A DNA stretch of 64,000 bases from Shigella phage Silverhawkium. Below are positions 1 through 64,000 of the stretch, one piece after another (position 1 is the first letter of the stretch; each line of letters begins with the position of its first letter). Under the pieces are notes generated by a model. That model was given only the letters and a program-made list of their open reading frames with translations. It ran no database searches and was not told the DNA's origin. The translations under genes were made by a program, and so were the position numbers. The DNA is taken from the sequence record MK562505, one strand, 5' to 3'.

Positions 1-2422
1 CATTGCACCTGATTTATGGAACTTTGATAATCCAAAGTGTAAACCTTGGGGTGATTTCTTCCAAGACTCACTTATTCAGTCTCGCGTTCAGTGGATGGAT
101 AGGCCAACACCAAAAGGCTACAAAGGTGCTCACGGATTGGCTGCGTGGGGTGCTCGTGTTGGTGTTCGTAAACCTGAGATTGAAGAGTGGGGTGTATGGA
201 ATGCAGAAATCCTTAACCGTGTTGTTGAAGATATCCGCATTAACGCCAAAGCAAAAAGGGCTATGGATAATGAGTATCTAAAACTGAAGAAGTGTGGTGT
301 TGATACTTATGAAACATACATGAGAGCCAAGGAAACATCTTTTTGGATGAGTCAGCAAGCAATCAATGGTTGGAAAGCTGATATCAACAAAATGAAAAGT
401 TGTATCAAAGAGTTGGATAAGATGACTTCTGACTTAGCTTCTGAGGTAGAACCATTCTTACCACCAACTATCAAAACAAAAGGTAAAGTTACTGGTGAAG
501 AATTTGCCAAGTCATGGAATGAGTACGTAGAGACATTTGGTGGTGCAGATGGTTTGAAGAGAATCACAAAGTACCCTAAGACAAAATATCGTCAGCAGGT
601 TCGTAATGGTGAGATGCAAAGTTACCCTATCAAGCCATATGGAAAACCAACTACAAAGATTTTCAGCATTGAAAAAAGAAATTGCTACACTCCAACTAAC
701 ACCGTTACTGGAGAAGAGTACAAAGAAGGTTTTGTAGCGATGAAAGATGCTCGTGCAGTTTGCAATGAGTTAAATGCTAAAGTGGATAAGAAGTGCAAAG
801 ATTGGAAGCCAGTTAAGACGGTGAAGATTGTGAAGTACTACAACAACCATGTAGTTAATCACTTTGGTCTTGAATCAAGTCGATACACAGGGTTGATTGA
901 TGCACCGTATACACCTATTGAGTTTGAAGTGTCACGAATGACTCAGGTGGCTGTTGTTAAGGATTACTTGAAGACTTTAGGTTGGATTCCTGATGATTGG
1001 AATTACAAGAAGGATTCAGATGGTCGTCCTGTGAAAGTTTGTCGATTCAAAGACAATAAGAAAATGATTCGCAAGCACCCAAAATGGGATGAAATGGTTG
1101 AGCGTTGTGGATTGAACTATGTTGAGCACGAAGGTATTCAGTACATTGAGCATAACTGGTCTGTCAAAAAGTACACAGACTTGCTTGAGCCTTGCTTGAT
1201 TCGTACTTCACCAAAACTGACTGAATCATCTTATGACACCATTGAAGGTGAACTTGGACAGAAGATTGCGAAGTACTATACTTTGATGCACCGACGTAGA
1301 ACTATTGAGAACTCAAAAGATGATGAAAAGGGCTGGTTGAACCAGATTCGTCCAGATGGTCGTTTGAGTGCTGGTGCAATGGTGTTTGGTACATCTACTG
1401 GACGTATGACGCAGTATGGTATTGTAAACGTACCTTCTGGTGCTGCCGTTTATGGGGAACCAATGAGGGCAGTTTGGATTTGTGAAGAAGGGACAAACGT
1501 AGTCTCTGTAGATATGAACTCTGCACAGCTTGTTCTTCTTTGTAACTTTATGGGTGATAAGGATTTCACAAAGGCTGTAACTGAAGGTAAAGAAGAGATT
1601 GAGTTTGTTCGTCAAGAAGATGGTCGTTACTATTGCAAACACTTTGATGAATACTTGAACCCTGAAGTTGACAAGTATCTTCGTTATGACCATGAAAATG
1701 ACCTGTATGTAGTTTACTCAGGTACTGATGCTCATACACTGAACAGTATCTACTTTAGTTTGAATGATGAGCAGGATATCTTGACTTGTCGTATGACTCA
1801 GGATGAAAATCTTCTTCACGAAATTAGTAAGGGTCGTAAGAAAGCTAAGAATGGTATCTATGCACTGTTGTTCGGTGCAGGTGATGAAAAGTTTGCTAAG
1901 ACCATTAAAGCAGCTACCACTCAGGAAGGTGCATTAACTAAACAGACTTACTTTGTGCGTTTGCCGAAGATTAAGAAACTGTTAGACAACTTAGAAGCCG
2001 ACTTTAAAGCTACTAAGAAAGCACTGGAAGAGGTGTTTGGTAAAACTGCTGCTATCGCTAAAGGTGGTTTTGTTAAGGTTGCTGGTGCTTGGTTGTGGTG
2101 TAAATCTCCACATAAACTTTTGAACTATCTGTTGATGGGTTCAGAAGCACAAGTACAGAATGAAGCAATCAACCTTGCTTGTCGTCGTATGATTGATGAA
2201 GGGTTAATGAAACTGAATGGTCGTAAACCAGCTATTGGTGCTCGCCTACTCTGTGCTTACCACGATGAAACAAGCTGGGAATGTCCAGAGAGCATGACAG
2301 CAGAAGTCAAAGCAGTAACTGACTGGTACTACGGGCAAGCTTCTAAGAACTTAGGTCTTAAAAAAGATACCCTTGTAACTGGTGCTGGTAAGGTTGGTAA
2401 AAGCTGGCTGGAAGTTCACTAA
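1..2422 (+). CDS. DNA polymerase, family A (Pol I-like), 5'-partial; reading frame is open to the window edge
   Basis: Motif A-like DMNSAQLVLL, motif B-like RKKAKNGIYALLFGAG, motif C-like YHDETSWE; frame continues upstream of first ATG at 95. Confidence 0.85.
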   Translation, partial: IAPDLWNFDNPKCKPWGDFFQDSLIQSRVQWMDRPTPKGYKGAHGLAAWGARVGVRKPEIEEWGVWNAEILNRVVEDIRINAKAKRAMDNEYLKLKKCGVDTYETYMRAKETSFWMSQQAINGWKADINKMKSCIKELDKMTSDLASEVEPFLPPTIKTKGKVTGEEFAKSWNEYVETFGGADGLKRITKYPKTKYRQQVRNGEMQSYPIKPYGKPTTKIFSIEKRNCYTPTNTVTGEEYKEGFVAMKDARAVCNELNAKVDKKCKDWKPVKTVKIVKYYNNHVVNHFGLESSRYTGLIDAPYTPIEFEVSRMTQVAVVKDYLKTLGWIPDDWNYKKDSDGRPVKVCRFKDNKKMIRKHPKWDEMVERCGLNYVEHEGIQYIEHNWSVKKYTDLLEPCLIRTSPKLTESSYDTIEGELGQKIAKYYTLMHRRRTIENSKDDEKGWLNQIRPDGRLSAGAMVFGTSTGRMTQYGIVNVPSGAAVYGEPMRAVWICEEGTNVVSVDMNSAQLVLLCNFMGDKDFTKAVTEGKEEIEFVRQEDGRYYCKHFDEYLNPEVDKYLRYDHENDLYVVYSGTDAHTLNSIYFSLNDEQDILTCRMTQDENLLHEISKGRKKAKNGIYALLFGAGDEKFAKTIKAATTQEGALTKQTYFVRLPKIKKLLDNLEADFKATKKALEEVFGKTAAIAKGGFVKVAGAWLWCKSPHKLLNYLLMGSEAQVQNEAINLACRRMIDEGLMKLNGRKPAIGARLLCAYHDETSWECPESMTAEVKAVTDWYYGQASKNLGLKKDTLVTGAGKVGKSWLEVH

Positions 2423-2427
2423 TAGTG

Positions 2428-2456
2428 TTGACAAGGTGCTCATGGAAGAGTACCTT
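2428..2456 (+). promoter_or_regulatory. possible sigma70-like promoter (TTGACA-17-TACCTT)
   Basis: -35 TTGACA at 2428-2433; weak -10; precedes RBS and ATG at 2483. Confidence 0.25.
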
Positions 2457-2482
2457 ATACTATATCTTGTATAGGAGGTCAT

Positions 2483-2701
2483 ATGACACTTTCAGAGATT
2501 GAAGTACAATTGCAGTGTGCAGGTTATTCTCAAAAAGAGATTGAAGGTATGTTTATTGCTCTTTGCAGTGGTTCTAGAAATTTGAAGGTAAACCCTGAAG
2601 TTCTGCGTAAAGTAGATATCTTTATTGCTGGTGGGAAAATTGCAAAAGATAAGACAGGCTACTTAAAAGGTGAGCACGTAGATATTGAGAGTTTACTATG
2701 A
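2483..2701 (+). CDS. hypothetical protein (72 aa)
   Basis: ORF with AGGAGG-type RBS upstream; no recognisable motif. Confidence 0.4.
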   Translation: MTLSEIEVQLQCAGYSQKEIEGMFIALCSGSRNLKVNPEVLRKVDIFIAGGKIAKDKTGYLKGEHVDIESLL

Positions 2702-2907
2702 GCCACCGTGGAAGAACACATCTGGCAATGATGAAAGATGCTTCAAAGGAGACTATTAAGAACCGTAAGCAGAAGTTGTTTGAGAGGATGAACAGACTCA
2801 TTGATAACACTTCTCTTTCTGGTAGTGAGAAGGTTTTCTTGAAAGGGAATCTGAAAAGTATTGCACAGGAACTTATTGACATTGAATTTTGGAGACACCA
2901 AAAATGA
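2698..2907 (+). CDS. hypothetical protein (69 aa)
   Basis: ORF overlapping previous stop by 4 nt (ATGA coupling). Confidence 0.35.
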   Translation: MSHRGRTHLAMMKDASKETIKNRKQKLFERMNRLIDNTSLSGSEKVFLKGNLKSIAQELIDIEFWRHQK

Positions 2908-3155
2908 GCAGTAGAGAAGAAGAAGCTTTAGCAATCTTCAAGAATGAAGACAAATCAATAGCTTTTGTCTCAGAGGCTTGGTGCAGAGGTTTGGGATATG
3001 ATTGGTATCTTTTCTTATGCGCTAAGAAAGATGTTAAACCAGTTGATGAAACCCGATTCAAAGAACTGTATAATATCTGCCAAGAGGGTTATGAAGAACA
3101 TTACAAAGGTTCTTTGAATCCTGTAAATTCAAAAGCTTCAGATTTATTTTATTGA
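2889..3155 (+). CDS. hypothetical protein (88 aa)
   Basis: ORF in compact plus-strand gene series. Confidence 0.4.
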   Translation: METPKMSSREEEALAIFKNEDKSIAFVSEAWCRGLGYDWYLFLCAKKDVKPVDETRFKELYNICQEGYEEHYKGSLNPVNSKASDLFY

Positions 3156-3165
3156 GAGGTTTAAA

Positions 3166-3411
3166 ATGTTAAAATTATTGATACCAGCTTTAGCAGTCAT
3201 ACTGGTTGGGTGCAACCCTTCTTATGAGAATAAGGATGCTTCTTACAGACTTCCTCCAGAAATGCAAGACTGCAAGATTTATAAACTTAATGGTGATGCC
3301 ATTAGCAGGGATGTTATTGTAGTTCGCTGCCCAAATTCTCAGACTACAACTTCTTACAAGTATGGAAAGAATAGTCAGTCACACACTACAGTTTTTGATG
3401 GAGGATATTGA
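3166..3411 (+). CDS. putative lipoprotein (81 aa)
   Basis: N-terminal signal peptide with lipobox-like LVGC (MLKLLIPALAVILVGCNP). Confidence 0.45.
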   Translation: MLKLLIPALAVILVGCNPSYENKDASYRLPPEMQDCKIYKLNGDAISRDVIVVRCPNSQTTTSYKYGKNSQSHTTVFDGGY

Positions 3412-3412
3412 T

Positions 3413-3616
3413 ATGCAGGTTCTGGTAAACTTTATCTATAAGTATGAAAACATCTTCAGCACTATGACTGAAGGTCAACGCAATCCAGTTATCCCACGAG
3501 AAGGGGATACTGTTGAGATTAATGATTGGAACCACAGAGTTGCAGGGGTCAAGCATAAACTTAAAGATGATTATGACCACCAAGTTGTAAATGTGTATTT
3601 AGAAGGTAAGTGGTAA
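3413..3616 (+). CDS. hypothetical protein (about 67 aa)
   Basis: Internal Met of ORF 3362..3616 preceded by GGAGGA RBS; earlier start would overlap upstream gene. Confidence 0.3.
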   Translation: MQVLVNFIYKYENIFSTMTEGQRNPVIPREGDTVEINDWNHRVAGVKHKLKDDYDHQVVNVYLEGKW

Positions 3617-3710
3617 TGAGAATCTTACATATCATCTCTGAAGATTTTGGAGGGTGCTCTTGGCACTCATTTTTCACAAAAGGTTGTCTAGCTTGTGAGG
3701 CACGTAATAA

Positions 3711-4811
3711 ATGACAATTCTGTACAAACAAAATAAAGATGGCTCTTTTAACGTCTGGTCATGTGTTGCTGTAGGTGACAAAGTCGTCACAACTTATGGT
3801 AAAGAAAATGGCAAGATGATGTTTGAAGAGTACACAGCAGAACCTAAGAACATCGGTAAAAAGAATGAGCGTAATGCTGAACAGCAAGCTCTCTTTGAAG
3901 TTGCTGCTAAGTACAAGAAGCAGGTTGACCGTAAAGGGTATGCTTACACAAAATCTGAAGCAGAGAATGTTGAAAAGGTTGGTGTACAGCTTGCTCAGGA
4001 TGCTTCCAAGATAAGTCACAAGAAGTATCTGGTATTCCCTGCCGATGCTCAACCTAAACTTGACGGGGTTCGTTGCAGGATTTCAAGAGATGCTGACTCA
4101 GAAAGTTTTACAGCATATTCTCGTGAGAACACGGTATACAACATTCCTGTAGAGTTGATTCCTGATGTTCTTCTTATGCTGAAGCTTCATAAAGATGTTG
4201 AAGATTTCGACGGTGAGATTTATGCTCATGGTTGGGACTTGGAAGATATTGTGTCTATGATTAAGAATGCTGACAATCCAGACCGTCACCTTCTTAAATT
4301 CTACTGGTATGATATCTGTGACAAGACTAAATCTTGGCCTGAGCGTCGTGAAGTTATTGATAATTCACCAATCGTTGAACTCGGTGATGCTTGCAGGGTT
4401 GTACCTGTTCAGACAATCCGTGTTAACTCTTGGGAAGAATTTGATAATGCTCATGACAATTGGGTTAAACTCAAGTTTGAAGGGGCAATGTATCGGTCAA
4501 TCTCACCAGATTCGTTCTATGAGTGTGGTCACCGTTCGTACTTCTTGATTAAACACAAGAAGATGCACACGCAGGAGTTCATAGTAACTGCTGTCAAGAC
4601 TGATAAACGTGGTCACGGTAAGTTCGTTGTAGAGACCCTTCCTAACGTCTTTGTAGATGTTTCATGGAAAACTACCCATGAGAAGAAGCAGCATCTTGCT
4701 GAACATCCTGAAGAGTTTATCGGGAAGCCTTTAACGGTTCAGTTCCAGAAGATGACTCGTAAGGGGTCTTTACAGTTCCCTGTTGGGCTTGTTATACGAG
4801 ATTATGAATAG
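3711..4811 (+). CDS. ATP-dependent DNA ligase
   Basis: Nucleotidyltransferase motif I KLDGVRCRI (KxDGxR), DGE motif III-like FDGEIYAHG; size 366 aa similar to T7-type ligases. Confidence 0.75.
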   Translation: MTILYKQNKDGSFNVWSCVAVGDKVVTTYGKENGKMMFEEYTAEPKNIGKKNERNAEQQALFEVAAKYKKQVDRKGYAYTKSEAENVEKVGVQLAQDASKISHKKYLVFPADAQPKLDGVRCRISRDADSESFTAYSRENTVYNIPVELIPDVLLMLKLHKDVEDFDGEIYAHGWDLEDIVSMIKNADNPDRHLLKFYWYDICDKTKSWPERREVIDNSPIVELGDACRVVPVQTIRVNSWEEFDNAHDNWVKLKFEGAMYRSISPDSFYECGHRSYFLIKHKKMHTQEFIVTAVKTDKRGHGKFVVETLPNVFVDVSWKTTHEKKQHLAEHPEEFIGKPLTVQFQKMTRKGSLQFPVGLVIRDYE

Positions 4812-4974
4812 AGGTTAGCATGTTTAGCGCAATTATCCTGTTTGTTTTTGTTGTTTTATCATTATCTTACTTCATAAGTAAACTGATAAGCATAACATAC
4901 AAATCAGCCTTAGCCCTTACTCTGTTATCATTTGTAGTAAATGCAGTAGTCAGAGAATTTTTAATATAAAGTTG

Positions 4975-5002
4975 TTGACATAGAAAATTTGGTGAGTATA
5001 CT
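4975..5002 (+). promoter_or_regulatory. sigma70-like promoter (TTGACA-16-TATACT)
   Basis: Near-consensus -35 and -10 hexamers; lies upstream of repeat block and gene at 5366. Confidence 0.45.
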
Positions 5003-5038
5003 GAGCAGCATAAACCAACGGGTACTCACCAGCATCAC

Positions 5039-5330
5039 TTAAGAGTCTTTGAAAAGGATTTTTAAGTGATATTTGGTATGGTATGGTACGGTTCGGTGGT
5101 GTATGGTTTGGTTCGGTGGTGTAAGGTGTGGTCCGGTAAAGTATGGGTAGTTAGTCTCAGCTACATTAAAATGAGACTTACCTTTTTAAAAGGTCTTGAA
5201 GAGGGTCTTTTAATAAGGTAGGGTAAGGTTAGGTAAGGTATGGTTGGGTTAGGTATGGGTGGATGGTAGTAGCCACGTTAAAAATCTACCAAGTTTCTAA
5301 AGAGTCTTCTGTTGAGGGTTCTTTATAAAC
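5039..5330 (+). repeat. modular non-coding repeat block A: two units, each AAGAGTCTTT-type motif + about 75 nt GG-periodic tract + hairpin
   Basis: GG dinucleotide every about 5 nt at 5074-5156 and 5217-5265; hairpins agtctca/tgagact (5153-5178) and ggtag/ctacc (5265-5290); related to block at 6430-6691. Confidence 0.7.
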
Positions 5331-5348
5331 AACTTAACAATAAACTAA

Positions 5349-5954
<606 letters not shown>

Positions 5955-5956
5955 TT

Positions 5957-6397
5957 ATGAATACAAAAGCATTAGCAGCAAAGTTTAGTTACGGTGATAC
6001 TGTATCACACTCTGAGATGGACACCTTCTTAGGTATTGAGAAGCCAACTTATCAAGGTAACATTGTTAAGTACGAAGATGAAATGAAGGCTTACGCGCTT
6101 ACACGCCTAAATCGACTTGAGAAGTTTATTGAGAAGCTTCTTAAAGAAGAGAAGATTTATCTGGTTGCTTCAATGGGTGTTGGTTATCGCGTGGTTGAAC
6201 CCAAACATCAAGCAACTATTGCAAAACGTAAAATGTCTAGTAAGATTGGTCGTGCTTTAAAGCAAGCCACTCAAGCGATTGAGAATGTGAACACTATGGC
6301 ACTGAGTCATCAAGAACGTTCACGACTGATTGAACAGCAAAACCATTTAGCTGCCATGAAAGCTAACATTAACAAACAACGTAGAAAGCCTTTCTAA
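5957..6397 (+). CDS. hypothetical protein (146 aa), charged/helical
   Basis: ORF immediately following previous gene; Lys/Glu-rich. Confidence 0.45.
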   Translation: MNTKALAAKFSYGDTVSHSEMDTFLGIEKPTYQGNIVKYEDEMKAYALTRLNRLEKFIEKLLKEEKIYLVASMGVGYRVVEPKHQATIAKRKMSSKIGRALKQATQAIENVNTMALSHQERSRLIEQQNHLAAMKANINKQRRKPF

Positions 6398-6408
6398 GTT
6401 GATTAGGT

Positions 6409-6431
6409 AGCCTCTTCGGAGGCTCCTTTTT
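6409..6431 (+). terminator. rho-independent terminator
   Basis: Hairpin AGCCTC-ttcg-GAGGCT followed by TTTTT. Confidence 0.55.
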
Positions 6432-6691
6432 AAAAGGTCTTTAAAAGGGTCTTTTAATAAGGCTCGGCAATGTTCGGCATGGTCTGGTATAGTCCGGTGC
6501 TGTTCGGCGTGGTAAGGTGAGGTATGGGTAGTTAATCGGAGCTACATAAAAATTCGATTACATCACTTAAGAGTCTTTGAAAAGGGTTTTTAAGTGAGGT
6601 TTGGCTCAGTATGGTTATGTGTGGTGATGTGTGGTTCTGTAAGGTCATGTTTGGTATGGAAGGATGGCAGTAGCCTTATAAAAAATCTGCC
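6430..6691 (+). repeat. modular non-coding repeat block B: two units paralogous to block A, in shuffled order
   Basis: GG-periodic tracts 6461-6536 and 6597-6668; hairpins taatcg/cgatta and ggcag/ctgcc show compensatory changes relative to block A. Confidence 0.7.
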
Positions 6692-6710
6692 AAATAAGCT
6701 ATAAAATCTG

Positions 6711-6739
6711 TTGACAAGTCAGGTGTTATAGCTTATTTT
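6711..6739 (+). promoter_or_regulatory. possible sigma70-like promoter (TTGACA-17-TATTTT)
   Basis: Consensus -35, weaker -10; upstream of AGGAGG RBS and ATG 6780. Confidence 0.35.
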
Positions 6740-6779
6740 TATACTCAAATGTATACAAAATTTTATATAGGAGGTAGTT

Positions 6780-7160
6780 ATGAAAAAGTTACTTGTTGGT
6801 GTCATTGCTCTTGGTATGAGTTTTAGTGCAGTGGCTATGAAGATGCCTGAAGCAAACTTTAGTGGTGTTGCTTTAGAATCTTGTAAGATTGTACAGAAAA
6901 TTGCATCAAATGCTGGAGAGTTAACTAAACCGTTGTCTGCTACGACTGTTCAAGAAATGACTGATAAGATGGTTGACTACAACTACCATTTTATGGGAGA
7001 TTACTATGACAGATTAGCAGATGAGATGGTCACTCAGAACGTTGACCTTCTTGATAGTAAAGGTATTGAGACTGTAGAAGATGTGAAAGACAACTTTATG
7101 CGTGAGTCTTTCAAAGGTGTTCAATACTTTATTGAAAATCGTCACTGCATGGGTTTATAA
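6780..7160 (+). CDS. secreted/periplasmic protein (126 aa)
   Basis: N-terminal signal peptide MKKLLVGVIALGMSFSAVA. Confidence 0.5.
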   Translation: MKKLLVGVIALGMSFSAVAMKMPEANFSGVALESCKIVQKIASNAGELTKPLSATTVQEMTDKMVDYNYHFMGDYYDRLADEMVTQNVDLLDSKGIETVEDVKDNFMRESFKGVQYFIENRHCMGL

Positions 7161-7162
7161 TC

Positions 7163-7366
7163 ATGAAGAAGAACATCTGTAGAACAGACTATGGTGAAGT
7201 GGTCGATGATGACGGAGTAGTTATTTACAGAGTTTGGGCTAATGATTTTGCAACCGTTGTAGAGTCTTTAGATAACTACATCAATGGGACTCGTGAAAAC
7301 GTCAGAGCAACTAATCTTGATTCGTTAATCGACACTTCCAGAAAACGGAGAAAGAAAGATGAATGA
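7163..7366 (+). CDS. hypothetical protein (67 aa)
   Basis: ORF directly after previous stop. Confidence 0.35.
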   Translation: MKKNICRTDYGEVVDDDGVVIYRVWANDFATVVESLDNYINGTRENVRATNLDSLIDTSRKRRKKDE

Positions 7367-7658
7367 GGTTTTTGACCCTTATGCTCCACAAGATGATTGG
7401 GAGGCAAATAGAGAGGCTGAAATGGAAAGCTATATCTGTCCAATGGATGTTGAAGAAATGAGAGAGTTCGTTTCTTACAGATTCAGAAAAGAGATTGAGA
7501 AGCGAAAGTACTCTCAAGCACAAGTTGCAAAGATTTGTGAAATATCTCAAGCAAGAGTCTCGAACATCATTAATGAAAATGGTAAAGTAACTCTCGAATA
7601 CATGCTCAGGGCATGTGAAAAACTAGGTGTAAATTTTAACTTAAGGCTGGCAGACTAA
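7359..7658 (+). CDS. helix-turn-helix (XRE-like) DNA-binding protein
   Basis: C-terminal segment SQAQVAKICEISQARVSNIINENGKVTLEYMLRACEKLGV resembles HTH_XRE. Confidence 0.5.
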   Translation: MNEVFDPYAPQDDWEANREAEMESYICPMDVEEMREFVSYRFRKEIEKRKYSQAQVAKICEISQARVSNIINENGKVTLEYMLRACEKLGVNFNLRLAD

Positions 7659-7659
7659 T

Positions 7660-8019
7660 ATGAAAACTCAAAATGCAATCTTCAATGACAACTTTGCTCT
7701 TGGATTTTATGGTAAACCTACAAGAGTTGAGAAATCGTTTGGTGAAGAACTCTTATCTGTTTTGAAGAGTATGTACAAAGATGGTAAGATAAAACACACT
7801 GAAAAGAAGCGAATCGCTGGATACATGACGATTGGCTCTGCTATCTCAAACATTAAACTTGAAACAACATGTGCTCATGATGTTCGCAACAAGTTTATAA
7901 AGGAACTTTTTGACAACATTGATGGTGTTTCTGTGAAAGCTATCTGGTTAAATGTTGATGGTACTAACTACACAACATTCACTTTCAAAAACGAGGATAT
8001 CAAATGTCTCTTCCCATAA
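7660..8019 (+). CDS. hypothetical protein (119 aa)
   Basis: ORF in compact series. Confidence 0.4.
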   Translation: MKTQNAIFNDNFALGFYGKPTRVEKSFGEELLSVLKSMYKDGKIKHTEKKRIAGYMTIGSAISNIKLETTCAHDVRNKFIKELFDNIDGVSVKAIWLNVDGTNYTTFTFKNEDIKCLFP

Positions 8020-8507
8020 AAATAAACTTAGTCTTTGGATTTAACGTTCTAAAGGGTCAAATACTGAGTCTCCCAAAGTCACCTTATCGCACTGATAAGG
8101 GTTCAGTGAAACGTGCTGCACACTATAACAACAATTTAGGTGCTTTGCAGTCTCTATATGAGTGGCTTGATGAGGATGGAAGACTCAATGAATACCTTCA
8201 TCAACTTAATTTGACATTGGAAGAGGGCAATATGGTTTATAACCACCTTCCACAACTTTACACGCCAATGTCACCAACTCAGCAAAACTGGAATGAACGT
8301 GCTTTAGATGGGTATAGCACAATTACACACTCGAAAAGTCTGGACAGCACACCTGAGTACAGGAAACTCAGAGAGATTATCTACCAAACTATAGGTAAGA
8401 GAGTTTCAAAAGGGCTTGGTTACAAAGAAAAGGTTGACTGGAATACACAAAAGTGTATAAAATTCTACTCATTTGATAATGAGAAGCAGACATTTATAGA
8501 GGTTTAA
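8004..8507 (+). CDS. hypothetical protein (167 aa)
   Basis: ORF in compact series. Confidence 0.4.
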   Translation: MSLPIKINLVFGFNVLKGQILSLPKSPYRTDKGSVKRAAHYNNNLGALQSLYEWLDEDGRLNEYLHQLNLTLEEGNMVYNHLPQLYTPMSPTQQNWNERALDGYSTITHSKSLDSTPEYRKLREIIYQTIGKRVSKGLGYKEKVDWNTQKCIKFYSFDNEKQTFIEV

Positions 8508-8508
8508 C

Positions 8509-9030
8509 ATGCAAAAGATAGGATTCCTGTTGATACAACCAGAAGCTATTCTATTAAAAGGTATCATTTCAAGCCATTTTAAGAACAGAAACCTCCAAGA
8601 AGGTGAAGTTCTGATTGAGACAAACTATGAAGCTGGCACAACTGAGTTTGTTGATGCAGATACTGGAGATTCACTTTGTATTCTCCCTTCACACTTGTTC
8701 ACACCGGAGTTGAGAGATTCTAAATCAATCTCTATGAAGCTGGAGTCAAGTATTGAACTTTATGAGGATACTCAGTATCCAAGAAGCTTCAAATCTATGT
8801 TGAACATCTTCTTAGAGGATATCAAAGAGATTGTGAAACCAGAAGCAGGGAAACATATAGTGACTGCTGAGTGTCCAAATGGGACACACATAACATTTAC
8901 CGGAGATTTTGGTTCAATGGAGTTTCTGAGTTTTGTACCAAAACACTTCGTAGATTTCTTATCAACTGAGTGTGATGATTTAGATTTCATCGTTGATATT
9001 CAACAAATATTTAAGGTAAACAAAAAATGA
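8509..9030 (+). CDS. hypothetical protein (173 aa)
   Basis: ORF in compact series. Confidence 0.4.
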   Translation: MQKIGFLLIQPEAILLKGIISSHFKNRNLQEGEVLIETNYEAGTTEFVDADTGDSLCILPSHLFTPELRDSKSISMKLESSIELYEDTQYPRSFKSMLNIFLEDIKEIVKPEAGKHIVTAECPNGTHITFTGDFGSMEFLSFVPKHFVDFLSTECDDLDFIVDIQQIFKVNKK

Positions 9031-9299
9031 AAATCTTTGAAAAGTTTGAACAATGTTACGCTCAAGATGGTGAGCCTTTGAAATGCCCCACTTGTGGAGG
9101 TTCAAACTTCCAAGGTGAAATTTCAGAGATTGTTGCTGGGAACATAGCTGAAGAGTACACACGCTGTATTGATTGCAATAACATTGTATCTTTTTGGGCG
9201 TATGGTAGCTATCAACCACAACCTAAGCTGGTGTACCATCCGGTAAAAATCATCAAAGATATTGCAAACTGGTTTGTAATTAAGGGGTTCACACAATGA
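9027..9299 (+). CDS. zinc-ribbon protein (90 aa)
   Basis: CPTCGG ... CIDCNN pair of CxxC motifs. Confidence 0.4.
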   Translation: MKIFEKFEQCYAQDGEPLKCPTCGGSNFQGEISEIVAGNIAEEYTRCIDCNNIVSFWAYGSYQPQPKLVYHPVKIIKDIANWFVIKGFTQ

Positions 9300-9841
9300 T
9301 TCGTTTAGTATTTGCAAGTGGTAGAAAAGGTGAGTTTGGTTGCCCTAGTGGGATGCCTTGGGAACGTAACCGTGAAGACATGAAGGAGTTCAGGAAACTT
9401 ACTGAAAACCAACTAGTGGTTATGGGTAATGAGACCTTTAAAAGCCTTGGTAGAAAGCCTTTACCAAACCGTGAGAACATGGTTTTATCAAATAACCTAC
9501 CATACTATGGTATAGATTTTGATAATGAAAACTTTGTCATTGCAAAGGTTGAACCAGACTCTTTTGGTGCATTCCTTAAAAAGATTGATAAGCAAATTGA
9601 TGAAGATGTTTGTGTAATCGGTGGTGCAAATATCTTGAAAGCTGCCTTACCATTTGCTGATGAGGTTTACCATACAGTAATTTATGAGATTACTAAGGAA
9701 CCGACTGTCTATTTACCTGAAGAGGGTTTCTTTGAGTATTTGCATGAGAAAGAGTTATTTGCTAGAATACAATCTAAACCGTTAGCTGACAAATCTGGTG
9801 TAGTTAACTTTTATGTACCACAAGTAAGAGGACGTTTTTGA
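9296..9841 (+). CDS. frd: dihydrofolate reductase
   Basis: DHFR pattern MIRLVFASG...GMPWE...VVMGNETFKSLG...RENMVLS; 181 aa; adjacent to thymidylate synthase. Confidence 0.8.
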   Translation: MIRLVFASGRKGEFGCPSGMPWERNREDMKEFRKLTENQLVVMGNETFKSLGRKPLPNRENMVLSNNLPYYGIDFDNENFVIAKVEPDSFGAFLKKIDKQIDEDVCVIGGANILKAALPFADEVYHTVIYEITKEPTVYLPEEGFFEYLHEKELFARIQSKPLADKSGVVNFYVPQVRGRF

Positions 9842-9842
9842 T

Positions 9843-10742
9843 ATGTCACAAGCAGATGTAAGTTACAAAGGGATACTCAACCATGTTCTTTCTGTTGGAG
9901 AAGAACGTAAAACAAGAACTGGAAAGGTAGTATCTACATTCGCACCACCTGAGTTTCGATTTGATATGCGAAGCGGGTTTCCATTAATAACTTCGAAGCA
10001 AACATTTATGCGTCAAGTTTTAGGTGAAGCTCTATGGTTCCTCAACGGAGAAAACAAACTAGGTCACTTACGTTACAGGACTTGGGGTGAAAACGATGGA
10101 GAGCGTTGGACTATCTGGTCAGATGATTTTGAACGTTGGCTGAAGACAACTTATGCAACTGAAACAGATTGGTTGGAAGATGCAGGTGGAAGAATCTATG
10201 GAGTCCAATGGAGAGCCTACGAAGGTCATGGAGGGGTTGTTGTTGACCAGCTAACCAATCTTGTAGAGAAGATGAAAAACTCTCCTACAGACCGTTATAT
10301 GCTGGTTAATGCGTGGAATGCAGCAGATATTGCAAGCAACTCTATGGCATTAGCACCTTGTCATGTTCTGTTTCAGATTTATATCTCTAACACTGGTGAG
10401 GTTGACTTGAAATGGTATCAACGTTCCTGTGATACATTCTTAGGTTTGCCATTTAATATTGCATCGTATGGGTTTATTTTGGAAGTTTTGTGTAAGATGA
10501 CAGGGTTGACTCCACGATACCTCATTGGTACTTTTGGAGATACTCAAATCTACATGAACCATATGCAACAAGTTTACCAGTTGCTTGCAAATGAGGATTA
10601 CCCAGCACCTAAGTTCGAGATTGGTATCAACCTACACAGCATGGAAGACTTAAAACACTTAACAGCAGATGATTTTATTGGTGGTTTAACAGACTACCGA
10701 CATGCTGGTAAAATTGAAGCTCCACTGTCAGTAGGTAAGTAG
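9843..10742 (+). CDS. td: thymidylate synthase (ThyA-type)
   Basis: Active-site motif LAPCHVLFQIY; 299 aa; uninterrupted ORF. Confidence 0.9.
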   Translation: MSQADVSYKGILNHVLSVGEERKTRTGKVVSTFAPPEFRFDMRSGFPLITSKQTFMRQVLGEALWFLNGENKLGHLRYRTWGENDGERWTIWSDDFERWLKTTYATETDWLEDAGGRIYGVQWRAYEGHGGVVVDQLTNLVEKMKNSPTDRYMLVNAWNAADIASNSMALAPCHVLFQIYISNTGEVDLKWYQRSCDTFLGLPFNIASYGFILEVLCKMTGLTPRYLIGTFGDTQIYMNHMQQVYQLLANEDYPAPKFEIGINLHSMEDLKHLTADDFIGGLTDYRHAGKIEAPLSVGK

Positions 10743-10744
10743 AA

Positions 10745-10775
10745 ACAAAAAAGGCTCCCATAAAAAGGAGCCTTA
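10745..10775. terminator. bidirectional rho-independent terminator between convergent genes
   Basis: Hairpin AGGCTCC-cataaaa-GGAGCCT flanked by A-run and T-rich tract. Confidence 0.55.
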
Positions 10776-10778
10776 TAA

Positions 10779-11153
10779 CTATTTGTTTTTATTGTTCTGT
10801 GTATTTTGCTCAGTAATTGCTTGCAAAGCTGATACAGATTGTGCTAAGTTGTTAACACTGTCAGAGAATTTATCAAGGGTTTTGGTCAACTTAGCGTTTT
10901 CACCCTTTACGTTCTCTAGCTGAACTTTCTGGTTCTCCATCCCTAACTGTAAAAGTTTCATATCAGATTGCAAATCACGAATTGCTGAGTAGTTACCTTT
11001 AGAGTAACCATCCAACTGCTGTAATTTTGTATTGATAGAAACTTCCTGCTTACCGTCAGAGACCTGCATCGTAGTGTACATTCCAATCACACTGAAAATA
11101 CCCACAACAATTGCACCAATGTTATTCTTAAAAGCCTCTTCAATCCACTTCAT
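10779..11153 (-). CDS. membrane-anchored coiled-coil protein (124 aa)
   Basis: N-terminal hydrophobic helix then Q/L-rich heptad-like region; downstream of tail fibres. Confidence 0.4.
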   Translation of the reverse strand: MKWIEEAFKNNIGAIVVGIFSVIGMYTTMQVSDGKQEVSINTKLQQLDGYSKGNYSAIRDLQSDMKLLQLGMENQKVQLENVKGENAKLTKTLDKFSDSVNNLAQSVSALQAITEQNTQNNKNK

Positions 11154-11347
11154 TATTTCTCACCCTTAAAAGCCTTTTCCAAGGTATCTACAAATTCATC
11201 ATCAATAGGTGTATCAGTCTTACTCGCAAGGTATCTTGCAAGCTTGAAGAACACTTTTTCAATCATGTATTCACTAAGAAGAGAAAGTAGAAGCTTCCAG
11301 AAGAATGCCCCAAGATTTTTCATGAGGATTGCTAGGATAGTCGGCAT
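11153..11347 (-). CDS. small membrane protein (64 aa), possible holin
   Basis: Hydrophobic N-terminus, charged C-terminus; holin assignment is positional guess only. Confidence 0.3.
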   Translation of the reverse strand: MPTILAILMKNLGAFFWKLLLSLLSEYMIEKVFFKLARYLASKTDTPIDDEFVDTLEKAFKGEK

Positions 11348-11433
11348 TTAATCACCTTACTTCTTGAGCCAAGATGGTGAGAATACCTACTAAGAAATAT
11401 TAACACCATCTTAACAATTAGTCAACAAGGTAA

Positions 11434-13797
11434 TTAAGCAGTTCTAACCCAAGCCATCAGTTTGATGTAACTGTTTAACACACTGAATGCAGAACCAGAA
11501 CCAGTTGCACCAGTATTACCACTCACTGTATGGTTGTGAGCACCAATACCAACGTTGTGTGCATGGTTACCAGTTGTGTTGGTTACACCTGTCCAAGTTC
11601 TTGATGCGTGGAAATCAACTGGAGCACCATAAGTGAAGTTAGAACCTGTGAAGCCGTGTGAAGCCTGACTACCACCCATAACAAACGCACCACTCGCAGT
11701 GTAGAATGCACCGTTATCACTTCTGAACCAACCAAACACACCAGAGATTTCCATGTTACCCCTATCATGAGCGTGGTTACCTGCTGCCGTTGTTCCTTTA
11801 GTACCATAGTCGAACGTTGAAGTTGTACCAGAGAAGCTATGAGTGTGTGAAGGAATATGCCCTACAGACAGTGCTACAGAGTCTGCACCACCAACCTGCT
11901 TGATATCTGAACCGTTTGCTGCACCAATTCTGATAGTTCTTCCTGCACCCTCTGACAAATAAGTCCAAGTAGTGCCTGGGAAAGCAGTATTTGGGTTTGT
12001 GTTTGCTGCAAAGAATGTTACAATCCCAATTGGATAAATCTTCTTAAGGTCTGTTGAATCTGTTACAGCAGCAGCAATCTTCTGGTCAGTTTCAGCTTTA
12101 GTGTATGCACCAATATCTGAAGGTGTAGGTTTGTTCTTCTCTGTATAGAATTGGGTGAATGGTTCTTCAAAACCAAGACCATCTCTTGAAGACCTATACC
12201 ACACTCCACCATTTTTATAGTTGAATTTCAACTGTGCAGATGGTGTTGAGCTTGCCCCTTGATATAGCTGTAGGACAAGGTTAGTAGAGCCTCCAGAAGA
12301 AGTTGTTACATTGTAAAGTCCTGTTTTAGCATTCCAAGCAATACCATCTCCACCTCCAGCTTCAGTACCTGTACCAGTTGCACTAGCCAGCATGAATCTT
12401 GCATTTGCAGAGCTTTGAGTAAAGTATCTTGAATCTAGGTTAGACCAGTCAGAAGGTTGCACCTGTCCAGAAATTGCCAGAGTGGTATTAAGTTCTGCTG
12501 CTGAACCAATGCTAAGACCTTTACCTGTCTTGTAGTTATACAGGTTTAAGATATCACTGGCATCACCGTTACCAATATACCACTTGCTGGTTCCATCAGC
12601 AGCCTTACCTCTAATGAACAATGACGTGGCAGTTTTTGCTTGCAACGCAAGGGCTTCACCATCAGAGTTGATAATCTGCTGTACAGAGAATGTGTTAACA
12701 GCATTAGTTCTTGCTAGGACGTTTGTCAGAGAACTTGGAACATATCTTGAATCAAAGTTAGCAAAGTCACTTGGTTTTACTTGACCAGTTACATTAATTG
12801 CTTTATTGAAAGAAAACTCAGTAGCAATCTTAAAAGCAACGTTAGTCATCTGGTTAACCAGAGCAATCTCAGACTGAGTACCATCTGCTTGACCAACATA
12901 CCAAGTCCCTGTATTAGCACTATTGTACCCACGGATAAACAATGCAGCATTCTCTGTAGCTGCTCTTAAGTTTAGGGCATTGCTATCTGCAATAACGTAA
13001 GTCTTACCATTAAAATTGTTAACACCTACAAAGTTGTTATTTGCAGACAGTCTTGCAAATCTCTGGTCAGCAGCAGTTTGAGTAAAGTATCTTGCATCTA
13101 GGTTAGACCAGTTGTTAGGCTGGACTTGACCATTAATTTCCAAGTTCTTATCAAAACTAGCAGAGTTTGTACCAAGAGTCAATGTTGCACCCTTGCTATT
13201 AACTAAGGTTACATCAGAGCTTGAAGTCAGGTTACCAACTGTGAATCTCAAAGCATTTGAAGAATCTCTTGCTTCAATAAATGCACCACCATCAGGTAGG
13301 ATACTTTTCAGAGTCAGACCAACACCATTGATATTAATAATTTGTCTTGCTAAGAAAGTGTTTTCAGTTGCTTTCATAGCATATCTTGCATCATTCTCTG
13401 CATTTGTTCTCATGCCAAGTTCATTAGGAGTTGGTTTGTTCAAAGTGTGATAAACATTTGCAGACCTTGTAGCATCATTAACAGTAAGTCTCAAACCATT
13501 TGCATTAATTCTAAAAGTTTTTGCAACATCACCAAGAATAACCTCAGATGCACCTGTTGGGTCAAGTAAATCATTCCCACCATAAGTTAACTTCACAATA
13601 CCAAGATTACCTGTCATAGTCCCACCAGTTAATTGCAGGAATCTTTGAAGGTTAAAAGAGGCTAGGAAGTTTGCATAGGTCATTTTACGGTCTTCGTCAC
13701 CTAACATGTCAGACCTTTTAATAATTCTTAGGTGAAGCAAATCTTCTGAGCGAACTGTATCAATACTGTTTAGTTCACTTAGCTTATATTCAGCCAT
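11434..13797 (-). CDS. long tail fibre protein (787 aa)
   Basis: Repetitive Gly/Asn/Thr-rich; C-terminal His-x-His repeats (HTHS, HAHD, HAHN, HNHT) and shared C-terminus ...WVRTA with next gene. Confidence 0.7.
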   Translation of the reverse strand: MAEYKLSELNSIDTVRSEDLLHLRIIKRSDMLGDEDRKMTYANFLASFNLQRFLQLTGGTMTGNLGIVKLTYGGNDLLDPTGASEVILGDVAKTFRINANGLRLTVNDATRSANVYHTLNKPTPNELGMRTNAENDARYAMKATENTFLARQIININGVGLTLKSILPDGGAFIEARDSSNALRFTVGNLTSSSDVTLVNSKGATLTLGTNSASFDKNLEINGQVQPNNWSNLDARYFTQTAADQRFARLSANNNFVGVNNFNGKTYVIADSNALNLRAATENAALFIRGYNSANTGTWYVGQADGTQSEIALVNQMTNVAFKIATEFSFNKAINVTGQVKPSDFANFDSRYVPSSLTNVLARTNAVNTFSVQQIINSDGEALALQAKTATSLFIRGKAADGTSKWYIGNGDASDILNLYNYKTGKGLSIGSAAELNTTLAISGQVQPSDWSNLDSRYFTQSSANARFMLASATGTGTEAGGGDGIAWNAKTGLYNVTTSSGGSTNLVLQLYQGASSTPSAQLKFNYKNGGVWYRSSRDGLGFEEPFTQFYTEKNKPTPSDIGAYTKAETDQKIAAAVTDSTDLKKIYPIGIVTFFAANTNPNTAFPGTTWTYLSEGAGRTIRIGAANGSDIKQVGGADSVALSVGHIPSHTHSFSGTTSTFDYGTKGTTAAGNHAHDRGNMEISGVFGWFRSDNGAFYTASGAFVMGGSQASHGFTGSNFTYGAPVDFHASRTWTGVTNTTGNHAHNVGIGAHNHTVSGNTGATGSGSAFSVLNSYIKLMAWVRTA

Positions 13798-13842
13798 TTG
13801 TAAATCCTCTTATTAGGGGCTGTGTAGCCCCTTTAAAAATAA

Positions 13843-15018
13843 TTAAGCAGTTCTCTTCCAGACATATACAACATAAGATGGTTGTTCAATATTAAATGCT
13901 TGTCCAGAACCAAATGCACCAGTTGTACCTGAGTGTGTATGCTCAGAAGACTGTACAGTTACTGTACCAGAGTGGCTATGAGCACCAATTGCAACACTAT
14001 GACTGTGAGCACCAATATACACAGAGTGGTTGTGGTTACCTGCTGCTGAAGAGTTGACGTTGAATGTATGTGTATGAACACCGTCAAAATCAGTGTAGGA
14101 AGCATTACCAACACCAGCATCAGAAGAAGCTGTGATACCATTAGAGCCGGGTCTGTCATTACCACGCAACGGGATTCTGTGACTGTGATTACCAGCACTA
14201 CTTACAGAACCATTAACATTGTGAGCGTGATTACCACCGTCAGTTGTTGCCTTAGAACCGTAGTCGTAGCTTGAGGTGTTCTTGCTACCATAATCAAAAC
14301 TTGAAATACTGACCGTTGCTCCGTGAGTATGTCCACCACCAGTTAAATACACCGAGTGTGTGTGACTTGGGATGTTGTTCTGTGTAAGTGAAACCGTAGA
14401 AGAACCAAATACAGACTCTACAGGTCTTTCATCAGAATCGTAACCAACCAGTGACCTTCCTTTAGAAACTAACTCCCAAGTACCACCACAAAGTAAATAT
14501 GTAGCTGGGTTTGCAGGGTTAACTGATAAGTGAATAGTACCAATTGGGTAGCTATTCTGAATAGCTCTATACAGAGCATTAACAGCCCTTGCACTAGCAT
14601 ATTTGTCAGCATCTTCAGAGTAAGAGTTTGTGTAAGTCCAGTTTTGGATATTTCCAAGACCAACTTGAATTTTAGTAACGTTGTGAGGGTTATTCTTGTC
14701 ATCAATGTGAGCTTGAATAAGTGCATTCACTTCATCACTAGAAAGGATTCCTAAGTTTGTTCTTGCCTCTTCAACACTAACCACATCTGATAAGTTATTT
14801 GCCGCAACTAATTGCAGGGCGTTAATAACACTACTCAGACCAACTTGAGACTTTGTAACTCCATGAGGGTTATTTTTAAGTGATGCGTGAGGTGCAAGTA
14901 ACTGCTCTAATGTGCAGCGTTTATCCTCAATACCTTGCTTTAAGTGAAAGATATCACTCATATCAATTGGCAAGGAAGCTTGAGGTAACGCACTAATTTG
15001 AATTTCACCAACTGCCAT
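13843..15018 (-). CDS. tail fibre / receptor-binding protein (391 aa)
   Basis: C-terminal half dense in HxH motifs (HTHS, HTHG, HAHN, HSHR, HTHT, HNHS, HSHS x2, HTHS); ends ...WKRTA. Confidence 0.7.
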   Translation of the reverse strand: MAVGEIQISALPQASLPIDMSDIFHLKQGIEDKRCTLEQLLAPHASLKNNPHGVTKSQVGLSSVINALQLVAANNLSDVVSVEEARTNLGILSSDEVNALIQAHIDDKNNPHNVTKIQVGLGNIQNWTYTNSYSEDADKYASARAVNALYRAIQNSYPIGTIHLSVNPANPATYLLCGGTWELVSKGRSLVGYDSDERPVESVFGSSTVSLTQNNIPSHTHSVYLTGGGHTHGATVSISSFDYGSKNTSSYDYGSKATTDGGNHAHNVNGSVSSAGNHSHRIPLRGNDRPGSNGITASSDAGVGNASYTDFDGVHTHTFNVNSSAAGNHNHSVYIGAHSHSVAIGAHSHSGTVTVQSSEHTHSGTTGAFGSGQAFNIEQPSYVVYVWKRTA

Positions 15019-15020
15019 TA

Positions 15021-15320
15021 TTAGCCCCCTACATATTCATATGTGTATAGGTTGGTTGTGCTTGTACTTGCAGTCCCTGTTACGGTATCAATCAGAGTCC
15101 AACCATTTGATACAAGGTCTGGTTGTTCAGTAGCAAAAGAACGAACCTCCCCAACCGTACCATTTACTTTATTAAGCAGATAGTTGATAATATAGTTAAA
15201 CCACTGACGACCCATAGGTTCACCCCTTAATAGACCAGTGGCTTGAATTTCAGGAGGTGGTAAAACTTTAAGCTGGTTACCATCAGCATCAACTGTATCT
15301 GTAGACCATTCAAGAGCCAT
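15021..15320 (-). CDS. hypothetical tail-associated protein (99 aa)
   Basis: Positional, between baseplate and fibre genes. Confidence 0.35.
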
Positions 15321-16177
15321 TATGAGCTTCCTTCTTGTTGGGATTTATCTTTTCTGCCTTTGATGATTTGTGCAACTTCAGCCATAACACCATAATCACC
15401 ACCTGCAACCGTTTCTTTGCCAGCAATAAAGTAATCATTACTATTATTTGACTTGCTGACCTGCATATAATCTTTGCTTGTGCTATCACCAGTTTTATCA
15501 ACTCTGACATAGCCATCTCTTACACCAGCATCTGCTAAACTACCGAGCATGTTTGCTTCAAGAGAACCACCTGTGTTGTTTGTGATAAGACCCTTGTTAG
15601 TGTTCGTAACAAACCAGTTATTCTGTTCATCTGTGATTGCTAAGGCTGAGTCAGCAACCTCTACAGGAGTCCACGCAGTTCCATTAAGTGTTACATCTCT
15701 CAAGATAACTGCTGAACCAATAGTTGTTGCAGCAATCTTTGAAAGTGTGTATGCTGTATCTACAACGTTATTCCTTGTGTTAACCCTGATTACCACCCCA
15801 CCAGTCATTGGTGTAATATGCTCAAACACTTGGCTAAAAGTGGCATCATAAAGGGTCATAATAGCTTTCTGGAGGAATGCTGGAGTTGTGTCAGAACGTC
15901 TTAGAAAGATTTGGATGTAGAGGATTGCTCTATAGGTTTCGTCATCAGCACCAATAGGACGAGGGACTTTAATCAAAGCCCCAATATTGTCAAGCTGCTT
16001 ACCAACACCTGTACGGATATTTCTTTCAGTAAATAACTGACCACTAATATCCTCTAATAATTGTAACTCATTTGTAATAGATTTCAATAGACTAGTGTAA
16101 ATAAACTTATCTTTGAATTGAGTTACAGTCCTTTCATCCAATGTTTTCTCATAAAAGTTTTCAATCTTTTGAAACAT
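15320..16177 (-). CDS. baseplate protein (gpI-like position)
   Basis: Position in V-W-J-I-fibre order typical of P2-like baseplate operons. Confidence 0.45.
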
Positions 16178-16179
16178 TG

Positions 16180-17649
16180 TTACTCCTTAGTGATTGTGTA
16201 CTGTGAACTTTCCCAAACAGTATACTGGTCACCATCAATAGTCACCCTTGCTGTTGTATATTGGTCATCAGCAGGTGGAGTTGCTTGGTTGTTTGACAGA
16301 GCAACTTTAATCTCATTAATCTCAATACCCTGAATAACATCATAGATGTATCCATAGATTCTATTTGGAATTACGTCATTACCAACCTTTAGAGTCCTAC
16401 CATAAGCATTAATACCAGTTACAATTCTATCATGGATATCCTGTTCAGGGATGTTTAAGCTTTCTTCATCGTATAATGAGTAGGTTACCTTCACAAATAC
16501 ATACTTCGGCATAGGTCTACTAAAGTATACATTATGAGGAAGTCCACCTAAATCATATGCAGTACCAAAGATAGAGCCATAGGCACGAATACCAGCAGGT
16601 TTTGTATCCCAGATTGCTTGTGCGATATTATCATTCTGACCACCAACAACGACAATCTTAAATGATTTTGGAGGTAAACCATCTGACGTAGTAGTTTCTG
16701 TATCGTTCTCTACTCCAGAAGCATCAGATACACCTTGGATTCTCTTGACAGCAGCAACGATAGCATCTAAAGTACCAACACCAGTTACTGCAAGAGACTC
16801 TAGGTAGCGTTGTCTTAACTCTGTGTCAGTTTCTTCATCTCTACCAGTTGTTAGGTCATATCTGTTAAACACGCTATCAAGACCATCTACAGTTGTTTCA
16901 ATCTCAATAAGTGTCCCTGCCAAGGTCTGAATAGCACCAGTTTCTTCAGCTACAACGTCACTAATAGTAATAACCTTTGTAAATGTTAAGAAGGTTGTAG
17001 CAGTAACAACCATAGGGTTTGTTCTCGCAACAATATCACCAGTGTCTTTATAAATTCTTAACAGGGAACCATTTTCAATTACTTCTGCTTTTGCAGTCAG
17101 TCCACCATTAATAGCATCTGCTAACTCTTGAAGGAGAGTAGTGATAGTGTCTGAGCTAGTTGGTTGGTATGAGTATTCAACGTTATCAATGATAATAACA
17201 TAATTTGTGTCTGGACGCAAAGAGTTTACTTCTAAATTTGCTTCAACACAGTAAGAGGGTGTCAGTGTAAAAGTTGATACAGGGTAAAAGATATTCCCTG
17301 CTGTACTTCTTAGTCGTGTTGTTACTGGAACCTGAGCACCAGTGTTACCACTAAATTCTGCTTGTCCTCTTGTAGCTTGAGCAACAAATCTATAGACAGC
17401 ATTCAAAGCTGTTACATCGTCTAAACTGAAACCTTCAGCTTTATCAATAGTTCCACCATCATAGATTTCTGATAGAATCTCATGAACATCTGCAAGACCT
17501 CTACAAACCGAAGCTAAGAAGAGGCCAAGTTCACTATCTTCCGAAACGTCAAGGTTTGGAGAAATATCTCTATATAGACTTGCTTTTACATCATCAAGAA
17601 TCTCTTGGTATCTTTTTGTCTGCAAACCTGTACTAGTTAATCCAGCCAT
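16180..17649 (-). CDS. baseplate wedge protein (gpJ-like)
   Basis: 489 aa, position between W-like and I-like genes. Confidence 0.5.
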
Positions 17650-18064
17650 TAAATATTCACCTCTTCATTAATTTCAACTTCATTAGTAGAAGTCGTTGCA
17701 TTAAATCTCACCGAAACTTTCCTCAGTGCATTATCCATTGTTGAAGAGTAGTTATAGATGTTTGTTACATCCCTTGTATCAACAAGGTAACTCTTCATGT
17801 AATTGTCAAAAATAGAAGTCTTTTGCTTGAACTTAGCAAGCTGTAAATAAGGGAAGCCAGCAGATGTGTTAAAGAACACTTCACCAGCCCTTAATAGACA
17901 CCTAATATGTAATCTTTGTGCAACCTGTGTAGCTTTGTCATCTTCTGGGATGATTCTAATCTGGTTACCAACAATTTTTAAATCTCCGTGAGCTACATAA
18001 ACAGAATCATTTCCTAGTTTTGCTACGTAGTCACCGCCAAGGTTAATTGCAAAATCTGTTTTCA

Positions 18065-18065
<1 letters not shown>
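17649..18065 (-). CDS. baseplate wedge subunit (gpW/gp25-like)
   Basis: 138 aa, position and size typical of gp25/W family. Confidence 0.5.
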
Positions 18066-20808
<2,743 letters not shown>

Positions 20809-20809
<1 letters not shown>

Positions 20810-23025
20810 TATTCATCCTCTGGGTAGCTAGAGTTTAACAAAATATCTTCCTGATTCTTATCAGTGATATCAACCATCTTAGTAGCAATCTGCTTACCAT
20901 CCAGATTAAACGAGACATTAAGAGTTTGCTTAGTTTGCATTGGGAATCCAGAAGGTGTCATCATCATAGGTGTCTGGTTAAACTTAGTTGCAAAGTTGTT
21001 TAGAGACTCAGACAGGTTATTCATAATAATATCCCAATTCGACAAACCATTATCAACTCTCTGAATATTTCCAGAGGCATCTGTGGTATATTGTGCAAAC
21101 TGGAGTTGTCCATTCTGGTCAAAGAACATAGGGCGTTTAGCATTGGTAATCCCAGCAGTAGCTTCGTTGAAAGGATTTGGTGTATTAACATCACTAAACC
21201 TCTTTCCAGCATTAGGGTCAGAAGACCTAGATAGTGCCATTGTTGCCAAGGCTACCTTTACTTGAGGTGGCATTAAAAATGGAGATGCTCTTGGTGCAAC
21301 TTTCTCAGCCACCTCAATGCCAAATCTCTGAAGAATCTTTCGTACAATTGCTGTATCAAAGAATCCAGTGATAAGCTTCGCCACTTTAGCAACGGTTGCT
21401 ACAGCACCACCAATAGCAACAACCGTTGCAAGGAACTCTGAAGCTTCTTTCACTAACTTCTGCTGTCCAGCATCCATTTCCTTGTAATAACCCATTGCTG
21501 TGTAGTACAATGAAGAAATGCGGTACATAATATCTGTCACGAAGTCTAGAAAGTTACTAGCACCTTTCAAAAGGTAACCAATACCAGTACCAAGAGCTTC
21601 AGAAGTACCTAAAGAGCCTTGCAAGAACATTGCAACTGAGTTAGATAGCTGTGAAATACCATCACTAGAGTTATTAAACAGGGCTACCAGAGTGTTATCC
21701 CACATAGCCTTTGCCTGACCCATAGATGTTGCTGTCTGCTTGGAAACGGCATTCATACCACCTGCTGCATCCACCAACTCTCTCATTTTCTCAGAGACTT
21801 TTGGAAGAACATCTTTAGCAAGCAACTTACCGTCTTGCATCAACTTATCAAGCTCCTGTGGAGTCTTGCCAATAGCATCAGAGAATAACTGAACAGCACC
21901 TGCTAAACGGTCACCTAACTGACCACGAAGTTCTTCAGCCTGAATCTTACCTTTAGATGCCATCTGTTGGAAAGCAACCATGATACCTTTCAAGTCTTCA
22001 TCAGATGCCCCTCTAATACGAGAGAACATTGCAGCATTTTTATAGAACTCTTGAGTACCCTGAAAACCTAGTGTTGGTTGAGCACCAGCAGCAAAGTTTG
22101 AGTACTGTTTCATAGTGTCTGTATAGTTCTGACCAATCTGGTGAGCGAACGTTGCAGCGAACATTCTAGCTTGCTGTGTATCTCCACCAAAAATAGCTGT
22201 GGAAGCTAATTGTGCAGACTGTCTTTTAATACCAGCATCAATTGTCTTTTGAGCTAATTCAATCATAGCATATGCAGATACAAATCCACCGATTAACTGT
22301 CTCAGTGATGAGTTTGCTCTATCCTGTAGCCATGCTGATTCTTTGACTGCCTTAAGTCTAGCATTTTCTGCAATAACCCAACGTTTGGTTGTGTCAATGA
22401 GCTTTTTAACTTCCATCTCATATTCACCAACCTTTCCACTCCCTTTATACTTGTTATAGATGCCTTGTAAGTTTCCTCTAAAGGAAGCAGCCATTTGGTT
22501 TCCTTGTCCACCAATTGTTTCAAGACGACGAGTTAACCCAGAATAGAAGTTGTTATTAAACATCCTTTCCATCTGTCTCTGAGCAATATCCGGTCTTACT
22601 CTTGGTGAACCACCACTACCACCTGTTGGTGGAATATTATTACCACGGCCTTTACCAGTTCCACCACGAATATTAACTTTACCTTCAACATTCATAGCTT
22701 GTCTTAAAACCTTGTTAATTTCTTTGGCTGTTTTCTTACCTTGTGTCTCTAATTTACGGAGAGACTTAACACCTTGAGAATCCAAGTTTAGGGCGTTATT
22801 TAGGGATTTATTGATTCTGCCCGAAGCAGTCTGAGCGTTTTTAACAAGTCTGTTTAAAGCTTCTTGAGAACTTTTATTAGGCTTCACATCAAAAGCTTTG
22901 TTAATATTTCTTTCAATACGTTGAGCGGATTGCATAGCCATCTTTTCAACTCTTTGTAAGCCTTTAACTACTTTTTCACTGAATCCAAGTTCAACAATAA
23001 AACTATCAACTGTATACTGTGCCAT
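20809..23025 (-). CDS. tail tape measure protein
   Basis: 738 aa, Ala/Gln/Lys-rich helical with Gly-rich segment [20 protein letters not shown]; follows chaperone pair. Confidence 0.65.
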
Positions 23026-23252
23026 TAAATTTTACCTGCCTTTCTAAGTTCGTTGTAGGCCATTTCTTCTTTGTATGACTTTTGAATTTCAAGGTATTGA
23101 CGAAGAGATAATAGGTCAACGAAAGTCATTGAGAAAAGTTGGTCAAGTGTTTCTTTACACCCTTCCATACCATAAATGGCAAGCACAAATTTCATCTCAT
23201 CTGCTTCTTCATAAGTTGCTTCTACAGCCCCGTCAGTCAGCGGGGTCTGCAT
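23025..23252 (-). CDS. tail assembly chaperone (distal part)
   Basis: Small acidic ORF between chaperone and tape measure. Confidence 0.4.
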   Translation of the reverse strand: MQTPLTDGAVEATYEEADEMKFVLAIYGMEGCKETLDQLFSMTFVDLLSLRQYLEIQKSYKEEMAYNELRKAGKI

Positions 23253-23260
23253 AGCATATC

Positions 23261-23668
23261 TTAAGCTTCCTGAGAAGTTAGGCTTTTGAAAATGCTTGCC
23301 TCGAAAAAACTTCCGAAGTTTGCCTCCAAAGCAAATGCCAAGAAGTCAATAAACTCACCATAGTTTGCTTGGAAGTAACTATCAATTTTTAGTGGGAAAT
23401 CATCTACCGTTGCTCCCTGAAAAAGCAACTCTGCCATTGAGTCAAGATTTAACTCATCAATTTTATCAAAGCAAGCTTCCACAAGTTCTTTGAAAGGAAC
23501 TTTAGGAGCATCAGCATTTCCATCTTTTCCAGCAAGACTTGTCATCATCTGAGCAAATGTTGGAACAACTACTTTACCAAGCTTCATAGAAATCTTGATA
23601 CCTTCTCTTGCACCAAGAAGAATGATTGTTACCTTCTTGCCGTTAATAATTTTAGTTTCTGTTTTCAT
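23261..23668 (-). CDS. tail assembly chaperone
   Basis: 135 aa ORF between tube and tape measure genes. Confidence 0.45.
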   Translation of the reverse strand: MKTETKIINGKKVTIILLGAREGIKISMKLGKVVVPTFAQMMTSLAGKDGNADAPKVPFKELVEACFDKIDELNLDSMAELLFQGATVDDFPLKIDSYFQANYGEFIDFLAFALEANFGSFFEASIFKSLTSQEA

Positions 23669-23745
23669 TGTGATTCCTTAAATTTTGGTGGTATAAAAAC
23701 ACAAAAGGGGAAGACCTTTTACAGTCTCCCCCTTATTAGGATATT

Positions 23746-24192
23746 TTAAACACTTGACGCAGGAATTGTTGAAGTGTAGTCTAGCTTCTCACAACCGAAA
23801 ATCCAAGTTTTGGAGTTCTGGTCACGACCTAGTTCAATCTGTGGCAGTTCTTGCAACCAAGCATTAATACCTGTTGCTAAGACTGAACCAGATGGGTCGT
23901 AAATAACGAAGTTAGAAGAGATATCTTCTTCAAGTTCCATATCATCTTGTTTAGCTTGAATTGCAGAAAGCATCTGATTAGAGAGTGAAGTTTGCATTAA
24001 CTCAATCTCAATAGTACCTGTCTTATCTGCGTTTCTTGTCAGAGCTACTTGACCACCTGCACCTACAACTGGCGTAACAAGTGGAGAAGTTCTCTGAAGA
24101 CGTAAGAATGAATCTGGGGCAAAGCCTTCAATGGCAATACCATTCCAGCTACAAACTACATCTTTAGGGGAATATTGCTGATACATAGCCAT
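23746..24192 (-). CDS. tail tube protein
   Basis: 148 aa, directly downstream of sheath gene. Confidence 0.55.
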   Translation of the reverse strand: MAMYQQYSPKDVVCSWNGIAIEGFAPDSFLRLQRTSPLVTPVVGAGGQVALTRNADKTGTIEIELMQTSLSNQMLSAIQAKQDDMELEEDISSNFVIYDPSGSVLATGINAWLQELPQIELGRDQNSKTWIFGCEKLDYTSTIPASSV

Positions 24193-24207
24193 TCCTAATT
24201 ACTCCTT

Positions 24208-25560
24208 TTATTCGTAAGCCACTGTGCCTTTCAAGTCAACATCCAAGATAGCCCCTGCAAGAATACCGTGGAAGGTAATATCTTTCAGAATACGTGCTTT
24301 CTTATCTGCCAATGATACTTGTGAGGCTTTAGGAACAGTAACGGTATAAGTAGACAAAAAGTTTCTGTTAACTGCTCTCTGAAGAGATGTTTCAATGACC
24401 TGACGAATACGGGTAATACCAGTATCATCATAAGTAATCTTACCACCCTTCTGATTAATTAGCAAGTCTCTCAGAGAAGTTTTCAAATCAGATTCTAACC
24501 AGTCAACACCACGAATGATATCAATCCATTCTCCACCAGAAGTGATACCTCTACGCACAACTGGAACGCCACCATCAAGGTCAACGAAGTTACAGCTACG
24601 TGCATCAAGAGCAGACTTCTGAATGCTTGTCAGAGGTCTCTGATTAGCTGGCTGCAAAGATGCTTCCACACCAGTTAACTGAGCGTTACCCCAAGCAATT
24701 GAACCTGCATCATATGGAGCACCATATGCAATGTAAGCCATTTCTGGATAGTCAAACTGTGCAGTGTGATGCCATAGGCAAACTGTACGAGTGTATTTGC
24801 TCTTAGCAAGTTGTGCTGGTACGTCTGTAGCAGACTCTAGCTCAGTTCCTTGCAGGGCTTTCACATCAGCGTTAGCTGTGAAGAAAATCTTCTTACGAGC
24901 TTGAATCTCTGAAGCCATTGCCAATACAAACTGTGAAGTTCTATCTTCCGTGGCAATGAAATACCAATCAGTTGAATATGCTTCGATAGAGGCCAATGCA
25001 GTCGATGCTGTGTCGGCAGTCGTTGCAGCTACTGAAACTGTCTGTGTAGTTGTGGTAACTTTTACGAAGTCATTGTCACCAGCTTTTGTGATAATCATCG
25101 TTGCTGAAGAACCTGAACCAGTTACGCTAACAGATACACCCTCACTAATTGATGGCTGTGCTTCAATCTGTGTTTTGAACTCTCCAAGAACAATTTCAGC
25201 AGTGTCGTCAGCTTTAGCTGTATACTGGAATGGCTGAGAAATACCACCACCAATAGCAACTGTCAGTGAATATTCTTTACTTTCTTCAACTGTGTCTGGG
25301 ATTGAAACTGTATACTGCATAGTACGTCTACCAATATACAACTGAGTTACTTTTGGAGTTTGACTCCATAGCTGTTTAGCAGCTTTATACGCAGCAGTAT
25401 CTTCATCAAAGTCTTCGGCTACTTCAGATAGGGAAGTGTAACCACGAACTCTCTCTTCAAAGTTATCAGTTGAAGCGAGGAACAATGGTAAACCAAACCC
25501 TTCTCTCGTAGTCCCTGCTGTGTTCAATGTAATATCTACATTAACAATTGGATTCCACAT
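24208..25560 (-). CDS. contractile tail sheath protein
   Basis: 450 aa, position preceding tube gene. Confidence 0.6.
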   Translation of the reverse strand: MWNPIVNVDITLNTAGTTREGFGLPLFLASTDNFEERVRGYTSLSEVAEDFDEDTAAYKAAKQLWSQTPKVTQLYIGRRTMQYTVSIPDTVEESKEYSLTVAIGGGISQPFQYTAKADDTAEIVLGEFKTQIEAQPSISEGVSVSVTGSGSSATMIITKAGDNDFVKVTTTTQTVSVAATTADTASTALASIEAYSTDWYFIATEDRTSQFVLAMASEIQARKKIFFTANADVKALQGTELESATDVPAQLAKSKYTRTVCLWHHTAQFDYPEMAYIAYGAPYDAGSIAWGNAQLTGVEASLQPANQRPLTSIQKSALDARSCNFVDLDGGVPVVRRGITSGGEWIDIIRGVDWLESDLKTSLRDLLINQKGGKITYDDTGITRIRQVIETSLQRAVNRNFLSTYTVTVPKASQVSLADKKARILKDITFHGILAGAILDVDLKGTVAYE

Positions 25561-26160
25561 TTATTTTACCCCTTTGGAGTCTACATCTAGATGGATAGTA
25601 TATTCTGGTGGCTCCTGTCCTTCCTCATAAACCAATTCACCATCAACAATGATACGTTCAATAATATTTCCACGTTCATCTTTTAATACTGAATTTTTTA
25701 CAAGTGTTACAACAAGAGGTGCAGAATTTTCAAAGTCTGTGTTAAGATAAGTATAGTCATTTGGGATAGCTCCAGTGTCTAAGACTGTTGCTCCAGTTTC
25801 TTCAAGAATTAAATCTCTTGTAGTACTCATCTCTAACCTTTGTTTCAACTCAAGCATAATGCTATGAGCACCTTTACCATTTACCGTGATTAATACTGGA
25901 ATCTGGAAAGCAATTCTGTAACAAACTACATCATCTTCCACGAATTTATCAAGAACCCACCCGTAAGGTGTTGTAGCATCTTGACAGTAAACAGTAATAA
26001 ATGGCTGGTCAGGTTTTAAACCTTTATCATTAGAGTTGTCAGAAGGGTAAGCCCTAATAACATTTGGTCTGTTATTCTTATCTCGTGCTAAACGGTGTCC
26101 AATAACATCTACCAAAGTTCTAACAATCCCTTTCTCAAGTTCTGCTGTTTCTAACTGCAT
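25561..26160 (-). CDS. head-tail joining / tail completion protein (199 aa)
   Basis: Positional only. Confidence 0.35.
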   Translation of the reverse strand: MQLETAELEKGIVRTLVDVIGHRLARDKNNRPNVIRAYPSDNSNDKGLKPDQPFITVYCQDATTPYGWVLDKFVEDDVVCYRIAFQIPVLITVNGKGAHSIMLELKQRLEMSTTRDLILEETGATVLDTGAIPNDYTYLNTDFENSAPLVVTLVKNSVLKDERGNIIERIIVDGELVYEEGQEPPEYTIHLDVDSKGVK

Positions 26161-26536
26161 TCATTTTATCCCTTCTAATGATGATATATTCATAATGGGA
26201 TGTGTGAGCTAACTGATTAGACCAATCCATAGTCATAAATACCTCATATTCGTGACCATCAATCATTACAATATCTGCCTCTGTCCATTCAACATCATCA
26301 GAGGTTCTCAGTTTAGCTACAGTGAAAAGGATTCTTGTATCTGTAAGTCTGATACCTTCAGGTAAAACAATCTGTGTACCATTCTTTACAGAACCCTTAA
26401 TGTAAGGTTGAATATTACCTTTGCAGTTCACTTCCACAATATCCTGAGAAGATACCCAATCACCATCGGCATTGTAATAACCATCTTCAGAGACCTTGCG
26501 TTTGACTACAAAGCTGTGTCGATTTAAGAGTCTCAT
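26135..26536 (-). CDS. head-tail connector protein (133 aa)
   Basis: Positional only. Confidence 0.35.
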   Translation of the reverse strand: MRLLNRHSFVVKRKVSEDGYYNADGDWVSSQDIVEVNCKGNIQPYIKGSVKNGTQIVLPEGIRLTDTRILFTVAKLRTSDDVEWTEADIVMIDGHEYEVFMTMDWSNQLAHTSHYEYIIIRRDKMNAVRNSRT

Positions 26537-27015
26537 TTCTTAATACCCTTTTTAGTAGAAATTTTATAAGCAAGGTTATCTCGTAAATCTCCAGTCTCCA
26601 CTAGAGGTGCATTAAAGCCTTTCTTTTTAACAGTGGAAGGAGCATTAGGAGGAAGGATAGCAGTATTACCAAAACCTCTCTTAATAGACTTTTGAGCACC
26701 TTTTGCAAATGCCTCTAAAGTATCTGAGGGGTCTACATTAAGACTGTTTAGTTGCTTATAGAGATTCTTCTTAGTCTGCTCTAACAAGGTCTGTCTAGAT
26801 AACATCATAGTAATTTCGAACAGCCTACGATACACTTTACCAGAAGCTGAGGGAACACCTATAACTTCGTGTAAGTACATTAAAGCAGGATAAGAAAAAC
26901 CAGAGCTATGTTGACCTTGTTCTTGAAAATACCCAACTTGAGCATTAGCCGTTCGCAAGTTCTTCATAGCCCCGACTAATTTAGCTCTAGCGGGGTGAAT
27001 AACCCTTTTTACCAT
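26533..27015 (-). CDS. head-tail connector protein (160 aa)
   Basis: Positional only. Confidence 0.35.
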   Translation of the reverse strand: MVKRVIHPARAKLVGAMKNLRTANAQVGYFQEQGQHSSGFSYPALMYLHEVIGVPSASGKVYRRLFEITMMLSRQTLLEQTKKNLYKQLNSLNVDPSDTLEAFAKGAQKSIKRGFGNTAILPPNAPSTVKKKGFNAPLVETGDLRDNLAYKISTKKGIKK

Positions 27016-27464
27016 TATTCATCTCGCTCAATAATAAATACGCCATTGACACGTTCACAGTAATCTCTACCGTTGTATCTAGCAGCATCGCCATATTCAG
27101 TGTATTTCTTGACAGAGCAAGGATTACGACGACGCATATCAATATCACACTGATTAATACCACCCGCATAGGGAATACCATTAACAGAGCTTTTAACTAG
27201 GTCGTCGTAGACAGCTTTCAGAGATTTAAATCTGGAAGAGTTACGTAAATAAACACCACCAACTTTCTCATCTCCCATCTTGGCTACTTGAAAGAGTAAA
27301 TATTTAAGAGCTTTGATGGCTGCTTTCTTTTCATCCTTTCCAGATTCTAGATAGAACCACTCTAGCACCGATTGTTCAATAAGAATTTCATCGTTATTGG
27401 TATCGGTGCAGAGGATTCTAACTCTATCAAGAGGGTTATTGGCTGGGTCGCCTGTATAACACAT
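27015..27464 (-). CDS. head completion/adaptor protein (149 aa)
   Basis: Positional only. Confidence 0.35.
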   Translation of the reverse strand: MCYTGDPANNPLDRVRILCTDTNNDEILIEQSVLEWFYLESGKDEKKAAIKALKYLLFQVAKMGDEKVGGVYLRNSSRFKSLKAVYDDLVKSSVNGIPYAGGINQCDIDMRRRNPCSVKKYTEYGDAARYNGRDYCERVNGVFIIERDE

Positions 27465-27485
27465 TTATAACCCTCCTTATCTGAA

Positions 27486-28589
27486 TTACTCTGCGTCTGA
27501 ACGAACGTCAACCAGCAGTTGAGGACGTGTGCAGTATGGCAGCATGTAAGAGTGAGCTTCGAAGTCAATACCTTCGTCACGGTCTTTTTCGTATTCAAAT
27601 ACGTACAGTTCCTGACCAAGAGTATTTGCATAACCCATCTTAGGACATGGAGCGTAAGCCACTTCAAAGATGTTGTTTGCTTCACCCAGCATTGCTACGT
27701 TAGGGAAAGCATGACCTACACCAACGTTAGTATCAGAAACACCATCAATGCTAACCAGAGTGTGAGTCTTACCACGCTTGTCTTTGAACTTACCGTTGTA
27801 CTGTACGAATACAACACCACCGTAGTAGAAACGGTTCATGTGAGCCTGAACACCGTCAGCCCCACCAGTTCTCAGAGAACCAGTAATCTGTTGCCAAGCC
27901 AGCGGAGTCTGCTGTGCAAGGTATGCATCACGAATCTTAGGATGCTTGATAAGCTTGCTGAAGAAAGTTCTGTCAACAACGATGTGAATTTCTTCACCGT
28001 TGATTACAGTACCTGTCTTAGCTTCGTCTTCCATGTGCATACGCAGGTCTTCGATATGAGCATCGATATCAGAGTTCGGGTTGTCCAAGTCAAAGTAGAT
28101 AGTCTTCTTAGTTACATCGAACTGCTTGTACAGGTCTGCGTACAGAACACCGTTAGCGTCGATAACTTTACCCTTCAGAGCTTGCATGAACAGGAACTCA
28201 CGAGTAATATCAAACTTGGTACGAATCTTCATCAGCTTCTTAGCACGTACAACTGCTTCAGTAGTCAGTTCATTTGCAGTGCCTGGCTGACGAACACCCT
28301 GAATCTCATCAGGAGTAATGCTTTCAACTTCCTTGAAGTACATCATTGGGAAGCTAATCTGACGAACACGTTCAGGAGCGCTAGTCTCAGCTTTACGGCT
28401 AGTGCGGTCTACAGCGTCAAGCAAGCTGATATCCCAATCAGTCAGGTCCATCAGGAAAGTCGTCGTAGTTTGTGGAGCAGAACGGAACAATCCCAGACCA
28501 GAGATATATCCGTAAGTATTTGGAATAGACTGGACTTCACCAGTTAAATCAGCAAGGAAAAATCTGCTTTTTTCAGAATTAGTCAACAT
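27486..28589 (-). CDS. major capsid protein
   Basis: 367 aa, follows protease/scaffold and decoration-like gene. Confidence 0.55.
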   Translation of the reverse strand: MLTNSEKSRFFLADLTGEVQSIPNTYGYISGLGLFRSAPQTTTTFLMDLTDWDISLLDAVDRTSRKAETSAPERVRQISFPMMYFKEVESITPDEIQGVRQPGTANELTTEAVVRAKKLMKIRTKFDITREFLFMQALKGKVIDANGVLYADLYKQFDVTKKTIYFDLDNPNSDIDAHIEDLRMHMEDEAKTGTVINGEEIHIVVDRTFFSKLIKHPKIRDAYLAQQTPLAWQQITGSLRTGGADGVQAHMNRFYYGGVVFVQYNGKFKDKRGKTHTLVSIDGVSDTNVGVGHAFPNVAMLGEANNIFEVAYAPCPKMGYANTLGQELYVFEYEKDRDEGIDFEAHSYMLPYCTRPQLLVDVRSDAE

Positions 28590-28620
28590 TGTAAAATTCT
28601 CCAGAATGTCTTATTATTAA

Positions 28621-28998
28621 TTACAGGCCAGTTGGGACGAAATCAATACCTTTCGCCTTCAGAGCAGTCTTGACAGCAGCAGCATCAACGCTTTCTGCCA
28701 AAGTCAGCATGTCTTTCAGTTCAGCGTCACGGTAGATACCAACGACTTTTAACTGACCATGATAAGACAGTTGCAGGTCTGCGTAGAAGTTGACGATACA
28801 TACAGAGTCTGCCTGAGATTCTTCACCTGCTGCGACCTTAGTACCATCAGCTTTCAGAACTTCACCTACACGGTATTCTGTGCTGGCTACTGGAGCGTAC
28901 TCTTTACGAGAATGTCCAGTTGGTGTAATCTGTTCCCAAAGGATAATATCGTTAAGAGGTTCTCTGTTACCTAATTTAGTAAAACCTTGATATGCCAT
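28621..28998 (-). CDS. head decoration / auxiliary capsid protein (125 aa)
   Basis: Small ORF immediately upstream of capsid gene. Confidence 0.35.
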   Translation of the reverse strand: MAYQGFTKLGNREPLNDIILWEQITPTGHSRKEYAPVASTEYRVGEVLKADGTKVAAGEESQADSVCIVNFYADLQLSYHGQLKVVGIYRDAELKDMLTLAESVDAAAVKTALKAKGIDFVPTGL

Positions 28999-29010
28999 TA
29001 TTTGTGTTCC

Positions 29011-30357
29011 TTATTTGATAAGAGTTTTCAAAGCATTCTGGAGAGCCAGTTTGCGTTGGTCAGCGTTAGCATTAGCATTTGCTTCTGGAGCGGTGTCTTT
29101 ACCGTCATCCACTTCTGCTTCACCGTCATTTCCAATTTCTTCCATTGCGGTAGAGTGTTCCAGAACAGCACCAGCAGTTTCTTTCAGCTTAGTGATTTCT
29201 GAATCTTTCTCTTCCATTGCAGAAGCATGGGACGCGATAGTTTCATTAAGTTTCTGGTTAGCACCTTCCATAGCATTCATAAACAGAACACTCAGAGGGT
29301 TGTCAAGACCAGCACCTAAAATAGCTGTTGCAGCTTCTTTTGCATCAAACCCGAAAGCTTCAGCAGAAGCAGAAATCTTGCCAGTTAAATCTGACAGTGC
29401 AGCTTCCTGTTCTTTAGCTTTCATTTGAGCAACCTGAAGACGCAGAGCTTCTAGTTCTTGCTTTTCTTGTTCAGTCATTTCTTCACCTGAATTGTTAACG
29501 TTTAAACTTACAGGAGCCTCTTCAGAACCTTGTAAGTAATTTAAGAAATCATCTTGAGACATGATTGAGTTAATTAAACCAAGTTCAAGAGCTTCCTGAG
29601 CAGAATAAACATTCGCCTCAGTATTCTTTACAGCTTCTTCAGAGATGTTACGAGACTCCGCTACAAAACCTGTAAAGGTTGAATAGGTGTCGTTAATTCT
29701 CTTTTGAAGTCTTTCTTTGCTTTCTTCTGAAAGTGCTTGGAATGGAGAACCCATACCTTTAAATTCACCAGCTTTGATAACGTTAATAGTAACGCCATTC
29801 TTTTCAAATGCCTTGGTCAATTCTTGGTGAACCATAATTACACCAATTGAACCAACGTCTGCATCTGGTGATGCAATAATTTCTTCAGCAGAAGATGCAA
29901 GAGCATATGCAGCGGAACAAGCGAACTCATCTACATAAGCGATAATTTTCTTTTGGCCTCTTGAAGCCATAATGTGACGTGCCAACTCAAAGCAACCTGA
30001 CGCTTCACCACCACCTGAGTCAACGTGCAGTACAATTGTCTTAATAGATTCATCTGCTAAGGCTTCATCAAAACCTCTGCGTAAACCTTCATAAGAACTC
30101 AGACCACCTGTACACATTGCATCCATGAATGTCATACGATGTGTTAGGCCACCCATAATAGGAATAATAGCAATATCATCTTTAACTTTTAAAAGACTTC
30201 TTGCTTCACCTTTAGGTTTATCAAAATTGACTGCTGCTTGAACTTCACCTAGCAAACGGTTATTAACATACGTCGCTGCTGAGTGAGCTAATGATTCAGT
30301 GGCTAGTAAAGGTTGGTTGAATAATCTATCAGCAAGTCTGAAGATATTCGAACTCAT
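29011..30357 (-). CDS. prohead protease (S49/ClpP-like) fused to scaffold domain
   Basis: N-terminal peptidase-like segment (FACSAAYALASSAEE) then Ala/Glu/Lys-rich coiled-coil C-terminus. Confidence 0.55.
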   Translation of the reverse strand: MSSNIFRLADRLFNQPLLATESLAHSAATYVNNRLLGEVQAAVNFDKPKGEARSLLKVKDDIAIIPIMGGLTHRMTFMDAMCTGGLSSYEGLRRGFDEALADESIKTIVLHVDSGGGEASGCFELARHIMASRGQKKIIAYVDEFACSAAYALASSAEEIIASPDADVGSIGVIMVHQELTKAFEKNGVTINVIKAGEFKGMGSPFQALSEESKERLQKRINDTYSTFTGFVAESRNISEEAVKNTEANVYSAQEALELGLINSIMSQDDFLNYLQGSEEAPVSLNVNNSGEEMTEQEKQELEALRLQVAQMKAKEQEAALSDLTGKISASAEAFGFDAKEAATAILGAGLDNPLSVLFMNAMEGANQKLNETIASHASAMEEKDSEITKLKETAGAVLEHSTAMEEIGNDGEAEVDDGKDTAPEANANANADQRKLALQNALKTLIK

Positions 30358-30368
30358 TATTACTCACC

Positions 30369-30701
30369 CTATTTGTTTAAATCAACGGACACTGAAGAGA
30401 TAACATAGATACCTTCTTCAGCAAAGAACTGAGGACTACTCAAAGCACCTGTTGCCATGCACTTATCATTGTCATCCCATAGGCTAAAATGTGAAACCGT
30501 TGCAGAAGCCGGAACAGTAATGTTTACCGTATCTTCCGAGGCGATTAAGCCGTTATTAGGTTCCGAAAAGAAGATAGCCACTGGCTGAGTAACCTTATTT
30601 GCTGTAGGGTCTGCCGTTGGGTCTACGTTGTGTAATACAATAGTCGTTGGGGTTAGTGTGGCTAGGATTTTATTCTTACCATCAATAGTTAATGTTCCCA
30701 T
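30369..30701 (-). CDS. hypothetical head protein (110 aa)
   Basis: Positional only. Confidence 0.3.
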   Translation of the reverse strand: MGTLTIDGKNKILATLTPTTIVLHNVDPTADPTANKVTQPVAIFFSEPNNGLIASEDTVNITVPASATVSHFSLWDDNDKCMATGALSSPQFFAEEGIYVISSVSVDLNK

Positions 30702-31201
30702 TAATTAAACCTTACTTTTTGTTTAAGGACTGTTGAATGGTTACCAGATTCATCCACCACATTTACAATCATATCATAAACTTTACCTTTGACAAGTACT
30801 TTGTAATCATTTTGTGAAAAAATGTATTCAAGTCTGTTAGTGACTTTGTTTACTGTCATAGGAGATTGAAATGCTGTATCAATGGTAATGAAAGCAGCTT
30901 CAACACTATTAACGTTAACACGTTTATTCTCACAGTTATATAACTTTACACCCAAAAGGCATGAACTGTCAAATGGAATTTTAACAATTTCGTTACAATT
31001 GTTTGAAATAAACGAATTTCCGCTCATTGGAGCATCAAGTAACCTGCAAATAGTGAAAACGTCAGAGGTTCCACCATCACTAACATAACCTGAAAGGCTG
31101 ACTCTTGAGCCAGCCCTTACAGATAATTCATCAGTAATGATTAAGACACCTCTATAAGAATGCACTCTCGTAGCATTTGAAATAGAGATAACTTCTGCCA
31201 T
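30701..31201 (-). CDS. hypothetical head protein (166 aa)
   Basis: Positional only. Confidence 0.3.
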   Translation of the reverse strand: MAEVISISNATRVHSYRGVLIITDELSVRAGSRVSLSGYVSDGGTSDVFTICRLLDAPMSGNSFISNNCNEIVKIPFDSSCLLGVKLYNCENKRVNVNSVEAAFITIDTAFQSPMTVNKVTNRLEYIFSQNDYKVLVKGKVYDMIVNVVDESGNHSTVLKQKVRFN

Positions 31202-32667
31202 TATTTGTTTGCCTTGTTAGCTGTACTTGGGTCTTTTGCTGAAGGAGTCTTAGCAGTCCCTTCTCCAGCAGTCTTATAACCATCACCAGAGCGACTCTGA
31301 GTGTTTGGAGATAATGTCTCAGATACTGGTTTTGATTCATCAGCAGGTTCAAGGTCAAGGTATTCTCTAAGCTTGTTAGACAGAGGTTTGTCAACTTCAA
31401 GAGCACCGACTGCAACTGTCTTCTGAATAAAGGAAGCAATAGCTTCTAAATCAGGGGTTTCAATATCATCATAAACAATCTCAACATGTTCTTCATCGTC
31501 CCACATATTCAGAGCATAAGTCTGAGCTACTAGGTCACGATTAATGACATTCTTGATTTGTTTTAAGAGAATATCTACAGACATTGCAAGTAAGCTTGTC
31601 TTAGAATCTGCTAGAGAGAATGAACCATATTTTGATTGTCCCATTGCAAGAATATCAGACATAAATGCCATCATAATCTGCTTAGAATATCTGTCAATGA
31701 TTGCCCCTGTGTCATAAGCTTTAGCACCCTGTCTAGACACTAATGAGAACTCAAAAATATCCTCTTTAGTTTCTGGGTCAATAAATCTAGGCCAGATAAT
31801 ACCTGCCCTGTCATTTGCAATCATATCATTAACGATATCTTTGCAGTATTGTACGAAAGCTTTCTTCTCAGGTTCTGCATTCTCATCCAGATAATCTGGT
31901 GGAAGACCAATCTTAGGCATACCCACTAAGTCTCTGGAAACACCAACTGCTTCATACTCTTCAATCTGTACTTTATATTTCCAAGGTACATAAGCATTAA
32001 GTAATGGTGAACGACCTTCTGGGTTACCATATTCATCATCATACTTAAACAGTAAGAATTTACTTCTTGGGAGTTTTCTTGTTAGTGGTTGTTCTGCAAG
32101 ATTCATTGCTCCAGTGATGTATGAGATGTTTCTAAGGTTCTGTCTAACTCCAGTAACTTTTCTGTAGTCAGCATCAAAATACCACTTATCAAGAGTGGAT
32201 TGGTTTCTGATTGGTAACTTAGCCCAACCAATTAAACCGTCATTATATTTTGATGGATATTTCCCTTTCTTACCTTGACGCTTTTTGTAAACTTTTTCAT
32301 TGACACAGAAGCCATAAGTGCAGAATGACATTACAGAGTTAATAAAGTCAGCCCAATCATGCTCCATGTCATTCATTAATGAGTTGAAGAACTCTGCTCT
32401 TTCAATAAGCTTTGCATCTTTCTCTTTACCCTTCGGTGGTACGAATCTCCAGTTTACCTTTCTAACAAACATTTTAATAATGTTCACAGATGCAGCTACT
32501 GCTGGGTCTCGCATCATAAGTTGGAAAGTCTTAATACTTTCTGGGAATCTTAAAGCCTGTCTAGGTTCTTCATAGATTCTTCCTGAACGAACTTTAAGGC
32601 CAAGACTCCCAACCTCACCCATTCTGAATGGAGGAAGGCTTTCTTGTGTTTCTGTGATATCTGCCAT
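31201..32667 (-). CDS. portal protein
   Basis: 488 aa, immediately downstream of large terminase; acidic Lys/Ala-rich C-terminal tail. Confidence 0.6.
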   Translation of the reverse strand: MADITETQESLPPFRMGEVGSLGLKVRSGRIYEEPRQALRFPESIKTFQLMMRDPAVAASVNIIKMFVRKVNWRFVPPKGKEKDAKLIERAEFFNSLMNDMEHDWADFINSVMSFCTYGFCVNEKVYKKRQGKKGKYPSKYNDGLIGWAKLPIRNQSTLDKWYFDADYRKVTGVRQNLRNISYITGAMNLAEQPLTRKLPRSKFLLFKYDDEYGNPEGRSPLLNAYVPWKYKVQIEEYEAVGVSRDLVGMPKIGLPPDYLDENAEPEKKAFVQYCKDIVNDMIANDRAGIIWPRFIDPETKEDIFEFSLVSRQGAKAYDTGAIIDRYSKQIMMAFMSDILAMGQSKYGSFSLADSKTSLLAMSVDILLKQIKNVINRDLVAQTYALNMWDDEEHVEIVYDDIETPDLEAIASFIQKTVAVGALEVDKPLSNKLREYLDLEPADESKPVSETLSPNTQSRSGDGYKTAGEGTAKTPSAKDPSTANKANK

Positions 32668-32679
32668 TCTTTCTACCTA

Positions 32680-34296
32680 TTAGAATCTTAGCCCCTGATA
32701 TGGGTTGCTTCTTACAATATCTGTGTGAGAACCCATTGAAGGTGGCTTAAATAGTTTAACTTCGTTTAGACTGTTGAAAGCATCACTGGTAGCATCCACT
32801 TGGTCATCCTTAGTTCGACCATCACCACAAAAACCTTCTAGTTCTTGAAAGTAAGCCTCATTCCAAGAGCCTCTCACAATTTTTACAAGACCAGCTTCTG
32901 AAGCAGCAGAGAAACCCGCAAAACGGGTAACTTTATCTTTATTGGTAGGTTTAGCTCTTGCTCTATAGCCTTTCTCAGCAAGTTTTCTAATAAGAGATGT
33001 TGCGTAGGATTTACCAGCAGCGCCTGGGTCTTGTGGGATAAAAATACCAGTGCGTTTACCATCACCTTCAGCAGTCAGGTTAATTTGTGTCTCAACTCCA
33101 GAAGGTCTATCTCTAAATCTTACTACGTTAATTACATAATAGCAACCATCTTTTTTAGATTTACCCATTTTAACACCTGCTGTCCAGTCAGGGTTAGGGT
33201 TAACTTCAGAAGGTAATGTTGCAGCCAAGTCCCAAGCTCGAACATCAAATACATCTGCTGGAACACTATCAACAATCTCACACCATTGTCTTTGCCAATA
33301 GTTTGAACCTTCTGCACGAGCTTTCCAGTTACCGAAACGAAGTCTTGCAACGTTGACTGGTGTATTGTTTTCCAATTTACCACGATATTTTGGTTCTAAG
33401 AAGTCAAGGATTGGATTATCATCAATCGTACCAGAAATAAAGGTGTATGTTTGAGGAATCTCAAGAGGGAACATTTCAAGAATCTTATTCTTATCCCAAT
33501 CAGAAATCATAACACCATCACTCATTACATACCAACGAATCCTACCGCATTTAGCTGGGTCTGGATAACCTTCTTCATCCAAGAATGGTTCTACCCAATC
33601 GTAAATAAAGTGGTCTCTATCTGGGTTCATTGAAATCTTCATATATGAGTCACCTTCAGCACCAGAACGTAAACGTGTCTGTAGATAAGAAATCTGTGAA
33701 GCTGAGAAGTGAGTCCCTTCATCGAAATAGATAGCGGAATACTCAATCCCTTGGTGACCCTCTGAGTGCTTTTCAAGTTCCAAATAAGTGAACTTGATAG
33801 TTGCCCCTGAAGGGAATGTAATAGTCATCTTCTGTTCATGTGGGATTCCACCGAACTTACCAAATAACTTTTTAGCTGCTGGCCACAAACCACCCTGTAA
33901 CTGTGTAGTGTTTCTACGGAAATATACAGCATTATAGTTAGGGTCATCAATAAATCTTAGAGAGTCCATTAAAAGGGCAGCAGTCTTACCAGCACCAGCA
34001 GCACCACCATATAGCACTAGGTCAGCATTAGTGTTCAAGAATACCTCTTGAGAGCCAGGCTGAGGGGCTACATAGTTCTTGTCAGTCATCAATTTAAAGA
34101 TGAGTCTTACTTGGTCTGGGGTGTATCTTAATAAAGTCAGAATTTGAGTTGGAAGGAATTTAGAGGGGTCTTTACCAAATGATTTGATAATTTCTTTTAC
34201 TTCTTCAGAAAGCCCCAACTCACCAGCTAGGACTTTCCTTACATCTTCCACTCGCTTCTGCTTAATAGCATTTAAGTCCATTAAGCACCTCTGCAA
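32680..34296 (-). CDS. terL: terminase large subunit
   Basis: Walker A LYGGAAGAGKT near N-terminus; 538 aa; precedes portal. Confidence 0.8.
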   Translation of the reverse strand: MQRCLMDLNAIKQKRVEDVRKVLAGELGLSEEVKEIIKSFGKDPSKFLPTQILTLLRYTPDQVRLIFKLMTDKNYVAPQPGSQEVFLNTNADLVLYGGAAGAGKTAALLMDSLRFIDDPNYNAVYFRRNTTQLQGGLWPAAKKLFGKFGGIPHEQKMTITFPSGATIKFTYLELEKHSEGHQGIEYSAIYFDEGTHFSASQISYLQTRLRSGAEGDSYMKISMNPDRDHFIYDWVEPFLDEEGYPDPAKCGRIRWYVMSDGVMISDWDKNKILEMFPLEIPQTYTFISGTIDDNPILDFLEPKYRGKLENNTPVNVARLRFGNWKARAEGSNYWQRQWCEIVDSVPADVFDVRAWDLAATLPSEVNPNPDWTAGVKMGKSKKDGCYYVINVVRFRDRPSGVETQINLTAEGDGKRTGIFIPQDPGAAGKSYATSLIRKLAEKGYRARAKPTNKDKVTRFAGFSAASEAGLVKIVRGSWNEAYFQELEGFCGDGRTKDDQVDATSDAFNSLNEVKLFKPPSMGSHTDIVRSNPYQGLRF

Positions 34297-34302
34297 ATAG
34301 AA

Positions 34303-34569
34303 TTATTCAGGTTGAACTTCTTCTGGTTTAGCTTCTACACCAAATTTAGCATCCACTAAATCCAGAAGCTTATCCATAGTTGCTTCTTTAGGGTCAATAC
34401 CCGTAGCATTAATCAGTCGTTCAGCAACAGCCATAACAGTTGTCTTCAACATTTCAGCGTGTTTCTGAGTTTCATAAAGTTCTTTGTAAACGTTAGTCTC
34501 ATTCATTGTATTTTCTCCAAAAGTAAAGTTAATGGTTCCTCTGAAAAAAGACGGCGCAGAGACCGTCAA
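34303..34569 (-). CDS. hypothetical protein (88 aa; likelier start at internal MNETNVY)
   Basis: Small acidic ORF upstream of terminase; too small for a typical small terminase. Confidence 0.3.
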   Translation of the reverse strand: MTVSAPSFFRGTINFTFGENTMNETNVYKELYETQKHAEMLKTTVMAVAERLINATGIDPKEATMDKLLDLVDAKFGVEAKPEEVQPE

Positions 34570-34724
34570 GGAGAAACCACAATGTATGCCAGAGACATAC
34601 TGTATAAGTCTTCTTATAAAGTATAACTCTATAAAAAAGCCCTGTCTAAAAATACTCTCCGGTAGCGAAAGGGAGAATACTCATAGCAGGGCATATAATA
34701 ACTTTGAGAGAGATATTATTAAAT

Positions 34725-34800
34725 TGGAGTATCGGAAGGGACTCGAACCCTCATAAACCTGTTTTGCAGACAGGAACATATCCATTTCTGTCACCGATAC
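34725..34800 (-). tRNA. tRNA-Cys (anticodon GCA)
   Basis: Manual fold: 7-bp acceptor GTATCGG/CCGATAC, anticodon loop CTGCAAA, T-loop TTCGAGT, CCA encoded. Confidence 0.65.
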
Positions 34801-34806
34801 ATAATT

Positions 34807-34899
34807 TGGAGGAAGATACCAGACTTGAACTGGTACGCCGATTTCTCGGTTACTGGCAGTTTAGCAAACTGCTCCCTTACCTGTTAGGGTTAATCTTCC
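34807..34899 (-). tRNA. tRNA-Ser (anticodon GCT), long variable arm
   Basis: Acceptor GGAAGAT/ATCTTCC, anticodon loop TTGCTAA, long variable arm, T-loop TTCAAGT. Confidence 0.65.
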
Positions 34900-34901
34900 A
34901 G

Positions 34902-35699
34902 TTATTTGTTAAGTGCATCTTTCATTTCTGGTGTAGAGATAGAGTCAATAACACCAGTCTTACAAGCATCATCAAACCAGTCTGGTAAGACATTTGCAAG
35001 AAAACCGTTAATGTTTGTCTTAAGATACTCAGCCATCAATGCTACTTCATCAGCAATCATCTGTGTGACTTCTGAAGCGTATGCAGTAATCTTTGACATA
35101 CCTTCATTAATCGCTGTAACAGCTTGTGAGGCTAAATCTTCGATTGTATCAAGCCCTTGGTCAATTGCATCTTGTAAGTCGCTTAGAACGCCGTTTACAG
35201 CGTCTATGGAGGTGTTTATAATCTCCATAGCTTTGTTACCATACTCAGTAGCAACTCCCATAATCCCACTGAATGGCGTACAACCAACTTGTTCACCTGC
35301 TGCTCCCATTACATTAGAGTAGCCTTTTGCCACCTGCATTCGTTGAGAGAACTCATCTACAGATTTCTGACCATACTCAGTCAGTGTAGTGGTTGTTGAA
35401 GTTGTACTGCCAAGACTTGTTGTGAAGCTACTTAAGAGTGCTGCTGTTAATCCAGCCGCAATAAGCTTATCTTGCACAGTCGGGTCTGTTACGGAACTAA
35501 TAGAGTTTACTAATGACTGAGAGGCAGCAATTGTACCACCAAGGACTGCTGCACCAGTAATAAGAGGGTTTGAGAAACCATTACCAGTTTTAAGGAGATT
35601 AAAAATCTCTTTACTTTGTTCTGTCATCTCTTTCATTATGCACCTATAAAGTTGGTAGCCCATCGGGATTTGAACCCTGTTCTCATGTTTTTCAGACAA
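34902..35699 (-). CDS. hypothetical Ala/Ser/Thr-rich protein embedded in tRNA island (265 aa)
   Basis: Long ORF between tRNA genes; low-complexity A/S/T-rich N-terminal half. Confidence 0.4.
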   Translation of the reverse strand: MSEKHENRVQIPMGYQLYRCIMKEMTEQSKEIFNLLKTGNGFSNPLITGAAVLGGTIAASQSLVNSISSVTDPTVQDKLIAAGLTAALLSSFTTSLGSTTSTTTTLTEYGQKSVDEFSQRMQVAKGYSNVMGAAGEQVGCTPFSGIMGVATEYGNKAMEIINTSIDAVNGVLSDLQDAIDQGLDTIEDLASQAVTAINEGMSKITAYASEVTQMIADEVALMAEYLKTNINGFLANVLPDWFDDACKTGVIDSISTPEMKDALNK

Positions 35700-35729
35700 G
35701 CGCTTTAACCATATAAGCTAATTGAGCTA
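35655..35729 (-). tRNA. probable tRNA, isotype uncertain (possibly Phe, anticodon GAA)
   Basis: T-loop TTCAAAT with 3-bp GGG/CCC stem, D-loop ATATGGTTA, loop CTGAAAA; acceptor register ambiguous. Confidence 0.35.
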
Positions 35730-35735
35730 TTAAAT

Positions 35736-35812
35736 TGGGGTGACCTACGGGAATCGAACCCGTATAGACCATGTTCACAGCATGGGTCATTATCCATTTA
35801 TGATAAGGCCAC
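35736..35812 (-). tRNA. tRNA-His (anticodon GTG)
   Basis: Acceptor GTGGCCT/AGGTCAC, anticodon loop CTGTGAA, T-arm ACGGG-TTCGATT-CCCGT, CCA encoded. Confidence 0.7.
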
Positions 35813-35843
35813 ATTTAAGGACTCTCGTAAGAACCCTTAGAAG

Positions 35844-35919
35844 TGGCAGCAGTATAAGGATTTGAACCTTAATCTTTCAGCTTCAGAGGCTGGAGCATTG
35901 CCAGTTATGCTATACTGCT
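35844..35919 (-). tRNA. tRNA-Gln (anticodon CTG)
   Basis: Acceptor AGCAGTA/TACTGCT, D-arm GCAT/ATGC, anticodon loop CTCTGAA. Confidence 0.65.
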
Positions 35920-35925
35920 AATATT

Positions 35926-36004
35926 TGGTACTCCATATCGGATTCGAACCGATACATAACACAGATTTTAAATCTGGCCTCTCTGCCAATTGGAGTAATG
36001 GAGC
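35926..36004 (-). tRNA. tRNA with Leu-type anticodon TAA but short variable arm
   Basis: Acceptor pairs, A14/G18G19/A21 D-loop, anticodon stem CAGA/TCTG with loop TTTAAAA, T-arm ATCGG-TTCGAAT-CCGAT, A73. Confidence 0.5.
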
Positions 36005-36006
36005 CT

Positions 36007-36082
36007 TGGCGGGGGATGATGGAATTGAACCATCTTCTTCGATTTCAAAGACCGAGGTTTTAACCTTGTAAACTAATCCCCT
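36007..36082 (-). tRNA. tRNA-Gln (anticodon TTG)
   Basis: D-arm GTTT/AAAC, anticodon loop CTTTGAA, T-arm GATGG-TTCAATT-CCATC; A1-C72 mismatch. Confidence 0.65.
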
Positions 36083-36090
36083 ATTAAATT

Positions 36091-36167
36091 TGGTGCAGAA
36101 TAGAGGATTCGAACCCCTAACAAACAACTTCGTAGATTGCTGTTCTATCCATTTGAACTAATTCTGC
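36091..36167 (-). tRNA. tRNA-Arg (anticodon ACG)
   Basis: Acceptor GCAGAAT/ATTCTGC perfect, D-arm GTTC/GAAC, anticodon loop CTACGAA. Confidence 0.7.
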
Positions 36168-36168
36168 A

Positions 36169-36411
36169 TTATCCGATAAGGACACCATAAAGTTTTAACT
36201 CTTCATTAGTGTCTCTTCTGCTTAAGACTGACTCTCTAAAATCTTTAGCAATATTCTTTCGAGATTCCTGTCTAGCTCTCTTCTTATCTCTTCTGAGAAA
36301 GCGTTTACGATGGTCTGTACGCCATTTGTAATAATCTTCTTCACCATCATGTGCTGCACAGCAGCCACAACTTGCAATTTCAACTTTACCGTGTCTACCA
36401 TAAGGTTTCAT
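36169..36411 (-). CDS. small basic Cys-cluster protein (80 aa) embedded in tRNA island
   Basis: ORF with SCGCCAAHD cysteine cluster and Arg/Lys-rich C-terminus; abuts tRNA-Arg. Confidence 0.35.
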   Translation of the reverse strand: MKPYGRHGKVEIASCGCCAAHDGEEDYYKWRTDHRKRFLRRDKKRARQESRKNIAKDFRESVLSRRDTNEELKLYGVLIG

Positions 36412-36427
36412 AGGAATCTCCTAAAAT

Positions 36428-36505
36428 TGGTACTCCAAGACGGATTCGAACCGTCACTAATACAAGGTTTGAGCTTGCATCCTCTACCAATTGGGATACT
36501 GGAGC
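36428..36505 (-). tRNA. tRNA with Leu-type anticodon CAA but short variable arm
   Basis: Anticodon stem GCAAG/CTTGT with loop CTCAAAC, T-arm GACGG-TTCGAAT-CCGTC, A73, CCA encoded. Confidence 0.5.
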
Positions 36506-36506
36506 A

Positions 36507-36581
36507 TGGTACTCGCTGAAGAACTTGAATCTTCTTCACCAACTTGTAAGGATGGGGTTTTACCGTATAAACTAAGCGAGC
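36507..36581 (-). tRNA. tRNA-Val (anticodon TAC)
   Basis: Acceptor GCTCGCT/AGCGAGT, D-arm GTTT/AAAC, loop CTTACAA, T-arm GAAGA-TTCAAGT-TCTTC. Confidence 0.6.
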
Positions 36582-36676
36582 TTTGAAGAGGTCTGAAGCT
36601 GTGCCGCTAACTCAACTCCGTGGAATTTGTTACGGTCTTCAGTTGACTCAAGCGGTCTTTCACTTGACCTCAAAAT

Positions 36677-36752
36677 TGGTGCTCCCACAAGGATTCGAAC
36701 CCTGATAAGTTGCTTACAAGGCAACCGTAATAGCCAATTATACGATAAGAGC
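36677..36752 (-). tRNA. tRNA-Thr (anticodon TGT)
   Basis: Anticodon arm GTTGC-CTTGTAA-GCAAC perfect; T-loop TTCGAAT. Confidence 0.7.
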
Positions 36753-36758
36753 ATTATT

Positions 36759-36833
36759 TGGAGCATCCAGAGGGAATCGAACCCTCAACCTCAGTTTGGA
36801 AGACTGTAATTTTCCCGTTTAAACTATGGATGC
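36759..36833 (-). tRNA. tRNA-Gly (anticodon TCC)
   Basis: Acceptor GCATCCA/TGGATGC perfect, loop CTTCCAA, T-arm GAGGG-TTCGATT-CCCTC. Confidence 0.7.
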
Positions 36834-36839
36834 ACTAAT

Positions 36840-36914
36840 TGGTGGAGTCACCGAGAATTGAACTCGGTTCCCAAGTTTGCAAAACTCGAATTTTAACCAT
36901 ATAAACTATGACCC
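36840..36914 (-). tRNA. tRNA-Ala (anticodon TGC)
   Basis: G3-U70 wobble pair in acceptor stem (Ala identity element), loop TTTGCAA, T-arm CCGAG-TTCAATT-CTCGG. Confidence 0.7.
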
Positions 36915-36921
36915 CATTGTT

Positions 36922-36997
36922 TGGTACAGGTGGAGGGAATTGAACCCATCGTCTTACTGATTAAGAGTCAGCCGCATAACCATTTTGCTACACCTGC
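36922..36997 (-). tRNA. tRNA-Lys (anticodon CTT)
   Basis: Acceptor GCAGGTG/CACCTGT, loop CTCTTAA; T-stem only 3 GC pairs. Confidence 0.55.
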
Positions 36998-37004
36998 ATT
37001 AATT

Positions 37005-37081
37005 TGGTACACCTAGAGAGATTCGAACTCACACTGAGCAGATTCTAAGTCTGCTGCCTCTTCCAATTGGGCTATAGGTGC
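37005..37081 (-). tRNA. tRNA with Leu-type anticodon TAG but short variable arm
   Basis: Anticodon arm GCAGA-CTTAGAA-TCTGC perfect, 5-nt variable loop, T-loop TTCGAAT, A73. Confidence 0.5.
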
Positions 37082-37331
37082 ATTAAATCTTTGTAGAGAA
37101 CTGCTAAGACGCCAAAGCAACAATGGTATCAAATGCCTTAACAATTCTCTAAAAAGACCTATTGGCCTTTGCATAGTCTTGCTTAATCCGGTGACTAGAA
37201 CCTTTGGAGAGCTTGATACTATCTCTTCTCCGTGACACCTACTAGGTGCTTTCTCAACATCGTGTACGCCAATACACGGAGGGAAACCTAACGCAACATT
37301 CGAACGGAGCGCGGCTTTAAATCTTATTAGG

Positions 37332-37419
37332 CGGTAAGTAAAGGAGTCGAACCCTCACCGTATCTCTACAGTGGCAACTGTTTTCAAGACAGTTTGGCTA
37401 CCATTAGCCGCTACCTACC
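37332..37419 (-). tRNA. tRNA-Ser (anticodon TGA), long variable arm, CCA not encoded
   Basis: Anticodon arm ACTGT-CTTGAAA-ACAGT perfect, about 20-nt variable arm, T-loop TTCGACT. Confidence 0.65.
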
Positions 37420-37432
37420 CCTAATAAGACTT

Positions 37433-37515
37433 TGGCATGGGACGTAGGATTCGAACCCATTTGAAACGGTTTTGGAGGCCGTCGCACATGCCTTAGTGTC
37501 TTAACATCGTCCCAT
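37433..37515 (-). tRNA. probable tRNA-Trp (anticodon CCA) with atypical extra nucleotides 5' of the D-arm
   Basis: Perfect 7-bp acceptor ATGGGAC/GTCCCAT, anticodon loop CTCCAAA, T-loop TTCGAAT; 83 nt. Confidence 0.4.
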
Positions 37516-37680
37516 ACTATATTTCGAAGCTTACCCTGTTATCTCAACACTGTCAAGCTTCTTCTCAGATTATTTACATGTTCTGGAAAACATGAGATAC
37601 AGACCACCTCCTTATGAGATTGACTCTTTCAAGTCAATGCGGAGACCCATAAAGGTCGTCGTAGTAATCTGCTAACTATT

Positions 37681-37756
37681 TGGCACTCCGTATAGGACTC
37701 GAACCTATATATGAACTGTTTAGAAGACAGTTGCCTATCCTTTAGACTAACGGAGC
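37681..37756 (-). tRNA. tRNA-Arg (anticodon TCT)
   Basis: Anticodon arm ACTGT-CTTCTAA-ACAGT perfect; T-arm ATAGG-TTCGAGT-CCTAT perfect. Confidence 0.7.
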
Positions 37757-38003
37757 ATTATCTTTAAAGGCTCTCTTAGAAAACCCTTAAAGATGCCCAC
37801 TTTATTAATCATACCGTGGGCTAGTACGCCAAATTCTTTAACAGGGAGTTGGAATACCCTGCTGGTGTTTAGCCTATTAAGCTACTGCCAGAAAAACATT
37901 ATCGTTTGCATTTATTTTTAAGTTTTTAAAATAGACGCTACGCTAACGAAAACTAAGGTTATCTTAAAGTGGTCACATCTGAATGTCAACAACTTTATGA
38001 AAT

Positions 38004-38078
38004 TGGTTGTAGGTGAGGGTATCGAACCCTCTTCTAACGGTTATCAGCCGTTTGCATTACCATTTATGCTAACCCACA
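38004..38078 (-). tRNA. tRNA-Ile (anticodon GAT)
   Basis: D-arm GCAT/ATGC, anticodon arm AACGG-CTGATAA-CCGTT, T-arm GAGGG-TTCGATA-CCCTC. Confidence 0.7.
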
Positions 38079-38080
38079 AT

Positions 38081-38157
38081 TGGAGGTTCAGGTGGGAATC
38101 GAACCCACATTCATAGGGCTTATGAAACCCTTGCATTACCTTATCTGCGACTGAACC
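38081..38157 (-). tRNA. tRNA-Met (anticodon CAT)
   Basis: Acceptor GGTTCAG/CTGAACC perfect, loop TTCATAA with G-C-rich anticodon stem. Confidence 0.65.
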
Positions 38158-38161
38158 ATAT

Positions 38162-38237
38162 TGGTAGAAGTGGAGGGATTCGAACCCGTCGCCTGTCAGA
38201 TTAAAAGTCTGCCGCATCACCATTCTGCTACACTTCC
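38162..38237 (-). tRNA. tRNA-Lys (anticodon TTT)
   Basis: Loop CTTTTAA, T-loop TTCGAAT with 3-bp GGG/CCC stem as in tRNA-Lys(CTT). Confidence 0.6.
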
Positions 38238-38424
38238 ATTAAATCATCTTTGCAGTAACCTACGCAAACCTTGCTAAAGGGTTTGTAGAGTCATCTCTTA
38301 GTAAGCTAATCTAGAATCATGCTCAAGAGACTCTTCGGCACTCATGGGACGACTGGTTAGCTCCATAAGTCACTGCAAAGGTGATTACCAGACCGTTGTT
38401 ATCTTAAGTGCTTCCATTACACCA

Positions 38425-38525
38425 ACACGCCGTAACGTGTGAAGGAATCGAACCTTCGCCTTTTCTTTACCAGAGAAATAGATTGTTTAACTTGCTGTAA
38501 ACGGTCTTCTGTAAATTGTTGGAAC
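38425..38525 (-). ncRNA. orphan tRNA-like element (T-arm only) of unknown function
   Basis: Perfect T-arm GAAGG-TTCGATT-CCTTC at 38441-38457 but no matching acceptor, D or anticodon arms; overlaps repeated 24-nt motif. Confidence 0.3.
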
Positions 38526-38659
38526 CAGACCAAGTTTTAAATTTTTCAAAATTAAATTGGCTTGAAATTTTAAGTGACTTGCTGTATTTGGTCTTCTGCT
38601 CCTTTAAAGAATACTCGCAAGAACTCTTTAAGGGAGGGGCTAAATAGCCCTCTCAAAAT

Positions 38660-38736
38660 TGGCGGCTACGATGAGACTTGAACTCACATCATCTCCCGTG
38701 ACAGGGGAGTATTTTCTCCAGTTAAACTACATAGCC
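38660..38736 (-). tRNA. tRNA-Asp (anticodon GTC)
   Basis: Anticodon arm CTCCC-CTGTCAC-GGGAG perfect; T-loop TTCAAGT. Confidence 0.7.
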
Positions 38737-38741
38737 TTTAT

Positions 38742-38829
38742 TGGTGTGCCGTGTAGGAGTCGAACCTACCGAGTCTCAATGACAAGGGATTTACAGTCCC
38801 CACCGCTACCATCTACGGGATAACGACAC
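38742..38829 (-). tRNA. tRNA-Tyr (anticodon GTA), long variable arm
   Basis: 3-bp D-stem, loop CTGTAAA, long variable arm, T-arm GTAGG-TTCGACT-CCTAC. Confidence 0.65.
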
Positions 38830-38838
38830 ATTTAAATT

Positions 38839-38915
38839 TGGCGGTTAGTCAGGGATTCGAACCCTGTACCATTCGGTTAACAGCCGACCGCACATGCCTT
38901 ATGTGCTTCCTAACC
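38839..38915 (-). tRNA. tRNA-Asn (anticodon GTT)
   Basis: D-arm GCAC-ATAAGGCAT-GTGC, loop CTGTTAA, T-arm CAGGG-TTCGAAT-CCCTG. Confidence 0.65.
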
Positions 38916-38998
38916 ATGTTAGTATTACCAGACCGTATCTTTTCATTTTTTCCGATAAAAAATTTTAAGTGTTTGCTGTAAACGGCCTTCTGTAAATT

Positions 38999-39074
38999 TG
39001 GAGGCGGGTGTAGGAGTCGAACCTACCGATACCATGCTAATGAGACATGTGAGACGCCCTTTCTCTATACCCGC
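38999..39074 (-). tRNA. tRNA-Met or Ile2 (anticodon CAT), second copy, with 1:72 mismatch
   Basis: Anticodon arm CATGT-CTCATTA-GCATG; T1-C72 mismatch reminiscent of initiator-type acceptor end. Confidence 0.5.
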
Positions 39075-39162
39075 AATTCTTAATGACCAGACCAAATCTT
39101 TTTTGGATTTCTATGCGCGAAATTGAAAAGTTTGTTTGCTGTAATTGGTCTTCTGTCAAAAC

Positions 39163-39240
39163 TGGCATTCCCGAAGGGACTTGAACCCTCAAACCACACC
39201 TTGAAAGGGTGTTGACTTTACCTAATTTGTCTACGGGAAT
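39163..39240 (-). tRNA. tRNA-Glu (anticodon TTC)
   Basis: Acceptor ATTCCCG/CGGGAAT perfect, anticodon arm ACACC-CTTTCAA-GGTGT perfect. Confidence 0.7.
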
Positions 39241-39246
39241 ATAATT

Positions 39247-39326
39247 TGGTCTCCGTTGAAGGATTTGAACCTTCGACCCCTTGCTCCCAAAGCAAGTGCT
39301 GCTAAACCAAACTGAGCTAAACGGAG
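39247..39326 (-). tRNA. tRNA-Pro (anticodon TGG)
   Basis: Acceptor CTCCGTT/AACGGAG perfect, anticodon arm CTTGC-TTTGGGA-GCAAG, T-arm GAAGG-TTCAAAT-CCTTC. Confidence 0.7.
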
Positions 39327-39444
39327 ATAATCTTTTTAAACTCTATGAAACCACTATAACATTATTTTTTAGTGTTTGTCAAGAGGTTTTTTAAAACATT
39401 TTGAAAATCTTTTAGAAAAACTCTTTTTCGTTTCGATGTAGAAC

Positions 39445-39473
39445 ATCTTACAGGGTATCAACAACATTGTCAA
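39445..39473 (-). promoter_or_regulatory. sigma70-like promoter (TTGACA-17-TAAGAT) at head of tRNA island
   Basis: Read on minus strand; sits between vWA gene stop and first tRNA; spacer forms hairpin AGGGTAT...ATACCCT. Confidence 0.45.
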
Positions 39474-39491
39474 TACCCTTTTTAAAACTTT

Positions 39492-40976
39492 TTACCAATC
39501 GTAACGTTCAGACATAACAGCTTTAAGCATTACGCTAATTGGGTCAAACTTCTCACCACCAAGTAGTGCTTTTAAGGTGGCTGGAGAGAAGCCAGATACC
39601 ATAGCTACTCCGTTATCCTTTACAGATACTTCGCAGTTTCCACCACGATTAGCTAGATACCAGAAAACTAACTGAGGCATCTCATAACCAGACTCTTTAT
39701 ACTTACGACGAATTTCTTCGAAGTTAGTATTACCTCGCTGACCATCAACCTGATTGAACTGCATATCAGAGAATATAATAAGCTTACTTGGCATTGCTTC
39801 TTGAGTCAAGTTATTTTTAACACCAATCTCAAGGATTCGGTCAAAAGCTGCTTGAATGTTTGTTGAACCATACTCAACATTCTTCATAACTTGTCGAATA
39901 CGAGTCTCCAGAGAGCCACTCAGGGAGATAAAGTATGGTCTAGTAGAGTAAACCATTAACTCATCTTTGAAGCATCCTGTGTTGCGTTCTGCTACGTATA
40001 GGGCAAGTGATACACCAATATCTAAAGCAGTTACTGAGCCGTGTTTCTCCCAAGTCATAGAGTCAGATACATCAGCCATGCAAAGGATGTTTTCACCATC
40101 TCTCATCCAGTTTGGCAAAGCTTTCCATTGCTCATTAGCAACATCTGCTCGACCATACCGTACAGACTTCGTAATGTCATAAGGGTAGACAGCACCAGCA
40201 TTGATTTTCTCAGTACCTTCTGACAAAGCCTTTACATATTCTGCATAACGTTCTCCACCTTTTCTGGTGAAAAGCTTCTGGTAACGTGCAGCAGCAAGTG
40301 AAGGTAGTTTGCTATAGTCAATCTCACCAAATGAGTTTGCAGAGATTTTCTGCTCAACTGTATCTGATAGCACTGACAGCATCAGTCGGTACTCTTTCTG
40401 GCTTAGATTTGCAAACTTGCAAAAACGTTTTACAAAATCCATATGACGCTTTTTAACCCTTGGGAGCCACTTAGCAGCCAATGCTGAAGTATCTGGGTTA
40501 AGCAGACCTTGCTCAATATGCTTGAAAGCATCTGTCTCATAACGAGTACCCACAAAGATTTTGAAGTCATCAAAACGACCTAGTTCAGAAATCTTATCCA
40601 TAATACGGAGTACTTGGAACTCGTCAATCATATTTGTTCGGATTGCTTCGGTCATTACAGTCCTGAATGCCTTACGTTCGCCCATACCCTCTCGTGCATC
40701 TCGCATATGAAGGAGGATTCGAACCGCTACATCAACATCCTCTCGCAGAGCCTTGTAAAACAAGTTTGGTAGTGCCTCTGTAGAGTTGCGGCTAGAGCCA
40801 GCAGCCTTATAGAAATCTACCAGTGCAGACATTGAGGACAGGTGGTTTACAGCACCATTCTCAGTCAAACCAGCGTGTAAGTTCGCATGGTTAAATAATT
40901 CGCTCATAATATTCTCTCTTCTCTCATTGTTGTTGGTTAGACAGACTCTAGAGTAACCAATAAAGTCTGTCAACAC
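39492..40976 (-). CDS. von Willebrand factor A (vWA) domain protein, about 490 aa; Ro60/TROVE-like architecture is a hypothesis
   Basis: C-terminal MIDAS-type motif DVSDSM (DxSxS); long helical N-terminal region; function not assignable from sequence. Confidence 0.6.
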   Translation of the reverse strand: MLTDFIGYSRVCLTNNNERRENIMSELFNHANLHAGLTENGAVNHLSSMSALVDFYKAAGSSRNSTEALPNLFYKALREDVDVAVRILLHMRDAREGMGERKAFRTVMTEAIRTNMIDEFQVLRIMDKISELGRFDDFKIFVGTRYETDAFKHIEQGLLNPDTSALAAKWLPRVKKRHMDFVKRFCKFANLSQKEYRLMLSVLSDTVEQKISANSFGEIDYSKLPSLAAARYQKLFTRKGGERYAEYVKALSEGTEKINAGAVYPYDITKSVRYGRADVANEQWKALPNWMRDGENILCMADVSDSMTWEKHGSVTALDIGVSLALYVAERNTGCFKDELMVYSTRPYFISLSGSLETRIRQVMKNVEYGSTNIQAAFDRILEIGVKNNLTQEAMPSKLIIFSDMQFNQVDGQRGNTNFEEIRRKYKESGYEMPQLVFWYLANRGGNCEVSVKDNGVAMVSGFSPATLKALLGGEKFDPISVMLKAVMSERYDW

Positions 40977-40985
40977 ATTTTTAAA

Positions 40986-41357
40986 TTATTTCTTCAGGGT
41001 TGCTACAGCAGAGAACGTTGGTTTGTTGTCTTGTGGTTTTTCTCCACCCTTATCACCAACCTTCTTAGAGTCTTCTGCAATGGCTTTCATCTCACCTGCT
41101 GAGTGAGTCATGATGACTTTCCCAGCTTCCATCATAGATTTTAGCTGAACATCATTTGGTGCAAGACCAAACTCTGCAAGCTTAACAGGGTCTCTGGTAA
41201 CAACTGCCTCAAATAACTTTGCAGCAAACTCTGCTGAGTTGTCAATAGTTAATTGAGCTTTTACAAGAGAGCTTTTGTTACGTGAACCTTTTGGTCTCCC
41301 AGAAGGGTTACCGGATTGACCTTTTTTAAACTGGCCTTTGTTTGTTCTTTTGGTCAT
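40986..41357 (-). CDS. hypothetical basic protein (123 aa)
   Basis: N-terminal Lys/Arg-rich segment with GNPSGRPKG motif. Confidence 0.4.
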   Translation of the reverse strand: MTKRTNKGQFKKGQSGNPSGRPKGSRNKSSLVKAQLTIDNSAEFAAKLFEAVVTRDPVKLAEFGLAPNDVQLKSMMEAGKVIMTHSAGEMKAIAEDSKKVGDKGGEKPQDNKPTFSAVATLKK

Positions 41358-41359
41358 TC

Positions 41360-41520
41360 AACCTCCTACTATGAAGACTTCTTAAAAGGCTTTTAAGATA
41401 AGAGATAGATATCCAGAAAGATATCTGTTTAAATAGCCTTTTTAGAAGAGTCTTTTAAGTTATCTTTTAAGTGTTTTATTAGGCTACATCTTGTCAAGCC
41501 CCTTGTCAAGTAAAATTTTT
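41360..41520. promoter_or_regulatory. divergent regulatory region with AAGAGTCTTTT-family motifs and tandem TTGACA boxes
   Basis: Motifs AAAAGGCTTTTAAG and AGAAGAGTCTTTTAAG match those at 5.0 and 6.4 kb; palindrome AGATATC..GATATCT; two minus-strand TTGACA boxes at 41494-41512. Confidence 0.4.
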
Positions 41521-41534
41521 AAGTTGCAATAGTT

Positions 41535-41563
41535 CTTGACTTGTTGTATGGATTACTGTACCA
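41535..41563 (+). promoter_or_regulatory. possible sigma70-like promoter (TTGACT-17-TACCAT)
   Basis: Hexamers upstream of plus-strand gene series starting near 41751. Confidence 0.3.
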
Positions 41564-41750
41564 TCTTACTAAAGCTGTAGGTCTGCCTTGTCTACAAAGG
41601 AGACTTAATGAGAAAACAATCGAAAAAGAAGAAAGGTAATAATACCAATCACTGTAAGGAATCAAAACGTGTGGAAGCAATCCACTATACATCCTCTGAA
41701 ATTGGTTTGTACCTATACTTTCAAAATTATAGAAAACAAGAGGATTACTT

Positions 41751-41984
41751 ATGTGTAGCTCCCAATTAGAAATCACAGATATTATTGATTTGTACCAAAC
41801 TGCAAAGAGTCATGGCTATATCACTTCGGTAGGAAAGAATAAGCACTATGATGCTTTAACTGGTATGTATTTCAGAGCAATTGCTCAATCTAGTGAACAA
41901 GTGTTAATGGTTTCTTCCAGTGAATTTGCTTCTTTTCTCTATTGCAGCAAAATTATCAATCGTAGGAGAACTGATAAATGTTAA
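41751..41984 (+). CDS. hypothetical protein (77 aa)
   Basis: First ORF of plus-strand gene series. Confidence 0.35.
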   Translation: MCSSQLEITDIIDLYQTAKSHGYITSVGKNKHYDALTGMYFRAIAQSSEQVLMVSSSEFASFLYCSKIINRRRTDKC

Positions 41985-42568
41985 ACGTAAGTTTTAATTA
42001 TAATGGTGATGGCTCTGTTTCAATTACGTCACCATACTCTGATGACCTTCTTAGAGAATTGGTCAATCAGTGTGAAAGAGGTATGCACTACGTACCTAAC
42101 TCATTTAAACAGAAAACTATTGCAAATAATCTTATGCGTGTGACTGTTCAGTCTATGAACCCAAGTTACAGCATTGACGGTGAAAGCCCTTACTCGCTTA
42201 TGGCTATGGGTTCTGATAGTGAATTTAAACTTGTCTGCCACGATTCTGAAACCTTCTTCAAGGTATTCTCTAATCTTATCCACAACTCAAAATATAGTTA
42301 TGTAGAGGGTTCAACAACGTTCTCTCCAGCAAACTACACATGTATTGTTATTGATAACTTGCGAGAGTTAGAAGATACGGCAACAGAGATTTCATTTGAT
42401 GTGAACACCTCCCCAGAATCAACTCCAAGTAATGATTTTGATATGAATTACGCTCTAGCATTGAGCAAGAAATCTGATTTCATTGAGTATGTCAATGGAT
42501 TTGGATTTAAGTTTGACGAGACAATGAATCTCAAGAAACTTAAAAACATGCTTAAGACGATGGCTTAA
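41978..42568 (+). CDS. hypothetical protein (196 aa)
   Basis: ORF followed by clear terminator. Confidence 0.5.
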   Translation: MLNVSFNYNGDGSVSITSPYSDDLLRELVNQCERGMHYVPNSFKQKTIANNLMRVTVQSMNPSYSIDGESPYSLMAMGSDSEFKLVCHDSETFFKVFSNLIHNSKYSYVEGSTTFSPANYTCIVIDNLRELEDTATEISFDVNTSPESTPSNDFDMNYALALSKKSDFIEYVNGFGFKFDETMNLKKLKNMLKTMA

Positions 42569-42574
42569 GTTTTT

Positions 42575-42598
42575 GGGGCGAAAGCCCCTTTTTATTTG
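42575..42598 (+). terminator. rho-independent terminator
   Basis: Hairpin GGGGC-gaaa-GCCCC followed by TTTTTATTT. Confidence 0.7.
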
Positions 42599-42611
42599 TT
42601 AAGGAAAGATA

Positions 42612-42980
42612 ATGAAGGCTAAGAGTGGAAAAGACTTTTACTGCTTCTTACAATCTTATGTCCAAAGCGTTCAAGACGGTGACAGGTATAATCTTGATGA
42701 TGTACTTCCGACACCCTTAACATGGCGTGATAGTGAGTGGCCTGAGAAGGATATCAACCCAACTACAGCTACCTTTAAGTATGAACCAAAGATTGAACTT
42801 CCAGATTCAGAGGATTTGTTATATCCGATGTTTCATATTGTTGGTCTTGGAACGTTCTTAATGGATATTCAGTATGTGATGGGTAAAGGCTATAAGATTG
42901 AAGGTGTTGTTCTAGGTGACGTATCACCACAACACAAGGGTTATTTTAGACTAAACGCAAGATTAGAGGCTAATAAATGA
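42612..42980 (+). CDS. hypothetical protein (122 aa), paralogue of N-terminal domain of next gene
   Basis: Shares pattern GDRYNL/GKRYDF, SEWPEKDI/SPWPESDI, FLMDIQYVMGKG/FFMDLQYAIINGKD with ORF 42977. Confidence 0.5.
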   Translation: MKAKSGKDFYCFLQSYVQSVQDGDRYNLDDVLPTPLTWRDSEWPEKDINPTTATFKYEPKIELPDSEDLLYPMFHIVGLGTFLMDIQYVMGKGYKIEGVVLGDVSPQHKGYFRLNARLEANK

Positions 42981-44107
42981 TTAAAGCAAAAACATATCCA
43001 GACTTTAAAGAGTTCGTAAAAGGTTTTATCTCGAACATTAAAGCTGGTAAAAGATATGACTTTAGAACATATCAAGAAGCAATCCTACCACTGACTTATA
43101 GTTCTCCGTGGCCTGAGTCAGACATTCCTGAAGTGACAACGTTTAATTACACACCAGATTACACCGTCCCATTTAGCAATGAGCTTTTGTACTCCGTGGG
43201 TGCTCAAATGAGGACTGCTGACTTCTTCATGGATTTGCAGTATGCAATCATCAATGGTAAAGATGTAGACACTGTTTACTGTGAATGGCTTGCAAGGGTT
43301 AAACCTTTCTCTATGCTGAATGCCAAGTTGAAAGATGCTGTAGTTCCTCCAACAATTACTACACAACCAACTGACCAGACGGTTAATGAAGGGGATACCC
43401 TGACTCTACAGGTTGTTGCCTCAAATGCTACTGGTTATCAGTGGAAGAAGGGTGCTTCTAACATCTCTGGCGCAACTTCTGCAACCTACACAAAGAACTC
43501 TGTAGTCCCTGCTGATGCTGGCTCGTATACATGCGTAGTTTCTGGTGAAGGTGGTTCAAGTGTAACTTCTGATGCAGCTTCAGTAACTGTTAATGCACTA
43601 CCTGTAATCACTGTTCAACCAACTAACCAGACTGTTAATGCTGGTGGTACATTAAACCTTAGCGTAACTGCAACAGGTGCTACGGGTTACCAGTGGAAGA
43701 AAGGTGGGACAGATATCTCTGGAGCAACCTCTGCAACGTTCACTAAGGCAAACGTAACAACTGCTGACGCAGGTTCTTACACTTGTGTTGTGACAGGTGC
43801 TGGTGGCTCTGTAACGTCAAGTGCTGCAACAGTAACTGTGAACACTCCACCAGTGATTACAACTCAGCCTACTGGTGTAACTCTTAACGTAGGTGCTGCA
43901 CTGAACTTAACAGTTGTAGCTACTGGAGCAACTAGCTATCAGTGGAAGAAAGATAATGTAAACATCCCTTCCGCAACTCTGGCAACTTACACTAAAGCAG
44001 CAGTCGTAGCTGGTGATGCAGGAAACTACACTTGCGTAGTAACTGGTGCTGGTGGTTCTGTAACAACTAACCCTGTAAAAGTTGTTGTAAACGCAGTTGG
44101 AGGTTGA
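42977..44107 (+). CDS. protein with N-terminal domain plus three tandem Ig-like domains
   Basis: Three about 83-aa repeats each with ...TGYQWKKG...SGATSATYTK...ADAGSYTCVV...GGSVTS... Confidence 0.6.
   Translation: MIKAKTYPDFKEFVKGFISNIKAGKRYDFRTYQEAILPLTYSSPWPESDIPEVTTFNYTPDYTVPFSNELLYSVGAQMRTADFFMDLQYAIINGKDVDTVYCEWLARVKPFSMLNAKLKDAVVPPTITTQPTDQTVNEGDTLTLQVVASNATGYQWKKGASNISGATSATYTKNSVVPADAGSYTCVVSGEGGSSVTSDAASVTVNALPVITVQPTNQTVNAGGTLNLSVTATGATGYQWKKGGTDISGATSATFTKANVTTADAGSYTCVVTGAGGSVTSSAATVTVNTPPVITTQPTGVTLNVGAALNLTVVATGATSYQWKKDNVNIPSATLATYTKAAVVAGDAGNYTCVVTGAGGSVTTNPVKVVVNAVGG
43343..44104 (+). repeat. three tandem about 250-bp coding repeats (Ig-like domain units)
   Basis: Nucleotide-level tandem repetition underlying the three protein repeats. 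Confidence 0.6.
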
Positions 44108-44574
44108 TAATGAGACTTTCACAGAAAGGTTTAGATGCAATCAAGTTCTTTGAAGGGCTTGAATTAGAAGCTTACCCTGACTCTGCTGGAATCCCAACTA
44201 TCGGGTACGGTACAATTCGTATCCACGGAAAGCCAGTAACAATGGGTATGAAGATTACTGCTGAACAAGCGGAGCAGTATCTTCTTGCAGATGTTGAAAA
44301 CTACGTTGGTGCTGTAGCAAGAGCTATCAAGGTTCCTACTACACAAAACGAGTTTGATGCTCTTGTTATTGAGACTTACAACATTGGTATTGCTGCCATG
44401 CAGGATTCAACCTTTATCAAGCGACACAATGCTGGTGATAAGGCTGGATGTGCAGAAGCTATGCAGTGGTGGAATAAGGTTACCGTCAAAGGTAAGAAAG
44501 TTCCTTCCAATGGTCTGACAAACAGGCGTAGAATGGAAGCACAGATTTATCTTGACGGAGTATATCCAAAATAA
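44104..44574 (+). CDS. endolysin, T4-type lysozyme (GH24)
   Basis: Catalytic region FEGLELEAYPDSAGIPTIGYGT matches lysozyme E...D...T triad spacing. Confidence 0.8.
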   Translation: MIMRLSQKGLDAIKFFEGLELEAYPDSAGIPTIGYGTIRIHGKPVTMGMKITAEQAEQYLLADVENYVGAVARAIKVPTTQNEFDALVIETYNIGIAAMQDSTFIKRHNAGDKAGCAEAMQWWNKVTVKGKKVPSNGLTNRRRMEAQIYLDGVYPK

Positions 44575-44584
44575 TATATTCATA

Positions 44585-44608
44585 GGCTCCTTCGGGAGCC
44601 TTTTTATA
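44585..44608 (+). terminator. rho-independent terminator
   Basis: Hairpin GGCTCC-ttcg-GGAGCC followed by TTTTTAT. Confidence 0.7.
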
Positions 44609-44622
44609 TCTAGGAGAAAACT

Positions 44623-45021
44623 ATGAAACTGTGGGCTGATGATGTAGGAACTTTCAAGTACACAAGAAGTGGGATGAAGGTTAGAATTTACGGTAGTAAA
44701 CTAATAACATATGGTGAAAAGGTTGTTACCAAGTTCATTGTTGAGGTGATTGAACGTTCACCTATCACGATGGCTAACAAGGGTTTCTTTACAAATGAAC
44801 TCTACGATGTGAACGATGACGGGACATTTTGTAAACTTGGAGAGAGTTCTTTAGATATTATCTCAGAACACCCCTTGACAAGACAGCAATTATCAGGTTA
44901 CTATAAAACTCTACTTGAGGGACAGAAAGAGATGCACAGTCGTGAGGCTAACTACCACAACAACCAGTGTATCAAACTGCTGGATAAAATTGAGAAAGCT
45001 GAGAGAGGTTATTATGAATAA
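44623..45021 (+). CDS. hypothetical protein (132 aa)
   Basis: ORF with AGGAGAAAA RBS. Confidence 0.45.
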   Translation: MKLWADDVGTFKYTRSGMKVRIYGSKLITYGEKVVTKFIVEVIERSPITMANKGFFTNELYDVNDDGTFCKLGESSLDIISEHPLTRQQLSGYYKTLLEGQKEMHSREANYHNNQCIKLLDKIEKAERGYYE

Positions 45022-45409
45022 AGAGATTAAAGTAAAGGTTGACACTTCACGTCATGGTCATGACACTAACAATTTGGCAGATGCGACTATCTACCAGTAT
45101 CAAGGTGGTCTACGTTTACGTTTCGATATGTCTGGTAACATCCTATCTCATACACGAGATGATGAAGATGGTTGCCCTGTATTTGGTTGGTATGGTACAG
45201 ATTTCCCTCTGTATGCAATCCATTACCCAGATGGTCAAGAAGACTGGACTACACAATCAGTTCTGGATGAACTGAACGGAGTACCACTTGAAGATGAGAA
45301 CGATGGAGAGAAAGACTCCCTTGTGACATTCACCTTCATCACTGAAGAGAAGGTTGGCGATATCTCAGTAACAGAAGCAATTCAAGTATCACAGGTTATC
45401 CGAGCATGA
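45014..45409 (+). CDS. hypothetical acidic protein (about 131 aa)
   Basis: Internal Met (MNKEIKV) of ORF 44915..45409 chosen to avoid overlap with upstream gene. Confidence 0.4.
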   Translation: MNKEIKVKVDTSRHGHDTNNLADATIYQYQGGLRLRFDMSGNILSHTRDDEDGCPVFGWYGTDFPLYAIHYPDGQEDWTTQSVLDELNGVPLEDENDGEKDSLVTFTFITEEKVGDISVTEAIQVSQVIRA

Positions 45410-45699
45410 GCAAAGTACAGGTTATCTTCCCGATATGTAACTTTGAGTTAACACGAGAATTTGACCTGTACGAAGAAATAACTGATGAGAAGGTTTGGGA
45501 GGTTGTCAGTGAAGCTATTAAGAAGCTTTATGGTAACCTTCTGAATCCAAACAACAAGAAGCTGACTACAAATCAGGTGTCAGAACCCTATTCAGGGTAT
45601 GATGTAGGTAACTTTAAATACGAAATAACCTGCTTTGACCTTCTCGTAGGTTCTCAGAAGATTAACTATTTCTTCGTTAGGGAATATCGTGATGAATAA
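45406..45699 (+). CDS. hypothetical protein (97 aa)
   Basis: ORF in compact series. Confidence 0.4.
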   Translation: MSKVQVIFPICNFELTREFDLYEEITDEKVWEVVSEAIKKLYGNLLNPNNKKLTTNQVSEPYSGYDVGNFKYEITCFDLLVGSQKINYFFVREYRDE

Positions 45700-46036
45700 G
45701 TTGCATATAGTTGTATATAAAAGCTTTGCAGATATCCAAAACGCATTAACATCAAAAATTAATGAGTACCGCTCAAAGCTTTTTATTATGTGTGATTTAG
45801 ATGACTACCAGCCTCCAAAGATTCTGAACTACAAAGACGGCACTACAGTTATGAAGTGCAGAGATAGCGTCACAGTCTTTGTTAAGCACGATTTGCCAGC
45901 TAAACAGGTTGGTATGCTAGAATATTACATTTTTCAATCAACAGGTATGCGTGGTGATGGTATAAAGATTGACTCTATAGAAGTCTTTGAAAAGCCTAAC
46001 ACCCCACTTAAGAAATACCTAACAAGGAAACTTTGA
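45689..46036 (+). CDS. hypothetical protein (115 aa)
   Basis: ORF in compact series. Confidence 0.4.
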   Translation: MMNKLHIVVYKSFADIQNALTSKINEYRSKLFIMCDLDDYQPPKILNYKDGTTVMKCRDSVTVFVKHDLPAKQVGMLEYYIFQSTGMRGDGIKIDSIEVFEKPNTPLKKYLTRKL

Positions 46037-46632
46037 TTATGTCAAAAGAAACTAAGAATCCAACTGATGAACAGATTCCTCAAGTGAATTATGTCCAGTA
46101 CTGCAACAACATCCAAGGGGTAATTGCAGCTTTTCAACCAAGCATTACATCCCCAGCAAAAGTTGTGAAACTTACAATGGACGTTAACAATATCTCTGTG
46201 TGTATTGTTGATGATATTCAATACTTCAAATTCTCAGCAAAAGAGGTTGATGAGGCGTTACTCAAGTATCGTCTAGACCTTGAGAAAGACATTGACCACA
46301 AAGAAGTTGTTAACCTCTTCGGTGATTTGCATGACATGCTGGATAAGGTTCATAAGCGTACATACTACATGAACAATGGTTCAGTAATTACCACTTTCAC
46401 TTCACCACATACTGATGAGGTCATTTTGACTGATGATGGTCAGTATTTTGTTATGACTGCCTCAATGTCTGATTGGTGGATGAAGAATACTGGAATTAAG
46501 ACAATTGTTGAAGCAATCCGTCAACATATCCCAGACTTCAGCCCTTGGAAGGGTACGAAAGATACCATTGTTGGTTACTTGACAGATGTAAGAGACAAAA
46601 GAAGTGCATTACTGCCTAAAAAACATTCTTGA
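46033..46632 (+). CDS. hypothetical protein (199 aa)
   Basis: ORF in compact series. Confidence 0.45.
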   Translation: MIMSKETKNPTDEQIPQVNYVQYCNNIQGVIAAFQPSITSPAKVVKLTMDVNNISVCIVDDIQYFKFSAKEVDEALLKYRLDLEKDIDHKEVVNLFGDLHDMLDKVHKRTYYMNNGSVITTFTSPHTDEVILTDDGQYFVMTASMSDWWMKNTGIKTIVEAIRQHIPDFSPWKGTKDTIVGYLTDVRDKRSALLPKKHS

Positions 46633-46706
46633 CACTGATATATAAAATTGTTTATGATGGGAGCTATCGAAAGGTAGTTCCCTTTTTCATTTGCGAGGAA
46701 AGAAAC

Positions 46707-47378
46707 ATGATTACAGTTAAACCAGCAGATAAAATCACAATATACGTGAAAGATAACCCATCACGTAGAACAAAAGCGCTTGTTACATACATCTCTGCAA
46801 GTGGTGTTGTCTATTTTAGGCCACTAAAGACATTACATTTTAAAGTTTATCCAAACACGACTCTTGGCACAGAGGCTCATTTGTGGGCTGGTAATGTATA
46901 CTCAACAAGTGATATTGAAAATTTGGTCTTTACTGGAAGCTTCAAAGACTTGCTTGGTATTGCCCTCCAAGAATCTGATGAAGAGGCTACCTTTGAAGCA
47001 GCACCAACACTAAAACTCTCAGAGCTTCCCAGCCATGACTACGGAGAAGCACGATATACAACTGAAGAGGTTATAGCTGGAGGTGAATCAAGAGTTGTTG
47101 ACCGTGTTGGAGAATTTTTCAAAGCTTTCTCTTCTAACAGCCAACACCACCACTTTATGAACCCTAGTAAAAAACTTGACACAACCTTGACAAGTTTCTG
47201 TGAAGATGCTAAGAAGAAGTCTGAGGATTTTAAAGAGGCAGTCTTTATTGCAGACCGTGTGATAAACCACGGAGATATTGAGTACACAGTTAGAATGATG
47301 CTAAAAGCTGGTTTAACACCACATCAAATTGCTGAAGAAATCCAAAGACAGTTTTACAACGCAATGGTGACAGAATGA
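46707..47378 (+). CDS. hypothetical protein (about 223 aa)
   Basis: Internal Met (MITVKPADK) with GAGGAAAG RBS; ORF 46629..47378. Confidence 0.45.
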   Translation: MITVKPADKITIYVKDNPSRRTKALVTYISASGVVYFRPLKTLHFKVYPNTTLGTEAHLWAGNVYSTSDIENLVFTGSFKDLLGIALQESDEEATFEAAPTLKLSELPSHDYGEARYTTEEVIAGGESRVVDRVGEFFKAFSSNSQHHHFMNPSKKLDTTLTSFCEDAKKKSEDFKEAVFIADRVINHGDIEYTVRMMLKAGLTPHQIAEEIQRQFYNAMVTE

Positions 47379-47593
47379 AAAAGTTGACAACACTAGCAGA
47401 CTATTGGAAACTCTCTGTAAGTGAACAGTACCGTAGAGCAAAGAAAGTGAAACAGTGCTATGGTAAATTTGCAAGAGGTGACATACTTGTTTGCAGCCAA
47501 GAATCTCTTGAGAATGTAACGCCAAGAGGTAAAACATTCCAGAAAATGATTGACCGAGAGTGGGAAGCACGTTTAAAGAGGATTGAAAAATGA
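47375..47593 (+). CDS. hypothetical protein (72 aa)
   Basis: ORF in compact series. Confidence 0.35.
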   Translation: MKKLTTLADYWKLSVSEQYRRAKKVKQCYGKFARGDILVCSQESLENVTPRGKTFQKMIDREWEARLKRIEK

Positions 47594-48096
47594 TTATCGA
47601 AGAAACACGCGACAAAATTTCATATACACAGTCTCAGCACCATGTATCTTTCAAAATTGTAAAAGCGAACGGTGAAGAAGGTGTAATTTCCCACTTCGGA
47701 GGGGATAATTGGTTCGGCACAGGTTGTTTTGAAGGTTACAGTCGAGAGTACTTAAAAGCTTTCTACAGAGACTTTTCTAATGACTATAACGAACTTATCA
47801 ATACGAAGAATAAACAGACTATGTTTGAGCAACATGTAAGAGCATACGCAGGGATGATTGTATTCCTAGCAGTGTTCTTAGTAATGATTTGTGCAGTGGC
47901 TATAACATCTTTTTATGGACAAGAAATGACCATTAAGCAATCAATAGATAAGATTGAGGAAATTTGGTTCTTGTACGTGATTCCAATTGGTGCTATGATT
48001 GCTGCCTACTTTAGAATGAAGTTCCATAGGAAGAAAGCCTTGGAACAAGAGCGAAAATTTGAAGAGGTAAGTAAAGAATGCAACCTAAAATTTTAG
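47590..48096 (+). CDS. membrane protein (168 aa)
   Basis: Two hydrophobic helices (MIVFLAVFLVMICAVAI; FLYVIPIGAMIAAYF) in C-terminal half. Confidence 0.45.
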   Translation: MIIEETRDKISYTQSQHHVSFKIVKANGEEGVISHFGGDNWFGTGCFEGYSREYLKAFYRDFSNDYNELINTKNKQTMFEQHVRAYAGMIVFLAVFLVMICAVAITSFYGQEMTIKQSIDKIEEIWFLYVIPIGAMIAAYFRMKFHRKKALEQERKFEEVSKECNLKF

Positions 48097-48160
48097 TTAT
48101 CTGTATTCGTTATGCAATTGCAGAGATGATTAACAAACACATTCTTGATGAGGTGAATAA

Positions 48161-48355
48161 ATGATTAGAACTCCAATTAAACCGTTTGGCTTTGAAACTC
48201 TGGAAGATTTTAAAGAGTATCTTGACAAAGGCTTTTACAATGAGCAACCTGTAACTGTCTTGAAAGATGACCTGTCAAAGCTTGTAGATATTGCTATTGC
48301 AGCAACTTCTAAGAAGAAAACTTCTAAGAAAGACAAAGAGAAATCTGAAGAATAA
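48161..48355 (+). CDS. hypothetical protein (64 aa)
   Basis: Small ORF with Lys-rich C-terminus. Confidence 0.35.
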   Translation: MIRTPIKPFGFETLEDFKEYLDKGFYNEQPVTVLKDDLSKLVDIAIAATSKKKTSKKDKEKSEE

Positions 48356-48398
48356 TCTTGTGAGGGGTGTAAAAACCCCTTTAAATGAGGTAGCGAAA

Positions 48399-48695
48399 AT
48401 GACACCAGATAGCCGTAAAGTGAAAGGTATTCATCCACCAGAGGGTGGTTGGAAAGATAACACTTTTTATGTTGTAGAGGTTGCTTACAAGCCACTCAAT
48501 ATGATTCATAAGGCAATCTTTTACACTGGATTCTGTGATGAGAATGGTATACCATCTGGTTATAACTGGCTTATGAATGGTGGTTATGAAGACCTTTGCA
48601 GTATCCAAGAAGCTTATTACTTGAAAGCTATTGCAGAGTTACCTGAAGAGTTTCAAATTGAGAGAGATGAGGATTGGAACGATGAAGAACATTAA
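48399..48695 (+). CDS. hypothetical protein (about 98 aa)
   Basis: Internal Met (MTPDSRKV) preceded by RBS; ORF 48291..48695. Confidence 0.4.
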   Translation: MTPDSRKVKGIHPPEGGWKDNTFYVVEVAYKPLNMIHKAIFYTGFCDENGIPSGYNWLMNGGYEDLCSIQEAYYLKAIAELPEEFQIERDEDWNDEEH

Positions 48696-49146
48696 AGAGA
48701 CTGTTCGCAAAGCTATGCTGAACAACGGGACTAAGAATGAAATGTATGAAGAGATTGTTGCAGAGCTTGGTTGCTCAAGACATGCTGCAAAGGTTCTTCT
48801 TCATTGCTTTATCTGGGAGTGTTCAGAAGCTTACATGGCTCATGCAGCTTTTTCAGAGTCCCACTTACAAGCTGATAGAGACTTACTGAAACCATTTGAC
48901 TTACGTGTACCTGAAGAAGAAGAAGATTGTAAACTGAACCGTGTGTACATCATCAAACATGCACCAACAGGTGAAACAGTTGGCTCTATTAAGCTGGTCA
49001 GAGAGATTGATGATTTAGGCTATGAAGGTGATATTATGAGTGCTGATAGCAACTCTATTTTTAACACATATGGAAGATGGATGGTAGGTTATGATGGGTT
49101 CATTACAGCAAACTATAGCCGTTCAGACTACAAAGTTGACTTGTGA
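48682..49146 (+). CDS. hypothetical protein (about 154 aa)
   Basis: Internal Met (MKNIKETV) with GAGGA RBS; ORF 48631..49146. Confidence 0.4.
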   Translation: MKNIKETVRKAMLNNGTKNEMYEEIVAELGCSRHAAKVLLHCFIWECSEAYMAHAAFSESHLQADRDLLKPFDLRVPEEEEDCKLNRVYIIKHAPTGETVGSIKLVREIDDLGYEGDIMSADSNSIFNTYGRWMVGYDGFITANYSRSDYKVDL

Positions 49147-49814
49147 TTATGGTAGCCCGTCTGAAGAAGAGTCTGAAGTTCTTGAGAGATATGGTTCTCC
49201 CTCAGAAGAAGAACTCAGAAGAATGGAAGAAGGTTACTGAAAAAGTTTTTAAGGATTTGATAGAGATGAATATTAAAGAGTTTAACTTAGAGAGAAAGTA
49301 CTTGGTACTTAGCTTGGAAGATATTAACCAGTATCTTAATGAGGATGACAGAAGCACTTTACAGCAGATTGTTTTCACACTAAGGCATCACAGAGAGCAT
49401 GTAGAGGGTCGTGAACCACTCGAAGGTATCTTTGTGAAGAACTCTTATCCGTTCTATGAAGACACTTTCAAGAAACTTGAGATGTATGTTAGGCAGAAGA
49501 ATCGTAAAGAGTTCTCTATGGTTTCTCTTGGTGGTCAACAGATGCTAGTCTTGGAAGACATTAATCCAAAGAGAGTTAACAAGGGTGTCTGTATTAAGGT
49601 CACAGGTAAAGAAGAGTTTATTGATGCACATCTACTAGAACACATTGTAGAAGGTGGAAGTGCTGTATTGAACCTAAATGAGTATCACATAAGCTCACAC
49701 CCAATTAAGGGTGACCAGATAATGATTCAGGTAAGAGAACGACATAATGGATTCACACACTTCTTCCAGACGAATAAAACCTCATTGAAGGTAATGTTCA
49801 AAGAAGTGATGTAA
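49143..49814 (+). CDS. hypothetical protein (223 aa)
   Basis: Last ORF of plus-strand series, followed by terminator. Confidence 0.5.
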   Translation: MIMVARLKKSLKFLRDMVLPQKKNSEEWKKVTEKVFKDLIEMNIKEFNLERKYLVLSLEDINQYLNEDDRSTLQQIVFTLRHHREHVEGREPLEGIFVKNSYPFYEDTFKKLEMYVRQKNRKEFSMVSLGGQQMLVLEDINPKRVNKGVCIKVTGKEEFIDAHLLEHIVEGGSAVLNLNEYHISSHPIKGDQIMIQVRERHNGFTHFFQTNKTSLKVMFKEVM

Positions 49815-49820
49815 CTACAT

Positions 49821-49845
49821 AGCCCCTTAATTGGGGCTTTTTATT
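49821..49845 (+). terminator. rho-independent terminator
   Basis: Hairpin AGCCCC-ttaatt-GGGGCT followed by TTTTTATT. Confidence 0.7.
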
Positions 49846-51560
49846 GAGTAAAATTTACGAAATTTATATTTCTTATAAAATTTGGATTCACTCCGTTCAT
49901 CTTGGGTCACCATGATATGTGATAAAATATCTACCCCTTCTTAACAACCTATCTAAGCATACTCTCTATATAGTATTATATAGTATCTATATATCCTCTT
50001 AGTCCCTTTCTAGTGATTTGATATAGCTATCTCATAGTGAACTGTATAGCCCCTTCTAAATAGCCTCTTAACAAGCCCTCTAACAAGCCTTTCTTAACCA
50101 CCTATACAATCACCTTCCTAGCCTCTTAATAACCCCTTAGAAGCCCCTATACCCATCTTAATCTCTATGTTACCTGTGTTACCCTCTATAGATGGTTCAC
50201 TAGGGTCAACTAAGCCTCTATATAGACTGTTATATAGAACTAAACAGGTATTCCCTTCTAGTTGATTCGGTTGTTCTTAAGAATCAACCTCTTAGGCTTA
50301 CCCTACAAGGTCTAACACGGTATTAACAAGGTATCTTATAAGCCTGTTTTTACCTGTATTATATTAGATAGTGTATAGATAGTTATTCAGTTCTATAAAA
50401 TTTTTATAAAATAGACTGTCAAGTGTTTATTTAGGGGTCTTGAGAGAATCTGAAAAATATCTGTCTAGGATGTATATCTGCTTGGTAGCCCTTAACAGCC
50501 CTGTAACATCCCCTTTGCAAAATCTTAAAATATCATTAACAATTTCTTAACAACTCTAACAAGCTCCTAACAAGTCTCCAGAGTTCTTAACAGACCCTTA
50601 ACAGTTCTAACAAGGGCTTAACAAGTTCTTAACAGTTGTTGCATAGTCTTTACAGATGCTTAACAGATGACTAACAAGAGCTAACAGGGATTGGTAACAA
50701 TACCAATTAGTTAATTTTAAAGAGTTATTTTGTTAGGGATTGGTAACAATACCAATTAGATTATTAACAAGTTCCTAACAAGTGTTTAACCTTTTTAACA
50801 GTCTCTTAACATGGTCACTATCTCTTGGTTTATAGTTCCCTATCGTTCTTAGTGATTCTTTAAATAGCCCTCTTAAAAGCCCTGTATAGCTCTGTATAGC
50901 CTCTTCTTAGTCTCTCCTTAGTATCTATAGCCCAACTACCTGTATAGCTCTTTATAGCCCTTTCTAGGGGCTTTTATAGAGACTTCAAAGTGTCTTACAA
51001 GGTTGTAACATAGTCTTAACAAGGATTTAACAAGGGGCTAACAAGCATAACTATGTAGTAATTGTTAAAAATTTGTTAAGAAAATGTTAAGGGGGCTAGC
51101 TTTTACGATACTATTACGTAACTTTGAAGTGACTTTTAAGCTACTTTATAGCCCCTATAACATACTTTTTAGTAACTAACAAGCCCTTTTTAGTAGTTCA
51201 CTAGGGATTGGTAACAATACCAATAAGATACTAGCCAGCATATAAGCTTATACCCTTATAAGATTCTTTTAAGGCTCTAGGAAGCTCTATAAAGGGCTTT
51301 AAAGAGTGGGTTAATTGATTGGTTAAGTTGAGATGATAAGCCGTTATAGAGCGTTATAGAGCGTTTAAGGGATTGCCCTTCCCTTTCGGGTTATGGGCTT
51401 ATATTTATAGTTGATTTGATAAGAGAATATAGAGTAAACTATAGAGTTATTGTTCTAAATGTCTGGAAAGGGATTGTATAAGGATTCGATAGAGTCCTGT
51501 CTCATAGACGTTAAAAAGCCCCATTTAAGGGGCTGTTAAGGTATCTGGGGCTATTTGCCC
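49846..51560. repeat. 1.7 kb ORF-free region densely packed with short direct repeats (iteron-like)
   Basis: More than 25 copies of YTAACA(A)G at about 11-12 bp phasing, (C)TRTATAGC repeats, and three copies of GGGATTGGTAACAATACCAAT. Confidence 0.75.
50691..50706. promoter_or_regulatory. palindromic site TTGGTA-acaa-TACCAA (copy 1 of 3)
   Basis: Perfect 6-bp inverted repeat with 4-bp spacer inside conserved 24-mer; other copies at 50740-50755 and 51208-51223. Confidence 0.5.
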
Positions 51561-51575
51561 CGATGCGGCGTCTTA

Positions 51576-51827
51576 TTAGTCATTGAAGCCGTTTTTGTTG
51601 TAGTAAAGAGTGATAATAGAATCACCCCAATAGTAAGTTGTAACGCCGTCTTTTAAGACTTCCTGTTTTGTTTCTTTCCAGAAATTTTCTGACGGTTGAT
51701 AGTCCTGAATAGTTGCTTTCAGACACATTTCAATCATTCCGAAAGCATCACCAGTGCCTACCATGTCAAATTTAACATCTAAAACGTGAAAACCAAAGTT
51801 GTTAACAGTTGCGCGGATAGTTGCCAT
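51576..51827 (-). CDS. hypothetical small protein (83 aa)
   Basis: ORF preceded by conserved cassette CCTAAACTGGAGATTCTAAAATG. Confidence 0.45.
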   Translation of the reverse strand: MATIRATVNNFGFHVLDVKFDMVGTGDAFGMIEMCLKATIQDYQPSENFWKETKQEVLKDGVTTYYWGDSIITLYYNKNGFND

Positions 51828-52141
51828 TTTTAGAATCTCCAGTTTAGGATTGTTTAGGTTCTAAATAGTAGGGGCTTTTACACCCCTTGTCAACACTTAT
51901 TAGATAACTTTCTTATAAGAGTTACCAGATAAGATATAGTTAGTAACTGAGTGATTTAGTAAGTCTACACCAGTGATAACTACCGTTTCTTCATTTTTTC
52001 TTTCTTCGTGCTCTTTTTTCATCTCTTCCCAACGTTTAGCACCAAATTTACTAATCATACGCTGTTCAAAATTCATCTTTCTAGTCTCCAGTTTAGGATT
52101 TTTGTTTAGTGGGGAAGTTTCCCTCCCCGTTGAAAGTAATA

Positions 52142-52405
52142 TTAATTCATTGCCGCGTAGGTTGCAAGTCTTTTTTCGTTATATTTTGAAAGAATCTCAC
52201 AAGATAAAACATCATACTTAACAATTGCTTCAGATTTTGTCAAGTCAAAGTGTCCAAATGTTTCCCCATCTTTAAACCCTACCACTTCGTAAGATTCTTT
52301 GATTTGTTCACCTGTAAACATGTCGGATTCGACACGGTGAAACAATGAAACATCTTCTGTTACAGTGCCAATTTTTAACAGTTCGATAAGTTCTACATGT
52401 TCCAT
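52142..52405 (-). CDS. hypothetical small protein (87 aa)
   Basis: ORF preceded by conserved promoter/hairpin/RBS cassette. Confidence 0.45.
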   Translation of the reverse strand: MEHVELIELLKIGTVTEDVSLFHRVESDMFTGEQIKESYEVVGFKDGETFGHFDLTKSEAIVKYDVLSCEILSKYNEKRLATYAAMN

Positions 52406-52465
52406 TTTGAATCTCCAGTTTAGGATTTAGTGTGGAAGGTCATTCCCTCCCCGTTGATAAGTACT

Positions 52466-52993
52466 TTACAGACTTTCGATTAACTGGTCAAGCCCTTTTT
52501 GCATATCTTTTAAGGATTTTTCATGTAATTTTATCATGTCGTTGATTGCTTGCCCTAACTGAAGAGAGTAATCACCGTCTTTTGTTTCACTTGTATAGAT
52601 GTTCTCTACATCATACAGATTAAAAGGATTGCACCCTGTACCCATTGCCTGAGTCCCAAAAGCCAACGGCATGATATACAAATTAAGAGACTTTATAGAG
52701 CGCTCATAAGCCATTTTATAGCGGTTAATCTCTTCTTTTGATGACTTGATGCAATGCTCGTAGAGTTCTGCAACTATAGCCATAAAATCCGGTAAAATCA
52801 TTGCAACTGCTTTCATAAAATTGTTTGCTGTTACAAGTTTTACATTTGGGCGATGAATGTAATATTTTTTATCACTTCCCTTTGTGATGACTGCAAAGAG
52901 TTTAGCATTACAACGGAATTCGAAAGTGTCTTTTACTGGTTTGGTCATTACGTCTTTTGAGCGGATAGTGTTAATTGCAGTGAACTTATTCAT
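52466..52993 (-). CDS. hypothetical protein (175 aa)
   Basis: ORF preceded by conserved cassette with hairpin GGGGAGGGAAACTTCCCC. Confidence 0.5.
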   Translation of the reverse strand: MNKFTAINTIRSKDVMTKPVKDTFEFRCNAKLFAVITKGSDKKYYIHRPNVKLVTANNFMKAVAMILPDFMAIVAELYEHCIKSSKEEINRYKMAYERSIKSLNLYIMPLAFGTQAMGTGCNPFNLYDVENIYTSETKDGDYSLQLGQAINDMIKLHEKSLKDMQKGLDQLIESL

Positions 52994-53053
52994 CTTGATT
53001 CTCCAGTTTAGGATTTTTGTTTAATGGGGAAGTTTCCCTCCCCGTTGATAAGT

Positions 53054-53082
53054 ACTTTACTTGTTTTGATTTGCCTTTGCAA
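53054..53082 (-). promoter_or_regulatory. sigma70-like promoter (TTGCAA-17-TAAAGT), type-A cassette
   Basis: Hexamers followed by ACTTATCAACGGGGAGGGAAACTTCCCC hairpin and CCTAAACTGGAG RBS block; same cassette near 52080 and 55860. Confidence 0.45.
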
Positions 53083-53392
53083 GCTTTTTATTGAAAAAAT
53101 AATCTTGAATCTCACTTGCTATCAGCAGACCAAAAGGAATAACCACTGATACAATCATGCCACACAGAATAGGGTTTTTAATTACTTCCATCATTTTAGA
53201 ATCTCCAGTTTAGGAAAGCGTTATTGCTTGAGATAAACTATATAGACTTTGATGAGTCATTGCAAGTAATTTTTAAGCTTATCTATAAAGAATCTTTTAA
53301 GTGATTCCTTTTAGATAAACCCCCTCGAACAAAGTTACCAATGTCAAGGGGTATTGTCAAGATAATTTTTAATGTTTTTTGTAAGTCATTGA

Positions 53393-53734
53393 TTAGCTTA
53401 TAAAGATTTTTTCAGGCTTGACATAGGTTAATCTCTGTGATTTTAGTAAGTCACTCCAGATTAATCCCGCTATGTGACTATAACCCTTTTCACGTAGTTG
53501 TTTCATTGTCTCCGCTCTAGTTTCAAAGCGGCTTGCGTAGTATTCAGTGTTAAGGGTTGTTTTGTTTCCTTCGTTATCTGTATGCACAATTTGCATCACT
53601 TGAAAGGGGCTTACATCTTCCCCCCTATTCCATTGCTCAAAGTACTTCAGGCACTGCATAGGAGTCATTTTATCATTCACCTGAGTAGACCATGATGAAT
53701 TTTCTTTGTCAGTGATAACTGTTACGTAAGCCAT
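53393..53734 (-). CDS. hypothetical protein (113 aa)
   Basis: ORF preceded by conserved cassette. Confidence 0.45.
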   Translation of the reverse strand: MAYVTVITDKENSSWSTQVNDKMTPMQCLKYFEQWNRGEDVSPFQVMQIVHTDNEGNKTTLNTEYYASRFETRAETMKQLREKGYSHIAGLIWSDLLKSQRLTYVKPEKIFIS

Positions 53735-53786
53735 TTTAGAATCTCCAGTTTAGGATTGTTGGGGCTTGCTTGCCCCGTTGATGAGT

Positions 53787-53815
53787 ACTTTACTTGTTTT
53801 GTTTTCTAGTGTCAA
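53787..53815 (-). promoter_or_regulatory. sigma70-like promoter (TTGACA-17-TAAAGT), type-C cassette
   Basis: Hexamers followed by hairpin GGGGCAAGCAAGCCCC and CCTAAACTGGAG RBS block. Confidence 0.45.
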
Positions 53816-54045
53816 TCTTTTTCTATGATTATTTCATATTCTTTATCGACACTATCAAAATAGATTCCGTATTCGTCCTCAGTCTTGTAATAACATTGTA
53901 TATCATCGCTTTTTGGATAGTCAAGCCTTGCGATTTGGCATACAGCAATTGCATTTTCTTCTGTACCTGTGAACTCTTCAAGCCCTTTAAAGTCACATTG
54001 CGACCCGTTACAGATTGATAGTATTAGATAGATTGTTGTAAGCAT
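53812..54045 (-). CDS. hypothetical small protein with hydrophobic N-terminus (77 aa)
   Basis: ORF; possible signal peptide MLTTIYLILSICNG. Confidence 0.4.
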   Translation of the reverse strand: MLTTIYLILSICNGSQCDFKGLEEFTGTEENAIAVCQIARLDYPKSDDIQCYYKTEDEYGIYFDSVDKEYEIIIEKD

Positions 54046-54108
54046 GTTTTAAGCCTCTTATAAGCCCCTACACGGGGCTTTTATGGTTAACTGATACGTT
54101 TGCTTATC

Positions 54109-54666
54109 TTAAGCGGTAAAGCTCTCTAAATCGCTTTCTGTGATGTTAGATTGCATATTTTCGAAGATATCACAATAAACGTTACTCATTTCATCGTTAC
54201 GCTGTACCATTGCGGCAATATTGCGTAATTCATCCGGCAGATAACCCAAATTACGATTTTGCAAGCTGGGAACAAAGAAAGGTGCATACATTGTATTAAA
54301 ATCTGTTACGTAAACCTTTTTAATCCATTCCTTATCAAAGTATTCTGTAAAACTTGCAACGTCGCTCATATTTTCACAACTCCAATCGTCTTGCAACTCT
54401 TCGTCTGGTATGTCAAGCTCTAAAATAACTATTTTTTGCGACTTCATTTGATAAGCTGCTGTGATACTTGCACTATCAAGAGCATTTTTAATACCCTCAT
54501 CCGTGATTTGTTCGTTGTCCATTTCTTCAACGTCATAGAACTTGCTTACAGGGTAGACATAAAAACATCCATCCATATCTGAGCAATTCCAAGCGCCTGA
54601 TGGCTTATCGCCACCATTTAACAGGTTTACAAAGTTTTCTTGAGTAGTACCGTGAAAGCATTTCAT
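54109..54666 (-). CDS. hypothetical acidic protein (185 aa)
   Basis: ORF preceded by conserved cassette. Confidence 0.45.
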   Translation of the reverse strand: MKCFHGTTQENFVNLLNGGDKPSGAWNCSDMDGCFYVYPVSKFYDVEEMDNEQITDEGIKNALDSASITAAYQMKSQKIVILELDIPDEELQDDWSCENMSDVASFTEYFDKEWIKKVYVTDFNTMYAPFFVPSLQNRNLGYLPDELRNIAAMVQRNDEMSNVYCDIFENMQSNITESDLESFTA

Positions 54667-54750
54667 TTTAGATTCTCCAGTTTAGGATTGTTGGTAAAAT
54701 TCTTTATCTGGGGCTTATCTTATCGAACTATAAACCCCATGTAAAGCATT

Positions 54751-54999
54751 TTATTTAGTTTTCTTTGTAAAGATTAGTTTAACTGCAACAGTGGGCAACT
54801 CTTCAATACTTGTGAACAAAGTCACCTTTTGAGTCTTGACATTATAGCCATTTTTTGCAGCGTATGCCGTAAACCGATTCACAATATAGCTGTAAGTTTT
54901 TGCCGTATTATCTGGCATATGGTATAAATAGGGCTTGCCTAAATTTTGCGGTTGTGTTAATAGTCGGCAAGTGTCTGGAACGTTTAAGTAATTCAGCAT
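54751..54999 (-). CDS. hypothetical small protein (82 aa)
   Basis: ORF preceded by conserved cassette. Confidence 0.45.
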   Translation of the reverse strand: MLNYLNVPDTCRLLTQPQNLGKPYLYHMPDNTAKTYSYIVNRFTAYAAKNGYNVKTQKVTLFTSIEELPTVAVKLIFTKKTK

Positions 55000-55087
55000 T
55001 TTAGAATCTCCAGTTTAGGATTTTTGGGGCTTGCTTGCCCCGTTGATGAGTACTTTAATCTATCTAAAAATCAGTGTCAAACTATTT

Positions 55088-55489
55088 TTAAAGTTCTGCG
55101 TAAATTACATCGCAGATATCTTGAAAATCTTGCTTTGTCAAGTTGCGCTGTAACCAAGTTGCGAAAAAATCAGCAATTGCAAAATTTGCATCGAACTCGA
55201 TAGATAGCCACACTTTAACAGCAAATCGAAACATTTTCAAGTCTAGTTCTTTATTCATAACTTTTGATTTGGCTAACATGTCAGCCATTTCATATTGTGC
55301 GCCATCAAGTGTACTACCATTTGCAACGTTTGCAAGTGAATTTTTAATGTTTTCTACATCTAAAATCACTCCCTGAATTTTACCGATAATGTTATGCAAT
55401 GTTTCATCAGGTGCGGTTGATGTAATGGCATTGATGCGGTTTACAGTCAAACGTGCTTTCAGGATTGCAACTTCTTTATTGTTAGCCAT
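55088..55489 (-). CDS. hypothetical protein (133 aa)
   Basis: ORF preceded by type-B cassette (hairpin GGGGTTATCAGGCTGATAAGATAGCCCC). Confidence 0.45.
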   Translation of the reverse strand: MANNKEVAILKARLTVNRINAITSTAPDETLHNIIGKIQGVILDVENIKNSLANVANGSTLDGAQYEMADMLAKSKVMNKELDLKMFRFAVKVWLSIEFDANFAIADFFATWLQRNLTKQDFQDICDVIYAEL

Positions 55490-55579
55490 TTTTAATACTC
55501 CAGTTTAGGTTGGTTGTTTGGTAAATCTCTTTATCTGGGGCTATCTTATCAGCCTGATAACCCCATGTAAAGCAATTTA

Positions 55580-55852
55580 TTAAACTAAGTGTAATTTTTT
55601 ACCGTTAACAATGATGTAACTTACGCCGCTATTACTATAAACATCTTGATAAATTCTGCGTAACTTGCCCAAATAACGTACTTTCCAAGACGTTGGAATC
55701 TTTTTTCCATAGCCCGTAGCAGTTTTTTGAAGCCCTGCCAGTTGCCAATCTAAGATATGTTGTTCTGCTTGCAACTCTTCAAAGTTTAAAACCCCGTCAA
55801 TGTAAACTTTTAAGGTAACGTTTAAGGTACGGCCATTGTTAGTTGTATACAT
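55580..55852 (-). CDS. hypothetical small protein (90 aa)
   Basis: ORF preceded by conserved cassette. Confidence 0.45.
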   Translation of the reverse strand: MYTTNNGRTLNVTLKVYIDGVLNFEELQAEQHILDWQLAGLQKTATGYGKKIPTSWKVRYLGKLRRIYQDVYSNSGVSYIIVNGKKLHLV

Positions 55853-55951
55853 GTTTTGATTCTCCAGTTTAGGATTTTTGTTTAGTGGGGAAGTTTCCCT
55901 CCCCGTTGATAAGTACTTTACTTGTTTTGATTTGCCTTTGCAAGCTTATTT

Positions 55952-56281
55952 TTAAGAATTTTTTCTTTTGTTTATTTCTTGTGCAACAACTGGATAATAG
56001 TCTGTTAAATCAGCCACTTGCAAGGACTCTAACAGTACATTATAATCATTGATTAGTTCAAAATCACCAGATAAAACATCATTGATTTGGTATGTTTTAG
56101 CCTTAAATCTGAAGCTCATCTCTAAACGTTGCAATTGTGTACCATCTAAACGCTCTAAAAAGCCCCTGACAAGGTTTATTTTAACTTCCTTAGTGGTTAT
56201 CTCATTTACTTTGTTTAGCGCCTTATAAGCCTTGTAAAGCGCTACAATTGAGACCAGCAAAGCAACACCAGAGATTAACAT
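55952..56281 (-). CDS. membrane-anchored small protein (109 aa)
   Basis: N-terminal hydrophobic helix MLISGVALLVSIVALY. Confidence 0.45.
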   Translation of the reverse strand: MLISGVALLVSIVALYKAYKALNKVNEITTKEVKINLVRGFLERLDGTQLQRLEMSFRFKAKTYQINDVLSGDFELINDYNVLLESLQVADLTDYYPVVAQEINKRKNS

Positions 56282-56571
56282 TATGATTTCCCCTTGTGAA
56301 ATAATTTACCAGTATGACTAATTTCAAAAGAGTCTATCATGTCTTTTGTAGACTTAACAGAACTTTTATTAGTGTTATCATAAATATCAACCTGAAGCAA
56401 AGGTTTTTTGTATTCTTTACAAAAGTTCCATACACAAATAACAACTTCTTTACCATTGATTTTTCCATGATACCATTCCGTAATATCATGAGTTCGGCGC
56501 ATAGATTCTATGAAGTTGATATCTTGTAATAGTTTGCTGAGTTTAGAGCGTACATGAGCGGCAATAAACAT
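56281..56571 (-). CDS. hypothetical small protein (96 aa)
   Basis: ORF preceded by conserved cassette. Confidence 0.45.
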   Translation of the reverse strand: MFIAAHVRSKLSKLLQDINFIESMRRTHDITEWYHGKINGKEVVICVWNFCKEYKKPLLQVDIYDNTNKSSVKSTKDMIDSFEISHTGKLFHKGKS

Positions 56572-56662
56572 TTTAGATTCTCCAGTTTAGGATTGTTAGT
56601 TGTAAATCTCTTTATCTGGGGCTATCTTATCAGCCTGATAACCCCATGTAAAGCAATTTATT

Positions 56663-57175
56663 TTAAATATTGAAGATATTCATCACGGAATCTTTTAAAG
56701 CTTCCAAGCGCTCTAAAACTTCCCCTTCAGCACCTGAATTACTCACTTCCTCTTTTAATCTTTCCTCTAAATCTTCCCCGTCAAGATAGCACCAATCAAA
56801 GGAATAAGCAAGTGAAAAACTGTTTAGGACTGTATTTCCGTTGTTATCAACCACTGAAGCAAACAAGATATAGTTTGATGCTTCCAAATCACGCTGTAAT
56901 TCGTCCTGTAAGCTCTTATAAGCTTCCTGTGATGGGTTAACCCTTCCTTGTTTTGAATAGTCGCTCATAAGCTGTGATAATTCGTAATGCTGAGGAATAG
57001 CATATTTATAATCGCTACGTCCTGCATTTTTAACTTTTATTGTAACCCCGCCTTTGTGCTCATCTGTAAATTGCCAGTTTTCCACACAGTGGGAAGATTC
57101 ATAAAAGTTTACAGCTTCATAAACGATGGAATAGTTTTCTTTCTGTACTTCAAAGGTTGCGTCAACAGTTTTCAT
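56663..57175 (-). CDS. hypothetical acidic protein (170 aa)
   Basis: ORF preceded by conserved cassette. Confidence 0.45.
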   Translation of the reverse strand: MKTVDATFEVQKENYSIVYEAVNFYESSHCVENWQFTDEHKGGVTIKVKNAGRSDYKYAIPQHYELSQLMSDYSKQGRVNPSQEAYKSLQDELQRDLEASNYILFASVVDNNGNTVLNSFSLAYSFDWCYLDGEDLEERLKEEVSNSGAEGEVLERLEALKDSVMNIFNI

Positions 57176-57262
57176 TTTAGATTCTCCAGTTTAGGATTGT
57201 TGGTAAAATTCTTTATCTGGGGCTTATACTAGCAACTTATAAACCCCATGTAAAGCACTTTA

Positions 57263-57520
57263 TTAGATTAAATTGCTAGTTAATGCTAAGTGCATTTTAT
57301 AACCTTGTTTAGTGAATACATTCACTTTACCGATGGTTTTTACACCTTTAAAAAGGTTGTGTGAACTATGTTTCAGGGTTAATTCTTTATCAGTCTTTAC
57401 TCCCCATCTTACATCAGAATTTTTTCCGTTGTCAACAACTTTTCCATTTAATTTTTTAGCAGTTGCGCGAGCGTCATCACGAGATTTTGCAGAAATTACG
57501 ATGTTTTTGATAGTAGCCAT
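57263..57520 (-). CDS. hypothetical small basic protein (85 aa)
   Basis: ORF preceded by conserved cassette. Confidence 0.45.
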   Translation of the reverse strand: MATIKNIVISAKSRDDARATAKKLNGKVVDNGKNSDVRWGVKTDKELTLKHSSHNLFKGVKTIGKVNVFTKQGYKMHLALTSNLI

Positions 57521-57610
57521 TTTTAATACTCCAGTTTAGGTTGGTTGTTTGGTAAATCTCTTTATCTGGGGCTATCTTATCAGCCTAATAACCCCATGTA
57601 AAGCAATTTA

Positions 57611-57994
57611 TTAGTTAATTTCAAAGATTGTTACATATCCATCACTACCAACAACCTGAGATACTCCAGCTTTTACCACGTTATAACCCATGTTGTCAAG
57701 ATGATAAACTGCATCTTCATAGCCATATTTGCAACCTTGATAACGGCGCTTGTCGCAACGAATTATGGTCTTCCCACGTCCTGCCAGTGCATGGATAATA
57801 GCTTTTTCTCCTGAGAGTGTACCATCTAACATTGTAGCGGTATAGTGATTTATTTTGTTGCCATTCACATCATACTTAAAATTGTATGCGTGGACAACAA
57901 TTATTTTGCCTTTTAAGTTTTCACTCATAGATTTTTCTAGTGCATCACGAAAGTTTTCTTTGTTGATGAATTTAGGCATATAATATTTTTTCAT
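57611..57994 (-). CDS. hypothetical protein (127 aa)
   Basis: ORF preceded by conserved cassette and promoter. Confidence 0.45.
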   Translation of the reverse strand: MKKYYMPKFINKENFRDALEKSMSENLKGKIIVVHAYNFKYDVNGNKINHYTATMLDGTLSGEKAIIHALAGRGKTIIRCDKRRYQGCKYGYEDAVYHLDNMGYNVVKAGVSQVVGSDGYVTIFEIN

Positions 57995-58043
57995 TTTAGA
58001 TTCTCCAGTTTAGGATAGTTGGGAGTTGTTCCCGTTGATGCAA

Positions 58044-58071
58044 ATACTATAAAACCAGATTCATACAGTCA
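58044..58071 (-). promoter_or_regulatory. sigma70-like promoter (TTGACT-16-TAGTAT)
   Basis: Read on minus strand upstream of cassette and gene 57611..57994. Confidence 0.45.
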
Positions 58072-58246
58072 AGAAATTTTTTAAAAATATTTTTGGCATG
58101 TTGTGAATGAAACGGGTGCGTACACGTAGCACTAAACAGAAAACTGGTCAAGAATTATTTTTCAATCCGCTACAAATTTTTCTCTTGACTTTTGGGAGGA
58201 AGGGGAGTAAGAGGGGATGGTGGGGCTGGCTACCTATTGCGCTCTA

Positions 58247-58430
58247 CCTGCACAAATTGAAAATAAATTTCCTTGCCCGACCTTGGCGGGGTCTGCACGT
58301 TTTGAAAATGAAAAAACTCTTTGGAGTTGACCTGCACAATTCTAAAATGAATTTTCCCTTTGGAGATTGTGGAGATGTGTCTACAGATTTATGTGTAGCT
58401 TTTTATCTGCACGTTTTAGAAATAAAAAAG
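58247..58430. repeat. four direct repeats of about 24 bp, YCTGCAC(A/G)WTT..AAAAT(R)AA
   Basis: Copies start near 58247, 58292, 58331, 58406; ORF-track ORF 58107..58460 is probably an artefact of these repeats. Confidence 0.6.
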
Positions 58431-58460
58431 CCCTCCTTACCTCATTTTTTAAAATGGTAA
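58405..58460 (-). terminator. probable rho-independent terminator downstream of macro-domain gene
   Basis: Imperfect hairpin AAGCCTTCTTTACC...GGTAAGGAGGGCTT followed by TTTTTTATTT on minus strand. Confidence 0.4.
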
Positions 58461-58496
58461 AGAAGGCTTTATACACTGTCCACTTATGGACGAGAG

Positions 58497-59291
58497 TTAG
58501 TTACGTGCTTCAACAAAGGTAATACTCTTATCTGTGATAATTACATCAACTTCTTCATGGTTATCTGCAAGAATGTATACGCTTGCATCTACACCAAATG
58601 TGATAGCTCTGCAAGAATGTCCCTGTAACCTGTGGGTAACTTGAGCGTTACTCTTAGAGTACTCCTCAACCGGAGGGTTACTTTTATGTACCTTACCTTT
58701 GCGTTTCACCCGAAGGGTAACTTGCTCATTGTCTAATAGTGCAACACCATCGAAGAATTGTGGTTCGCTGTAGTTCTTCCAACCCTTAACCGGACTAGTC
58801 AACTGACTATACATCTTATCTTCATAGATATACATGTACACATCAACGTCCTTCATTGTCTGGTTAATGATTGACAGCACAGCCATTCCATCAAGACCAC
58901 CAATCCCTGCACCAAGCATTGGCAAGCCAACCTTCTTAAGTTGGTTAACTTTACAGTAATTGTTCAGACGCTGCAAAGCTTCTTCTAAAGCATTGTAACG
59001 TGCATCTTTACCAGTGATAACCTGAGTGTAAAGGTTTGCAATTCGACCTTGTTTTAATCGAGCTACAGAGATATTCCCAAGCATAATGTGCATTGGTTTA
59101 TGGTCTTCTCCACCAACAACTCCATAAACTTCTGAATCAGTTTCATAAGCTTTTGGATATCGTTTAGAAATGGTTGCTGCAATACCTGCACCCATCAGAT
59201 TCATACAGTTACATCCGTGACCAATGATATCAAACTTCTTGTTATCAAAAGCTTCAAAGATATCACCTTTAATGATTTTCACGATACCCAT
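58497..59291 (-). CDS. macro-domain protein (TARG1/OARD1-like ADP-ribose-binding fold) with C-terminal extension
   Basis: N-terminal KGDIFEAF...DIIGHGCNCMNLMGAGIAATI resembles macro-domain signature; 264 aa. Confidence 0.55.
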   Translation of the reverse strand: MGIVKIIKGDIFEAFDNKKFDIIGHGCNCMNLMGAGIAATISKRYPKAYETDSEVYGVVGGEDHKPMHIMLGNISVARLKQGRIANLYTQVITGKDARYNALEEALQRLNNYCKVNQLKKVGLPMLGAGIGGLDGMAVLSIINQTMKDVDVYMYIYEDKMYSQLTSPVKGWKNYSEPQFFDGVALLDNEQVTLRVKRKGKVHKSNPPVEEYSKSNAQVTHRLQGHSCRAITFGVDASVYILADNHEEVDVIITDKSITFVEARN

Positions 59292-59492
59292 TTAATACTT
59301 CTCCCATGATTCTTTGTCTTCAGAAGGTTTTACACGTTGACCTTCATGGTCTACCCAGATTCCACCACAACCTTCACACAGTGTAGGCATTGCATAACCT
59401 GCCTTGAAATCATCCTCTGTGATGAGACCTTTTAAGTCACCTGTATCACGTCCAAACATTTCTATAGAGCAATCTTTGCAGAAATCAGCCAT
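59292..59492 (-). CDS. small zinc-ribbon protein (66 aa)
   Basis: CKDC ... CEGC pairs of CxxC; start abuts macro-domain gene. Confidence 0.4.
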   Translation of the reverse strand: MADFCKDCSIEMFGRDTGDLKGLITEDDFKAGYAMPTLCEGCGGIWVDHEGQRVKPSEDKESWEKY

Positions 59493-59721
59493 TTGAGATT
59501 ACCTCTTGGAAGAAGATTTGACCATCATAAGCCCAAGCCTTTTTAAAATTTTCCTTAGTTACAGTGGTATACTGAGTTTCTAAGTAGTGTTTAAAGTTAT
59601 CATTCTTAAAATCAGATTGGCGTAATGGGTTCATAAATGGGACAACTTCATCCCGATTGATTACTATTGCACCACCTAATACACTACGGTTGATTTCACT
59701 TCTTACTAGAATTGCTTTCAT
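59485..59721 (-). CDS. hypothetical small protein (78 aa)
   Basis: ORF overlapping neighbours by a few nt. Confidence 0.4.
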   Translation of the reverse strand: MKAILVRSEINRSVLGGAIVINRDEVVPFMNPLRQSDFKNDNFKHYLETQYTTVTKENFKKAWAYDGQIFFQEVISNG

Positions 59722-60010
59722 ACATTACCTTCTCAGTTAGTTGGTACAAGTCTACGTGCTCTACAGAAGCTATGTCAATACCTAACTTCTCATAATTTTT
59801 CTGGATACTTTCAAAATCTATCCAGATAAGACACCAATGATTATGCACAGACTCTTCTAAGATATCAACACATTTCTTAAAAGTTTTTGTATCGCCTCTT
59901 GCACCAATCAAGGCAGTAATCCCATAAAGGAATCCTGAACAACCTTGTGTGACCTGTGCAGTACCTACAGGATTGTCTTGAGAATCCTTTAATACAGCTA
60001 CAATTTTCAT
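59696..60010 (-). CDS. hypothetical protein (104 aa)
   Basis: ORF in compact operon. Confidence 0.4.
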   Translation of the reverse strand: MKIVAVLKDSQDNPVGTAQVTQGCSGFLYGITALIGARGDTKTFKKCVDILEESVHNHWCLIWIDFESIQKNYEKLGIDIASVEHVDLYQLTEKVMYESNSSKK

Positions 60011-60169
60011 GCGATACTCCCCAATTCTTTCTTGATTTGTTGCAATATTGCTTCTGAAGATTCTTCCCAGAAAGTTAAGCCATCAATAGAACCTTGACAA
60101 CTTTCTCCAGCTACGTTATAGCGAGCATCACCATACTCTTTAATCAATTCAAGTAGCTTTTGCTTATCC
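60008..60169 (-). CDS. hypothetical small protein (about 53 aa), absent from ORF track
   Basis: Hand-translated MDKQKLLELIKEYGDARYNVAGESCQGSIDGLTFWEESSEAILQQIKKELGSIA; stop overlaps next start (ATGA). Confidence 0.3.
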
Positions 60170-60172
60170 ATG

Positions 60173-60442
60173 TTATTTCCTAGTCTTTAACGTTGCGTAG
60201 ATTTCTTTAGAATCTTCCCCGAACCAGATGTAGTGATTCTCGTTGATTTCTGGATGATTGTCAACACGAATCTTACACTCTCTTCCAACATGTTTAAGTT
60301 GTGCTGTGATTCCCTGTATAAACAAGTGGCACATCACATCATCCATGATTGTTGGCAAGAAATCAATTCTCATGTAAGTATTGCTTGGTCTTGGAAGGAG
60401 TAGATAACCTTCTACATAGAACGTTTCATTCTTTTCTGTCAT
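60173..60442 (-). CDS. hypothetical protein (89 aa)
   Basis: ORF in compact operon. Confidence 0.4.
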   Translation of the reverse strand: MTEKNETFYVEGYLLLPRPSNTYMRIDFLPTIMDDVMCHLFIQGITAQLKHVGRECKIRVDNHPEINENHYIWFGEDSKEIYATLKTRK

Positions 60443-60708
60443 TGCTGCTTATTTCCTAACAAAATCATATCAATCAAATTGTTTGCCTTGATAGTACACT
60501 CATAAAATCCATCACGATAAAACTCAAGAGCATTGGCAAGGTCTTCACCTTTAGTACCCTTGACAGTATATCTGGTTTCTTCCTGAGTGTACTTGTCACT
60601 CTCACTTACTTGGGAGTTTTTGAAGGTACTGTTCACTTTGTTCGTTGAACACCCTGACATAAGGCTCAGAAGCACAAATATTAAAAAACTCTGTCTTAGT
60701 TTTCTCAT
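60439..60708 (-). CDS. outer-membrane lipoprotein, o-spanin-like (overlapped with next gene)
   Basis: Signal peptide with lipobox LMSGC; start lies inside 3' end of upstream membrane-protein gene in another frame. Confidence 0.4.
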   Translation of the reverse strand: MRKLRQSFLIFVLLSLMSGCSTNKVNSTFKNSQVSESDKYTQEETRYTVKGTKGEDLANALEFYRDGFYECTIKANNLIDMILLGNKQQ

Positions 60709-60949
60709 AAGTCAACACCTCTTTTGTATGTTTATTTTTAGAAAGCACATCTTTTAAATCATTTTTGTAATTAGCGCTAAGATTTGCTAAACCTTCTTGA
60801 TAAGCATCCTTAGCAACACTTACGAGTTTCTGGTTAGTCAACTCTTTCTCATTAACTTGGCTGGTCTTGTAGGTGTAACCTCCCCAAGCTCCAACACCTA
60901 ATAAAAACATAATTGCAAAAGCTGCTTGGCAAAATTCTTTAAATGTCAT
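60602..60949 (-). CDS. inner-membrane-anchored periplasmic protein, i-spanin-like
   Basis: N-terminal transmembrane helix AAFAIMFLLGVGAWGG then charged helical domain; overlaps lipoprotein gene. Confidence 0.4.
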   Translation of the reverse strand: MTFKEFCQAAFAIMFLLGVGAWGGYTYKTSQVNEKELTNQKLVSVAKDAYQEGLANLSANYKNDLKDVLSKNKHTKEVLTYEKTKTEFFNICASEPYVRVFNEQSEQYLQKLPSK

Positions 60950-60960
60950 TCTAATCTCCT

Positions 60961-60988
60961 AAAATGAAAAAGGCTCCCGAAGGAGCCT
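60961..60988 (-). terminator. rho-independent terminator
   Basis: Hairpin GGCTCC-ttcg-GGAGCC followed by TTTTTCATTTT on minus strand. Confidence 0.65.
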
Positions 60989-60999
60989 CTATATTAACC

Positions 61000-61464
61000 T
61001 TAACCTAGAACTTTAGCAAGTACATTTGCAGCCATTGTTGAGGCTTTAGCAGCAGCGTTAACCCCAGCTTTAATGGTGCTGTCCTTGATAGCTGATACCG
61101 TTGCAGCATCAGTGAACAGATAAGTGGTAGTCTTATCACCACTTGTAAAGGAAAGCATAAGAGCAGTTTCCAGATTGAAGGAACGGTATGGAGCACCTTG
61201 TTTTACAATTCCTTCTGCACCAAGTTCTGAAGCCATTCCCATATCATAGATGGTCATCAGGTTTTCTTTGTGAGCAGTTGTAGAACCAACACCTTTAACG
61301 TGTTTAGAAACGTTTAGCAATGCGCGATACTCACGAATCTCCCCATCGGCTTTAACGTTTACAGCACGAAAGATTTTGCCTTCAAAGTTGTCTTTGATAA
61401 TACGACGAACAACTTCAGATTTATTTCCGGTTGCATCAATAGCTACTGTGATAATGTTTTGCAT
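61000..61464 (-). CDS. hypothetical protein (154 aa)
   Basis: ORF preceded by (GA)9 purine tract. Confidence 0.45.
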   Translation of the reverse strand: MQNIITVAIDATGNKSEVVRRIIKDNFEGKIFRAVNVKADGEIREYRALLNVSKHVKGVGSTTAHKENLMTIYDMGMASELGAEGIVKQGAPYRSFNLETALMLSFTSGDKTTTYLFTDAATVSAIKDSTIKAGVNAAAKASTMAANVLAKVLG

Positions 61465-61469
61465 GGTTT

Positions 61470-61487
61470 TCTCTCTCTCTCTCTCTC
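61470..61487. repeat. dinucleotide microsatellite (TC)9 / (GA)9
   Basis: Perfect repeat between stop of 61486..62181 and start of 61000..61464. Confidence 0.9.
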
Positions 61488-62181
61488 AGTTTTTCACTAG
61501 CATTGTTTTAATTTGTGGAAGGATTCTTTCAACCTTTGCCACGTTCTTTACTGTATCTTCTATAAAGCATACTACATCATAATAGGGGAGTATGCAAGAC
61601 TGAAGCATACGAACTTTCAAACTTTCTGCACTGATTGTATTATCACCAAAACCACGCATGAAGAGAAGAAAGTCACTGTCCACATTATCATTCAGGAACA
61701 GATGAGTCACAACCCTTTGTGATTCACCACGAGCAGTTAAGAACCCTATATCCGCATTCTGTGATATCCCACACAGGATATTAAAAACATAAGTTGGTTT
61801 AGCCCTGTGAGAGTCTACCAAGTTGGTATACTGTGAGTAAGTACCATCATCTAATAATGTTGCATTAAGCCCTTTATCAAAGCTTGTAAGTACTCCGTCA
61901 ATGTCTGCCAGAATCATCTTACGCTTTGCTTCTAAATCCTTTGCAACTAAGATAAGACTGTTACGGCCTACATACACAGTTTTACCAGTTAGCAAATCTT
62001 GACAAGGAACCTTTGTCATCGTCGAATGAAAGTCTTCAAATTTACACTCAACATACCTTGCTGTATCTGCAAAGTCAGCCTTAGCAACATCTGACCAACT
62101 TGCAGAACTGATATCTAAATCCAGTGGACTGATATCGTAAGCGTGACACAGAACCTTATCAAATTGTTTTGATTCGCTCAT
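61486..62181 (-). CDS. HAD-superfamily phosphatase-like protein
   Basis: Motif I ILADIDGVLT (DxDG), motif II-like GFLTARGES; 231 aa. Confidence 0.5.
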   Translation of the reverse strand: MSESKQFDKVLCHAYDISPLDLDISSASWSDVAKADFADTARYVECKFEDFHSTMTKVPCQDLLTGKTVYVGRNSLILVAKDLEAKRKMILADIDGVLTSFDKGLNATLLDDGTYSQYTNLVDSHRAKPTYVFNILCGISQNADIGFLTARGESQRVVTHLFLNDNVDSDFLLFMRGFGDNTISAESLKVRMLQSCILPYYDVVCFIEDTVKNVAKVERILPQIKTMLVKN

Positions 62182-62731
62182 ATTTTACCTTTTTAATGTT
62201 GGTTGCAAACTCACATTGAGCAAGCAGTTGCATGTTATTGTACACATCCTGAGAATATTGTCTAGCTTTTGGAATCTTATATCTGTAACCAGCATTATAA
62301 GAGGCTAGGACACGCTTCATAGAGTACTTTCCATTTGGGTGACCATGTACCTTAGTCCAGAAGAGAAGTTCCTTATGAGCCTCTTTAGCTGAGTAATGGA
62401 AATCTCTTACAAGCTTTCTCTTTGCAGTATTCGGTGAAATTTTGTTACGCTTTACAACAGTCTTCAAATGATTCTGGAATACTCCATAATCGTGAGTCTT
62501 ATTATTAACTACATTGACACCTAATTGTGACTCTTGTAAGGCTATAGCTGCCAGTGGGATTCCCCAACCTTGTCCCATCTCTTTCTCGCCATAATTGTAA
62601 GCCTTTAACATATTAACCTTTTGACTAATTGTTAGCTCTGGACAATCTGACGCTGTAGCAACCTGTGCTGTGAATAATAAGCACAAACCTAAAATGAATT
62701 TCTTCATTGGGTCTCCTATTTTGTTAAACAT
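62159..62731 (-). CDS. secreted lytic transglycosylase-like protein
   Basis: Signal peptide MKKFILGLCLLFTAQVATA; SLT-like catalytic region AAIALQESQLG...DYGVFQ. Confidence 0.5.
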   Translation of the reverse strand: MFNKIGDPMKKFILGLCLLFTAQVATASDCPELTISQKVNMLKAYNYGEKEMGQGWGIPLAAIALQESQLGVNVVNNKTHDYGVFQNHLKTVVKRNKISPNTAKRKLVRDFHYSAKEAHKELLFWTKVHGHPNGKYSMKRVLASYNAGYRYKIPKARQYSQDVYNNMQLLAQCEFATNIKKVKYERIKTI

Positions 62732-62763
62732 GCAAACAATTATACACCATCATGCACGTTTTT

Positions 62764-62792
62764 CAAATAAAAAAGGCTGCCGAAGCAGCCCT
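62764..62792 (-). terminator. rho-independent terminator
   Basis: Hairpin GGGCTGC-ttcg-GCAGCC followed by TTTTTTATTTG on minus strand. Confidence 0.65.
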
Positions 62793-62807
62793 TTAGGAAT
62801 CTTACTA

Positions 62808-63935
62808 TTAAACTTCACGTTGACGCTGAGAGATGAGTTCACCAGCAGTACCTACTACGACGTGGAGTGCATCTTGACCATCCCATTCTTTAACAACTTC
62901 ACGATGACCATTTACAATCGCTGCAACTTCATAACGAGAAGCTCGCATTTTCATGTCATTGTAGTCAGTTGGTACAGAGACTACATCTCGTGGATGTACT
63001 CGAACTTTCAGAATTGTATCACCAGAGAAACTAGTAACGTAATCCCAAGCCCCTACGTGCAGACCTTGTGAGCATGTTACGTTACGGTTATTATCAACCA
63101 TCCAACGAGGCATCTCTACAATGTTACCTAAATCATTAGGAACCTTACAAGTACGGGAGTCAAACAGTTTACCGCCACGGCTAGTAACCTTCTTCCAACC
63201 GATGATATAACCTTCTTCATCAATCTCAACGTCCAGATGTGATACAAATCCCCACAACTGCTCTACAGAGTCTTTGGATGGGTTTTCCATCAGTTTTTCG
63301 AAGAACGCTACCAAGCGGGTAAAACCTTCATCGCCATTCTTCATCATGTCCAGAATACGGTCTACCAGAGTTGAACGCATTTGTACAGCACCGTAGTACA
63401 AATTATCACCTTTGATAGTGATAGCACCTTGAGTGAAATTCTCAATAGATTTGCGAATGTTCATCAACTCAAATGCTTTCTTGTACTCACCTGAAACAAC
63501 TGCCACTTTGATTTCTGCAAAGTTTGGATGAGTTGACTCAACAATCTCAGACTCTGCACCAAATGTCATAATAACAGAGTCGCCAGTAATCATGTACTCA
63601 ATCTGGTTATTGTTCTGCATTGCATCGTGCAAAGCATTTACTGGTTCTGCTTTAACTTCTTCTTTCTTAACAGCCTTGCTAACAGCCTTTGCAACCGTAG
63701 TCTTAGAAGTTGTTTTTTTAGAAGTCTTAGCAGATTTTGCAATGGACTTCAGAGTTTTTGCTGGTTTAACTGGAGTCTTACCAAGAGTTGCTTGGTGACG
63801 CTCTACAGCACGACCAACAGAACGTGTTGATGTATTGTAACGGTTTGCAATGGCGGTCTTGGTCAGTTTACCTTCCATAACCAGTGCATAGATTTCTGCG
63901 TCGATTTGTGCTTTAGTTTTAGTAGTCATCTTCAT
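62808..63935 (-). CDS. putative DNA-binding protein with N-terminal HTH and Lys/Thr-rich linker (375 aa)
   Basis: N-terminal TKTAIANRYNTSTRSVGRAV helix-turn-helix-like segment; basic low-complexity linker. Confidence 0.45.
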   Translation of the reverse strand: MKMTTKTKAQIDAEIYALVMEGKLTKTAIANRYNTSTRSVGRAVERHQATLGKTPVKPAKTLKSIAKSAKTSKKTTSKTTVAKAVSKAVKKEEVKAEPVNALHDAMQNNNQIEYMITGDSVIMTFGAESEIVESTHPNFAEIKVAVVSGEYKKAFELMNIRKSIENFTQGAITIKGDNLYYGAVQMRSTLVDRILDMMKNGDEGFTRLVAFFEKLMENPSKDSVEQLWGFVSHLDVEIDEEGYIIGWKKVTSRGGKLFDSRTCKVPNDLGNIVEMPRWMVDNNRNVTCSQGLHVGAWDYVTSFSGDTILKVRVHPRDVVSVPTDYNDMKMRASRYEVAAIVNGHREVVKEWDGQDALHVVVGTAGELISQRQREV

Positions 63936-63964
63936 ATCTCTCTTTAGTTAATTTACAGTATCGT

Positions 63965-63993
63965 ATTCTAAGGGGCTTCTCAGCCCCTGTCAA
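63965..63993 (-). promoter_or_regulatory. sigma70-like promoter (TTGACA-17-TAGAAT) with hairpin in spacer
   Basis: Near-consensus hexamers on minus strand; spacer contains AGGGGC-ttctca-GCCCCT; upstream of gene 62808..63935. Confidence 0.55.
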
Positions 63994-64000
63994 ACTATTA

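Follow-up and report, generated by a model that had tools for sequence, protein, structure and literature searches.

Gene pair and identification of its products

The DNA analysed here, called the window, is a stretch of 64,000 nucleotides from Shigella phage Silverhawkium (MK562505). Two plus-strand genes in it, frd and td (thyA), are separated by a single nucleotide and encode products assigned to dihydrofolate reductase (DHFR) and thymidylate synthase (TS), respectively. The features of the locus are displayed in Table 1.

The frd product matched the DHFR_1 model (PF00186) over residues 1-142 with 90.2 bits (GA 25), leaving the last ~40 residues outside the Pfam alignment, and it belongs to phrog_316 (DHFR; E = 9e-52, residues 1-175). 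None of the NCBIfam equivalog models reached its cut-off with this protein, for which only the general Pfam model passed. The td product matched Thymidylat_synt (PF00303) along practically the whole model (246.4 bits, GA 24.3, model positions 2-266 of 266), passed the TIGR03284 equivalog model (213.5 bits, cut-off 108.35), and belongs to phrog_160 (TS; E = 5e-94). Among PDB entries, Td matched E. coli ThyA (~1e-50) and T4 Td (1tis, 7e-47), and the matches of the DHFR include T4 Frd (1juv, E = 1e-11); the top solved-structure matches of both proteins are genuine TS and DHFR enzymes. By sequence similarity, the pair is identified far beyond chance as a phage DHFR followed by a ThyA-type TS, as the sequence-only reading of this DNA had claimed, and the corresponding enzymatic activities are predicted for both products.

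Table 1. Features of the frd-td locus, with positions in the window.
Feature	Position	Strand	Details	Evidence
frd, dihydrofolate reductase CDS	9296..9841	+	ATG start; 181 aa (546 nt)	ORF listing
td/thyA, thymidylate synthase CDS	9843..10742	+	ATG start; 299 aa (900 nt), uninterrupted	ORF listing
Small-domain segment of Td	10071..10190	+	aa 77-116; exceeds its E. coli ThyA counterpart by ~20 residues	Alignments
Codon of catalytic nucleophile Cys173	10359..10361	+	E. coli C146; APCH motif, aa 171-174	Alignment, coordinate mapping
CAACG, identical to the I-TevI cleavage motif	10419..10423	+	Gln-Arg codons of YQRS	Coordinate mapping
Counterpart of the T4 td group I intron insertion site, unoccupied	10445..10446	+	Gly201/Leu202, FLG/LPFNIASY	Alignment
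C-terminal APLSVGK of Td	10719..10739	+	GK are 2 residues beyond the canonical TS end	Pfam/TIGR models stop at residue 297 of 299; alignment
GC-rich hairpin, probable bidirectional intrinsic terminator	10751..10774	.	Between td (+) and holin-like gene (-)	Terminator scan, RNA fold

Active-site residues

In the alignment with E. coli ThyA, Td keeps R21, E58, W80, Y94, R126, C146, and H147, as well as Q165, R166, S167, D169, N177, and Y209. The residue that discriminates the base (E. coli N177) is Asn in Td, within LPFNIASY (aa 202-209), and Asn at this position specifies dUMP over dCMP. Concerning the DHFR, the equivalents of E. coli G15, M20, P21, W22, D27, F31, T46, R57, I94, G95, G96, and T113 are kept, so that the catalytic carboxylate (D27) is present; its departures, R44 to Asn and Y100 to Leu, also appear in other phage DHFRs.

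Td presents some peculiarities. Three of the four arginines of the TS phosphate-binding set (R21, R126', R127', R166), which is typical of the family and not strictly defining, are found in it. R127 is replaced by Tyr in all Ounavirinae sampled, and H207 by Gln in the Td of Mooglevirus and Felixounavirus. Both changes, R127Y and H207Q, affect dUMP-contacting residues; the arginine equivalent to R127 is reportedly dispensable, according to mutagenesis of R179 in L. casei. Furthermore, the C-terminus, whose end is normally invariant and which closes the active site in canonical TS, is two residues longer in Td and one residue longer in Kolesnikvirus Td. An end in register with the ...A-P-V-A-I/V carboxylate is usual in the family without defining it. 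Because of R127Y, H207Q, and the two additional C-terminal residues, the kinetics of Td could differ from those of canonical ThyA.

Operon setting

The start codon of frd overlaps the stop codon of the upstream ORF (9027-9299) as ATGA, and a Shine-Dalgarno-like AAGGGG lies ahead of it at 9282-9287. The Shine-Dalgarno sequence of td (AAGAGGA, 9826-9832) is located within the 3' end of frd. Both genes are the last two of a rightward operon carrying DNA polymerase, ligase, and small ORFs, which is an early operon, and they are followed by a convergent holin-like gene on the minus strand and tail genes. The hairpin between td and the holin-like gene has a 9-bp stem and a minus-strand T-run, and its predicted RNA fold (-19.6 kcal/mol, z = -5.3) was matched in stability by 0 of 200 shuffles; it probably ends the operon as a bidirectional intrinsic terminator. 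Sigma-70-like promoter matches in the region were not above the shuffle frequency, and no promoter is claimed. The packing of the genes suggests the boundaries of the transcription unit, within which frd and td would be co-transcribed and translationally coupled.

Continuity of td

Over its full length, Td can be aligned with TS proteins from intron-less genes. The exon junctions of T4 td, located at nt 549 and 1566, were transferred to the window by alignment, and the T4 site, which follows codon 183, falls between residues 201 and 202 of Td, where the frame is unbroken. This comparison with intron-bearing and intron-less td genes is the check that the sequence-only reading had proposed for its description of a continuous, 299-aa td free of a group I intron, and the description holds. 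When Td was used as the tblastn query, the matches in intron-bearing T4-type phages stopped at query residue 201.

The covariance evidence depends on the threshold. An Rfam scan at the gathering threshold was rejected as proof that no intron is present: the T4 positive control gave nothing, and such a scan is not evidence alone because the T4 introns are missed at that level. The permissive mode, which was validated on T4 (40.3 bits for the td intron and 35.7 bits for the nrdB intron), gave no match to RF00028 (group I intron) at E <= 10 in positions 8800-11400 or at E <= 0.05 in the whole window. As a methodological caution, ORF-bearing T4 introns escape the Rfam gathering threshold, and the lack of an Rfam hit is not by itself a reason to call a phage gene intron-free.

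An intein or a homing-endonuclease insertion in td was also considered and rejected, as no such domain was found with Pfam and phrog; Pfam detected no Hint, LAGLIDADG, HNH, or GIY-YIG domain in Td. Moreover, the ORF listing contains no extra ORF within frd or td or between them, and an intron-encoded GIY-YIG endonuclease of the I-TevI kind is absent. The length of td is also 900 nt in the Shigella phage Sf13 and in the Felixounavirus SP116. The td gene of the window is uninterrupted, with no intron, intein, or endonuclease insertion. An apparent exception, the Shigella phage SFPB, whose annotation reads "thymidylate synthase (x2)", was rejected as an interrupted td since the two CDS span 899 nt, which corresponds to an intact gene; the split is a frameshift or an annotation artefact, not an intron.

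The I-TevI motif near the unoccupied site

The CAACG of the window keeps the T4 register, with the counterpart of the intron insertion site 23/25 nt downstream of it; both this spacing and the I-TevI cleavage motif have been described previously (PMC5009752, PMC2988022). Over the 38-bp I-TevI target, the window is identical at 26 of 38 positions. No insertion in td was found among the ~30 full-length Ounavirinae matches listed, out of about 257 colinear records. The fact that the motif is kept and yet no insertion is seen hints at a barrier to intron homing across families, for example through weak exon homology or through the 26/38 binding site. An unoccupied td with an intact CAACG could be a natural substrate for exploring the host range of td-intron homing. 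It should be noted that Ounavirinae and T-even phages share hosts.

Distribution of the pair

The window belongs to a Felix O1-like Shigella/E. coli phage of the Ounavirinae (Mooglevirus), and at the DNA level all of its best matches come from this subfamily (Mooglevirus and Felixounavirus), the nearest relative being Shigella phage Sf13 (MF158040), with which it is colinear. About 257 Ounavirinae records carry colinear frd-td genes, one piece each, and the pair is kept in all the genera of the subfamily that were sampled, including Kolesnikvirus (45% identity in Td); in Kolesnikvirus M7, small genes in convergent orientation and a tail gene come after it. Among the phage records with a td match (n = 3996), most show one place only. 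Intron-less td is the normal state in Ounavirinae. The arrangement itself is ordinary and was already described in 2010 for Felix O1, whose genome paper (Whichard et al. 2010, PMC3185647) lists DHFR and TS with no insertions in td, in agreement with the low novelty that had been assigned to the observation.

Proposed role and alternative explanations

The pair most probably constitutes the phage's own thymidylate-cycle module, placed in an Ounavirinae operon and with an intron-less td, as is normal in the subfamily; we give this reading, which rests on sequence comparisons, a probability of about 0.93. Td, as a ThyA-type enzyme, would convert dUMP to dTMP with 5,10-methylene-tetrahydrofolate, releasing dihydrofolate, and the DHFR encoded just upstream would return dihydrofolate to tetrahydrofolate with NADPH. 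TS is genetically linked to DHFR because the TS reaction is the only one that oxidises folate to dihydrofolate. Together, both enzymes would raise the dTTP supply for the replication of an AT-rich (~39% GC) virulent phage genome. They may be produced from a common transcript as the last cistrons of the rightward operon, with translation coupled through the ATGA overlap before frd, the 1-nt gap, and the Shine-Dalgarno sequence within frd, and the hairpin would close this operon and serve the convergent holin/tail-fibre unit as well.

Other explanations were weighed against this module. The td product could be a pyrimidine hydroxymethylase of the TS fold, acting on dCMP or dUMP and feeding DNA base modification instead of dTMP synthesis. 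Virulent phages commonly encode such enzymes, for which a TS annotation is frequent (RefSeq gives even T4 gene 42 the name "thymidylate synthase"), and R127Y, H207Q, and the C-terminal extension of Td are unusual. However, Td passes the TS equivalog model and has the Asn of a TS in LPFNIASY where gp42 has Asp (RNDYA), and its comparison with the T4 dCMP hydroxymethylase was not significant (BLASTP E = 0.12, versus ~1e-47 with T4 Td), so that a dCMP hydroxymethylase identity was rejected by direct comparison with gp42. In addition, translation of Td appears to be coupled to that of a DHFR, an enzyme required only when folate is oxidised, as happens in the TS reaction, and base modification was looked for in the Felix O1 genome paper (PMC3185647) and none was reported. 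This makes a hydroxymethylase very improbable. The unusual residues, along with the small-domain insert and the longer C-terminus, can also be read as the mark of an Ounavirinae subclade of divergent ThyA enzymes, whose catalysis might not resemble that of canonical TS, for example in active-site closure, inhibitor sensitivity, or even product, accompanied by the hinted barrier to intron homing across families; taken as a whole, this proposal from the alignments is unlikely, if somewhat less so than a hydroxymethylase.

A recent transfer of the pair from a T-even phage, or its sharing with one, which would make it literally a T-even lineage marker, is just as improbable as the hydroxymethylase. 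The order frd-then-td and the tight spacing are indeed the same in T4, and a stretch of 160 nt of td around the active site is ~70% similar to T-even td, but this is the only T-even DNA similarity of the window, and it is restricted to the most constrained codons, from APCH to LPFNIASY. Td is only ~36% identical to T4 Td, which is itself closer to E. coli ThyA (49%) and to T5-like Td (54%), and the DHFR shares ~29% identity with T4 Frd. The flanks are wholly unlike those of T4: nrdA-nrdB follow the pair in T4, whereas the terminator and convergent lysis/tail genes follow it in the window, and gene 32, upstream in T4, is absent upstream of the window pair. The persistence of the pair across the sampled Ounavirinae genera, as far as Kolesnikvirus, points to a long residence in the subfamily. 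Finally, a degenerate or ORF-less intron or a small mobile insertion could be hidden in td, for instance in the small-domain segment, as Td exceeds E. coli ThyA by 35 aa and has an insert at aa 77-116, and the Rfam gathering threshold is blind to T4 phage introns. Nevertheless, the ~60 extra nucleotides are too few for an intron, and the segment is in frame, stop-free, and conserved at the protein level in Felixounavirus, with a comparable, shorter insert at the same place in T4 and T5-like Td. The negative T4-validated scan, the lack of Hint, LAGLIDADG, HNH, and GIY-YIG domains according to Pfam, and the td length shared with Sf13 and SP116 also speak against it, and the chance of such a hidden element is close to nil.

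Regarding the thymidylate-cycle module, frd-td belongs to the usual nucleotide-metabolism equipment of virulent enterobacterial phages and can serve as a conserved marker for Ounavirinae synteny, and its presence need not signal T-even ancestry.

Comparison with known systems

The closest counterpart is Sf13, where gp118 (DHFR) and gp119 (TS) have the same lengths (546 and 900 nt), junctions, neighbours, and annotation as in the window, with 98.8% identity in frd-td DNA, 100% in Td, and 99.4% in DHFR amino acids. Over the rest of the window the identity with Sf13 is 74-96% by segment, and the window lacks the Sf13 HNH gene gp104 and carries ~1.9 kb extra at 4816-6874; it is a different phage. 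In the Felixounavirus SP116 (ORF97/ORF96), the order, the 1-nt TGAnATG junction, the gene lengths, and the downstream convergent small genes and tail fibre are those of the window, with amino acid identities between Felixounavirus and the window of 80% for Td and 57% for DHFR.

The T5-like Tequintavirus JLBYU43 presents nrdA-nrdB-frd-td, with a tight pair and an uninterrupted td; the pair is linked to nrdAB there and not in the window. T5-like Td is 44% identical to that of the window, near the 45% of Kolesnikvirus and approximately the closest outside Mooglevirus and Felixounavirus among the aligned homologues, and the DHFR is 20% identical; unlike window Td, T5-like Td keeps R127, H207, and a canonical C-terminus. 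E. coli ThyA and FolA are 37% and 31% identical to the window proteins, with the same folds and catalytic residues, and both rank among the best matches of known structure; their genes, thyA and folA, are unlinked.

In T4, frd and td share 4 nt, whereas a gap of 1 nt separates those of the window, both arrangements being tight and DHFR-first. T4 td is interrupted at nt 549 by a group I intron of 1017 nt that encodes I-TevI and that the window lacks, while the CAACG motif and the FLG/LPFNIASY codons are found at the homologous position in both and the enzymes are predicted to have the same roles. The sequence-only reading had stated that the pair mirrors the T-even arrangement and that an intron-less td marks a lineage. 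The gene order and the tight coupling bear out the former, but T5-like phages and Kolesnikvirus also share the pair, and thus it is not a specifically T-even arrangement; unlike in T4 and T5, it does not lie beside nrdAB in the window. The window itself, a Mooglevirus nearest to Sf13, is not related to the T-evens at the genome level. The latter statement does not stand, since among T-evens T2 has a single, intron-less td of 861 nt, with an additional ORF separating it from frd, and most of the td-bearing records show the gene in one place; an intron-less td is thus the default and not a lineage marker.

Phage identity and gene content

Megablast of window positions 8000-12000 retrieved only Felix O1-like myoviruses (Ounavirinae). 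The best match was Shigella phage Sf13 (Mooglevirus, MF158040; 94.7% identity); further genomes of Mooglevirus and Felixounavirus came next, with 77-81%. The whole window is colinear with Sf13 by local BLAST, at 74-96% identity depending on the segment. Regarding these matches, the colinearity and the divergence, the window belongs to a distinct Mooglevirus-like phage and not to a T-even phage.

The sequence-only reading had placed a dihydrofolate reductase (DHFR) gene, frd, and a thymidylate synthase (TS) gene, td, at 9296-10742, and both are found in the ORF list with exactly these coordinates and above the family cut-offs. The frd product matches Pfam DHFR_1 (90.2 bits; gathering score 25) and PHROG 316, dihydrofolate reductase (E = 9e-52). 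The td product, Td, matches the entire Pfam Thymidylat_synt model (246.4 bits; gathering score 24.3), PHROG 160, thymidylate synthase (E = 5e-94), and the NCBIfam equivalog TIGR03284 (213.5; cut-off 108.35). Among solved structures, Td matches two genuine enzymes, E. coli ThyA (~1e-50) and T4 Td (1tis, 7e-47), and DHFR matches many bacterial DHFRs as well as T4 Frd (1juv, 1e-11). Hence, the pair is real, far beyond chance. Its DNA is 98.8% identical to that of Sf13, with 100% (Td) and 99.4% (DHFR) identity at the protein level.

Divergence from Sf13 is mosaic, with ~96% identity in the DNA polymerase region, an average of 87% in the tail-fibre to tape-measure block and only 74-79% at 43.6-60 kb; frd-td is far better conserved than its surroundings. 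Between the DNA ligase gene and the next shared gene, ~1.9 kb (4816-6874) has no counterpart in Sf13. Moreover, in Sf13 the DNA polymerase gene is immediately followed by gp104 (528 nt, record 68091-68618), a putative HNH homing endonuclease gene. It is missing at the same junction of the window (~2427-2431), and so looks like a free-standing homing endonuclease that is polymorphic for presence and absence. On the minus strand, 24-25 tRNA genes are densely clustered at 34728-39326, as in Felix O1-like phages; one further tRNA (35739-35812) appeared only in a permissive scan, and tRNA-Sec, permuted-tmRNA and Plastid-ycf2 matches were sub-threshold and overlapped tRNAs.

Features located in the window and in the T4 control locus
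Feature	Position	Strand	Remarks
frd, 181 aa	9296..9841	+	ORF list
td, 299 aa	9843..10742	+	ORF list; adjoins frd
GC-rich hairpin, 9-bp stem	10751-10774		T-run on minus strand; just past td end (10742)
ORF in Sf13-absent segment, 200 aa	5352-5954	+	phrog_4652, unknown function, no Pfam match
ORF in Sf13-absent segment, 146 aa	5957-6397	+	phrog_5926, unknown function, no Pfam match
T4 td intron (NC_000866 136000-147000)	7596-7826 (locus)		RF00028, E-value mode
T4 nrdB intron (NC_000866 136000-147000)	2509-2749 (locus)		RF00028, E-value mode

Continuity of td and the group I intron site

The td gene is uninterrupted. To locate the intron site, T4 td was rebuilt from the RefSeq record: exon 1 (549 nt) ends in ...TTCTTGGGT and is followed by an intron of 1017 nt containing I-TevI, after which exon 2 begins with CTACCGTTTAAT. 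Alignment of the proteins places the T4 exon junction FLG/LPFNIASY at window residues 201/202 (nt 10445/10446), within a continuous frame. This mapping is independently supported by tblastn of Td against 50,697 phage records, since the matches in T4-type intron-bearing phages stop at query residue 201 and resume at a second place in the record, whereas intron-less genes match straight through. In two T4-like phages, JSE (NC_012740 140765-141979) and HP3.2 (OP978391 47975-49146), the match is in two pieces spanning ~1.2 kb, ~300 nt beyond an intact gene, so that these genes may carry a small insertion or an intron of another kind.

At Rfam gathering thresholds, only tRNAs were reported in the whole window. 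This negative is uninformative because the same scan of the T4 locus missed the introns of both td and nrdB: in permissive E-value mode they score 40.3 bits (E = 9e-8) and 35.7 bits (E = 2e-6), respectively, with the group I intron model RF00028, whose gathering score is 50. Gathering-threshold scans are thus unreliable negatives for ORF-bearing phage introns. In the permissive mode, validated on T4, RF00028 matched nothing in 8800-11400 up to E = 10 and nothing in the whole window up to E = 0.05. Together with the unbroken frame, this upholds the earlier description of a continuous ORF of 299 aa without a group I intron.

Compared with E. coli ThyA, Td is longer at three places only: ~20 residues are added in frame in the small domain (segment aa 77-116), two close to the active-site loop and two at the C-terminus. 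Felixounavirus keeps them all as protein. The small-domain segment is not a group I intron, as 60 nt is far too short, and a Pfam search of Td for Hint, LAGLIDADG, HNH and GIY-YIG domains found none.

The I-TevI cleavage motif CAACG, in which C1 and G5 are critical (PMC5009752), is present at 10419-10423. I-TevI nicks 23/25 nt upstream of its insertion site (PMC2988022), and the window motif sets nicks at this same distance from the homologous site; it is in register because it encodes the invariant Gln-Arg of YQRS. The window equals T4 at 26 of the 38 positions of the I-TevI target and at 52/77 nt over a longer stretch. Judging from these matches, the site is an unoccupied and perhaps cleavable target, where homing would be hampered by the weak flanking homology.

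Catalytic residues and function of Td

ThyA moves the one-carbon unit of 5,10-methylene-THF to dUMP and reduces it, which yields dTMP and dihydrofolate; DHFR then uses NADPH to regenerate tetrahydrofolate. The phage copies would raise the dTTP supply for an AT-rich genome; the GC content of the window is ~0.38-0.41. Td keeps all the residues regarded as essential (E. coli numbering: R21, E58, W80, Y94, R126, C146, H147, Q165, R166, S167, D169, N177 and Y209), and DHFR keeps D27, W22, F31, R57, G95-G96 and T113.

Related phage enzymes hydroxymethylate nucleotides instead, and Td was weighed against both options. A dCMP hydroxymethylase is excluded by the BLASTP comparison with T4 gp42 (E = 0.12) and by the base-specifying residue, which is Asn and not Asp. 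A dUMP hydroxymethylase, which nothing supports, is unlikely, and the genetic coupling to DHFR argues for a true TS, as only the TS reaction oxidises folate.

Some peculiarities of Td are not in conflict with this family membership. R127, one of four phosphate-binding arginines, is Tyr in all Ounavirinae Td sampled; the equivalent arginine of the L. casei enzyme, R179, is reported to be dispensable. H207 is Gln in Moogle- and Felixounavirus, and the Td sampled end 1-2 residues past the canonical C-terminus (APLSVG or APLSVGK). These changes may affect kinetics.

Operon structure and conservation in Ounavirinae

An upstream 90-aa ORF and frd overlap by their stop and start codons (ATGA, 9296-9299), and AAGGGG lies 8 nt ahead of the frd start. 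The frd stop is TGA at 9839-9841, and a strong Shine-Dalgarno sequence for td, AAGAGGA (9826-9832), lies inside the 3' end of frd, with td starting at 9843. This packing points to translational coupling of the two genes and to their being the final cistrons of a rightward DNA polymerase - ligase - small-ORF operon. Past td, the hairpin with its flanks (-19.6 kcal/mol, z = -5.3, 0/200 shuffles equally stable) separates it from genes that run towards it on the minus strand, namely a small ORF and the genes of a holin homologue and a 787-aa tail fibre, and is probably a bidirectional terminator. No promoter is claimed, because promoter-like matches (sigma-70) were not enriched over shuffles in the frd-td region. 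The upstream ORF (9027-9299, +; phrog_2993, unknown function) carries a CxxC...CxxC pattern with a weak, sub-threshold DnaJ zinc-finger match, and is conserved ahead of frd in both Moogle- and Felixounavirus.

Sensitive blastn with the 1447-nt pair retrieved 257 records with a single place covering at least 80% of the query, and all 30 full-length matches listed are in one piece, with record span equal to query span (1431-1447 nt). The TGAnATG junction is the same in Felixounavirus SP116. Even in Erwinia phage M7 of the distant genus Kolesnikvirus, the order is DNA ligase, small ORF, DHFR, TS, and then small genes in convergent orientation with a tail gene. Hence, the pair is an old and stable feature of the subfamily. 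In Shigella phage SFPB, the annotation splits td (OQ031072, 3482-4380) into two TS genes of 300 and 444 nt, and DHFR is shortened too. An insertion was rejected, as the fragments span 899 nt, the normal length, leaving a frameshift or an annotation artefact; sequencing frameshifts are the most likely cause.

Comparison with T-even and other phages

The low novelty assigned to the pair is confirmed: the genome paper on Felix O1 (PMC3185647) lists DHFR and TS among the nucleotide-metabolism genes and describes td as free of insertions, and both genes are annotated in Sf13 (gp118 and gp119), so that frd-td is nothing unusual in a Felix O1-like phage and has been described before.

The likeness to T-even phages holds in gene order and coupling but not in sequence. 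In T4, frd precedes td and overlaps it by 4 nt, and nrdA.2, nrdA.1, nrdA, mobE and nrdB come after the pair. However, Td of the window shares 36% identity with T4 Td and 37% with E. coli ThyA, whereas T4 Td is 49% identical to ThyA and 54% to T5-like Td; between the window DHFR and T4 Frd the identity is 29%, and DNA similarity to T-even td is confined to ~160 nt encoding APCH to LPFNIASY. Furthermore, the arrangement is not T-even-specific, since a T5-like phage also has a tight frd-td pair, downstream of nrdA-nrdB. A Bacillus herellevirus has the order TS, dNMP kinase, DHFR. In Sf13, and by colinearity in the window, the nrd and dNMP kinase genes lie apart from frd-td, upstream of the gene for DNA polymerase and on the other strand.

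Phage T2 (AP018813), a genuine T-even, has a 348-nt hypothetical ORF (986-1333) between frd and td, so the T4 overlap is not universal among T-evens. Its td is a single 861-nt gene without an intron, and an uninterrupted td therefore does not serve as the lineage marker proposed earlier. The sequence-only reading is thus partly supported: right about the genes, the missing intron and the low novelty, and wrong in its T-even and lineage-marker framing. By default, td lacks the intron, a mobile addition that occurs sporadically.

What the first reader, a model, noticed from the sequence alone, without database searches (positions are those of the whole stretch)
23025..23668. Tail chaperone pair upstream of the tape measure gene: possible programmed frameshift
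Two small ORFs sit between the tube and tape-measure genes, the position where long-tailed phages usually make a fused chaperone by -1 frameshifting. Here the ORFs are separated by 8 nt, so a conventional slippery-site fusion is not obvious and would need readthrough or an unusual shift.
Basis: inference. Interest (0 to 1): 0.25.

Follow-up and report, generated by a model that had tools for sequence, protein, structure and literature searches.

The report
Ordinary tail-chaperone −1 frameshift site

Summary
On the minus strand, ORF1 (23668..23261, 135 aa) and ORF2 (23252..23025, 75 aa) lie between the tail tube and tape-measure genes, 8 nt apart.

No readthrough or unusual shift is needed.
- ORF2 is in the -1 frame of ORF1, and that frame is open for 31 codons upstream of the ORF2 ATG.
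- A shift there gives a 214-aa fusion (122 aa of ORF1 plus 92 aa).

Comparative evidence:
- The heptamer is invariant in 39/39 related loci, down to 44% protein identity.
- Synonymous variation in ORF1 drops sharply from the heptamer to the stop codon.
- The -1-frame peptide is homologous from the slip site onward in every clade.
- The most distant clades have no start codon for ORF2.

GenBank records for phages Michonne and Moogle annotate this slippage. Papers from 2015, 2017 and 2025 describe it.

Verdict: already known, low interest. No protein-level evidence for the fusion in this clade was found. Minor leads are an upstream GGAGG that could stimulate the shift and a hairpin over the ORF2 AUG.

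The parts
23746..24192 (-). Tail tube protein gene (148 aa), the upstream neighbour
   Evidence: PDB 9mt4_P 'Tube protein' E=1.5e-95 and 9c39_G gp40 E=3e-96. Pfam KPP10_Orf10 and phrog_280.
23695..23734 (-). Terminator-like hairpin plus T-tract between the tube gene and ORF1. It probably lowers transcription into the chaperone and tape-measure genes.
   Evidence: A 12-pair stem followed by TTGTGTTTTT. The homologous site is annotated as a terminator in phage Michonne. The attenuating role is inferred.
23261..23668 (-). ORF1, the short chaperone isoform (TAC-N; analogous to lambda gpG and P2 gpE), 135 aa
   Evidence: Pfam PF21822 Phage_TAC_15 E=1.5e-19, 71.2 bits against a cutoff of 22. phrog_1613 E=4e-48.
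23323..23327 (-). GGAGG, a Shine-Dalgarno-like pentamer 13 nt 5' of the heptamer. Candidate upstream stimulator of the shift, as in dnaX.
   Evidence: The anti-SD duplex is -9.3 kcal/mol with a 12-13 nt spacer. It is one of only two GGAGG on the coding strand in 9 kb; the other is a real RBS. It is kept in the enteric clades and in Arno162, but is absent from the Erwinia clade and L036. Any stimulatory function is inferred.
23303..23309 (-). Slippery heptamer T_TTT_TTC, in phase with ORF1 (codons Ser120-Phe121-Phe122 = AGT TTT TTC). This is the -1 shift site.
   Evidence: Invariant in 39/39 loci and 24 distinct junction sequences. It is the same site as 'ribosomal slippage (47149)' in Michonne KT001916.
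23025..23303 (-). -1-frame coding part of the fusion: 92 codons starting by re-reading C23303, then a stop at 23027..23025. Together with 23668..23303 (122 codons) it encodes the 214-aa long isoform (TAC-NC).
   Evidence: The -1 frame is open from 23345. The fusion was built and aligned across clades, and the peptide RSKHFQKP... is homologous from the slip site onward. Synonymous variation falls from 0.16-0.35 to 0.05-0.09 over ORF1 codons 118-135.
23288..23291 (-). Second in-phase shift-prone tetramer, U_UU.C, inside the overlap. Possible minor alternative shift site.
   Evidence: Tetramer hierarchy from Sharma 2014 (PMC4066793). Absent in Arno162. Use of this site is inferred.
23025..23252 (-). 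ORF2 as called by ORF finders (75 aa). It is the C-terminal ('T'-like) domain of the fusion.
   Evidence: phrog_4963 E=1.5e-51. It has its own ATG but only a weak, distant SD: GGAAG 13 nt upstream, -4.3 kcal/mol.
23217..23256 (-). Hairpin that base-pairs the ORF2 AUG (23252..23250)
   Evidence: MFE fold; the 88-nt region has z=-2.56. Nine consensus pairs, two of them with compensatory changes, in 13 enteric-clade sequences. The hairpin starts 46 nt after the heptamer, too far away to be a classical stimulator. Its role is inferred.
20809..23025 (-). Tape measure protein gene (738 aa), the downstream neighbour. Its ATG overlaps the ORF2/fusion stop by 1 nt (TAATG).
   Evidence: Pfam TMP_3 E=3.8e-17; phrog_4036 at 1418 bits.

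Best explanation
This is the tail-assembly-chaperone locus of a Felix O1-like (Ounavirinae, near Mooglevirus) myophage, and it is decoded by a conventional programmed -1 ribosomal frameshift. Most ribosomes translate ORF1 to its UAA and make the 135-aa short chaperone. A minority slip back one base on T_TTT_TTC (23309..23303), with tRNA-Phe re-pairing UUU/UUC to UUU/UUU. They continue in the -1 frame through the 8-nt 'gap' and all of ORF2, producing a 214-aa fusion (ORF1 residues 1-122 plus 92 residues). By analogy with lambda G/GT and P2 E/E+E', the shared N-terminal domain coats the tape-measure protein and the C-terminal domain recruits the tube protein. The frameshift sets the ratio of short to long isoform. 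Shown here: the frame geometry, the heptamer, its conservation, the suppression of synonymous change, and the homology of the -1-frame peptide. Inferred: that slippage actually occurs, its efficiency, and the protein functions.
For: - ORF2 is in the -1 frame of ORF1. That frame is open for 31 codons upstream of the ORF2 ATG, and an in-phase T_TTT_TTC lies inside the overlap.
- The heptamer is present, in phase and inside the -1-open overlap in 39/39 loci (24 distinct junction sequences). These include Erwinia Kolesnikvirus, Pectobacterium Arno162 and L036, at 44-48% ORF1 identity.
- blastn against the Erwinia phages finds only a 41-nt island, window 23320..23280, covering the heptamer and the following ~23 nt.
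- Synonymous differences are 0.16-0.35 along ORF1. That includes codons 108-117, where the -1 frame is already open. They drop to 0.05-0.09 from codon 118 to the stop. This is the pattern expected if the -1 frame is translated only from the heptamer onward.
- The -1-frame peptide RSKHFQKP[NV][FY]... aligns from the slip site in all clades. In the distant clades the first ATG falls 37-57 residues into the conserved domain. In phiEa104/L038 and L036 no GTG or TTG start precedes it; Arno162 has a GTG without a Shine-Dalgarno at codon 24. One Felixounavirus contig has ATG changed to ATA.
- GenBank records Michonne KT001916 and Moogle KM236239 carry a joined CDS, and Michonne's note gives 'ribosomal slippage' at this same heptamer.
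- The frameshift is described in PMC4319497, PMC5543628 and PMC12846349.
- H_HH.U_UU.Y heptamers are among the most efficient in E. coli (PMC4066793).
- P2 uses the near-identical TTTTTTG (PMC3091744).
Against: - Nothing found here shows the fusion protein directly in this phage or its clade. All published statements are annotation-level.
- Taken alone, the heptamer in one sequence is not significant. An in-phase XXXYYYZ appears in 21% of codon shuffles, and in 44% of synonymous redraws of the Ser-Phe-Phe peptide.
- No conserved RNA structure follows the heptamer: z = -0.46, +0.78, -0.50 and -1.91 in four clades, and there is no Rfam hit.
- In the enteric clades ORF2 has its own ATG 2-8 nt after the ORF1 stop, so a free ORF2 product cannot be excluded.
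- The locus sample is dominated by close relatives; only about four lineages are deeply independent.
Confidence: 0.88

Rival explanations
1. There is no frameshift. ORF1 and ORF2 are two separate proteins, and ORF2 is started at its own AUG, for example by termination-reinitiation coupling to ORF1 (8 nt apart here, 2 nt in Felixounavirus).
For: An ATG lies 2-14 nt after the ORF1 stop in all but one enteric-clade locus. A weak GGAAG sits 13 nt upstream. Many GenBank records annotate two separate genes.
Against: The distant clades have no ATG start for the conserved domain until 37-57 residues after the slip site, yet they keep the frame open and the peptide homologous from the heptamer. L021 has lost the ATG. 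The AUG is buried in a hairpin. This rival does not explain the invariant heptamer or the drop in synonymous variation that starts at it. It could still operate in addition to the frameshift in the enteric clades.
Confidence: 0.05
2. The fusion is made by transcriptional slippage. RNA polymerase adds one extra U on the T6 run, giving an mRNA subpopulation that is already in the fused frame.
For: A run of six T is present at 23309..23304, and a +1-nt insertion would yield the same fusion frame (sequence).
Against: From general knowledge, known bacterial transcriptional realignment sites use longer runs, typically 8-9 or more A/T. What is conserved here is the phased heptamer including the 3' C and the 5' AGT, not run length. 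P2 (TTTTTTG) and lambda use ribosomal slippage (PMC3091744, PMC5009743).
Confidence: 0.04
3. One reading: stop-codon readthrough of the ORF1 UAA, or an unusual shift (+1 or hop) across the 8-nt gap, fuses the ORFs.
For: None beyond the adjacency of the two ORFs.
Against: Readthrough of the UAA gives DMLCRPR and then a UGA, and ORF2 is not in the 0 frame. The +1 frame after the site closes after 7 codons. A canonical -1 site exists, so nothing unusual is needed.
Confidence: 0.01
4. The -1 shift occurs mainly at the second in-phase motif, the U_UU.C tetramer at 23291..23288, and not at the heptamer. This would give a fusion whose linker reads ...SFFEASIF-QKPNF....
For: U_UU.C is the second most shift-prone tetramer in E. 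coli (PMC4066793). It lies in the overlap and is conserved in most clades.
Against: Tetramers reach about 10-fold lower maximal frameshifting than the best heptamers (PMC4066793). Arno162 lacks the tetramer but keeps the heptamer. Synonymous suppression begins at the heptamer, not at the tetramer.
Confidence: 0.05

Closest known systems
[quoted passage not shown]
   Same: Orthologous locus: 82% ORF1 protein identity and 89% DNA identity over the wider 1.4-kb locus. It has the identical heptamer and flanks, and the same 8-nt stop-to-ATG spacing. The annotated slippage coordinate falls inside the same TTTTTTC.
   Different: Only sequence-level divergence. ORF1 is 135 aa here and 133 aa there, and the linker has a 3-nt indel. 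The nearest record (Shigella phage ESh22, 91.6%) annotates two separate hypothetical proteins.
Conserved GTTTTT -1 PRF signal in TAC-N genes of Vandenendeviridae and 231 Andersonviridae phages (Pseudomonas phage Adele paper, PMC12846349)
   Same: Same gene position, same TAC-N/TAC-NC logic and the same G-TTTTT motif near the 3' end of TAC-N. The downstream 'gene' is in fact a fragment of the long isoform. The window has AGT TTT TTC.
   Different: That paper is comparative only. It does not report the upstream GGAGG or the hairpin over the ORF2 AUG.
Bacteriophage P2 gpE / gpE+E' (myophage; -1 shift at TTTTTTG)
   Same: Contractile-tail phage; the locus lies between the tube and tape-measure genes; U6-type heptamer; -1 shift near the end of the short ORF; no downstream RNA structure (PMC3091744).
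   Different: No detectable sequence homology was tested or claimed. P2 has E at 91 aa and E+E' at 142 aa, against 135 and 214 aa here. The last base is G in P2 and C here. E' has no start codon of its own, whereas ORF2 here carries an ATG.
Phage lambda gpG / gpGT (G_GGA_AAG, about 30:1 ratio)
   Same: Same architecture and presumed function: the shared N-domain binds the tape measure, the frameshift-encoded domain binds the major tail protein, and neither product is in the virion (PMC5009743).
   Different: Lambda is a siphophage with a different heptamer and a different Pfam family. The functional parallels here are inferred, not tested.
E. coli dnaX-type -1 frameshift with an upstream Shine-Dalgarno stimulator
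   Same: GGAGG lies 12-13 nt 5' of the heptamer, inside the 6-17 nt window used by Sharma et al. for stimulatory SD-like elements.
   Different: dnaX also has a strong 3' hairpin, which is absent here. The SD-like element is absent from the Erwinia clade and L036, so it is not a defining part of the signal.

Membership tests
Tailed-phage tail assembly chaperone with programmed frameshift (G/GT type; Xu, Hendrix and Duda 2004) | The locus lies between the major tail/tube gene and the tape measure gene | tested here: met
   Tube 24192..23746 (PDB 9mt4_P, E=1.5e-95). Tape measure 23025..20809 (TMP_3 and phrog_4036).
Tailed-phage tail assembly chaperone with programmed frameshift (G/GT type; Xu, Hendrix and Duda 2004) | The downstream ORF is in the -1 frame of the upstream ORF, and that frame stays open across the end of the upstream ORF | tested here: met
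   Offset 416 nt = 2 mod 3. The -1 frame is open from 23345 to 23028, an 82-nt overlap. The same holds in 39/39 loci.
Tailed-phage tail assembly chaperone with programmed frameshift (G/GT type; Xu, Hendrix and Duda 2004) | An in-phase slippery sequence (X_XXY_YYZ) lies within the overlap | tested here: met
   T_TTT_TTC at 23309..23303. This heptamer class is efficient in E. coli (PMC4066793).
Tailed-phage tail assembly chaperone with programmed frameshift (G/GT type; Xu, Hendrix and Duda 2004) | The slip site and the open -1 frame are conserved among diverged relatives | tested here: met
   Invariant in 24 distinct junction sequences down to 44% identity. Synonymous variation is suppressed from the site onward. 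The -1-frame peptide is homologous from the site onward.
Tailed-phage tail assembly chaperone with programmed frameshift (G/GT type; Xu, Hendrix and Duda 2004) | The downstream segment has no independent translation start | tested here: inconclusive
   The window has an ATG with a weak, distant SD, buried in a hairpin. The Erwinia, L036 and Arno162 clades have no ATG start before the middle of the conserved domain, and L021 has ATA.
Tailed-phage tail assembly chaperone with programmed frameshift (G/GT type; Xu, Hendrix and Duda 2004) | Short and long isoforms are both made at a fixed ratio, both are needed for tail assembly, and both are absent from virions | not testable with these tools
   Needs protein detection and genetics. 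No experimental report for this clade was found.
Pfam PF21822 Phage_TAC_15 | ORF1 scores above the curated gathering threshold | tested here: met
   71.2 bits against a cutoff of 22, E=1.5e-19, residues 9-125 on profile positions 1-124 of 127.
dnaX-like SD-stimulated -1 frameshift | An SD-like element 6-17 nt upstream of the motif, conserved across the family | tested here: inconclusive
   GGAGG is present 12-13 nt upstream in the window, Moogle, Felixounavirus and Arno162, and is weakened to GGAGA in Suspvirus. It is absent from the Erwinia clade and L036.
dnaX-like SD-stimulated -1 frameshift | A stable stem-loop 5-9 nt downstream of the motif | tested here: not met
   The 60 nt after the heptamer fold no better than shuffles in the window, the Felixounavirus and the Erwinia representatives; Arno162 has z=-1.91. 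The only local stem is 4 bp with a 14-nt loop.
Stop-codon readthrough fusion | The downstream ORF is in frame with the upstream ORF past its stop | tested here: not met
   The 0 frame after the UAA reads DMLCRPR and then stops; ORF2 is in the -1 frame.

The most novel reading that the evidence does not exclude
In the enteric Ounavirinae the frameshift may not rely on the heptamer alone. An upstream Shine-Dalgarno-like GGAGG (23327..23323), held in place by constrained synonymous codon choice, could stimulate it as in dnaX. A covarying hairpin hides the ORF2 AUG. Decoding would then be tuned between three possible products: the short isoform, the fusion, and perhaps a free C-domain made by reinitiation. 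That would be a small mechanistic refinement of a known system, not a new kind of system.
Probability: 0.3. Interest if true: 0.25.

Novelty: already known. Interest (0 to 1): 0.1.

Why it matters
The main value is for annotation. Many database records for this phage group list the second ORF as a separate hypothetical gene, as a truncated 37-aa 'chaperone' (phiEa104 gp060), or under a wrong name ('head closure protein'). The correct product is a roughly 214-aa frameshift fusion. The conserved site is another well-supported example of the near-universal tail-chaperone frameshift, here in contractile-tail phages that are used for Salmonella and E. coli typing and therapy. It opens no new question.

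Tried and rejected
- Downstream stimulatory structure. I folded 60-146 nt after the heptamer in four clades and ran an Rfam scan. There was nothing significant or conserved next to the site.
- Single-sequence significance of the heptamer. It is not significant on its own (p about 0.2-0.4), so the argument rests on conservation.
- The other in-phase heptamer, T_TTC_CCA at 23399..23393. It lies upstream of the -1-frame stop at 23348..23346, so a shift there terminates at once.
- Readthrough and +1 shift. Both are excluded by stop codons.
- Non-ATG starts for ORF2 in the distant clades. Only an SD-less GTG in Arno162 precedes the conserved domain, and there is none in phiEa104/L038 or L036.
- PDB sequence search with ORF1. 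No solved relative was found.
- Not done: structure prediction of the fusion, and a search of the large protein database with the fusion sequence. The annotated GenBank fusions already answer that question.
- One script timed out and one literature query was rejected for syntax. Both were re-run.
Full report
**Observation**

All genes in this part of the window are on the minus strand. The order is:

| Feature | Coordinates | Size |
|---|---|---|
| Sheath | 25560..24208 | 450 aa |
| Tube | 24192..23746 | 148 aa |
| ORF1 | 23668..23261 | 135 aa |
| Spacer GATATGCT | 23260..23253 | 8 nt |
| ORF2 | 23252..23025 | 75 aa |
| Tape measure | 23025..20809 | 738 aa |

- The tube assignment is now firm. 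The protein matches solved chains named 'Tube protein' (9mt4_P, E=1.5e-95) and gp40 (9c39_G).
- ORF1 is a member of Pfam Phage_TAC_15 (71.2 bits against a cutoff of 22) and of phrog_1613.
- ORF2 matches phrog_4963 'tail assembly chaperone' (E=1.5e-51).
- The downstream gene matches TMP_3 and phrog_4036.

ORF2 starts 416 nt after the ORF1 start, so it is in the -1 frame of ORF1. That frame is not limited to the called ORF2. It is open from 23345, just after a TGA at 23348..23346. This is 31 codons upstream of the ORF2 ATG and overlaps the last 82 nt of ORF1.

Inside this overlap, in the correct phase (X_XXY_YYZ), lies T_TTT_TTC at 23309..23303, corresponding to codons AGT TTT TTC = Ser120-Phe121-Phe122.

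The 8-nt gap therefore has no bearing on whether a fusion can be made. A ribosome that slips -1 on the heptamer reads CGA GGC AAG CAT TTT CAA AAG CCT ... through the ORF1 stop region, the 'gap' and ORF2. The product is 214 aa: 122 residues from ORF1 plus 92 more.

Readthrough of the UAA gives DMLCRPR and then a stop, and the +1 frame closes after 7 codons. The 'unusual' routes are therefore excluded.

**Is it more than chance?**

In one sequence, no. An in-phase XXXYYYZ appears in the last 82 nt in 21% of codon shuffles of ORF1. It appears in 44% of synonymous redraws that keep the Ser-Phe-Phe peptide. The case rests on comparison with relatives.

**Comparative evidence**

The window is an Ounavirinae (Felix O1-like) phage. 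The best match is Shigella phage ESh22, a Mooglevirus, at 91.6% identity, and 262 phage records match by megablast. I analysed 38 related loci plus the window: 7 from GenBank and 31 from IMG/VR.

- **Heptamer.** All 39 have T_TTT_TTC in phase and inside a -1-open overlap, with the -1 frame continuing 65-80 codons past the ORF1 stop. The one 65-codon case (L010) is cut short by the end of its contig. There are 24 distinct junction sequences. They include Erwinia phage phiEa104 (Kolesnikvirus), Pectobacterium phage Arno162 and contig L036, whose ORF1 proteins are only 44-48% identical to the window's.
- **DNA island.** At that distance blastn finds nothing in the Erwinia phages except a 41-nt island, window 23320..23280. 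This covers the heptamer and the 23 nt after it, at 90% identity.
- **Codon choice.** Local codon usage gives about 0.27 per lineage for keeping any heptamer on Ser-Phe-Phe, and about 0.026 for the exact codons AGT-TTT-TTC. AGT is only 10% of Ser codons. Three further saturated lineages would then keep them by chance at about 0.02 and about 2e-5 respectively. These are rough figures of my own.
- **Synonymous sites.** Among 35 distinct ORF1 sequences, the fraction of same-residue pairs that use different codons is 0.16-0.35 in every 9-codon window along ORF1. That includes codons 109-117 (0.25), where the -1 frame is already open. The fraction falls to 0.05 for codons 118-126 and 0.09 for codons 127-135. 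Extra constraint therefore begins at the heptamer and not where the frame opens. This is what translation of the -1 frame from the slip site predicts.
- **Linker peptide.** The -1-frame peptide aligns from the slip site in all clades (RSKHFQKP[NV][FY]..., then the ORF2 domain with a conserved CK[ED][ST] motif and an S[YL][KR]EE motif).
- **Start codons.** In phiEa104/L038, L036 and Arno162 the first ATG in that frame is 57, 37 and 45 residues after the slip site, well inside the conserved domain. In phiEa104/L038 and L036 no GTG or TTG precedes it either; Arno162 has a GTG without a Shine-Dalgarno at codon 24. One Felixounavirus contig (L021) has ATA where its relatives have the ORF2 ATG. So the ORF2 domain cannot be made whole by independent initiation in those phages.

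**Stimulators**

- **Downstream.** The 60 nt after the heptamer fold no better than shuffled sequence: z = -0.46 (window), +0.78 (Felixounavirus), -0.50 (Erwinia clade) and -1.91 (Arno162). No Rfam family matches. The only local stem is 4 bp with a 14-nt loop. This matches P2, where no structure follows TTTTTTG (PMC3091744).
- **Upstream.** A GGAGG at 23327..23323 lies 12-13 nt 5' of the heptamer, with an anti-SD duplex of -9.3 kcal/mol. GGAGG occurs only twice on the coding strand of the 9-kb structural block, and the other copy is a genuine ribosome-binding site. There are 19 on that strand in the whole 64 kb. The chance of one landing in the 6-17 nt window used by Sharma et al. (PMC4066793) is about 0.004 by my rough estimate.
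- **How the GGAGG is kept.** It depends on a Leu codon ending in G (TTG or CTG) plus Glu GAG, which have local usage of 34% and 29%. These are kept in the Moogle, Felixouna and Arno162 lineages. The element is weakened to GGAGA in Suspvirus and absent from the Erwinia clade and L036. It is a plausible lineage-specific enhancer, not a defining part of the signal.
- **Heptamer class.** H_HH.U_UU.Y heptamers are among the most efficient in E. coli, and U_UU.U_UU.C shifts above 0.1% without any stimulator (PMC4066793).

**ORF2's own start**

In the window the ORF2 AUG has only a GGAAG 13 nt upstream (-4.3 kcal/mol). It is also paired inside a hairpin (23256..23217). Thirteen distinct enteric-clade sequences share a 9-pair consensus for this hairpin, and two of the pairs show compensatory changes (C-G to A-U, and A-U to G-C).

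The hairpin starts 46 nt after the heptamer, which is too far for a classical frameshift stimulator. It may suppress independent initiation, or make initiation depend on ribosomes terminating ORF1. A free ORF2 product in the enteric clades cannot be excluded, but the conserved route is the fusion.

**Prior knowledge**

- GenBank records Michonne (KT001916) and Moogle (KM236239) carry a two-piece joined CDS, 'tape-measure chaperone'. The Michonne note reads 'ribosomal slippage (47149)'. That coordinate maps into the same TTTTTTC, and the flanks are identical to the window.
- The Mijalis announcement says the same and cites Xu et al. 2004 (PMC5543628).
- A 2025 study of Pseudomonas phage Adele aligned the chaperone region of 231 Andersonviridae phages. 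[quoted passage not shown]
- The functional model (N-domain on the tape measure, frameshift domain recruiting the tube, ratio set by shift efficiency) comes from lambda G/GT (PMC5009743). It is inferred here, not tested.

**Verdict**

- It is already known for this phage group at the annotation and comparative level. I found no protein-level demonstration of the fusion for this clade.
- Interest is low.
- The upstream GGAGG, the invariant AGT, the second U_UU.C tetramer (23291..23288) and the hairpin over the ORF2 AUG are small details that a reporter assay could resolve.

Noticed in passing
window 23323..23327 (minus strand): GGAGG lies 12-13 nt upstream of the slippery heptamer. It is one of only two GGAGG on the coding strand in the 9-kb structural block; the other is a real RBS at 27476. 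Constrained synonymous codons (Leu NNG, Glu GAG) keep it in the enteric clades and Arno162, but it is absent from Erwinia phages and L036. It could be a dnaX-like upstream stimulator.
   Followed up: partly
window 23217..23256 (minus strand): A stable hairpin base-pairs the ORF2 AUG. Thirteen distinct enteric-clade sequences share a 9-pair consensus, and two pairs show compensatory changes. The hairpin is not recognisable in the Erwinia or Pectobacterium clades. It might block or gate independent initiation of ORF2.
   Followed up: partly
window 23310..23312 (Ser120 codon AGT); all 39 loci: The Ser codon before the T-run is always AGT, although AGT is only about 10% of Ser codons locally and TCT would preserve the heptamer equally well. 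This matches the 'GTTTTT' motif reported in PMC12846349 and suggests a constraint from the 5' context (E-site).
   Followed up: partly
L021 (IMGVR_UViG_3300045988_004167), junction about 1899..1910: This Felixounavirus contig has ATA where all its relatives have the ORF2 ATG. It is either a natural loss of the independent start or a sequencing error. The heptamer and the open -1 frame are intact.
   Followed up: no
window 23695..23734 (minus strand): A strong terminator-like hairpin (12 pairs plus a T-tract) lies between the tube gene and the chaperone gene, and is annotated as a terminator in Michonne. It probably lowers expression of the chaperones and tape measure relative to the sheath and tube.
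   Followed up: partly
window 23023..23027 (minus strand): The tape-measure ATG overlaps the stop of ORF2/the fusion by one base (TAATG). Tape-measure translation may therefore be coupled to ribosomes finishing the -1 frame or ORF2.
   Followed up: no
L004 (phiEa104 NC_015292) 1089..1202; L003 (ESh22); L006 (RPN213); hits H38, H53: Database annotations of this locus are inconsistent. RefSeq phiEa104 gp060 is a 37-aa fragment called from an internal ATG. ESh22, RPN213 and mistaenkt list two separate genes. VpaE1_ev035 and C600M2 label the ORF1 homologue 'head closure protein'.
   Followed up: partly
hit H55 (MG065664.1): A record named 'Campylobacter phage A132' (host Campylobacter jejuni) is 80.6% identical over the whole chaperone locus to this enterobacterial Felix O1-like group. 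One record has an organism name beginning 'Staphylococcus'. These are likely mislabelled or contaminated records.
   Followed up: no
window 23288..23291 (minus strand): A second in-phase shift-prone tetramer, U_UU.C, lies 12 nt downstream of the heptamer within the overlap. It is conserved in all clades except Arno162 and could contribute a minor second fusion species with a different linker.
   Followed up: partly

What the first reader, a model, noticed from the sequence alone, without database searches (positions are those of the whole stretch)
34725..39326. Dense island of about 27 tRNA genes with anticodons for up to all 20 amino acids
All tRNAs are on the minus strand, many only 2-8 nt apart, and most encode CCA. 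Anticodons read by hand cover 17 amino acids confidently, plus candidates for Phe, Trp and Leu. Gln, Arg, Ser, Lys and Met are each represented twice, and the Ala tRNA carries the G3-U70 identity pair. Two protein ORFs (34902..35699 and 36169..36411) are embedded between tRNAs.
Basis: partly seen in the sequence, partly recalled or inferred. Interest (0 to 1): 0.45.

Follow-up and report, generated by a model that had tools for sequence, protein, structure and literature searches.

The report
tRNA island with Ro60-like RNA partners
The reported cluster of about 27 phage tRNA genes is real but already known in this phage group; the new point is that its spacers hold four copies of an apparently undescribed small RNA family that always travels with a Ro60-like protein gene next door, much like the Y RNAs of the Ro60 RNA-surveillance particle.

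Summary
ARAGORN finds 26 tRNA genes at 34725..39326, all on the minus strand, for 19 amino acids. A 27th gene is a conserved but non-canonical tRNA-Trp(CCA)-like gene at 37433..37515. The window is a Mooglevirus/Felixounavirus-type phage (Ounavirinae). Shigella phage Sf17 is annotated with the same 26 tRNAs in the same order, so the island itself is already known.

Two further things are in the island.
1. The gene just upstream (39492..40907) is a DUF2828/DUF7788 protein. Its predicted fold matches only Ro60/TROVE proteins at full length.
2. Four spacer RNAs (38385..39158) share one "handle": a 7-bp covarying stem starting AG, three bases, CAGCAA, a variable interior, the complementary strand ending CU, then G. 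One of them carries a YrlA-type tRNA-like domain.

A model of this handle finds 82 matches in 76 viral loci and 29 in 80 bacterial or archaeal loci that encode DUF2828 homologs. All lie on the gene's strand and most lie beside the gene. A related phage without the protein has none. Rfam has no family for it. The only weak matches are YrlA and Dictyostelium Class I RNA.

The most likely reading is a tRNA supply island combined with a Ro60-like/Y-RNA-like particle. RNA-protein binding is inferred, not shown.

The parts
39492..40907 (-). Ro60-like protein gene (471 aa; Pfam DUF2828 + DUF7788; PHROG 850 'RNA-binding protein'), directly upstream of the island
   Evidence: Pfam and PHROG matches. 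AlphaFold model with pLDDT 86.7. The top six Foldseek PDB hits are all Ro60/TROVE at full length, E 1.5e-7 to 1e-5. The residues that fit a MIDAS metal-site motif (D279, S281, S283, T349, D381) are invariant in 40 homologs. The Bas63 ortholog gp130 is reported as Ro60-like and as a counter to the Ppl defence.
39445..39473 (-). sigma-70-like promoter TTGACA-17-TAAGAT upstream of tRNA-Pro
   Evidence: Consensus scan, 10 of 12 matches. Promoter-like sites are not enriched overall in the region.
39353..39382 (-). sigma-70-like promoter TTGACA-18-TATAGT with TG, upstream of tRNA-Pro
   Evidence: Consensus scan, 11 of 12 matches.
39247..39326 (-). tRNA-Pro (UGG)
39163..39240 (-). tRNA-Glu (UUC)
39084..39158 (-). 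CAGCAA-handle RNA A (short class): outer stem UGAC/GUCA, AGA bulge, stem AGACCAA/UUGGUCU, UUACAGCAA, bulged G
   Evidence: Motif statistics, fold, strict scan, model R1 45.4 bits.
38999..39075 (-). tRNA (CAU) with a U1.C72 mismatch (initiator-like acceptor end), atypical D region
   Evidence: ARAGORN. Sequence. No Rfam match at E<=1. The ortholog is annotated tRNA-Met by tRNAscan-SE in Sf17.
38925..38995 (-). CAGCAA-handle RNA B (short class): stem AGGCCGU/ACGGUCU
   Evidence: R1 48.3 bits
38839..38915 (-). tRNA-Asn (GUU)
38742..38829 (-). tRNA-Tyr (GUA)
38660..38736 (-). tRNA-Asp (GUC)
38521..38602 (-). CAGCAA-handle RNA C (short class): stem AGACCAA/UUGGUCU
   Evidence: R1 43.4 bits; Rfam Dicty_Class_I_RNA 15.5 bits
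38385..38514 (-). CAGCAA-handle RNA D (long class). The interior holds a V-like hairpin, a T arm (GAAGG-UUCGAUU-CCUUC), a closed acceptor-like hairpin and a D arm (GUGU-AAUGGAA-GCAC). This is the YrlA-type layout.
   Evidence: The Rfam tRNA model matches the interior at 35.5 bits, 38433..38496. Consensus fold of 6 orthologs: 32 pairs, 14 with compensatory changes. The layout matches that described by Chen et al. 2014.
38238..38384 (-). structured spacer closed by a 12-bp long-range stem, shared only with Sf17; function unknown
38162..38237 (-). tRNA-Lys (UUU)
38081..38157 (-). tRNA (CAU) with GGG/CCC in the anticodon stem; Met or Ile2 not resolved
38004..38078 (-). tRNA-Ile (GAU)
37757..38003 (-). 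conserved structured spacer with its own promoter (37989..37961); function unknown
   Evidence: Promoter scan. 89-99% identity in relatives, with a hairpin that keeps pairing through three double changes. Weak Rfam tmRNA_permuted match, 34.7 bits, below threshold.
37681..37756 (-). tRNA-Arg (UCU)
37433..37515 (-). non-canonical tRNA-Trp-like gene. Anticodon CCA at 37473..37475, 8-bp acceptor plus 4-bp T stem, long connector before a 3-bp D stem, C31.A39 mismatch, G73 and encoded CCA. Preceded by TTGACA (37556..37551), 17 nt, TAAGCT (37533..37528).
   Evidence: Not called by ARAGORN or Rfam. Present in 235 phage records and never annotated as a tRNA in the 40 records listed. Consensus cloverleaf with 9 of 20 pairs compensatory.
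37330..37419 (-). tRNA-Ser (UGA), the only tRNA without encoded CCA
37082..37329 (-). conserved structured spacer; function unknown
   Evidence: 80-91% identity in relatives, long predicted helices.
37005..37081 (-). tRNA-Leu (UAG)
36922..36997 (-). tRNA-Lys (CUU)
36840..36915 (-). tRNA-Ala (UGC) with G3:U70
36759..36833 (-). tRNA-Gly (UCC)
36677..36752 (-). tRNA-Thr (UGU)
36582..36676 (-). 95-nt strongly folding hairpin spacer; function unknown
   Evidence: MFE z-score -3.6. 96-100% identical in five relatives.
36507..36581 (-). tRNA-Val (UAC)
36428..36505 (-). tRNA-Leu (CAA)
36169..36411 (-). 80-aa ORF embedded in the island (PHROG 10765, unknown function)
36091..36167 (-). tRNA-Arg (ACG)
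36007..36082 (-). tRNA-Gln (UUG)
35926..36004 (-). tRNA-Leu (UAA)
35844..35919 (-). tRNA-Gln (CUG)
35736..35812 (-). tRNA-His (GUG)
35653..35728 (-). tRNA-Phe (GAA)
34902..35636 (-). 244-aa ORF embedded in the island (Pfam DUF7217, PHROG 2114; annotated as a predicted membrane protein in Sf17)
34807..34899 (-). tRNA-Ser (GCU)
34725..34800 (-). tRNA-Cys (GCA), last gene of the island
34633..34692 (-). terminator-like element after the island: GCCCUG ... CAGGGC followed by U6
   Evidence: Read from the sequence. Not flagged by the scan because the loop is longer than its limit.

Best explanation
The region is a phage 'RNA island' with two layers.

Layer 1 (shown). It is an almost complete tRNA set: 26 canonical tRNAs plus one non-canonical tRNA-Trp-like gene. 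The genes are co-oriented, lie behind sigma-70-type promoters and are followed by a terminator-like element. Such a set would come from polycistronic precursors, but transcription and processing were not tested. The set is rich in U34 anticodons that match the A/U-ending codons this 39%-GC phage uses much more than its 51%-GC enterobacterial hosts.

Inferred from established work on phage tRNAs: the set keeps late phage translation going when host tRNAs are poorly matched, depleted or cleaved by anticodon nucleases.

Layer 2 (anatomy and linkage shown, binding inferred). The gene immediately upstream encodes a Ro60-like ring-plus-vWA protein of the DUF2828/DUF7788 family. Four spacer RNAs (A-D, 38385..39158) belong to a widespread RNA family with a constant handle: a 7-bp stem starting AG, three bases, CAGCAA, a variable interior, the complementary strand ending CU, then G. 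The interior varies. Three copies have short A/U-rich loops and one has a YrlA-type tRNA-like domain.

By analogy with Ro60 and its Y RNAs, I propose four steps, all inferred:
1. The handle is the binding site for the DUF2828 protein.
2. The variable module recruits or mimics something else, such as tRNA-handling enzymes, an exoribonuclease or a host tRNA-directed defence factor.
3. RNAs A and B are released by the same RNase P and 3'-end processing that matures the flanking tRNAs. They lie only 4-9 nt from those tRNAs.
4. The particle works in RNA surveillance or counter-defence during infection.
For: tRNA layer.
- ARAGORN finds 26 genes and Rfam supports 23 of them.
- Sf17 is annotated with the same 26 tRNAs in the same order.
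- 356 phage records match the region. Felixounaviruses are reported to carry 17-23 tRNAs.
- Codon usage: GC3 is 0.32 in the phage and 0.56 in E. coli. Shares within each amino acid, phage vs E. coli: AGA 0.40 vs 0.03, CCA 0.55 vs 0.19, ACA 0.39 vs 0.16, UCA 0.27 vs 0.10, GUA 0.33 vs 0.14, CUA 0.11 vs 0.04. Each of these codons has a cognate phage tRNA.
- The Trp-like gene keeps U33, CCA, A37, G73 and the encoded CCA, with 9 compensatory pairs.

Protein.
- The top six PDB fold matches are all Ro60/TROVE, at full length.
- The residues that fit a MIDAS motif are invariant.
- Homologs in mycobacteriophages are annotated 'Ro-like RNA binding protein' and are also DUF2828/DUF7788 proteins.
- Bas63 gp130 is reported as Ro60-like and counters the Ppl defence system.

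RNA family.
- The window holds four copies of GAAGRCCNNWWACAGCAA, each paired with GGUCUGGU; 0.24 are expected by chance.
- A strict pattern scan gives 106 hits on the gene's strand, 1 on the opposite strand and 0-1 in shuffles.
- Covariance model R1 finds 82 hits at E<=0.01 in 76 viral loci, all on the gene's strand. These include loci not used to build the model and loci without any tRNA.
- R1 finds 29 hits in 80 independent bacterial or archaeal loci, all on the gene's strand and mostly within 300 nt upstream of the gene.
- In the 64-kb window R1 hits only the four elements.
- Pectobacterium phage Wc4-1 keeps the syntenic tRNA island but has neither the protein nor any R1 hit.
- Long members contain YrlA-like domains, with Rfam YrlA scores of 21.7-38 bits.
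- Element D folds as V, T, acceptor-like and D arms, with 14 compensatory pairs.
- The same gene-next-to-RNA arrangement is experimentally established for canonical Ro60, for example phiLo Ro60 with Yrl1 and Yrl2 (Chen 2014).
Against: - I have no expression, processing or binding data for the window's RNAs or protein.
- The protein does not match Pfam TROVE by sequence and has no sequence hit in the PDB. Its similarity to Ro60 rests on a predicted fold, with TM about 0.55.
- The handle lacks the canonical Ro-binding motifs (GGUCCGA, GNCGAA). Rfam YrlA scores are far below the gathering score of 69, and YrlA does not match element D at all.
- The covariation table for the handle is circular, because the sequences were selected for pairing. 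The real support comes from the strand, shuffle and held-out-locus controls.
- The elements could act in cis on the DUF2828 mRNA. In bacteria most lie just upstream of the gene.
- The only experimental phenotype, Ppl counter-defence in Bas63, has not been tied to any RNA.
- Codon compensation and nuclease evasion cannot be separated with these data. Under strict wobble rules the phage set reads 75% of phage codons and 78% of E. coli codons, so overall coverage does not discriminate.
Confidence: 0.7

Rival explanations
1. It is only a tRNA island. The CAGCAA hairpins are passive or cis-acting spacer signals, such as RNase processing sites, attenuators or terminators, or transcript-stabilising hairpins for the polycistronic tRNA precursor. 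They have no protein partner of their own.
For: They sit between tRNAs and 4-9 nt from them. The three short copies have only A/U-rich loops and unremarkable folding energies, z -1.0 to -2.0. No expression data exist.
Against: The same handle occurs next to DUF2828 genes in loci with no tRNA at all, for example L016, L017, L019, L027, L030, L038 and L040. It also occurs upstream of bacterial DUF2828 genes. The related phage Wc4-1 has the same kind of tRNA island but no such hairpins and no DUF2828 gene. The handle closes elaborate tRNA-like modules in many loci.
Confidence: 0.12
2. The handle is a cis-regulatory operator on the DUF2828 mRNA. It is an autoregulatory protein-binding site in the 5' or 3' UTR, not a set of independent trans-acting RNAs.
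For: In bacterial loci most hits lie within 300 nt upstream of the gene on the same strand. In many viral loci one copy lies directly after the stop codon.
Against: In the window the four copies are separated from the gene by two promoters and by two to six tRNAs. Genomes carry up to five copies, with different elaborate interiors including tRNA-like domains. This fits modular RNAs better than an operator. Canonical Ro60 genes show the same adjacency with their trans-acting Y RNAs.
Confidence: 0.1
3. The elements are decayed tRNA genes or a small mobile repeat that spread within tRNA arrays.
For: Element D and other long members contain tRNA-derived arms. The Rfam tRNA model scores D at 35.5 bits. 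Phage tRNA arrays do accumulate pseudo-tRNAs and homing-endonuclease insertions.
Against: The handle sequence and geometry are conserved from Enterobacteria phages to mycobacteriophages, Clostridia and Chloroflexi, while the stem covaries freely. The strand is always that of the DUF2828 gene: 111 of 111 model hits at E<=0.01 in the two locus sets. There are no terminal repeats or target duplications. The short class has no tRNA-like part.
Confidence: 0.03
4. The Trp-like gene (37433..37515) is not a decoding tRNA. It is a relic, or a tRNA-like RNA with another role such as a decoy or primer, so the island supplies 19 amino acids, not 20.
For: ARAGORN and Rfam do not call it. It has an 11-nt connector before a 3-bp D stem, an 8+4 acceptor/T stack and a C31.A39 mismatch. 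It is not annotated as a tRNA in any of the 40 listed records. Its folding energy is not better than shuffles.
Against: It is conserved across Ounavirinae, including phage Wc4-1 and the contig L007 whose DUF2828 protein is only 48% identical. It shows compensatory changes in the acceptor, anticodon, D and T stems. U33, CCA, A37, G73 and the encoded CCA are invariant, and it has its own promoter-like site. G73 plus the CCA anticodon are the main E. coli TrpRS identity elements (my own knowledge).
Confidence: 0.4

Closest known systems
tRNA gene clusters of Ounavirinae (Felix O1, Felixounavirus, Mooglevirus such as Shigella phage Sf17 and Citrobacter phage Michonne)
   Same: The same 26 tRNAs in the same order as annotated in Sf17. 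About 90-92% DNA identity over 6 kb. The same flanking terminase and DUF2828 genes. Embedded small ORFs, and homing-endonuclease insertions in some relatives.
   Different: Nothing essential. The window is a new isolate or variant, at most 92% identical to deposited genomes over this stretch. The Trp-like gene and the spacer RNAs are present in the relatives too but are not annotated there.
Ro60 with Y RNAs: bacterial Rsr with YrlA/YrlB, and Thermus phage phiLo Ro60 with Yrl1/Yrl2
   Same: A ring-plus-vWA protein fold. The RNAs are encoded next to the protein gene on the same strand. The RNA ends pair into a stem next to a short conserved motif, and the interior is modular. One RNA per genome often carries a tRNA-like domain ordered V, T, acceptor-like hairpin, D, alongside shorter partners without it, as with YrlA and YrlB.
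   Different: The protein belongs to a different sequence family (Pfam DUF2828/DUF7788, no TROVE match). The conserved motif is (U/A)NCAGCAA after a stem starting AG and closing with CU-G, not GNCGAA or GGUCCGA. Rfam YrlA scores are sub-threshold. Here the RNAs are interleaved with genuine tRNA genes. Binding is untested.
Dictyostelium Class I RNAs (Rfam RF01414)
   Same: About 60 nt and many copies per genome. A 6-7-bp covarying terminal stem whose 5' G pairs with the C of a conserved 3' CUG(U). The motif (CC)UUACAGCAA follows the 5' strand directly, and its C6, C9, A10 and A11 positions are invariant in both sets. The rest is variable. All eight sub-threshold RF01414 matches I saw (15.5-30.8 bits) fall exactly on CAGCAA-handle elements.
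   Different: Scores are below Rfam's gathering score of 41.5. The spacing from the G to CAGCAA is one base shorter. The Dictyostelium genes have their own upstream DUSE promoter element, and the first bioRxiv version attributed them to RNA polymerase III. Class I RNAs are reported as unique to Dictyostelia, with the RRM protein Rnp1A as the direct binder. Common descent is unproven and the motif is short.
Escherichia phage Bas63 gp130 (PhageMaP preprint, PMC11482910)
   Same: It lies directly upstream of the tRNA block in a Felixounavirus, so I take it to be the ortholog of the window's DUF2828 gene; the orthology was not computed. The authors noted its structural similarity to Ro60 and suggested that partner Y RNAs might hide among the annotated tRNAs.
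   Different: They named no RNA. The candidates found here are not the annotated tRNAs but unannotated spacer elements with a defined handle.
Large tRNA sets of T4-, T5- and other lytic phages (codon-compensation and anti-nuclease models)
   Same: A dense co-oriented tRNA array in a lytic phage that is more AT-rich than its host. The anticodons are biased toward phage-preferred codons. Some tRNAs, such as Tyr, are about 85% identical to those of T4-like phages.
   Different: A larger and nearly complete set. It is physically combined with a Ro60-like module.

Membership tests
Phage tRNA gene cluster (Ounavirinae type) | Genes recognised as tRNAs by independent predictors | tested here: met
   ARAGORN. 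The Rfam tRNA model scores 23 of them above its gathering score. tRNAscan-SE annotations of all 26 orthologs exist in Sf17.
Phage tRNA gene cluster (Ounavirinae type) | Synteny and sequence identity with annotated clusters of the subfamily | tested here: met
   Same order as Sf17. 226 phage records cover at least 80% of the 6-kb query at 80-92% identity.
Phage tRNA gene cluster (Ounavirinae type) | tRNAs are expressed, processed and aminoacylated | not testable with these tools
   Only indirect evidence: encoded CCA in 25 of 26, G3:U70 in Ala, and promoter-like sites.
Ro60 / TROVE protein family | Sequence match to the TROVE domain (Pfam PF05731) or to Ro60 proteins | tested here: not met
   Pfam reports only DUF2828 and DUF7788. 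There is no PDB sequence hit to Ro60, even at E<=10.
Ro60 / TROVE protein family | Helical-repeat ring followed by a vWA domain with a MIDAS motif | tested here: met
   This rests on a predicted structure. The top six Foldseek PDB hits are all Ro60/TROVE at full length, probability 1.00, TM up to 0.56. The residues that fit a MIDAS motif (D279, S281, S283, T349, D381) are invariant.
Ro60 / TROVE protein family | Binds Y RNAs or misfolded RNAs | not testable with these tools
   Inferred only from the genomic linkage with the CAGCAA-handle RNAs.
Y RNA / YrlA (Rfam RF02553) | Encoded next to the Ro60(-like) gene on the same strand | tested here: met
   The window's four copies lie 330-1100 nt downstream of the gene. 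All 111 model hits at E<=0.01 in the two locus sets are on the gene's strand.
Y RNA / YrlA (Rfam RF02553) | 5' and 3' ends pair into a stem that closes a variable interior | tested here: met
   The 7-bp stem has five freely covarying positions (selected set). Support that is not circular comes from the strand and shuffle controls and from loci not used to build the model.
Y RNA / YrlA (Rfam RF02553) | Conserved Ro-binding motif GNCGAA(N)G (bacteria) or GGUCCGA (animals) | tested here: not met
   The motif is N(U/A)NCAGCAA in all 106 strict hits. The canonical motifs are described.
Y RNA / YrlA (Rfam RF02553) | tRNA-like domain with T arm, closed acceptor-like stem and D arm | tested here: met
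   Met for element D only: consensus fold with 14 compensatory pairs. RNAs A-C lack the domain, as YrlB does.
Y RNA / YrlA (Rfam RF02553) | Score at or above the Rfam gathering score (69 bits) | tested here: not met
   There is no YrlA match to element D at E<=10. Related long elements score 21.7-38 bits.
Dictyostelium Class I RNA (Rfam RF01414) | Terminal stem whose 5' G pairs with the C of a conserved 3' CUGU | tested here: met
   The handle is (A)G...stem...C(U)G, often followed by U. The Class I feature is described.
Dictyostelium Class I RNA (Rfam RF01414) | 11-nt motif CCUUACAGCAA next to the 5' stem strand (invariant U3, C6, C9, A10, A11) | tested here: inconclusive
   CAGCAA is invariant, covering C6, C9, A10 and A11. 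UUACAGCAA is identical in three of the window's four copies. However, position 3 varies and the spacing is one base shorter.
Dictyostelium Class I RNA (Rfam RF01414) | Score at or above the Rfam gathering score (41.5 bits) | tested here: not met
   Scores are 15.5-30.8 bits. All eight matches fall exactly on CAGCAA-handle elements.
Dictyostelium Class I RNA (Rfam RF01414) | DUSE promoter and occurrence in Dictyostelia | tested here: not met
   These are phage and bacterial sequences. No eukaryotic genome collection was available to test the reverse direction.
tRNA-Trp | Cloverleaf recognised by tRNA predictors | tested here: not met
   37433..37515 is not called by ARAGORN or by Rfam.
tRNA-Trp | CCA anticodon in a U33...A37 loop, G73 discriminator, CCA end, conserved paired arms | tested here: met
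   Alignment of six orthologs: 20 pairs, 9 with compensatory changes; the loop, G73 and CCA are invariant.

The most novel reading that the evidence does not exclude
The CAGCAA-handle RNAs of phages and bacteria and the Class I RNAs of Dictyostelium may be one RNA family whose conserved protein partner is the Ro60-like DUF2828 protein. Class I RNAs have been abundant, developmentally regulated, of unknown mechanism since 2004, and described as unique to dictyostelids. DUF2828 proteins also occur in plants and other eukaryotes, according to papers that mention the domain and my own knowledge of Pfam.

If this is true, DUF2828 proteins with these RNAs would form a second, widespread Ro60/Y-RNA-like particle spanning viruses, bacteria and eukaryotes.

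[quoted passage not shown] It would be the obvious candidate partner.
Probability: 0.3. Interest if true: 0.85.

Novelty: new variant of a known kind. Interest (0 to 1): 0.66.

Why it matters
The tRNA island by itself is routine: it is annotated in dozens of Felix O1-like and Moogle-like phages.

What matters is the module woven into it.
- It gives concrete, testable RNA partners for a large protein family. I counted 709 phage records and at least 452 hits in bacterial and archaeal genomes. The family is currently labelled only 'DUF2828', 'RNA-binding protein' or 'Ro-like'.
- One member, Bas63 gp130, was recently reported to counter the Ppl anti-phage system without any known mechanism.
- It extends the Ro60/Y-RNA principle (a constant protein-binding handle plus an exchangeable effector module, often a tRNA mimic) to a second sequence family with a different recognition motif.
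- It shows that phage 'tRNA arrays' can hide non-tRNA RNAs and non-canonical tRNAs that standard annotation skips.
- If the resemblance to Dictyostelium Class I RNAs reflects homology, it would point to a protein partner, and so to a mechanism, for a 20-year-old orphan RNA class.

Tried and rejected
1. I first read the repeated GAAGACC...GGUCUGG hairpins as canonical Ro-binding bulged helices. The bulge orientation and the motif differ from GGUCCGA and GNCGAA, and Rfam YrlA does not match element D. I therefore do not file them as YrlA.

2. It has a mismatched acceptor and a truncated D arm. It is better explained as the interior of element D, with the arms in permuted order (T arm, closed acceptor-like stem, D arm).

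3. I considered a permuted or two-piece tmRNA at 37823..38064. The Rfam matches of 34.7 and 20.3 bits are below threshold and the stronger one (37877..38064) overlaps tRNA-Ile. ARAGORN reports no tmRNA. I did not pursue it.

4. I looked for extra CAGCAA-handle copies elsewhere in the window and in spacer 36582..36676, which contains GAAGACCGUAACAAA. Model R1 with filters off finds none.

5. I tried to test the Dictyostelium link directly and could not:
   - the Avesson 2011, Aspegren 2004 and Sim 2020 papers are not held;
   - the supplements hold scores but no Class I sequences;
   - no paper in the library connects Dictyostelium Class I RNAs with Ro60 or Y RNAs.

6. The promoter and terminator scan shows no overall enrichment (12 found vs 9.9 expected). 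Only the individually strong, well-placed sites are cited.

7. I did not resolve which CAU tRNA is initiator, elongator Met or lysidine-Ile. I also did not compare anticodon loops with host tRNAs for signs of nuclease evasion.

Full report
**1. Checking the observation**

ARAGORN finds 26 tRNA genes in the 64-kb window. All lie between 34725 and 39326 and all are on the minus strand. They carry anticodons for 19 amino acids. Trp is missing. Gln, Arg, Ser, Lys and the CAU anticodon occur twice, and Leu three times.

Rfam's tRNA model scores 23 of them above its gathering score. The long-arm Ser-UGA and Tyr genes match the related tRNA-Sec model below threshold. tRNA(CAU) 38999..39075 gives no Rfam match at E<=1, but tRNAscan-SE annotates its ortholog in a relative.

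Reading the genes directly:
- 15 of the 25 gaps between neighbours are 1-9 nt.
- 25 of 26 genes encode CCA. Ser-UGA ends GCC.
- tRNA-Ala has G3:U70.

The two embedded ORFs exist. The first is a DUF7217 protein. Its homolog-supported start is ATG 35636 (244 aa). The TTG at 35699 overlaps tRNA-Phe.

**2. Source of the window, and whether the island is known**

The 6-kb region matches 356 phage records, and 226 of them match over at least 80% of its length. The best matches reach about 92% identity. They are Escherichia, Shigella and Citrobacter phages of the Ounavirinae: Mooglevirus (Sf13-Sf18, Michonne, Mordin) and Felixounavirus.

The RefSeq record of Shigella phage Sf17 is annotated with the same 26 tRNAs in the same order. 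They lie between the same terminase-side ORF and the same upstream gene. Comparative papers report 17-23 tRNAs in Felixounavirus genomes. The tRNA island is therefore an already known feature of this phage group.

**3. The 27th tRNA**

The 261-nt spacer between tRNA-Arg(UCU) and tRNA-Ser(UGA) contains an 83-nt gene at 37433..37515, on the minus strand. Both programs miss it.

It folds into a cloverleaf with unusual proportions:
- an 8-bp acceptor stem plus a 4-bp T stem, which stack to 12 bp as in a normal 7+5 tRNA;
- an 11-nt connector before a 3-bp D stem;
- a 5-bp anticodon stem closed by a C31.A39 mismatch;
- the loop C-U-CCA-A-A, then G73 and an encoded CCA.

In an alignment of six orthologs, 9 of 20 pairs keep pairing through changes on both sides. 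The orthologs include Pectobacterium phage Wc4-1 and a viral contig (L007) whose DUF2828 protein is only 48% identical. Three of the compensated pairs are in the anticodon stem between the window and Sf17.

The gene occurs in 235 phage records. None of the 40 records listed annotates it as a tRNA. A TTGACA-17-TAAGCT site lies just upstream.

G73 and the CCA anticodon are the main identity elements for E. coli TrpRS (my own knowledge). I therefore consider a functional but non-canonical tRNA-Trp somewhat more likely than a relic. It cannot be decided here.

**4. Why the tRNAs are there**

The window has 39% GC and a GC3 of 0.32. A 50-kb sample of E. coli K-12 genes has 51% GC and a GC3 of 0.56.

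| Codon | Share within its amino acid, phage | Share, E. coli |
|---|---|---|
| AGA | 0.40 | 0.03 |
| CCA | 0.55 | 0.19 |
| ACA | 0.39 | 0.16 |
| GCA | 0.41 | 0.23 |
| UCA | 0.27 | 0.10 |
| GUA | 0.33 | 0.14 |
| CUA | 0.11 | 0.04 |
| UUA | 0.24 | 0.13 |
| AAG | 0.45 | 0.23 |

Each of these phage-preferred codons has a cognate phage tRNA (UCU, UGG, UGU, UGC, UGA, UAC, UAG, UAA, CUU). This fits the classical codon-compensation model.

It does not exclude the more recent ideas that phage tRNAs replace host tRNAs that are degraded or cut by anticodon nucleases. The literature for these ideas is cited. Total coverage under strict wobble rules is similar for phage genes (75%) and host genes (78%), so overall coverage does not discriminate between the models.

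**5. The upstream gene is Ro60-like**

ORF 39492..40907 (471 aa) matches Pfam DUF2828 and DUF7788 and PHROG 850 'RNA-binding protein'. It has no sequence hit in the PDB.

An AlphaFold model built from 40 homologs is confident: pLDDT 86.7, pTM 0.88. Its six best Foldseek matches in the PDB are all Ro60/TROVE proteins aligned at full length. They are Thermus phage phiLo Ro60, human Ro60 and Deinococcus Rsr, with E from 1.5e-7 to 1e-5. After them come only isolated vWA domains. The residues that fit a MIDAS metal-site motif are invariant.

This similarity has been noticed before:
- Homologs in mycobacteriophages are annotated 'Ro-like RNA binding protein'. I confirmed that one of them, Winky gp55, is a DUF2828/DUF7788 protein.
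- A 2024 preprint reports that Bas63 gp130 resembles Ro60 and counters the Ppl defence system. gp130 lies in the same position directly upstream of the tRNA block, so I take it to be the ortholog, although I did not compute the orthology. The authors speculated that 'some tRNA genes are possibly Y RNAs'.

**6. The spacer RNAs**

Four spacers downstream of the gene carry GAAGRCCNNWWACAGCAA, each followed 60-120 nt later by GGUCUGGU. By chance 0.24 and 1.1 copies are expected.

Each pair folds into the same arrangement:
- an outer 4-5-bp stem;
- a 3-nt bulge;
- a 7-bp stem (AGACCNN/NNGGUCU);
- a bulged G.

Three elements (A, B, C) have short A/U-rich interiors. The fourth (D, 38385..38514) contains a hairpin, a perfect T arm, a closed acceptor-like hairpin and a D arm with the GG loop. 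This is exactly the V-T-AS-D order described for bacterial YrlA Y RNAs. Fourteen of its 32 pairs show compensatory changes among six orthologs.

**7. The handle defines a widespread family linked to the protein**

I collected 80 viral contigs that encode DUF2828 homologs, most of them 38-48% identical to the window protein.

A pattern scan asked for a 7-bp stem starting AG, a 2-4-nt linker, CAGCAA, the complementary strand ending CU, and then G. It gave 106 hits on the gene's strand in 51 of 82 sequences, 1 hit on the other strand and 0-1 hits in shuffles. The linker was 3 nt in 103 of the 106 hits. The inner five stem positions take all four Watson-Crick pairs. That table is circular by selection; the controls are the evidence.

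A covariance model (R1) built from 37 short members gave the following results:

| Search | Result |
|---|---|
| The 64-kb window, filters off | Only the four elements |
| 76 viral loci | 82 matches at E<=0.01, all on the gene's strand. They include loci not used to build the model and at least seven loci with no tRNA, where the element sits directly after the stop codon |
| 80 independent bacterial and archaeal loci (homologs 31-41% identical) | 29 matches in 22 loci, all on the gene's strand, mostly within 300 nt upstream of the gene |
| Mycobacteriophage Winky | Two of the three elements directly after the Ro-like gene (E<0.01). The middle, YrlA-like element matches only partially (E 0.36) and is the one matched by Rfam YrlA |
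| Pectobacterium phage Wc4-1, whole 92-kb genome | No DUF2828 homolog and no R1 match, although it keeps the syntenic tRNA island and the Trp-like gene |

The RNAs therefore travel with the protein, not with the tRNAs.

**8. Modularity**

Members fall into a short class (47-82 nt) and a long class (88-216 nt). The interiors of the long class differ between lineages:
- tRNA-like domains with the arms in YrlA order;
- tRNA-like domains in normal order;
- other conserved modules.

Rfam's YrlA model matches several long interiors at 21.7-38 bits, below its threshold of 69. A constant handle with an exchangeable module is the defining logic of Y RNAs. The same gene-next-to-RNA layout is experimentally established for canonical Ro60, for example phiLo Ro60 with Yrl1 and Yrl2.

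I therefore propose that the handle binds the DUF2828 protein and that the module engages a second partner. Because A and B lie 4-9 nt from flanking tRNAs, normal tRNA end-processing would release them. These steps are all inferences.

**9. Resemblance to Dictyostelium Class I RNAs**

Besides tRNA and YrlA, the only Rfam family that matches the elements is Dicty_Class_I_RNA. All eight sub-threshold matches I saw (15.5-30.8 bits, full model length) coincide exactly with CAGCAA-handle elements.

The published description of Class I RNAs fits the short class closely:
- about 60 nt and many copies per genome;
- a covarying terminal stem;
- a 5' G that pairs with the C of a 3' CUGU;
- an adjacent 11-nt motif whose invariant positions include C6, C9, A10 and A11;
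- a variable remainder.

The Rfam consensus prints this motif as CCUUACAGCAA.

The differences are:
- the spacing is one base shorter;
- scores are below the gathering score of 41.5;
- the Dictyostelium genes have their own upstream DUSE promoter element;
- the known direct binder is an RRM protein, Rnp1A.

[quoted passage not shown] I could not determine its family. I report the possible homology as the most novel reading not excluded, not as a finding.

**10. Other content of the island**

The remaining long spacers are 80-100% conserved among relatives and are predicted to be structured. They are 36582..36676, 37082..37329, 37528..37680 and 37757..38003. The last has its own promoter and a covarying hairpin. 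Spacer 38238..38384 is shared only with Sf17. Their functions are unknown.

**11. Verdict**

The tRNA island itself is ordinary and already annotated in relatives.

The added value is a Ro60-like protein with an apparently undescribed, well-supported partner RNA family embedded among the tRNAs. 'Apparently undescribed' means that it is absent from Rfam 15 and from the papers I could search. I rate this a new variant of a known kind (Ro60/Y-RNA-type particles). Confidence is high that the RNA family and its linkage to the gene are real. Confidence is moderate that the RNAs bind the protein. Confidence is low to moderate in the Dictyostelium connection.

Noticed in passing
window 37433..37515 (-): Conserved non-canonical tRNA-Trp(CCA)-like gene with an 8+4 acceptor/T stack, a long D connector and a promoter-like site of its own. 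It occurs in 235 phage records and is not annotated as a tRNA in any of the 40 records listed.
   Followed up: yes
window 37757..38003 (-): Conserved 247-nt spacer with a strong TTGACA-17-TAAGAT promoter (37989..37961). It contains a hairpin with a UUCCAA loop that keeps pairing through three double changes between the window and Felixounavirus contigs. Weak Rfam tmRNA_permuted (34.7 bits) and alpha_tmRNA matches are below threshold.
   Followed up: partly
window 36582..36676 (-): 95-nt hairpin between tRNA-Thr and tRNA-Val with an MFE z-score of -3.6. It is 96-100% identical in five relatives. It contains GAAGACCGUAACAAA, which looks like a decayed handle, but model R1 does not match it.
   Followed up: partly
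window 37082..37329, 37528..37680 and 38238..38384 (-): Three more conserved spacers predicted to be structured. The last is closed by a 12-bp long-range stem and is shared only with Sf17. No known RNA family matches them.
   Followed up: partly
window 38999..39075 and 38081..38157 (-): The two CAU-anticodon tRNAs are both unusual. One has a U1.C72 mismatch, an extra base before the D stem and no Rfam match. The other has GGG/CCC in the anticodon stem but a fully paired acceptor end. Both have U73. Which is initiator, elongator Met or lysidine-Ile was not resolved.
   Followed up: partly
window 37330..37419 (-): tRNA-Ser(UGA) is the only one of the 26 tRNAs that does not encode its CCA end (it ends GCC, then UAA).
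   Followed up: yes
window 34902..35699 (-): The mechanical ORF start (TTG 35699) overlaps tRNA-Phe by 47 nt. Homologs and the Sf17 annotation support ATG 35636 (DUF7217, 244 aa, annotated as a predicted membrane protein).
   Followed up: yes
loci L002-L041 (viral contigs with DUF2828 homologs): 26 of 40 loci have tRNA or tmRNA genes within 8 kb of the DUF2828 gene, often starting right after it. tmRNA genes lie near the gene in L021, L022, L023, L032, L034, L035, L057 and L079.
   Followed up: partly
L013 11244..11457 (+): Rfam archaeal RNase P RNA model matches at 46.6 bits (E 5e-10, below the gathering score of 84) inside a 161-kb viral contig. It lies among tRNAs and 1.8 kb downstream of the DUF2828 gene. 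It may be a phage-encoded RNase P-like RNA.
   Followed up: no
L164 3946..4208 (Mycobacterium phage Winky): Three CAGCAA-handle elements follow the 'Ro-like RNA binding protein' gene directly. Their handle is a variant, GGNNNN-UAA-CAGCAA...NNNNCC-AG. The middle element has a YrlA-like interior (Rfam 21.7 bits).
   Followed up: yes
supplementary file 7 of bioRxiv 10.1101/2020.04.05.026054: Outgroup candidates from the Dictyostelium Class I search that the authors dismissed include an Arabidopsis sequence (score 40, UGUUUUC-AUUACAGCAA...GAAAAC-UG) and a Capsaspora sequence. Both show the same handle. Plants are reported to encode DUF2828 proteins.
   Followed up: no
window 40986..41357 (-): The ORF upstream of the Ro60-like gene is a DUF5681 protein (PHROG 4114, unknown function), conserved in Sf17.
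   Followed up: no
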